NCBI GenBank assembly: GCA_029717555.1 | Contig: JAMDHS010000040.1 | Span: 172,400 to 192,399 of the forward strand | Source: Peribolospora baueri | Taxonomy: Eukaryota | Direction of reading: 5' to 3' | Length of the DNA stretch: 20,000 nucleotides | Shown: positions 1 through 20,000 of the stretch, piece after piece | How positions within the stretch are numbered: position 1 is the first letter of the stretch | Layout: each line of letters opens with the position of its first letter | Notes under the pieces: generated by a model | Database searches by the model: none | Seen by the model: the letters and a program-made list of their open reading frames with translations, nothing else | Told to the model about the DNA's origin: nothing | Made by a program: the position numbers and the translations under genes

Positions 1-107
1 ACACATGTAGAAAAAAATGCGAGGGTCCATGTGCGGCATAGCTCCGGGATTTGCGTGGGCAAAAAAAGTGCGACAGGTAGCGCCGCCCACAGAAGGCGCA
101 GTGCGAG

Positions 108-114
108 AAAAAAA
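108..114 (-). terminator. RNA Pol III oligo-T terminator of the tRNA
   Basis: T7 run on the minus strand, 3 nt downstream of the tRNA 3' end. Confidence 0.8.
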
Positions 115-117
115 GAG

Positions 118-210
118 TGGAGAAGCTGGAAGTCGAATCCAGGACCTCGTGCACACACCTTAGTAAGTTGCATGCTAAGCACGCGCTCTAACCAACTGAG
201 CTACATCCCC
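118..210 (-). tRNA. tRNA-Ala(AGC) with 19-nt intron at canonical 37/38 position (intron 154-172)
   Basis: Minus strand folds as GGGGATG-TA-GCTC-AGTTGGTTA-GAGC-G-CGTGC-TT AGC A-[TGCAACTTACTAAGGTGTG]-T-GCACG-AGGTC-CTGGA-TTCGACT-TCCAG-CTTCTCC-A. It has the G3:U70 Ala identity pair, an A73 discriminator, intact A/B boxes and a 74-nt mature length. Confidence 0.95.
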
Positions 211-544
211 ATAGAAGGACGAAAGACTCGCCGGCGGGCAGTACATAGGCCTCCTAAGCCTTGTTGCATTTTCGTATTCGTTTCGTTTTGGGAAGCGCTC
301 GGCATGCCCTTGTTCGGCTGTTAGCTTTAACCGGCGGCCCGGAGTCCGGACGACCGACGTGAGACGGGAGGGGAGGCACATACGCCAACCATACGTTCGT
401 CTGCACGTGTGTGTCGCGCGGTGTCTCGCTTAGCAGTGAAGGCGTGAGAGAGGGCTCGCTGGCCAACCTTGGTTCACGCTCCGAGCGGTGCTAGGTCGCA
501 CAGCGGTCGTCGTCCCGGCTGCGCTTTCTCGTATTCGCCGATGC

Positions 545-572
545 GGACGGACGAACGAACGAACGAACGAAC
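545..572. repeat. (GGAC)/(GAAC)n tetranucleotide microsatellite
   Basis: ggacggacgaacgaacgaacgaacgaac. Confidence 0.85.
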
Positions 573-2273
573 GGGCCTGTGAACAGATCCGCCAGTACAC
601 AACTACACATGCGCGAAGGAACCGACGGGGCAAAGGAAAGGAAAGAAAAGAAAGCGGCGAGGAAGGCGCATCCCCCTCAGCGCGGCTGGCCTTGCCTCGC
701 TCAGACTCGGAAGGAAGAACGGTCGAGGCGAGGTGGGTTGGGGTGGGCACGTTGAGACGATCCGACCCGACGGAGGTTAGAAGACGATATCCCATCGACA
801 ACCACAGCAATTAGCGGGCGGGAGGGCGGCGTTTTAAAAGAGTCCGTTCGTAGGATTAATGGTCATGACGCCCTCGAATCCTGCGAGTAGAGCGCCCTTG
901 CGTAAAACGTCCGAAGCGATGCTCTGACGGACGGGACTGACGACGTCACAGATCGAACGAGCACATATACATCCTAACTTGGCCAACCGGAGACTGGATC
1001 GCTGAAGACATTGGCTTACCATGCTCCGGACATTGACTTAACCATTCTCCAGATATGACTTAGCTGGACGCACGCGCACCTCGACCGATCGACCACACGG
1101 CCGGTTCTCTTTCTCCTGCGTTCGCCACTCGCAGCCATTGCATCCGTCTCTGGCGCTGCTTTCACCGTCTCGCTGGCCCGTCTGCTCGCGCTCGCTGATC
1201 TCTGATCTACGTCCTATCATCGAGATCCCGGCTTGCGCTCACGCCACGCATGATTTGCACCGTCTAGGCCTCACTCGGCTCGGCTAGCAGCTTCGCCGGG
1301 CCAATTTGACCAGCGGCACACACCGCCCGCACGCGAGATCCATGCTAAGTGCCCGCTAACAGCCCGACTTGGTGGATGGATGGAAGGATGGATGGATAGC
1401 GAAAGGAGGGTGCTCAACGTACAGGGCGCTGATGGGATAGTTACCTACTTAATTTCTTTATGACTAGCTTCCTCGGGTAGCGACGCCTGGGAACGTCTCG
1501 CAAGCGAAGCGAGCCTGCACTGCCTGCTCGCTCGATTGCCCGCAAAGGGAAACCCGGCGGCGCTCGCTCATGTGCAAGTCGCACGTCTCTTCCCACCCAG
1601 ACAGAACCGGGGAGAGGGCGGGACAGAGAGGAGAGGGAGGCGCAGCGCAGAAACCAACACAAGGCGCCGCCCTGTGTCGAGGAGACCCCACAGACTGACC
1701 GCTATTCCTCGTCTTTCGTAACTCGCTGCCGGTCACTGCAGACCGGTCAGACCGAGGTGTCGGGTCCATGTTTGCGTAGACGCACATACGGTAGTGTAGT
1801 GTCATGTCTCAGCGCGCGTTTGGGATGGGACTGACTGCCCAGTCTAGAGTTGGCGGGGAAGGGAGACGGAACGTCGATGCTGCTTCCGCTTTCTTCTTCC
1901 TCTCCTTCCTTCTTTTCCAGACTCGAGATCGTCACTTGTCTAATTCCGAGTCGCCCGCCTCGCTGTCTCTCGTCCGGGCTCGTATATAGTCAACCACCCA
2001 GGCCATTCCATGCGCCTCGCACCCGGCCACCCGCTGACCGCCCGCAGATGCTTCCCAGGTCTCCTCCTCATCTTGCTTAGCTTCCTCAGTACCGCCTTTT
2101 TTTTTTGTCTTCTAACCCGCGGGTCGACGACCAGCGAGTGATCCACCACGTCGCTCCAGGTCGCCCGTCCAGCCGCTCTCCGTCCTTTTCCAAACGACGC
2201 AAGGGCAGCGCGGCCTCCTGGTCTTTCTTCGCCACGAAGCCTACATCGTTCAGGAGCGGCGCAGGGAGGCAAG

Positions 2274-4819
2274 ATGGCAGCCAGCGTCGAGGAGTGGGCC
2301 GCGCCGAGGGACTTGCCCAGCAAGGGCACCCCGTTCTTGTACATTCCCTCTCCAGTCATGCAGCATGATCTTCTCGTGAGTATAGGATCTCGTTCGGAAA
2401 TGGGCCCGCACAGGCTTCCTTGTCGGCGCCCGACCGCCTTCGAAGCAAGCGCGGCGAAGGACGCGCACGGTTCTGACCAGATTCGCTCTCTCGCTTGGGC
2501 CGTGACCGCTTCGCTTTCTCTTTCTCGGGACCAGGCTAGGTGAGCCACGACGTTCTCGTCTTGCTTCCCCGCCGCCGCTGAGTGCGCCGATCGACCTTGG
2601 CTAAGGACGGTGCCGTCTTATCGTCGTCGTCCCCGGCCCCCAGCATGCTTGTTTACGCTGTGAGGATCCCACTGGCCCACACGTCCTCGGACCCCTTCCT
2701 CTCCTCCCGTGGTGCTGACATCAGCGCTTCTCTCTCCTCCTTCTTCCGTCACAACTCGGCGATCCTCGTACGTAGGCAGCGGCGGGCATGGTCGGCGTGG
2801 AGCTGCTGGGCAGCCTGCAATTCGACATCAAGCTCTTCCTAAGACCAGGCTGGCGCGTGCCCTCCAAGGTCGCCAGCCGGTCCGCCTACCTCATCTCTCG
2901 GTACGCCGCGTTCACGTTCGCCTTGCTCGTTGTCCTCTTTGAAAGTGAGCCGGTCGTCTCGACCTTCTCCCCCTTCTCCGCCTCAGGTTCGCTCGCACTC
3001 GTCGCTCATCGCCCGAACGGCATCGCTCTGCCCCTTTTCCTTTTCCCCACAGCCTATCCGGGCATCGACTGTGACGTCCTGCCCAAGGTTTTCGACGCCA
3101 TGGTGATCATAAGCCACATTTGCACCACCTTTGTCTTCGCCATCCGCTGCGTCGCCATCTGTCGGTCCTCGATGTGAGTGGGAGGAAGAGCAAAGCAGCG
3201 ACAGTGCCATTCCTCTGAACTGATGGAGGAAAACCCATCCGACTTGCTCTTCTTCGTCTACGTCCCCAGCTGGGTGCAATGCTTCGTCTTCTTCATGTTC
3301 CTCTACACCTCCGGCTGGGCCATCTCGTTGTGCCTCATCCCACGCGGCATCAACCTTCCCGGCTCGCCTTTCTGCCTCTACCTCACCAAAGGCCCGACCG
3401 TGGTCGTGCCGCTCGGCTGGCTCGTGCGTTCCACCATCCACCCATTTCTCGACTCCGTTCGTCGTGGTCCCTTATTCCTTCCGCGTTTCATCACTGACGT
3501 TATGTTCGGCCGCCCGGCGTTCCGCCTCTCCCGCCTTCTTTTCTCCGATGCCGAAATCTGTTCTGACGCACCCAGTCGTCCACGATCGCCTTTGACACCA
3601 CCACCTTTGTGCTCACCGCCAACAAGCTCGGGGCGCTAAGGCTGGTCTGGCGCGATCGCCTGAACCAAGGTCCCATGCTCACCAAGATGCTCTTCGAACA
3701 GGGTGAGGGAGCGCTCCTGACAGTTTCCGTCGTTGTTCCCCGCGGGTGAGCGGGCGAAAGAAGGGCGTCTGCAGACTGATGCGACTTGCTCCCTTTGCTT
3801 CCCCCCTTCCTCCCTTCCCTTCATCCCGGCCAAAGGCTTGCTCTACTTCATCGCTTCGCTGTGTTTGACGATCGGGAGTATGCTCATCTATACCCTCGGC
3901 CCGGACGATAACATTAAGGTGAGTGAAGAGAAGAGGAGGAAGCGTGGGGGCCTGGACCACAGCTGATGACGTTACCGTCTGCTCGACCATACGGCCACGG
4001 CGAAGGCAGTTCCTTGAAACGCCAATCTTGATCGGCGCGCAGAGCATGCTCGCTGGACGAGTATTCCGACTGACGTGGAAGCTGGTGGGCGGGTCGGGGG
4101 ACGTATACGGGTCGAGCAAGAACAAGGTGTCGTCGCAGTCTCGCCTCCGCCTTCCCCATCATCACTCTTTCTCGGGCCTCGGAAGTCTGGGAAGCCCGAC
4201 GTCGGGGATGATGTCTAGGAAACAGCAGGGCGCGTGGGGTCCGTTGGAGGGCGAAGGGAAGCAGGGCATGGACGACGTCGAGCTTGGGAACATGACGATG
4301 ACGGCGACCATCGACCCCGATCACGGCGGTCACGACGAAGGCGGGAGCAATGGCGGTGGTGTCGACGGCGGCGGCGTCTCGAACAGCACCTACGTCGCCG
4401 CGGTCGGCGACTACGGCGCGGACGCCGGGGTGACGTTCCCGCGTCGGGCGGCGTCTCGGGGCGGCGAGGAACGACGACGAAAGGGAGGAGGAGGAGGCGG
4501 GCGGCGGTCGACGCCGGGGGTGAGGGCGGAAGCGTCGAGCCCGGGACTGGTGATCATGTCGACGACGCAACGGGAGGTCACCGACGCCGAGGGGCGCCTT
4601 GTCACCTGGGGCGACGGGACGAGCGCGACGGAGGAGCCTCTGATCCGGTCGGACATGAGCGATGACGGCCATCGTCGCCACCTCACCGCCGACTTGCACG
4701 CGCATTACGCCGGCGGCGACGGGAACGGTGACGGCGACGGCGGCGGCAGCGGCGCAGAGAGTCGGTCGGTCCTCTCGTCGGTGCCGTCGATCCAGGACCA
4801 TCCCTTCCGGGGGCGATGA
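2274..4819 (+). CDS. Fungal multi-pass (about 7 TM) membrane protein, DUF6533-like, ~528 aa; exons 2274-2375, 2535-2539, 2644-2659, 2776-2944, 3053-3173, 3270-3423, 3576-3702, 3836-3918, 4010-4819
   Basis: GT..AG introns splice to a continuous 1587-nt frame. Hydrophobic segments carry motifs typical of basidiomycete DUF6533-type proteins: YLISRY, FAIRCVAI, AFDTTTFVLT, LFEQGLLYF, QSMLAGRVF. A long G/D/S-rich C-tail follows. Family assignment is from recalled motifs, not an HMM search. Confidence 0.75.
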
Positions 4820-6410
4820 AATATCAACACGACACGCTCTGCTCTAGCCTTGCGGGCCTCTTCATTTCGTCTCTTTCCTTTTTTCCCTTACTATGCCTTG
4901 CTTTCATTTTCCTTTCCGTCCTGCCTTGCCTCGCTTGGGCGCATTTGGCGTTGTCTCGCGCCGCCGGCCGGCCGCCCACCCGCCGTTATTTATTACCTTG
5001 CCCATTTTACCCTACCCACCGGCCTTTTTCGCTCGGCCCATTCGTCAACGTACGCGCGTGCCGGCCTGTATCTTATCATAGAAAAACGGATAAAAGAAAA
5101 CCGATGTCGGATCCGATCGACCCAAGGGAAGGGACGGACGTGGCTGGTTGGCCACTTGGGACGACGGACGGATGGAGGATGGGATGGGGGTGAACCTGGG
5201 AAAACAAACGCTGGCCGGCGTTTTTCGAGGTCGGTCGGTTCCATGTGAATATGGATTGGGTTCGTCTTTGTCGTTTGTCCGATGCGTCGGCAGCATCATC
5301 ATCATCATCGTTGTCGTCACTGGACGCCCCAGCAGCGCCCGCCCAGCGCCATCGCATCGTAGCACCATCGATCAAAAACGAAAACGTGTGCGATCGAATT
5401 CGGAGTGTCGTCATCCCATCCATCCAACCATCTTATCATCCATCCATCCTCCGTCCTTCCTTTCTTTCGCTGTCCATTTTCACGCGACGCTTTTGCAACG
5501 CCGCAGTTTTTTATTATTTTTATTTTTATTTTGCGCTGTCGGCGGCAGGCGGCCTTCGGCTCCGACCGAGGCCGATCGGACGCTTGAGGGAGCGAGCGAG
5601 TGAGCGAGGACGGTGGGGACGGATGTGACGTAAACGGCGACGAGGGAAGAGGGCGACGGGCTCGCAGTTGGTCCGCCGGCCAGCCGCAGTGCCCCAAGCC
5701 ATCCATGTCATCCATGTCATCCACCCATCATCCATCCACCCAGCATCGAAATGAAGAACGCCACACGATGGGTGTCACCATCGCTCGCGGCCGTGATCGT
5801 GATATGATCGGTCGGAGGACGTCGGTCGAGCTTGGGCCGGAACGACGGGTCGTGTGAGTGGCCGCAGCAGTTGCCGCAGCAGGGCGTGGCGAGCGAGAGC
5901 GACTTGTTGGGGAAGTGACACCAGCGGCTTTGTTTTTGCTGCGTCGATACAACGACGTCCCGGTCGGGGCGATGAGACAGACGACGACGAGCGGCGGTCG
6001 GCGGGGCAGCGGATGGGGACGAATGCTGGGGCGTGCGTGGAAGAGACAGAAAGACAACCAGCTCGAGACATGATAAACGGAGGAGGGGCGAAAGCGAGAA
6101 CGAGAGTCGTCGTCGTCACTCACCGACCCATTTCTTCGTCTTCCTCCACCACCAACCACCGCTTCTTCTCGCCTTAGCCCGGCCTCACGTTCATCCCAGC
6201 CTTCTTCTTTCCACCACCCTCGTTTCGGCGCCCCCGGTCCGCCTCCCCACGTTCTCGCCGCACTTACTTATATCAACCCCAGCCCCTCCCCGCCGTCTTC
6301 CTTTCCTCCATCTCCGTTCGCCACTCACCTTCTCATTCCTCCTCCCTTCTTCTCTTCCCTTCTTCTCCCTCTCGAACGATCTTCCTTCCACATCTCCCCG
6401 TCGCCCGGCC

Positions 6411-8210
6411 ATGAGCCTCGACGCCGACGCCACCTTGCGCGGGCGTCTCCCGCACGCCTCTCTCGACGACTCGGACTCGGCCTCGCCCGTCGTCGTCGAG
6501 GCCAAGGGCCACCCGCTGGGCGCCGCCAAGGTCTCCGCCACCGCCACCGCCACCGCGCGCCCCTCCAAGCCCGCCCGCTTCGCCCAGGCCGAGCCCGTGG
6601 ACGCGGACATTGAGGACGACTACGTGACCCGCACGCTCGCCTCTCAGAAGGCGCTCCCGCCCGTGACGTGGAGCAACTTCCTGTCCGAGGTTAACTGGCT
6701 CTCCACCATCATCCTCACCGTCACCCCGCTCCTCTCCATCTACGGCCTCTTCACCACCAAGCTCCAGGCCAAGACGTTCTGGTTCGCCATCTTTTGGTAC
6801 TACGTCACCGGTCTCGGCATCACCGCCGGCTACCACCGTCTTTGGGCCCACCGTTCCTACACCGCCTCCAAGCCTCTCCAGTACGCCCTCGCTCTCGCCG
6901 GCGCTGGTGCCGTTCAGGGCTCCATCAGATGGTGGTCCCGCGGCCACCGCGCCCATCACCGCTACACCGACACCGACCTCGACCCCTACAGCGCCCACAG
7001 GGGTCTCGTCTGGTCCCACATCGGCTGGATGGTCATCAAGCCCCGCCGCAAGCCCGGCGTGGCCGACGTGTCGGACCTGACGAACAACGCCGTCGTCCGG
7101 TGGCAGCACGAGAACTACCTCGCCCTCCTCCTCCTCATGGGTCTCGCCGTGCCCACCCTCATCCCCGGCCTTTTCTGGGGTGACTGGACCGGCGGCTTCT
7201 TCTTCGCCGGCGCCGCCCGCCTCTGCTTCGTCCACCACTCTACTTTTTGCGTCAACTCGCTCGCCCACTGGCTCGGCGAGGCCAGCTTCGACAACAAGAT
7301 CTCCCCGCGCGACCACGTCATCACCGCGCTCGTGACCATTGGCGAGGGCTACCACAACTTCCACCACCAGTTCCCAATGGACTACCGCAACGCCATCAAG
7401 TGGTTCCAGTACGACCCCACCAAGTGGTTCATCGCCACCATGAAATACCTCGGCCTTGCCTCCCACCTCAAGGTCTTCCCCGACAACGAGGTGAAGAAGG
7501 GACAGCTGACGATGCAGCTCAAGAGGCTCCACGAGATGAAGCAGACCATCGAGTGGCCCAAGAGCTCGAACCACCTGCCCGTCGTCTCCTGGGACGACTT
7601 CCAGGAGGAGTCCAAGACCCGCCCCCTCATCGTCGTCCATGGCTTTGTGCACGACGTGAGCTCCTTCCTCGACGAGCACCCCGGCGGCCGCCACCTGCTC
7701 ATGAACAAGATCGGCAAAGACGCCACGACAGCCTTCCTCGGCGGCGTGTACGACCACTCCAACGCGGCCCACAACCTGCTCGCCATGATGCGCGTCGGCG
7801 TCCTCGACGGCGGCTACGAGCTCGAGGCCAACAAGCCCCAGTACCGCGCCGCCGCCGCCGCTGCGCACGCCGGCCGCTCCGGGTCGGCCTCGGACGCGAC
7901 GAACCCGGGCGTGACGACGTCTTCGGACGAGAGCGACGACTTTACCTCGTCCGGCCCTCCGACTCCTCTCTCTTCTCGGTCCGAGGAGAACCTCGTCCTC
8001 CCCGCCGCCGTGTCCGCCAAGGCGCCCACCTCGTCGTCCTCCGACTCTGCCTCGGCCTCGGAAGATGTGGTCATCCTCACCGACGGACGACGGATCGCGC
8101 CGTCGGCGGCCAAGTACCTACCCCCGAGCCAGATCCTTGACATTGTTTCCCGCGGCGAGTTGACGGAGAACGCGAGGGCAAGGAGGGGCAAGCTTGGCAA
8201 GTTGCTCTGA
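6411..8210 (+). CDS. OLE1: Acyl-CoA delta-9 fatty acid desaturase with C-terminal cytochrome b5 domain, 599 aa, intronless
   Basis: Three His boxes (HRLWAH, HRAHH, HNFHH), GITAGYH, TM segments, and b5 heme motifs HPGG and GGVYDHS. Strong C-ending codon bias starts at GCC ATG 6411. The upstream extension in the ORF track is pyrimidine-rich UTR/promoter. Confidence 0.97.
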   Translation: MSLDADATLRGRLPHASLDDSDSASPVVVEAKGHPLGAAKVSATATATARPSKPARFAQAEPVDADIEDDYVTRTLASQKALPPVTWSNFLSEVNWLSTIILTVTPLLSIYGLFTTKLQAKTFWFAIFWYYVTGLGITAGYHRLWAHRSYTASKPLQYALALAGAGAVQGSIRWWSRGHRAHHRYTDTDLDPYSAHRGLVWSHIGWMVIKPRRKPGVADVSDLTNNAVVRWQHENYLALLLLMGLAVPTLIPGLFWGDWTGGFFFAGAARLCFVHHSTFCVNSLAHWLGEASFDNKISPRDHVITALVTIGEGYHNFHHQFPMDYRNAIKWFQYDPTKWFIATMKYLGLASHLKVFPDNEVKKGQLTMQLKRLHEMKQTIEWPKSSNHLPVVSWDDFQEESKTRPLIVVHGFVHDVSSFLDEHPGGRHLLMNKIGKDATTAFLGGVYDHSNAAHNLLAMMRVGVLDGGYELEANKPQYRAAAAAAHAGRSGSASDATNPGVTTSSDESDDFTSSGPPTPLSSRSEENLVLPAAVSAKAPTSSSSDSASASEDVVILTDGRRIAPSAAKYLPPSQILDIVSRGELTENARARRGKLGKLL

Positions 8211-9661
8211 TCCGGACAGAGAGGACGGACAGACGGCTGACGGGGCACGGGGTACGGTCCGGTGCGAGCGAGCATCATGTGTGACGCCCTTGCAACGACC
8301 TCTTTCGTCTTCCTCTCCTTCCTCTCCAACCAACCACCACTTTCTCATGTCCATTCGACGCCCTCCTCCCACGCGCAAACGAACATTGTTCTTTCCCTCT
8401 CCTCTCCTCCCTCTCCTCCTCTCCGTTCTCTGATTGCATCTGTGATATTAGCTCGTCCTTTGACCGCCAAGGTGATGATTGTGAAAAACTGACGATCGAT
8501 CATAATTTGCGACGCGACGCGACGACGACGACGACGGGACGGGATGTGGGAAGCGTTGGCCGTGCGTGGCCCGTGCGTGCGCGTGCGGTCGGTCGGTCAT
8601 TCGTTTCGGTCCGACGGGGAGTTAGTTGGGAGTGACTGAAAAGAAAAGACGAAAGCGTGTCGTCCCGCGAGGACGGAACGATGCCCAGGCAAGACACACC
8701 GACACTACGGGATAGATTGAGCGATCCGTCCGTCCGGACGGTCTGGCTCTCGATCCTTGTATTCTCCTCCCTCTTTTACTTTTCTTTTGTTTTCTTTCCA
8801 CGGCCGTCCACGTCCATGCCCGTGTCCATGTCGATCTGGCTGGGACGGGTGGGGTGGGCTAGGTGGGGGCTGGCCGGCTAGCCGTGCCACATGTGGGCTC
8901 GAGTTTGGAAAACCCGATCGTCCGACCGACCGAACGGATGGACGGACGGACGGATGGGGGCGGACGGAATGAGCTCAGGTCGCCTCGCCTCGGACCCGAT
9001 CGTGGGGAGGATCAGATGAGCTGGAGAAGGCTGTCTGTCTGTTCGTCTGATCTCATTCTCCTTCTCATCTTCACTAGCTTTCGCTCTCCCTGGTCGATAT
9101 CAACCTAGCTGAGTTGAGTGGCCGGCTGTGGCATCACGTGACGACCCTCACCGCCCATTCCCATTCCCATTCACATCGCATTCCCAGTTGTATTTTGTCT
9201 CTCCTCCGTGTTCGTGTGGGCGGGTTCGTCGTCGTCTGGTCTCACTCAGCTTGCTTGCTGGCTCGCATATCCTCCAAAGACTCCCCCCATCCCACTCCGA
9301 CCAGCGCCAGCCACGACGGACGGCCGGCCGGCTGTAGATCACGCGAGCCCCTTGTTTCTCCTTTTCTCTCCACCCTCTTTCTCCTTTGCCTCCGCTCGCC
9401 CTCGCCTCGGCCCACAGACAGGCAGGCGCGCTTTCCTTCCGTCCCTCCCCCGGTCTTTCTTCCTCGACGTCCCACACATCGTCGTCGTCCACCACATCGG
9501 CGGCCGAGCGAAAAGGAAGAAAGAAAGACGGAAAGAGAGAGAGAAAGAAAGGGAGGGGTGCGAAGAGGCAAGCGAAGAGAGACAGCCCTCGCTCGTCGGT
9601 CGGTCGGGGCGAGACCAGGTTGTCTTGTCTGTCATTTGCAAACCCATTTCCTTCGTTTTGG

Positions 9662-9689
9662 CTTTCTTTCTTTCTTTCTTTCTTTCTTT
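9662..9689. repeat. (CTTT)n microsatellite
   Basis: Seven tandem CTTT units. Confidence 0.9.
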
Positions 9690-9823
9690 GTCTTTCTCGC
9701 TGCCCCGCTCCGCTCCCACGGCCGCGCTTGCGTTAGCCCGAGATCGTCGTTGCAGCAACGCATCCCCGCCCGTCGACCACCGTTCGTCTCGTCTCTCTGC
9801 TCGCTCGTGCGACGCCGTCGTGT

Positions 9824-9899
9824 GGACGGACGGACGGATAGACAGGCAGACGGATAGACAGACGAACGAACGAACGAACGAACGAACGAACAACGAACA
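9824..9899. repeat. Compound tetranucleotide microsatellite (GGAC/GACA/GAAC)
   Basis: ggacggacggacggatagacaggcagacggatagacagacgaacgaacgaac... Confidence 0.85.
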
Positions 9900-10204
9900 A
9901 ACGGCCAAACGGACGAACGGCGGGCGCGGACGGACGAGAGGACCGGCTCATCTCCTTCGTCCACCTTCTCCCCCACGCCTTCGCTTCCGCCCTCCTTCCT
10001 CGGTTTCACCTTTGCCAGCAACCCGTTTCGCTTTCGGTCAACCCGCCCGACCACTTTACCCGCCGCCCCGCCGTCTATACGCATCCCACCACTCCGCCCC
10101 GAGCCCTTGCTTGCCATCGACGCCGAACAAAACCGGGTGCTCCCTGCCCCGGTCGTTCCCCCTCTTCCTCGACGACAACGCCACCACCACATCTGCAAGT
10201 CGCC

Positions 10205-12253
10205 ATGGCCCCCTCCACGGCCGCCTCCTCGCCGCCCCTCCAGCCCGCGCCAGGGCAGAAGCAAGCGTCCAAGCCCAAGTCCACGATGGCTGACGCTCCA
10301 CTTCCTCAAAGAAAACCGCTTTCTTCTCGACCCAACTCGGTCATCGGCCTCCTTCGCCTCCCCCTCCCCAAGCGCATTCGTTCCTTCTCCTCTTCCTCCT
10401 CCGTTCGCTCCGCCAGCCTTCGCGACTCGCCCTTCTCCCCCGCTCTCTCCGGGCCCCTCAGCGCACCGATCCTCGACAAGGAGGAGGACCCCATGCTTCG
10501 TCCCACCCCGCCGCCGCCGCCGCCCATCGCCCCATCACCAGACCAACGGCGGGCAACCGACGGCGCCAGAACGGCCGTCTCCTTTGTCGTGACCTCCAAG
10601 CGGTCTTCCTACCTCGGACCCGCCGCCCGCGCTCCTCCGGCTTGCGCTGATGGTAGCAAGGCCTCAGCGACCCCGCCCGTCGACATGGCCGCCGCCAAGT
10701 CCACGTTCGCCGACACGCTCTCCACTTCGCCCGACTCCTGCTCCCCCGTCCTCAGCGATCCCACCTGTGAGAGCCAGACGACCATCACCAAAACGCTCGT
10801 CGGTCAGCGCCACCGCGACCGCGGCCGAGACTCGGCTCTCTCCTCCTCCGCCGCCTCCTCCTCTTCCGCCTTTTCCCTCCCCCTCACCGACCGCTCCACT
10901 TCGCTCACCCGTTCCCGTTCCAACTCGCGTTCTTTGTCCGGCGCCGGAAGCACGATGAAAGGAACGCAGGAGAGCGACTGGACCGGCTCTTGGTCCAGCT
11001 TGGAGGAGGCCGCTGCGACGGCTACGGTGGCCATCGGCGCGGCGACGTCGCCGCTCAAGGGGCACGATGACGACGGCCCAGGTCACCTCGCCGGTGTCGT
11101 CCCGGCGAACGCCGCGGGGAAGGCGGCTTGGCGGCATGCGCCTTCTCCCTCGTCTGCGTCCACCTTATCCGCCGCCACCGTCGCAACGACAACAACAACA
11201 ACAACAACGACGACGATGACGATGCCGCCGCCGCTCCTCTCCGCCGCTTTCCTTACTCCCACGCCCTCCGCCGAACCGTCGCCTTCCCCTTTCTTTACCC
11301 CTCTACCCTCCGCCACGCCCTTGCTCGCTCCCTTTCCCCTATCCCAGCCTATCGATCCACATAACGATGGCGAGGCCGGTGGCGGTCACGCTCACCCGCC
11401 CGTCCTCGTCGATGGACGACAAGGGCGGTGTGCGCAAGAGCGAGAGGCGGCCGGCGACGATGACGTCGGCACGTCTCTTCCAGCTTCTCTTACCACCACC
11501 CACTCCGCATCCCACCCTTCCTTTCCCTCCTCCTCGTCTACCTCCCATTCCTCTTCCGACCGCGCCCCCACCCTCCTCCGCACCGTCTCCCTCGACGCTG
11601 TCCTCCTTCCTCTCCCTCCAACAAGCAAGAACGAGATATTGGATCTTGCCGACCCACCGCCGCCGCCGCCGAATACGTCCTCTCCGTCGTCGTCGGCCGT
11701 GGCCGTGCCTCGCTTGGAGGAGGCTGACGGGAAGGGAAAGATGGAGATTGATGGTCGGATGAATGGGTCGGCGGCGAGGCCGGTTCTTGGCGTTGGAGTT
11801 GAAGAGACGATGGCGGCGGCGGCGGCGAAGCGGGTTCTGGGCGTCGGAGCTGAAGCGACGTCGACGACGACGACGACGACGGAGAAGGAAGCGGCCGCCG
11901 ACTCGGGCCCGCGAGACGACGCGCTCGGGCTCCTCGGTTCTCCTCTCCAACACCCTTTCGTCCTCGCCCCTTCCCGTCCCCCCGTCTCTCCTCCTCACCA
12001 CCTCTCCGCCGCTCGAACCTTGTCCTCCCTGACCCTCGCGTCCACCTCGCCAGACCACCCCGTCGCATCTCCGCCGGAACCTGCCGCCCACGACGCCGCC
12101 CTCTGCGACGCATCGTGCCTCTGTCTCGGTTGTTTGCGCACCAGCGTAGCTCCGCTCGAGGCTTTGGAGAGGTGGAGCGTAAAGGTCGTCGTCGACGCTG
12201 AGAGGGAGCGCCAGGTGGAGGTGGTCGCGGTCGCGGTGGCGGCGGACATCTGA
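10205..12253 (+). CDS. Hypothetical S/P/T/A-rich, probably disordered protein (682 aa) with a C-terminal Cys cluster
   Basis: 2049-nt open frame with good start context (GCCATGG), in-frame trinucleotide runs (poly-T, poly-P, poly-A) and a pyrimidine-rich 3' flank. No recognisable domain. Confidence 0.6.
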   Translation: MAPSTAASSPPLQPAPGQKQASKPKSTMADAPLPQRKPLSSRPNSVIGLLRLPLPKRIRSFSSSSSVRSASLRDSPFSPALSGPLSAPILDKEEDPMLRPTPPPPPPIAPSPDQRRATDGARTAVSFVVTSKRSSYLGPAARAPPACADGSKASATPPVDMAAAKSTFADTLSTSPDSCSPVLSDPTCESQTTITKTLVGQRHRDRGRDSALSSSAASSSSAFSLPLTDRSTSLTRSRSNSRSLSGAGSTMKGTQESDWTGSWSSLEEAAATATVAIGAATSPLKGHDDDGPGHLAGVVPANAAGKAAWRHAPSPSSASTLSAATVATTTTTTTTTTMTMPPPLLSAAFLTPTPSAEPSPSPFFTPLPSATPLLAPFPLSQPIDPHNDGEAGGGHAHPPVLVDGRQGRCAQEREAAGDDDVGTSLPASLTTTHSASHPSFPSSSSTSHSSSDRAPTLLRTVSLDAVLLPLPPTSKNEILDLADPPPPPPNTSSPSSSAVAVPRLEEADGKGKMEIDGRMNGSAARPVLGVGVEETMAAAAAKRVLGVGAEATSTTTTTTEKEAAADSGPRDDALGLLGSPLQHPFVLAPSRPPVSPPHHLSAARTLSSLTLASTSPDHPVASPPEPAAHDAALCDASCLCLGCLRTSVAPLEALERWSVKVVVDAERERQVEVVAVAVAADI

Positions 12254-12754
12254 ATGAATCCGACATGGACATTTTTTCTGCAGTCTCTCCTCCTACTTCT
12301 TCTTCTTGCTCCGCTCGCTTTCTCCCTTCCTTTCTCTCTCCGGTATCGACGTAACGGTGTATCACCACGGCTGGTTCGGTTCGGTTCGTCTCTCTTCGTC
12401 ACCGTCGTCTCTTTCTTTCTTCCTTTCTTCTTGTCTTCTCTTGTCCACCGCTTCACGCCATACTCGTCTTCGTCTTCGTCTTCCCGCCGCGTCTCCCCCC
12501 TTGTGTCCCCCCTTGGCCCTTGTGTTTGTCTGTCTGTCCACGTTGAAACTCTGCCCTAAGATGCGTTCGAGCCGGACAACGGCTCGCGTCCTTTTCTCCT
12601 TTCTTTCTTCTCTTTCCGGCCCGTCCGCCTGCTCTCGTCTACGTTGTTGCCCCTCCCCTCTCCCCTCTCTCTCTCGCTCTTTACCGTATCCACTCGTTCT
12701 CGCTCCCTTGCTCGCCGTATCAGATACGGATACCGCACACGAGAATCGGAATTC

Positions 12755-13169
12755 GTCTGATGAGCGTGCATTCCAGCACCTTATTTAACCTCGCGGTCGC
12801 GTTCGCATTCATACCGCATCGTCAGCCAGTTCTGCTTAACCGAAAATGGCCCCACTAGAAACTCTCATCACGTCCAATCAAGTGACAAGAGCTTCTTGCA
12901 CACTTATAAACTTTGAAAATAGGTTAAGATTCGTTTCAACCCGAGGCTCGCTTTACCTCATAAATCTGATGCGAGTTTTCTGCTATCCTGGGGGAAAACT
13001 TTGCGCAGGAAACCAGCTACTAGATGATTCGATTAGTTCTTTTCGCCCCTATATACCCAAATTTTGACGATCGATTTGTACGTCAGATATCGCTACGAGG
13101 TCTCCACCAGAGTTTTCCTCTGGCCTTCGTTCGCCCTATTCAGGCATAGTTGGTGCACCATCTTTCGGG
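12755..13169 (-). pseudogene. Degenerate internal fragment of LSU (25S/28S) rRNA gene, domain II region
   Basis: The + strand follows the reverse complement of fungal LSU colinearly: GTCTGATGAGCGTG.ATTCC.GCACC, CCAGTTCTGCTTA, TCGCTTTACCTCATAAA, a degenerate LR5 primer site (TCCTGAGGGAAACTTCG; here tcctgggggaaaactttg at 12986), ACCAGCTACTAGATG.TTCGATTAG, CCCTATTCAGGCATAGTT, CACCATCTTTCGGG. It has many indels and no flanking rDNA. Confidence 0.92.
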
Positions 13170-13482
13170 GGATTTTTTTTCCGAGCCGTCCTATTGTACA
13201 CCCCACCCGGTCGGGTCACGTCGGGTCGCGTGCGTGTCGGCGCTTACTTTATCGCTAAACAAACGTCAGGCCAGGCTGGCGGAGCGAAGAAGAAGCGCCG
13301 ACACCCACCCACGCCGCCCGACGGACGAATAGGGCATGGCGGACACGACACACCAGCACTCGATGGAAACCCAGTCTTGTACTAGAGCGTGTGTAGGCGG
13401 GCAGGCAAGCAAGAAAGGAAGGCAGTCGTCTCGTCTCGTACGTACGTGCCGACCACCCGCCCCGTCCCTCCGCCGCCGCCAT

Positions 13483-16112
13483 TCAACCCGTACCCGCCGA
13501 CTCGGCACCGGCCTCCTCCACCCTCTGTTTCTCCTTCTTCGCCGCCGCCGCTGTTATCCGCTCGATCTCCGCTCTCTCCTCTTCCGCGCTCATTGCCGCA
13601 GGCCGAGGTCGGCTCTGCTGCTGCGCCGGTTTGGCATGCGCAGGCCGAGGCCGAGGCGGACGGTTATGCTGCTGCTGTTGCTGTTGTAGAGACGGGCGCT
13701 GCGGGACCGAGTGCCAAGGTTGGTAGGGCCGATACTGGTGTTCGTGTTCCCGTCCGGCCAAAGGTCGCGACTTGCCTGACCTTGACGACGAGCTCCGGTC
13801 GGTCGCTGGCGGCGGCCGAACATAGGACCGGGCGCCGAGGTCTGTACCGGTGAGGGAAGCACCGACGTCAGAGACGTCTGGAGGCGCCGGGTTGATCTTG
13901 TTAGGGATGTCGAGCAGCGCGCACAACGCTTCCGTCTGTGGGTTCGTGTACCATGGCGCTGGTGACCGTCGTGTGGGAAAGAAGAGAACGTGGCAACAAA
14001 GCACGTTGAGCAGCGGATCAGGTGGGACGGGAACAGATGGAAGCCAGGTAGGAGTCACTCACGCATCCTCGTTTCCCTTCCGCCCGGGTCGACCGGAGAT
14101 GGCGCCGTCCTGTGAAACGTCTGCGTCCTCAGAACGTCGAGCGGGTGAGAGTGCGCGGTCGTCAAGCCTTCCCTCTCATCTCCACCGCTTTCGCCGCCAC
14201 TTTGCTCCTTCGACAAACGCTCTTTGATCCATCCCATCTCCTTCTCCACCATTTTGCGCAACTCTGCAGAGTCCGGTTGAGGGAAAGGAACGGTTGGGCG
14301 GTGCGAGAGGGGCAGGTAGGGGTGAAGTGCGCGCGTGATGGCGAGCCATCGAGGCGAAAAGCGAAAAATGGGAGGAGAGCTAGATTCGGGTGCGGGTATG
14401 TCGACGATCTGTGGGCATGGAACAAGGAGTGAAACGCGCCTTTCAGCGGCCGCCGGAGTACGTAGGTGAACGAGGGAGGACCAAAAAGCACGAGTGCCGT
14501 TGCCCACCTCTAGGAAGCCACCTTTGGGGGTGCACTTGCTTAATGCCAGAAAACTTGTCGTCCTAGCAGAAGCCAAAGGGGCTTCTGCCGCCGGCTCGGC
14601 AGATGGACCCAAATCCACTTCTGTGGCAGCCGTCTCCTCCGTCATACGGCTTGTGTCATCCGCCGCCGCGGTCTCGTCATCCTCGTCCACATCAATGTCG
14701 ATCGCATCGGGATTCGTAGACGGGGCCATGTCGACCATCACGTCGTCGTCATCAATGACAATCTCTTCCGGGTTTGCAGACTGCGGCGCCTCCTCAGCTT
14801 GCGCAAACGGAATTCCTGACACTGATCCCCAATCGCCTGCCATCTTCGAAGAGCTATCGTGCCGATATAAGGCGGGGAATCTGACGTGCAGGTGCGCAGC
14901 GAACCAGTGCGAAGGCTTCAAGGTCTGGAGGAGGTCCAGAAGCGGAGGGGAGCCAAGGGTGCCTGTGTTGACCTGTTACGTACAGGGAATGAGCGGAAAG
15001 AAACATGAGATACTGCAGAGACAACTGAATGGCTCAATGGGAGCACACCTCCTCCGTAAAGAACCGCTTCTTGCTCAGAAGAGCTCGCAGGTCGCCGTGC
15101 TGCTCGATCGTGTTGGGCCAGTCGTGAGAGAGGAAGATGTCCGGGTTCTCGTCGAGCTAAGCATCGAAAAGGAAATATGGGAGATTGAACGGGTGTACCC
15201 TGTGAAAAGGAAAAGAAGCGTCTCCGGCTTACCATCATCAGCTTGAGAATATCATACCTTCGGACATGGTAGATGCTCCGCATGTCGCCAGCAGAATACG
15301 GCATCCTCTCGAAATGACCTGTCGTGGGCGGCGGGAAAACCAGGTCAGACAACCCAATCCCCCAACCTATCCGTGAGCTCTCTTTGGTTAAAATGGCGAA
15401 GGCGGATGAGTCATTCACCGAGATTGTAATCGTGGGATTTGTAGATGCCTGACGCCCCGGCAATGGTCAGGCCATTCACTTCGACCGCACCCGCAAAACC
15501 GAGAAAATAGATGTTCGGTGCTAGCCAACCTCCGTGATACCTGAACAGAAAGGGATAGATGCGAAGCCTGATAAATGTTTGGTAAATCAAGCGCGAAAAG
15601 CTCGCATCCAGTGCAGGGACAGAAACACGTCGGCTCGACTACTCACAGCTCCCACATGTAATTACTCGCCTCATGATTGCCTCCGATGACGATCGTGAGC
15701 ATGGGAGCCACCCTCTCTCCGGAGTAGTACTTGTGAAAGCCGCCCAATCGACGATATTTTTGAGGCACGGCCAAGCAGTTCAGATCGGCTGCATTTCGGA
15801 TCGCCTGGAAGGGAGGACGAAAAATCCAAAGGTCAAAGATCAAGAGATCCCCCGCTTCGCTTTGGATGTGGTCATCTTGAGGACGTGCAATGATGCGCAC
15901 CTGAAAGTCTCCGCATATGAGCAGCAAGTCCACCTTGTACCCTCCCTTCTCCTCTGCCTGTCGGACGGAGTCGTAGATGGTGTCGAGCTCGCCGTGGCAG
16001 CACCCTTCGACTGCGATCTGTTCGGACGGCGTTCGACGAAGGTAGCACGAACGCACAATTTGAGCACAGAAGGTCTCAAACGTACGTATCTCTGGACGGC
16101 TCACACCTTCAT
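13483..16112 (-). CDS. DBR1: RNA lariat debranching enzyme, ~627 aa; exons 16112-16107, 16017-15901, 15804-15647, 15540-15419, 15318-15233, 15156-15049, 14972-14508, 14408-14063, 13958-13483
   Basis: Spliced product contains [76 protein letters not shown] and the C-terminal [13 protein letters not shown]. All introns are GT..AG and the frame sums to 1884 nt. Confidence 0.95.
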
Positions 16113-16415
16113 CGTAACTCTGTTTTGGGACGAGGCGAGAAGAGAAGGCGTTCATTGGCAAGGGCTCCGGTTTGGAGAAAGAGAAGACACATCGCCTCGT
16201 CTGCACGTGATCGACTTGATATCGACTACGATCGGCGGCCGGCGTCGTCGTCTTCGTCTTCTCGTGCGACATGGAGACGCTCGCAAAACACACAGTCCCC
16301 CTCTTTTGTCCTCCCCCTTCACAGCCACGCCATGTTTACTACTGTCAACCCGTCTCCGACCTTATATACGGCACGCGCGCTCTCCAAGCGCCCAGCAGCT
16401 GCTTCGCCCCCCTCG
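16113..16415. promoter_or_regulatory. Probable compact bidirectional promoter shared by DBR1 and MED4
   Basis: Divergent start codons lie ~300 bp apart (~220 bp if MED4 uses ATG 16332). Positional inference only. Confidence 0.55.
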
Positions 16416-17532
16416 ATGCGAGACGAGCTGCTGACGACTCTCACCGCCTACCAGTCGCTGACGCAGTCCCTCTTCGCTTCCCTCGAATCCGCCGCTTCCA
16501 CATCCCGAGGAGTCCCTCCACGTCCACCTCCCTCCATCCTTGCCGAGATATCCTCACTGGACGAGAAGCTGGCGGCCCTCCTGGAGAAGGCGAGACGTCA
16601 CGCGAGCAACCAGCGTAGGATCACCGCACTCTTGCGAGAGATCGACGAGGCCGATGAGAAGGCTTTGGAGGCGATGACGGTGTTGGAGAAGGCGGGGCGC
16701 GAGTTGGATGGCATCGTAGCCTACGGAAGAGAGGAGATTGATATGATGAAAAAGGCTGAGAAAGGTGAGGCGCGCTCGTCTTCTTTTTTGTCCACACAAA
16801 GGACGAGATGAGTCTTCTGGCAGAGCATCCTCCGCTTTTCGCCGTCGTCTTTGTCTGCACACACAGTCCTTGACCGGCTTGTTCATCGCACCTTATCGTA
16901 TCTTTTACCTCATTCCCCCCTTCGCTCATCTCGTCCACGACCAACCAAATCGAAGCGGCCATCACGCCCGCCACACTGCTCTCTTATGCCGCTCGCCTCG
17001 GCAAGTTCACCTCCGCACCACCAGGCTACATCCTCCCGTCCCGCCTGGCTGCACAGACCAGACGCGCACAAGTCGAGGCCGAGGCGCAGACCGAAGCCGG
17101 CGCCGCGTCTCAGCCTCAACGCACCTTGGGGGAGCCGGGGCAGGACCAGCCCCACGCCCCCATGGCCACTATACCGCCGTGGCCGACAGAGGATATGATG
17201 AGGAGGGGAGCATTGAGCGCCGGTGTGGTCAATATGATGGAGATGGTCGTGGGTCAGTGGTCTCCTGTCCCTTCTTTGTCTCTCTTCTGGACCTTACTCG
17301 TCTATTCGAACCGGCCTGACCCTCGTTTCGTGCATTCTTCATTCTTCGCCTACCACATCTACCTCGCCCAGAACCGCCTGCGGAACAAGCACAACAACCC
17401 GCGCAACCGCCGCCGGCGCAAGCGTTCCCCATCACAACGGCCCACGCCGCCCCGGCTTTCGAAGAGGCGTGGCCGCCTGCTGGAGACGACGAGGATATGT
17501 TCGGGCTAGATTTGAACCCGGACAACGACTGA
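16416..17532 (+). CDS. MED4: Mediator of RNA Pol II transcription subunit 4, ~268 aa; exons 16416-16764, 16956-17252, 17372-17532 (in-frame upstream ATG at 16332 possible)
   Basis: Coiled-coil-like N-terminal half, then Med4 motifs LLSYAARLGKFTSAPP and PPWPTEDMMRRGAL, ending in the fungal-type DDEDMFGLDLNPDND*. Spliced frame is 807 nt. Confidence 0.88.
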
Positions 17533-17809
17533 GGGTATTCTGGCGCAAAGCTTGATCTGCATAGATACCGTCGGCGAGACGCTCAGACCGTTTGTAATGC
17601 AGCGGGAAGTAGAGGTCAAAGCCTCGCTATCCGCAACGATCGCGGCTGTTTGATTGAGTGTCTACGCTTGGCGTAAAGATGATCACGCGTGCACGAGAGA
17701 GAAAAGCCGAAGAAGTTTACTGATGCAATTGCAAACAGACCCCGGAAAGAGAGTGGGGGTAGGCGAGCGACGCGAGAGAAAGGGTAAGGGACATCACAGA
17801 GCGAATCTA

Positions 17810-18787
17810 TCACACCCATCGCTTGCCGTAAGACCAAATGCCGGCAGCACTGCCGACCAGTAGCGATGACACGATCATGGGTCGAACGCCGGCTGGAATG
17901 CGAGTAGTAAGGAAAGAGGTGAGATACTTGGCTGGTCACAAGCGCATGACGATGTAGAACCATGTGCGAACACGAAACGAGACTCACAAGTGCATCTGAA
18001 CAAAGCGCCGCTCACGGTGCCAGCGGTGATGCTGTTCAACGCATCGTGCTTGCCTCGCGCGGCGTCCATGGACGAGTTGATGACGTTGTAGAACAGTGCT
18101 GACAAGAAGAAACCACGCGGAGAGGAAGCACACTTCTATCAGCGGGCAAGCGACTCAATGGTCGGGAAGATGAGAAAGAGGCGGTGGCAAACCGGTAACT
18201 CACCGAGTAAGCCCGCAGAGTTGCCGATAAACGTTCCTCGGCGCGTGACGCTGTTGAGGATGCTGTTGATGCGCAGACGGGCATTGGATACGCCGAGCTG
18301 TCTTCGCCATCCTTCGCGAAGGCCCATCAAGCCACCGATAGAGAGGCCTGGTGTGGAAAATGAGGAAAGTGAGTGCGATGGAAGGTGATGCGAGATAGCA
18401 CATGAAATAATCCAGGACAGAACGTGACGTACCCGACAAGTACGTCGTTCCGGTGCCATAGCACAGATCATCTCCCCATCCCCTGCTCGGCAGCGCCGTC
18501 CGGGCACCCTCGAGCTCATTCGGCTGGTCCTCGTCCAGAAGCAAGTAATCCACGTTCCCGAGCCCTGCTAGAGGGTGCAGACGGGTAGGGTCCAATGCGG
18601 CAGCACCAAGGACGTCCGAGGCAGTGACAGCATCGGTAGGGGTAGCGTAGGAGCCGGGAGAAGAGCCCGGAGTGCTGAACTGTGCGTTACGGAGGAACGA
18701 AGCCGAGTCGACGTCTTGCTGCGAGGACACCGGGTGGCTTTGGCTACCTGGTTGTGAGGAAGAAGAGCTGGGGTCGGAGAACGACAT
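17810..18787 (-). CDS. TIM23: Mitochondrial inner membrane translocase subunit Tim23, 230 aa; exons 18787-18433, 18347-18204, 18098-17988, 17892-17810
   Basis: Motifs LHPLAGL, LPSRGWGDDLCYGTGTTYLSGL, RLRINSILNSVTRRGTFIGNSAG, RGKHDALNSITAG and GALFRCTSGVRP. GT..AG introns give a 693-nt frame. Confidence 0.96.
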
Positions 18788-19223
18788 GACGACAGAGTAT
18801 GAAGGTAACGGAAGCGTGTATATGGAGAAAGAAGGGGTGGGTGAGGGAAACGAGGGTGGCGAGAAGGCGATCGCCGTGCCTTTTTTCAGATGGTGATGGC
18901 GATGAAGAGGCGACCTTCGACCGAAGCCGGGAAGGAACGCAGGGAAAATCCGATAGGTGCACGTGACACTTGCTGCGGTGAGTCAGTCAGTCAGTCAGCC
19001 AGCCTGCCTCTTATTAGCCTTCCTCCTCCCACCCACCTCGGACGATTGCGTACGACTGCTTGAAAGGCTTTCTTCATGCATTAACCACTTCCTCAGCCGT
19101 CCTGATCTGCTGACGATGTCACTCCGGGGGATGGTCCCCGCCCCGGACCAGTTTCGTCTCAACGCGGCGTCTCAGCTTTGCCTTTTGTTGGATTTAACTA
19201 TTCTCTTCAACTACCTGGGAACA

Positions 19224-19229
19224 TATAAA
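19224..19229 (+). promoter_or_regulatory. TATA box of the secreted repeat protein gene
   Basis: TATAAA(G) ~90 nt upstream of ATG 19315, followed by a CT-rich leader. Confidence 0.6.
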
Positions 19230-19314
19230 GGACTCAGGAGCGCTGCTTCGTCCTTTCTTGACTGCACGCTCACTCATTCCCACCATCCTTCTCCCCTTTC
19301 CCCCCTTCCTCATC

Positions 19315-20000
19315 ATGAAGTCCTCCCCTCTTCTCTCCTTCGTGGCCCTGGCCTTGACCATCGCCGCTTCCCAGCCCTCAGTGGCTGCTCCTGCAGTAGC
19401 GCCGTTGACCAGGGTTAACCCGTCTTCCGCTGGGGTTGCTAGCCACGTCCATGTGGACAACGCGTCTTCGACCGACCCCTCTGGGAACAACACCCCTTCC
19501 GCCGACACCTCTTCGGCCGGCACCCCTGCGACCGATACCTCTTCGACCGATACCTCTTCGTCCGATAGCCCTTTGGCCAACACGCTTGGGACCGACACTG
19601 TGACCGCGGATTGGTACGGCAAGAAGAAAATAAACAAGGCCAAGAACAAAAACTTCAACCATGTTGATATCGATCAAAAACAGAAGACTGACGTTGACGT
19701 CGACGTTGACAACAAGAAGCAGTACAACAAGCGCGACGGCGAGAAAAAGATCAACAAAGCAACTAACGTCAACCACAACAAGGTCGACCTCGACAACGAA
19801 CAGAAGACTGACGTCGACGTCGACGTTGACAACAAGAATAAGCCCACCAAGCGCGACGGCGAGAAAAAGATCAAGATCAACAAAGCAACTAACGTCAACC
19901 ACAACAAGGTCGACCTCGACAACGAACAGAAGACTGACGTCGACGTCGACGTTGACAACAAGAATAAGCCCACCAAGCGCGACGGCGAGAAAAAGATCAA
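19315..20000 (+). CDS. Secreted Kex2-processed repeat protein (KEP-like precursor), 3'-truncated by the window edge; absent from the ORF track
   Basis: Open frame from ATG 19315 to the edge. It has a signal-peptide-like start MKSSPLLSFVALALTIAASQPSVAAP, a S/T/D-rich spacer, then 40-42-aa repeats each ending in KR, e.g. DGEKKINKATNVNHNKVDLDNEQKTDVDVDVDNKNKPTKR. Confidence 0.88.
   Translation, partial: MKSSPLLSFVALALTIAASQPSVAAPAVAPLTRVNPSSAGVASHVHVDNASSTDPSGNNTPSADTSSAGTPATDTSSTDTSSSDSPLANTLGTDTVTADWYGKKKINKAKNKNFNHVDIDQKQKTDVDVDVDNKKQYNKRDGEKKINKATNVNHNKVDLDNEQKTDVDVDVDNKNKPTKRDGEKKIKINKATNVNHNKVDLDNEQKTDVDVDVDNKNKPTKRDGEKKI
19471..19575 (+). repeat. Degenerate 15-bp coding tandem repeat (xDTSS-like pentapeptide)
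   Basis: accgatacctcttcg occurs twice exactly, plus diverged copies in the same 15-bp register. Confidence 0.75.
19615..20000 (+). repeat. 120/126-bp coding tandem repeat; units 19615-19734 (diverged), 19735-19854, 19855-19980, 19981->edge
   Basis: Units 2 and 3 are identical except for a 6-nt AAGATC duplication. Confidence 0.95.

Follow-up and report, generated by a model that had tools for sequence, protein, structure and literature searches.

Kex2-processed repeat proteins (KEPs) are a main route to secreted peptides in fungi, and a function is known for only a handful of them, including mating pheromones, repellents, candidalysin, and ustiloxin-type toxins. In the available part of PMC6339444, the Kex2 cut sites are given as KR and RR, and a KEP is operationally defined by a signal peptide, no further transmembrane segment, at least four KR/RR fragments, at least three motifs, and repeats that make up at least 15% of the protein. 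Rep1 of Ustilago maydis has a signal peptide and 12 repeats of 34–55 aa, from which Kex2 produces peptides of 34–53 aa (available parts of PMC3133707 and PMC4617103). The same part of PMC4617103 describes 17 repeats of 31–36 aa in Hum3 and 11 hydrophilic repeats of 18 or 21 aa in Rsp1, with putative Kex2 motifs between the repeats of both proteins. Kex2-type sites were reported in 8 of 15 U. maydis repeat effectors in the accessible portion of PMC5923269.

Here we analysed a 20,000-nt stretch of DNA (the window), in which an ORF on the + strand with its ATG at 19315–19317 stays open to the window end (228 codons). We consider it probable that this ORF represents the 5′ portion of a genuine KEP gene from a basidiomycete near the Ustilaginomycotina. 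The window shows the 5′ part only, and the gene is cut off at the window edge after codon 6 of unit 4; an early stop codon, a GPI signal, or a C-terminal domain like that of Hum3 may follow. The features are as follows.

19224–19229, + strand: TATAAA box, read directly, 91 nt 5′ of the ATG and followed by a pyrimidine-rich leader.
19315–19386, + strand: signal-peptide-like segment, codons 1–24, MKSSPLLSFVALALTIAASQPSVA, likely cut after A24, or after S19.
19387–19608, + strand: predicted pro-region, codons 25–98, recognized by its Ser/Thr/Pro/Asp/Ala-rich composition and its sequons.
19609–19734, + strand: unit 1, DWYGKKKINKAKNKNFNHVDIDQKQKTDVDVDVDNKKQYNKR, a diverged copy recognized from its translation when aligned with units 2 and 3, with KR at 19729–19734.
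19735–19854, + strand: unit 2, 40 aa, DGEKKINKATNVNHNKVDLDNEQKTDVDVDVDNKNKPT plus KR, with KR at 19849–19854.
19855–19980, + strand: unit 3, 42 aa, the DNA of unit 2 plus the 6-nt AAGATC (IK), with KR at 19975–19980.
19981–20000, + strand: start of unit 4 (DGEKKI...), where the ORF is 3′-open and the array continues past the window.

The sequence-only reading had described a signal-peptide-like N-terminus, an S/T/D spacer, and at least three repeats ending in KR, with a TATA box upstream, and all of these were found. The N-terminus, MKSSPLLSFVALALTIAASQPSVAAP, has a basic n-region with K2 and a hydrophobic core from L6 to A18, whose maximum was 2.78 (Kyte-Doolittle 9-mer mean; scan of residues 1–48). 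Small residues occupy positions −3 and −1 of the predicted cut (S-V-A|A); the signal peptide was judged by hand from this residue pattern and the hydrophobicity. By inspection, residues 25–228, in which S, T, D, K, and N abound, show no long hydrophobic run. The spacer, residues 25–98, contains 15 S, 13 T, 7 P, and 8 D among 75 residues counted and has two N-x-S/T sequons (N49 and N58); this composition suggests that the pro-region is likely a glycosylated spacer. Its DNA shows a 15-nt periodicity (TRF period 15, 6.7 copies), and tandem periodicity of 15 nt and 30 nt was located at 19465–19595.

The repeat part consists of tandem units of 120–126 nt, each closing with AAG CGC (KR) at 19729, 19849, and 19975, exactly as that reading had claimed. 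TRF on 19679–20000 gave a period of 126 with 2.6 copies, 94% matches, and a score of 560. In the protein, KR occupies residues 139–140, 179–180, and 221–222, giving four fragments and three aligned units, and ca. 124 of the 228 visible residues (about half of the part seen) belong to repeat units. The predicted layout of the visible part thus agrees with the operational KEP definition in the available text of PMC6339444, which bears out the class proposed earlier. Units 2 and 3 were identical in a pairwise DNA alignment except for the 6-nt AAGATC gap, and the IK codons of unit 3 are read from this alignment as a slippage insertion. As DNA, units 2 and 3 were copied only recently, and the three KR sites therefore amount to about two independent observations in the window. 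The diverged unit 1 carries KR at the same aligned place as units 2 and 3, and the three residues preceding it differ (QYN vs KPT). There are only 4 Arg in the 228 residues, and all three in the repeat part sit in boundary KR pairs. KR is present on both sides of units 2 and 3 only; the N-terminal side of unit 1 reads GKKK and has no KR. Therefore, if only KR were cut, the entire pro-region and unit 1 would come off together as the first product.

The antisense strand and the other frames are likewise open across the repeats, so that openness there is no evidence of coding. GC3 of the coding phase was 0.71 in the N-terminal part and 0.77 in the repeats, and the other two phases gave 0.50 and 0.37. 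The frame looks coding, and its GC3 resembles that of neighbouring genes (desaturase, 0.91; DBR1, 0.63; Med4, 0.73). Four features single out the sense frame as the coding one: its GC3, its codon choice, the signal peptide at its start, and indels in a relative that leave the frame intact.

This relative, organism B, was compared through an incomplete list of differences, which gives 27 of the 35 in one contig piece. Its coding indels are net 24, 0, and 6 nt; those in the pro-region total 24 nt, and the frame is therefore kept. None of 33 listed differences lies within codons 1–25, which include the signal peptide. Likewise, the TATAAA hexamer is without change among the differences listed, the nearest being at 19223. 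AAGCGC at 19849–19854 is without a listed change, and the codons that follow it are changed (D to N and E to D). Outside the signal peptide, the listed differences include at least 19 non-synonymous and at least 9 synonymous changes, a ratio that indicates little constraint on the peptide sequence. A single-copy contig in the same runs carries a paralogue that matches the signal peptide at 65 of 81 nt and also matches the DVDVDV part. The paralogue continues in frame as F-K-K-I-K-R-T-E-R-D, again bearing KR.

The neighbouring delta-9 desaturase had its best matches in Violaceomyces, Pseudozyma flocculosa, Sporisorium, and Acaromyces, with 59–63% identity. These matches make a basidiomycete close to the Ustilaginomycotina the most likely host. 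An ascomycete origin, suggested by the CT-rich leader, was dropped since the desaturase matches point to Ustilaginomycotina. With a host of this placement, comparison should be made with U. maydis Rep1, Hum3, and Rsp1 rather than with ascomycete pheromones or dikaritins. The upstream neighbours are housekeeping genes (the desaturase, DBR1, Med4, and a Tim17-family protein).

To place the sequence itself, protein, metagenome, and structure collections were searched. Pfam at E ≤ 10 returned two chance-level matches only, and MF_alpha was not among them. An exhaustive phmmer search of 1.84 billion representative proteins gave no match at E ≤ 0.001, and in a word-indexed search for longer proteins none of 5603 candidates scored. 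A protein-pattern scan of metagenomes matched 591 stretches, none of which was confirmed, and a degenerate DNA pattern for KTDVDVDVDNK had no match in metagenome contigs. The ESM Atlas gave no usable match, and the PDB gave a single chance match (E 0.34). An AlphaFold2 single-sequence model had a mean pLDDT of 44, with no secondary structure and no confident fold. Thus, the sequence appears to be an orphan with no detectable relative elsewhere in these collections, and the earlier statement that the peptide resembles none of the known ones stands because no search found a relative. The novelty claimed for it has to be divided: the sequence is without a known relative, but many fungal genes of this layout are known and catalogued, and an orphan KEP is not rare because 2560 of 7878 catalogued KEPs, about a third, stand alone (PMC7329392).

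We infer the following course for the product of this gene. The pre-sequence of about 24 residues would direct the protein into the ER, and the Ser/Thr-rich pro-region with its two N-glycosylation sequons would serve as a glycosylated spacer of the kind found in the alpha-factor precursor. A kexin acting in the late Golgi would then cut after each Lys-Arg, and a Kex1-type carboxypeptidase would remove the two basic residues. A linear peptide of 38–40 residues, probably unmodified, would thereby be released in many copies, from three units in the window and perhaps 10–14 in all.

The number of units beyond the window was approached through contig depth. The repeat unitigs (19762–19825) had depths of 1107.4 + 65.9 in run X1, compared with 82.7 for the flanking single-copy contig, and of 1135.1 in run X2, compared with 108.9. 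This 10–14-fold depth in the two runs hints at a whole array of ca. 10–14 units, contig depth not being a copy number. Unitigs on the unit-1-type end (19697–19754, 2 mismatches) were at ca. 3.5-fold the single-copy depth, which points to additional units that end in the manner of unit 1, with Tyr; therefore, Tyr-bearing units may recur downstream. By contig depth, the number of identical units seems to differ between the two related organisms (about 10–14 vs about 2). Among the sequencing runs listed as carrying the sequence, none was an RNA run, which weighs neither for nor against expression.

The predicted released peptide is DGEKK(IK)INKATNVNHNKVDLDNEQKTDVDVDVDNKNKPT. By our count, unit 2 has 7 K vs 9 D/E, and the peptide is nearly balanced in charge and strongly hydrophilic (mean Eisenberg hydrophobicity, −0.42). 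A single short stretch, TDVDVDVD, preceded by VDLD, alternates in a strand-like manner, and KTDVDVDVD has a beta moment of 0.92, a value reached by 3–6% of shuffles. The units have no helical amphipathicity and are amphipathic only locally, so that the likeness to the amphipathic repellents is weak. DxDxDG-type Ca2+ loops require Gly; a canonical Ca2+-binding loop motif was considered and dropped since DVDVDVDNK lacks the required Gly.

Instead of being cut into peptides, the repeats could act within one whole secreted or wall-bound protein, as a hydrophilic, charged, disordered spacer or coat (mucin- or adhesin-like, or akin to Rsp3 of U. maydis, which is not processed) in which KR is incidental in a Lys-rich sequence or shielded from kexin. 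We regard this as unlikely. Lys is the commonest residue (31/228), so that finding Arg after Lys is no great surprise, with odds of about 1 in 5 per independent unit by our own arithmetic. O-glycosylated wall proteins typically carry such an S/T-rich region, the structure model is disordered, and the C-terminus, the place of any GPI signal, lies past the window. Wall proteins and Rsp3 vary in unit number, as the array seems to do between the relatives (available part of PMC5923269). Against the whole protein stands the confinement of the repeat Arg to the boundary KR, which is kept in unit 1, organism B, and the paralogue. Exposed KR in disordered secretory proteins is cut well by Kex2, and the KR of such a disordered protein would accordingly be a good kexin substrate.

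The most far-reaching extension of the peptide reading, which we consider improbable, is that a basal Ustilaginomycotina-like lineage lacking a Rep1 homologue makes surface peptides of a new class. Zwitterionic 38–40-mers would assemble through their Val/Asp strand (TDVDVDVD) into wall sheets once Ca2+ or low pH neutralises the Asp face. If true, such a coat would be the counterpart of repellents, hydrophobins, and chaplins, but of independent origin and switchable, and it would be tuned by a few related genes, including at least one paralogue, whose unit numbers change fast.

It is very unlikely that the gene encodes a modified-peptide precursor, an ustiloxin/dikaritin-type RiPP or other, whose core is cross-linked or modified by enzymes encoded nearby. 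A signal peptide and KR-separated repeats are the two features mined for ustiloxin-type precursors, and the precursors UstA, phomopsin, and asperipin share them with this locus (PMC7329392). Furthermore, unit 1 has Tyr, Tyr-bearing units may recur in the array, and the downstream flank lies past the window. However, no match to DUF3328, tyrosinase, or any tailoring enzyme was found among 116 six-frame ORFs of at least 90 aa in the 19.3 kb upstream, where the neighbours are housekeeping genes. DUF3328 genes lie near only 6.1% of basidiomycete KEPs (PMC7329392). The 40-aa units are ten times longer and far exceed the cores of ustiloxins and phomopsin, quoted as 4 residues long, and a Y-x-I-x type core is absent from units 2–3. 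The earlier argument from a lack of Cys and aromatic residues in units 2–3 holds, as these units have no C, F, W, or Y; unit 1 does have aromatic residues (W100, Y101, F114, and Y137), and their absence may not extend to the whole array.

A minisatellite beside a chance ORF, or a dead gene, would fit the frames open on both strands across the repeats, the lack of a homologue in the protein and metagenome searches, and the high share of non-synonymous changes among the differences listed, but is highly improbable given gene-like GC3 and codon choice in the sense frame only, a TATA box ahead of an ORF whose signal peptide is well formed, retention of the frame in organism B across indels of 24 and 6 nt with no listed change in the signal peptide, and a paralogue of the same build.

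The reading as a KEP can now be set against the known systems. Ece1 of Candida albicans is secreted and cut at KR sites into several peptides, which are not known to be near-identical to one another; candidalysin itself forms a hydrophobic helix. In contrast, the units here are near-identical, hydrophilic, and without helical amphipathicity. MFalpha1 (the alpha-factor precursor of Saccharomyces cerevisiae, the founding KEP) resembles the predicted precursor in its pre-pro organization, glycosylatable pro-region, KR-bounded repeats, and processing by Kex2 and Kex1, as described in the available part of PMC6339444. However, the X-Ala/X-Pro Ste13 dipeptides after KR are absent here, where D-G-E-K is found instead, and alpha pheromones have 9–24 aa compared with 38–40 aa. 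In the same part of PMC6339444, basidiomycetes are stated not to use KEPs as mating pheromones. That the peptide is neither a mating pheromone nor a cross-linked RiPP is our guess, put forward with the least firmness together with the place of action proposed below.

By architecture, not by sequence, the nearest known analogues would be U. maydis Rep1, Hum3, and Rsp1. Rsp1 shares the hydrophilic character, and its units are half as long as those here; Hum3 has a similar unit length, and its C-terminus is a hydrophobin domain, whereas the C-terminus here lies past the window (both proteins as described in the available part of PMC4617103). Neither showed sequence similarity in the phmmer search of 1.84 billion representatives. 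With its units of 40–42 aa, perhaps 10–14 in number, the array is closest in build to Rep1, which has about a dozen units of 34–55 aa with Kex2 sites in the accessible portions of its descriptions. Rep1 is set apart by the same search (no match at E ≤ 0.001), its inclusion among the representatives being unconfirmed; the smut proteomes matched by the desaturase come from a collection related to the phmmer library. Repellents are described as amphipathic, wall-bound, surface-active, and amyloid-forming, whereas the peptide here is strongly hydrophilic and locally strand-like. By analogy with the products of Rep1, Hum3, and Rsp1, we would guess that it acts at or near the cell surface, as a wall or matrix coat. 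The locus comes from a poorly sampled branch near the smuts, where Kex2-cut repeat proteins shape the hyphal surface and infection, and its precursor is a clean candidate for peptidomics and a surface-property deletion test. To the KEPs known so far, it adds an unusually hydrophilic, charge-balanced 38–40-mer without a relative in any library searched.

P0001, a 228-codon open reading frame that starts at 19315 and stays stop-free up to the window end, forms the 5′ part of a candidate gene for a Kex2-processed repeat protein (KEP). Its predicted N-terminus, MKSSPLLSFVALALTIAASQPSVAAP, has an n-region with Lys, a hydrophobic core (peak Kyte–Doolittle 9-mer mean, 2.78), and small residues at positions −3/−1 (S-V-A↓A); this signal peptide was judged by hand reading. 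Residues 25–98 are rich in Ser, Thr, Pro, Asp, and Ala, and carry two N-x-S/T sequons (N49 and N58); their DNA repeats with a period of 15 nt. The first tandem unit starts at residue 99, and Tandem Repeats Finder reported a period of 126 at 19679–20000 (2.6 copies, 94% matches, score 560).

Features of the P0001 locus.
19224–19229, +, TATAAA, 91 nt 5′ of the ATG and followed by a pyrimidine-rich leader
19315–19317, +, ATG start of P0001, read from the sequence
19609–19734, +, unit 1, a diverged copy
19735–19854, +, unit 2, identical in DNA to unit 3 minus the 6-nt AAGATC
19855–19980, +, unit 3, unit 2 plus the 6-nt AAGATC as a slippage insertion

Every unit is closed by AAG CGC (19729, 19849, and 19975), exactly where the sequence-only reading had placed its KR sites. 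Its description of the layout of 19315–20000 proved correct, with the refinement that the N-terminal side of unit 1 carries GKKK only and no KR. Counting also bore out its statement that Cys and aromatic residues (Phe, Trp, and Tyr) are missing from units 2 and 3; unit 1 contains W100, Y101, F114, and Y137. Arg occurs three times in the repeat part of P0001, each time in a closing KR.

To survey the neighborhood, all 116 stop-to-stop ORFs of at least 90 aa in the window were scanned in six frames against Pfam. Eight of them gave matches, including one weak low-complexity match, and none of the 116 matched DUF3328, tyrosinase, or another tailoring enzyme.

Genes with Pfam matches around P0001.
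5976–8207, +, delta-9 fatty-acid desaturase with cytochrome b5 domain
13486–16335, −, lariat debranching enzyme (DBR1), in at least three pieces
15921–17506, +, Med4
18142–18982, −, Tim17/Tim22/Tim23-family gene (match at 18142–18567, E = 1.6e-06, below the curated cut-off)

The desaturase (599 aa from the ATG at 6411) had its best matches in Violaceomyces palustris, Pseudozyma flocculosa, Sporisorium scitamineum, Acaromyces, Microstroma, and Tilletia, followed by other basidiomycetes. Since identity to these best matches was just 59–63% at 89–94% cover (Acaromyces by HMMER score only), the genome most likely belongs to a basidiomycete in the neighborhood of the sequenced Ustilaginomycotina, without a close relative among them. 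The Med4 domain lies on two frames (15921–16808 and 16874–17506, +; profile positions 3–86 and 75–141), which indicates an intron. The Tim17-family gene is also divided between two frames, likely by an intron, and is transcribed away from the KEP gene; the two share ~530 bp of intergenic DNA if the Tim17-family ATG is at 18787, and a 4-nt microsatellite, (GTCA)n, lies in their common promoter region at 18982–18999. An 803-codon open frame at 9842–12250 (+), rich in Ser, Pro, Ala, and Thr and without a Pfam match, is probably a gene for a disordered protein; several further frames are also open in this GC-rich stretch, and the 5′ leader region of the 803-codon frame contains another short 4-nt microsatellite (~9700–9950; TDRQTDRQTNERTNERTN in one frame).

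The openness of the P0001 frame is no argument for coding, as the repeats leave several frames open on either strand. Those open across the whole array, 19378–19998 (−) and 19661–19999 (+), are antisense or out of phase; they are a by-product of the stop-free unit by which ORF callers are easily misled. The sense frame was identified as the coding one by its third-position GC and by comparison with a related organism. GC at third codon positions in the P0001 frame was 0.71 for the N-terminal part outside the repeats and 0.77 for the repeats themselves, and 0.50 and 0.37 in the other two phases; the adjoining genes gave 0.91 (desaturase), 0.63 (DBR1 exon), and 0.73 (Med4). Four public runs of one study, with no RNA run listed among them, carry all or part of the stretch; their contigs amount to ~23 million letters, in keeping with the small genomes of Ustilaginomycotina-like fungi. 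In two of them (X1 and X2; organism A), a flanking 9862-nt contig is identical with the window as far as 19725. The other two (organism B) carry an orthologue that differs from the window at 19100–19719 by 35 letters and 54 gap letters. The net lengths of the coding indels in this orthologue are 24 nt in the spacer, 0 nt, and 6 nt (the IK insertion), so the reading frame is kept. The list of substitutions is incomplete, giving 27 of the 35 differences for the contig piece concerned. Among the 33 listed, 5 lie 5′ of the ATG, and the 28 in the coding part comprise 19 non-synonymous and 9 synonymous changes, with none of those listed in codons 1–25. Thus, the promoter and signal peptide are conserved, while the pro-region and units change fast, the usual pattern for secreted repeat proteins. 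This pattern speaks for a real gene, one with weak constraint on the precise sequence of its peptide.

Under the KEP pipeline described in PMC6339444, a protein must carry a signal peptide and lack a membrane segment, fall into four or more fragments when cut at KR/RR, contain three or more repeated motifs separated by these sites, and consist of repeats over at least 15% of its length. As far as can be judged, the part of P0001 in the window agrees with the rules on signal peptide, fragments, and motifs and is compatible with the other two, and a 40-aa unit is unremarkable because motifs in that survey were 3 to 352 aa long (PMC6339444). The sequence-only reading had claimed a secreted, KR-cleaved precursor; its KEP layout stands as the best reading of the locus, which we consider reasonably probable, with cleavage and secretion as its predicted part. 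Its main rival, a repeat protein that stays whole, seems unlikely to us. The KR sites look functional rather than accidental because Arg is otherwise absent from the units, because the diverged unit 1 retains KR at the corresponding position despite three different residues in front of it, because KR in organism B is without a listed change while the next codons have changed (D to N and E to D), and because the paralogue described below also has a KR. We thus adopted the standard kexin route for P0001. The precursor would enter the ER and have its pro-region glycosylated; kexin would cut after every KR in the late Golgi, and a Kex1-type carboxypeptidase would take off K and R, giving many copies of DGEKK(IK)INKATNVNHNKVDLDNEQKTDVDVDVDNKNKPT. 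In the alignment, the KK after DGE of each unit falls opposite the KKK that precedes unit 1, the sole basic site there, which raises the possibility of a second cut after KK to yield a 33–35-mer beginning I(K I)NK.... The strong preference of Kex2 for Arg at P1 speaks against such a cut. KK is moreover described as used less than KR/RR in PMC6339444. With a mean Eisenberg value of −0.42 and a net charge of −2 or −1, the predicted peptide is very hydrophilic, and its helical amphipathicity is not above that of shuffles. A single strand-like stretch of alternating residues, KTDVDVDVD, is present in it; 3–6% of shuffles reached the 180-degree moment of this stretch. That the peptide is a new switchable sheet-forming surface peptide standing in for repellents appears quite improbable.

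Short-read contigs of the runs end inside the array. Read as a rough indication only, since unitig depth is not copy number, the unitigs at 19762–19825 in run X1 (1107.4 plus 65.9 vs. 82.7 for the flanking single-copy contig) and a 114-nt unitig in run X2 (1135.1 vs. 108.9) reached ~14-fold and ~10-fold depth, and the corresponding unitigs of organism B ~2-fold (186.9 vs. 94.1 and 149.3 vs. 73.2). This roughly hints at ~10–14 near-identical units in organism A and fewer in organism B, a large difference between close relatives. Unitigs fitting the unit-1-type end (19697–19754, 2 mismatches) had ~3.5-fold single-copy depth; thus, Tyr-bearing units with a ...KKQYNKR-like end may recur in the array. 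Between 19719 and 19733, organism B has 154 unmatched letters vs. 13 in the window, perhaps an extra diverged unit. A 1053-nt single-copy contig of X1 and X2 matches the signal-peptide DNA (65 of 81 nt; window 19308–19388) and, with a DVDVDV-like part, the DNA before the unit end (36 of 42 nt; 19801–19842). Its spacer is shorter (202 nt vs. 412 in the window), and it continues in frame as F-K-K-I-K-R-T-E-R-D, including a KR. These matches indicate that the organism A genome has one or more paralogues built alike, placing the predicted gene in a small family.

The suggestion that the peptide resembles none known was upheld by every sequence search. Pfam gave two chance-level matches only (E up to 10), a word-indexed search of proteins of 400–2000 aa scored none of 5603 candidates, and exhaustive phmmer against 1.84 billion representatives found no relatives at E ≤ 0.001. 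In metagenome contigs, none of 591 stretches from a protein-pattern scan was confirmed, and a degenerate DNA pattern designed on KTDVDVDVDNK had no matches. PDB gave a single chance match (E = 0.34) and ESM Atlas no usable match. By these searches, P0001 is an orphan at the sequence level. The AlphaFold2 model without alignment (mean pLDDT 44) had no secondary structure, and the precursor is probably disordered.

An alpha-pheromone type was rejected because P0001 has no MF_alpha match and no X-A/X-P dipeptides, its peptide exceeds the length of such pheromones, and KEPs do not serve mating in basidiomycetes according to PMC6339444. Of the marks of ustiloxin-type RiPP precursors, the part of P0001 within the window shows none. 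In architecture and lineage, Rep1, Hum3, and Rsp1 of Ustilago maydis come closest to P0001 among known proteins. Rep1 (652 aa) is described as having a signal peptide and 12 repeats of 34–55 aa, from which Kex2 releases 10 peptides of 34–53 aa plus a larger piece; the products assemble into amyloid-like wall fibrils and render the hyphae hydrophobic (PMC3133707, PMC4617103). Hum3 combines 17 repeats of 31–36 aa with a hydrophobin domain, and Rsp1 has 11 repeats that are hydrophilic and 18 or 21 aa long (PMC4617103); Kex2-type sites are reported in 8 of 15 U. maydis repeat effectors (PMC5923269). P0001 is like Rep1, Hum3, and Rsp1 in layout, but belongs by sequence to none of these families, and its peptide, as predicted from sequence, is not amphipathic as repellents are described. 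The survey in PMC7329392 gives 7878 KEPs in 1461 genomes, with a mean of 5.3 per strain in basidiomycetes; 2560 of the 7878 are stand-alone without homologues, so an orphan KEP is an expected find. P0001 adds a sequence unrelated to anything found, from an under-sampled lineage in which such proteins matter for the hyphal surface.

Follow-up and report, generated by a model that had tools for sequence, protein, structure and literature searches.

A charge-alternating tandem repeat in a predicted Kex2-processed precursor from an Ustilaginomycotina-like basidiomycete

Introduction

Near the end of the DNA analyzed here (the window, a stretch of 20,000 nucleotides) a short tandem repeat encodes peptides in which charged and uncharged residues alternate. 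An earlier note on this locus described 30 residues of one repeat as a binary pattern and took the repeats to be secreted fibril peptides, by analogy with functional amyloids and with ionic self-assembling peptides. The locus therefore raises the question of whether the pattern is real, in what kind of protein it is found, and what the peptides might do. Our best explanation, taken as a whole, is a tentative one: the encoded protein would be secreted and would belong to the KEX2-processed repeat proteins (KEPs), with the stretch as the core of its repeats, and its peptides would self-assemble and act at surfaces. The first part of this statement, a KEP precursor from which peptides are released, is probable; the second part, that the peptides are self-assembling and surface-active, is on the doubtful side.

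The gene and its predicted precursor

The features of the locus are listed in Table 1. Signal-peptide cleavage, as read from the sequence, would fall somewhere between residues 18 and 25, and the repeats occupy residues 101–228 of the 228 residues in the visible precursor. Tandem Repeats Finder describes the repeat DNA as having a period of 126 with 2.6 copies and 94% matches. The precursor frame has a GC3 of 0.75 against a GC2 of 0.37 (0.77 against 0.15 in the repeats only), and the neighboring desaturase gene has a GC3 of 0.91. Both genes prefer C/G-ending codons, and the values of the precursor frame fit those of a GC3-rich genome. The other open frames across the repeats were discarded on GC3.

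Table 1. Features of the repeat-peptide locus, numbered from the first letter of the window.
Feature	Position	Strand	Description
TATAAA-like box	19224..19229	+	About 90 nt 5' of the ATG; a pyrimidine-rich leader comes after it; read by eye
Repeat-peptide precursor CDS	19315..19998	+	ATG at 19315; 228 codons in the window, no stop, continues past the window end
Signal-peptide-like N-terminus	19315..19371	+	Residues ~1–19; Met-Lys, 13-residue hydrophobic core, small residues
Ser/Thr/Asp/Pro-rich pro-region	19372..19614	+	Contains the 15-nt pentapeptide tandem array
Pentapeptide (15-nt) tandem array	19465–19565	+	6.7 copies, 73% matches
Repeat unit 1, diverged	19615..19734	+	40 codons, C-terminal Lys-Arg
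Alternating 30-residue stretch of unit 1	19633..19722	+	12/13 charges on even positions
Repeat unit 2	19735..19854	+	40 codons; predicted peptide of 38 residues (19735–19848) plus Lys-Arg
30-residue stretch first noted (unit 2)	19753..19842	+	12/12 charges on even positions
Repeat unit 3	19855..19980	+	42 codons; unit 2 with 6 nt (Lys-Ile) inserted; would yield a peptide of 40 residues plus Lys-Arg
Identical second 30-residue copy (unit 3)	19879..19968	+	Same residues as 19753–19842
Fourth unit, first 6 codons	19981..19998	+	Cut by the window end
Lys-Arg pairs, candidate Kex2 sites	19729..19734, 19849–19854, 19975–19980	+	Ends of units 1, 2 and 3

KEPs are defined by a signal peptide, at least three repeats, and KR, RR or KK between the repeats (PMC6339444, PMC9769878), to which one source adds the absence of a membrane span and a repeat content of at least 15% of the protein (PMC6339444). 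Their described route is processing by Kex2 and then by Kex1 (PMC6339444, PMC9769878), and 1193 have been catalogued in 226 species (PMC6339444). They are presented as an architectural class rather than a homologous family, with functions given as mostly unknown (PMC9769878). The precursor examined here has three similar units of 40, 40 and 42 codons and six codons of a fourth. Lys-Arg is found at all three unit boundaries, and Arg is found nowhere else in the repeat region. The Met-Lys and the 13-residue hydrophobic core at the N-terminus were identified by eye as signal-like, and the C-terminus lies beyond the window. As far as the window reaches, the precursor thus probably belongs, on its predicted sequence, to a known kind: a KEP, and a repellent-like one. 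The peptides are predicted to be secreted and released in many copies, very probably so.

Splitting the precursor at Lys-Arg gives pieces of 140, 40, 42 and 6 residues. There is no Lys-Arg before unit 1, so unit 1 would stay joined to the pro-region. The 38-mer of the earlier note is the product expected of unit 2 once its C-terminal Lys-Arg is removed; unit 3 would instead give a 40-mer. An α-pheromone-like KEP was also considered and rejected, the peptides being too long and Lys-Arg being followed by neither X-Ala nor X-Pro. We note that the KEP picture would change if the part of the protein beyond the window held a folded domain or an anchor to the wall.

The same architecture could belong to an uncut, heavily O-glycosylated protein of the wall or adhesin type, with a Ser/Thr stalk and a charged repeat array in which Lys-Arg is incidental. 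A region of about 80 residues rich in Ser, Thr and Asp does carry pentapeptide repeats like those of wall-protein stalks, Lys is frequent in the repeats (7 or 8 per unit), and a C-terminal anchor is possible past the window end. Incidental Lys-Arg pairs would, however, not be expected to account for every Arg of the repeat region, as the three boundary pairs do. Lys-Arg is also retained in the diverged unit 1, and the arrangement agrees with the published definition of KEPs as far as the window reaches. We regard an uncut wall protein as unlikely.

Alternation of charge within the repeats

Translation of the 30-residue stretch on the forward strand gives exactly the residues quoted in the earlier note. 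The odd positions read N,A,N,N,N,V,L,N,Q,T,V,V,V,N,N and the even ones K,T,V,H,K,D,D,E,K,D,D,D,D,K,K, with no Pro or Gly inside, so that the description of an uncharged odd face and a charged even face was accurate. Twelve of the 30 residues are charged, and every one of the 12 occupies an even position. By combinatorics the probability that all 12 share one parity is P=1.05e-5, and 9 of 1,000,000 shuffles reached the same result. The 30-mer was chosen post hoc, from roughly 40,000 candidate 30-codon windows over six frames, and given that number a single 1e-5 event is not overwhelming.

Independent support for the alternation comes from the diverged unit 1. The corresponding stretch differs from unit 2 at 9 of 30 residues, and 12 of its 13 charged residues are on even parity (P=1.2e-4); the two-faced pattern is real. 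The copy in unit 3 adds no such support, since that unit repeats unit 2 with six added nucleotides. The pattern does not cover the whole unit, its register being shifted at the N-terminal Lys-Lys-Ile(-Lys-Ile).

The hydrophobic moment at the β-periodic angle of 180 degrees is 0.42 for the 30-mer (z=2.93, reached by 41 of 5000 shuffles) and 0.45 for unit 1 (reached by 49 of 5000). It is not significant for the whole 38-mer (z=1.46, reached by 483 of 5000 shuffles) or for the whole 40-mer (z=0.41). Sliding 7-residue values have their maximum over the Val-Asp core.

Comparison of the copies

Units 2 and 3 are identical except for the 6-nt insertion. Units 1 and 2 share 91 of 120 nucleotides over 40 codons, with 9 codons changed synonymously only and 13 with a change of amino acid. 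The resulting dN/dS is 0.29 (NG86) or 0.61 (LWL85), values that are noisy with 40 codons and only two independent copies. Between units 1 and 2 the odd face changes by I/L, Q/N and K/N, and the even face by K/T, K/V, F/H, H/K, K/E and Q/K. Four Asn positions, in the N-terminal half, are common to both units.

These comparisons bear on the possibility that the pattern is a by-product of recently expanded simple-sequence DNA, consisting of (GACGTC)n and AAC/AAG-rich sequence, and carries no selected meaning, perhaps in a gene with little function or where there is no genuine gene. The stretch TDVDVDVD is encoded by a (GACGTC)n hexanucleotide run, and period-6 GACGTC runs lie beneath the Asp-Val stretch; the near-identity of units 2 and 3, the three frames and the minus strand that are open across the repeats, and the lack of a homologue in the libraries searched all agree with such an origin. 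When TDVDVDVD is removed from the 30-mer, however, the remaining 8 charges in 22 positions are all even (8/8, P=1.0e-3), and the parity is also seen in unit 1, despite its 29 differences from unit 2 in 120 nucleotides. Further, the contrast between GC3 and GC2 marks the very frame that has the signal-peptide-like ATG, both methods put dN/dS below 1, and the lack of homologues is partly explained by the absence of this genome from the protein collection, in which the best 120 listed desaturase matches have at most 74% identity. We consider it very unlikely that the pattern is such a by-product.

Homology searches and host lineage

All searches were made with a query of low complexity. A Pfam scan at E up to 10 listed two entries and no more, DUF6683 (E=0.48) and NUP210_Ig (E=5.4), each falling well short of its cut-off. 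A word-indexed search, which took longer proteins only, found 0 of 5603 candidates at E<=0.01 with the whole query and 0 of 6926 at E<=10 with residues 100–228; proteins of similar or shorter length were covered by a HMMER scan free of length limits, which gave 0 matches at E<=0.001 among 1,835,955,588 protein representatives. ESM Atlas gave no relative with either the repeat part or the whole protein, and PDB sequences gave one chance match, to uL23 (E=0.34). In bacterial and archaeal genome contigs, a collection without fungi and so little informative, there were 599 pattern matches, none of which was confirmed. The Asp-Val run has 0 occurrences in the text-format supplementary files of PMC6339444, a set that does not include the peptide Table S2. 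With no relative in any search, descent shared with Rep1, the Ustilago maydis repellent precursor considered below, is not shown.

The host was placed by the neighboring desaturase. Its best matches, at 59–63% identity, are from Violaceomyces, Pseudozyma flocculosa, Sporisorium, Tilletia and Ceraceosorus, and among the best 120 listed matches none exceeds 74% identity (local), or 63% at a query coverage of at least 90%. Judged by this sequence, the host is an Ustilaginomycotina-like basidiomycete, from the subphylum of Ustilago maydis.

Predicted properties of the peptides

The peptides are strongly hydrophilic. Charged residues make up 42%, the mean Kyte-Doolittle value is -1.66, and the peptides lie on the disordered side of the Uversky charge-hydropathy plot. 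Charge is laid out along the 38-mer as +2 / -6 / +2. The uncharged face of the 30-mer has 6 of 15 aliphatic residues and 9 of 15 Asn, Gln or Thr (Asn alone fills 7 of the 15 odd positions), with a mean Eisenberg value of -0.02; it is neutral, not hydrophobic. The Val/Leu-Asp core is the only clearly amphipathic part. Units 2 and 3 are without aromatic residues, and the longest uncharged run in the repeats is 7 residues.

In a simple aggregation-propensity scan no stretch of at least 5 residues in the repeats was over threshold; the aggregation/hydrophobicity threshold was exceeded in just two such stretches, residues 5–18, in the signal-peptide-like N-terminus, and 23–30. AlphaFold2, run without an alignment on the 228 residues, gave no secondary structure, with a mean pLDDT of 44.1 and 202 of 228 residues under 50, a result that agrees with disorder and is weak because no alignment stands behind the model. 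Prediction of an oligomer of four 38-mer copies scored 0.02 against a mark of 0.32, which speaks neither for nor against assembly. An ice-binding or antifreeze role was dropped, there being no Thr-x-Thr or Thr-x-Asn array.

The modes of assembly put forward in the earlier note fare less well than its description of the pattern. Pairing of the Lys-rich ends with the Asp-rich center is not supported: the best register has a charge-complementarity score of 9, while shuffled sequences average 8.99 and 503 of 1000 of them reach it. The comparison with EAK16 and RADA16 fails on the same pairing, no better than that of shuffles, and on the odd positions, of which 6 of 15 are aliphatic. An Asn/Gln ladder as in curli and HET-s would require stacking that, in parallel and in register, sets 16 like-charge pairs on top of each other, and there is no Pfam match. 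Of the proposal that these are secreted fibril peptides, secretion is very probable, given the signal-like N-terminus, Lys-Arg at 3/3 boundaries and the tandem units, while fibrils are suggested by analogy, in peptides that are 42% charged with no aggregation-prone stretch. Given the position on the disordered side of the plot, the neutral face, the lack of an aggregation-prone stretch in the repeats and the like-charge stacking, amyloid or ionic self-assembly is a hypothesis by analogy, though a plausible one.

Many of these properties would suit a KEP whose peptides are soluble and disordered and do not form a structural material. They would serve as signals or effectors towards other organisms, a role put forward for most KEP peptides and for the hydrophilic-repeat protein Rsp1 of U. 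maydis, or as a polyanion, by way of the Asp core, that buffers or binds cations; the alternation would then be a binding surface, or would keep the chain extended and soluble. The high charge, the position on the Uversky plot, the clean aggregation scan of the repeats and the lack of structure from AlphaFold2 all agree with this. So do reports that knock-outs of Coprinopsis KEPs have no axenic phenotype, for which the authors favor biotic interactions (PMC9769878), and that Rsp1 of U. maydis consists of hydrophilic Kex2-separated repeats, with its function given as unknown (PMC4617103). Set against this, parity is kept in the diverged unit (12/13) and the uncharged face has only conservative changes, for which the simplest reading is a two-faced strand; the length of 38–40 residues fits the repellents, reported as 34–53, and not the Rsp1 repeats, reported as 18 or 21; nor did a receptor, a target or a metal-binding motif come to light. 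Soluble peptides are a possibility to be taken seriously, though we would not call it the probable outcome.

Proposed mechanism and significance

On the preferred reading, that of a secreted KEP with surface-acting peptides, published KEP biology suggests that the signal peptide would be removed in the ER, after which Kex2 in the late Golgi would cleave after each Lys-Arg and Kex1 would trim both basic residues. By such processing one transcript would give rise to the pro-region joined to unit 1, as the N-terminal product, and to many copies of a peptide of 38–40 residues, which would be exported. Each peptide would present Lys/Asn-rich arms, with a net charge of +2 each, on either side of an acidic core of net charge -6. 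The core, in which Val, Leu and Thr alternate with Asp (VDLD ... TDVDVDVD), carries a genuine amphipathic β-strand signature.

Alone, the peptides would probably be soluble and largely disordered. Their place of action would be extracellular, on the wall or on a surface, as for the repellents of U. maydis. The trigger may be a hydrophobic or air-water interface, or neutralization of the Asp face by Ca2+, by low pH or by the Lys arms of neighboring peptides. The core might then lie flat as a strand, its aliphatic/Asn face to one side and its Asp face to the water, and such strands could associate side by side, out of register. A bolder version of this picture is improbable, in our estimate: that fungi have here a new class of surface material, unrelated in sequence to the repellents and hydrophobins and forming their hydrophilic, charge-patterned counterpart, in which the Asn/Val face forms a dry cross-β interface and the Lys-Asp-Lys face a switch. 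Fibrils or films would in that event form only when Ca2+, pH or drying neutralizes the Asp ladder, and a triggerable functional amyloid would be delivered in many copies from one Kex2-processed precursor.

To our knowledge, no KEP-derived peptides other than the repellents have a demonstrated structural role, and the repellents are described from a single model smut. If the preferred reading is true, the present peptides would form a second family, unrelated to the first but built on the same precursor logic, in a lineage of Ustilaginomycotina distant from that smut; this would suggest that the cutting of a repeat protein into many small strand-forming peptides is a recurrent fungal route to surface layers. 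A Val-Asp core with Lys arms would also be a natural assembling peptide gated by counter-ions, of interest for biomaterials. Should the peptides turn out to be soluble and inert, we would simply have one more orphan KEP among the more than 1000 listed (PMC6339444).

Comparison with known systems

EAK16 and RADA16 are designed ionic self-complementary peptides, in which the second face is apolar throughout and the charges are ordered so as to complement each other. They share with the 30-mer the period-2 alternation and the placing of all charges on one face; the 30-mer differs in its partly aliphatic face (6/15 odd positions) and in its complementarity score (9 vs 8.99). The Val-Asp core resembles (hydrophobic-acidic)n designs, amphiphilic β-sheet peptides of the form (X-Asp/Glu)n, which order at interfaces or with counter-ions. 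Curli CsgA and HET-s share with the 30-mer the recurrence of Asn on one face (here 7/15 odd positions). Unlike them, the repeat has no strand-turn-strand organization and no Gly/Pro turn inside the stretch, and neither Pfam nor the PDB, apart from its one chance match (E=0.34), placed it in their families.

With the KEP class as a whole (Le Marquer et al. 2019; Vogt et al. 2022) the precursor shares its signal-like N-terminus, at least three repeats and KR between them. Like most basidiomycete KEPs, it is without STE13-type X-Ala or X-Pro after the site, its units starting with Asp-Gly. Among U. maydis proteins, Rsp1 is described as secreted, with hydrophilic repeats separated by putative Kex2 sites (PMC4617103), and differs in that its repeats are of 18 or 21 residues. 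The repeat domain of Hum3, compared by description, is likewise secreted, with amphipathic repeats of 31–36 residues and putative Kex2 motifs (PMC4617103); Hum3 is reported to end in a hydrophobin domain, while our precursor is seen as far as the window end.

The closest known system is Rep1 (UMAG_03924) of Ustilago maydis, described as having 12 repeats that are processed by Kex2 to peptides of 34–53, also given as 35–53, residues, which form amyloid fibrils on aerial hyphae (PMC3133707, PMC4617103). Repellents are characterized by amyloid-like fibrils in the hyphal wall, surface activity and a function in aerial hyphae and attachment. Of the two precursors, it is Rep1 for which fibrils, a place in the wall and a function in aerial hyphae have been demonstrated, the present one being known from its sequence. 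The library searches, with their low-complexity query, returned no similar protein, and so no homologue among Rep1 and its reported orthologues as far as those libraries include them; Rep1 was itself compared by its description. The Rep1 peptides are described as amphipathic; here the moment of the 30-mer is 0.42, that of the full 38- and 40-mers is not significant, and the uncharged face has an Eisenberg value of -0.02. The present peptides also differ from those of Rep1 in their strong hydrophilicity, with 42% of residues charged, and in a second face that is neutral instead of hydrophobic. What the two precursors have in common is their plan. Both come from the same subphylum, as far as the host is correctly placed, and in both a signal sequence (signal-like here) is followed by tandem repeats with Kex2 sites between them, predicted ones in our case. 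The one larger cleavage product reported for Rep1 would have its counterpart in the pro-region joined to unit 1, and the predicted peptides of 38 and 40 residues lie within the reported range of Rep1 and within the size range of about 34–55 residues expected of repellent peptides.

Architecture of the probable repeat-peptide precursor

The target, a repeat-peptide precursor gene, starts at an ATG at 19315 and runs without a stop to the end of the window, giving 228 visible codons. Ahead of the ATG are a candidate TATAAA box and a pyrimidine-rich leader. Read in the ATG frame, the repeats show a GC3 of 0.77 and a GC2 of 0.15, and C/G-ending codons are favored for Lys, Asn and Asp; the GC3 bias agrees with that of the neighboring desaturase gene (GC3 0.91) and settles the ATG frame as the true one. 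We note that openness is not confined to this frame: across 19661–20000 it extends to a second forward frame and to the minus strand, because GACGTC is palindromic and stop codons are absent from the repeats; an ORF caller could pick the wrong frame here.

The N-terminus (Met-Lys, then a 13-residue hydrophobic core, then small residues) looks like a signal peptide. It is followed by a pro-region of approximately 80 residues, rich in Ser, Thr, Asp and Pro and partly made of pentapeptide repeats, whose 15-nt array is likely to be an O-glycosylation or spacer region. Tandem units of 40, 40 and 42 residues come next, each closed by Lys-Arg, and the visible part finishes with six residues from a fourth. 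These Lys-Arg pairs contain every Arg of the repeat region. Except for a 6-nt insertion (Lys-Ile) in unit 3, which can be placed anywhere inside a short AAGATC-type duplication, units 2 and 3 have the same bases throughout. Such near-identity suggests that a unit was duplicated, or that gene conversion took place, very recently; the repeat locus is likely to be length-polymorphic.

By their published definition, KEX2-processed repeat proteins (KEPs) combine a signal peptide with three or more similar repeats that KR, RR or KK sites separate (PMC6339444); in the route outlined in PMC9769878, once the signal peptide is removed, Kex2 acts in the late Golgi, cutting behind the dibasic pair, and the products are trimmed by Kex1 and then secreted. 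We are confident that the target is a secreted KEP, freeing many copies of a 38–40-residue peptide. The first product of Kex2 cleavage would be the pro-region with unit 1, which stays joined to it because there is no Lys-Arg ahead of unit 1; further products would be peptides of 38 and 40 residues (the 38-mer and 40-mer, from units 2 and 3), plus more encoded beyond the window. That it is instead an uncleaved wall protein strikes us as improbable.

Charge alternation in the repeats

The earlier note had pointed to a 30-residue stretch of unit 2 (the 30-mer) in which charged residues lie only on alternate positions, and this observation is confirmed. The residues quoted are the exact translation of the DNA; all 12 charged residues lie on even positions, and Pro and Gly are absent. 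The odd positions hold seven Asn, four Val and one each of Gln, Thr, Ala and Leu, and the even positions six Asp, five Lys and one each of Glu, Thr, Val and His. The 12/12 split has P = 1.05e-5 (reached by 9 of 1,000,000 shuffles), a value that refers to a 30-mer picked post hoc, from approximately 40,000 thirty-codon windows in the six frames of 20 kb.

Eight residues of the 30-mer, TDVDVDVD, derive from a short (GACGTC)n DNA run, which bears on the possibility that the repeats are a simple-sequence expansion without meaning. With this segment left out, all eight charged residues among the other 22 positions are still even (P = 1.0e-3). Real, independent support for the alternation comes from the diverged unit 1, where 12 of 13 charged residues have even parity (P = 1.2e-4); units 1 and 2 are identical at 91 of 120 bases, and their 30-mers differ at 9 of 30 residues. 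The identical copy of the 30-mer in unit 3 adds no support, since six extra bases are all that sets this unit apart from unit 2. We consider a meaningless expansion very unlikely.

Predicted structure and assembly

From the alternation it had been proposed that the peptide is a functional amyloid or self-assembles ionically. The peptide resembles a fibril former only in part. Its β-periodic hydrophobic moment speaks in favor: it is 0.42 in the 30-mer (z = 2.93; reached by 41 of 5000 shuffles) and 0.45 in unit 1 (49 of 5000), with sliding values highest over VDLD and TDVDVDVD. So do the substitutions that separate units 1 and 2, which are I/L, Q/N and K/N alone on the odd face, as against K/T, K/V, F/H, H/K, K/E and Q/K on the even face, and dN/dS, which is 0.29 or 0.61 depending on method, a noisy figure from 40 codons.

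Other features speak against it. The peptide is hydrophilic (42% charged, mean Kyte-Doolittle −1.66) and falls in the disordered part of the Uversky plot, and its uncharged face is neutral, not apolar (mean Eisenberg −0.02). For the full 38-mer and 40-mer the hydrophobic moment does not reach significance (z = 1.46 and 0.41), the longest uncharged run in the repeats is 7 residues, and an aggregation scan of the repeats gave no stretch of at least 5 residues over threshold. AlphaFold2 without an alignment predicted no secondary structure (mean pLDDT 44.1). The free peptide is probably disordered alone in solution. The main rival reading is of a soluble, non-structural peptide serving as a signal, effector or cation binder, which we regard as a real possibility, if short of probable.

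The geometry of Asn-ladder amyloids also speaks against it: stacked parallel and in register, the peptides would line up 16 like charges without a single opposite one. The note's pairing of Lys-rich ends with an Asp-rich center fits the charge layout (+2, −6, +2) but not the pairing score, which equals that of shuffles (best register 9, shuffle mean 8.99; reached by 503 of 1000).

In the reading that we prefer, a hydrophobic or air-water interface would let the Val/Leu-Asp core lie as an amphipathic strand, and so would neutralization of the Asp face by Ca2+, low pH or the Lys arms of neighbors; the outcome would be a function in the wall or at the surface like that of the repellents. We put this assembly forward tentatively, and with some doubt. 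A bolder reading, in which the peptide is a hydrophilic functional amyloid that counter-ions gate and that has no kinship with repellents or hydrophobins, seems unlikely.

Genomic context

The window is eukaryotic and fungal. The desaturase, lariat-debranching enzyme, Mediator subunit 4 and Tim17/22/23-family neighbors are housekeeping genes.

Features of the window
Feature	Position	Strand	Remarks
tRNA-Ala (anticodon AGC)	117–210	−	94 nt
Delta-9 desaturase	6411–8210	+	fused cytochrome b5 domain
Stop-to-stop frame	9842–12253	+	803 codons; most GC-rich part of window (GC 0.67)
Large-subunit rRNA-like fragment	12673–13185	−	eukaryotic, degenerate; 130–137 bits, model positions 667–1453
Lariat-debranching enzyme	13483–14975	−	at least 2 exons
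Mediator subunit 4	15921–16811	+	
Tim17/22/23-family protein	17875–18787	−	divergent from repeat gene
Candidate TATAAA box	19224–19229		precedes ATG 19315
15-nt tandem array	19465–19565	+	6.7 copies, 73% matches; Ser/Thr/Asp pentapeptides in pro-region
Unit 1	19615–19734	+	
30-mer of unit 1	19633–19722	+	
Unit 2	19735–19854	+	
30-mer of unit 2	19753–19842	+	
Unit 3	19855–19980	+	
Second copy of 30-mer	19879–19968	+	

The tRNA-Ala probably contains an intron, because it exceeds plain tRNA length. The rRNA-like fragment has large internal deletions and a GC of 0.47 (window 0.53–0.67); its place between protein-coding genes, and not in an rDNA array, makes a pseudogene or insertion derived from rDNA possible. 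The 803-codon frame has no match in Pfam; it could be a genuine orphan gene, or could be open by chance in GC-rich DNA.

Among the matches listed, the best relatives of the desaturase (59–63% identity) are from Violaceomyces, Pseudozyma flocculosa, Sporisorium, Tilletia, Ceraceosorus and similar Ustilaginomycotina, and none is near-identical; the proteins of this genome are therefore absent from the collection searched, which partly explains the lack of matches to the target. Pfam gave two matches to the target, both far under cut-off (E = 0.48 and 5.4). Word-indexed searches of longer proteins gave 0 of 5603 candidates at E ≤ 0.01 with the target and 0 of 6926 at E ≤ 10 with the repeat part, and an exhaustive HMMER scan of 1,835,955,588 representatives gave no match to the target at E ≤ 0.001. 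There was no usable match in two ESM Atlas searches, one chance match among PDB sequences, and no relative in prokaryotic genome contigs. Judged by these searches, the peptide sequence is without detectable relatives in the protein libraries and prokaryotic contigs covered.

Comparison with known repeat proteins

Among basidiomycete KEPs the best known is Rep1 of Ustilago maydis, described as having 12 repeats, with Kex2 sites that are cut to give ten peptides of 34–53 residues and one larger product; the peptides form amyloid fibrils in the wall, which act in forming aerial hyphae and in attachment to hydrophobic surfaces (PMC3133707, PMC4617103). Orthologues of Rep1 are listed for several Ustilaginomycetes in a table of PMC7409079, and are reported in Tilletia through tBLASTn (PMC9172201). 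Database searches with the target did not place it by descent in the Rep1 family. Two further U. maydis proteins with putative Kex2 sites are described in PMC4617103: Hum3, with amphipathic 31–36-residue repeats and a hydrophobin domain, and Rsp1, with hydrophilic repeats of 18 or 21 residues. By analogy with Rep1, the target locus would work as a repellent-type precursor does. Its architecture and idea are already known; what is new is the peptide sequence.
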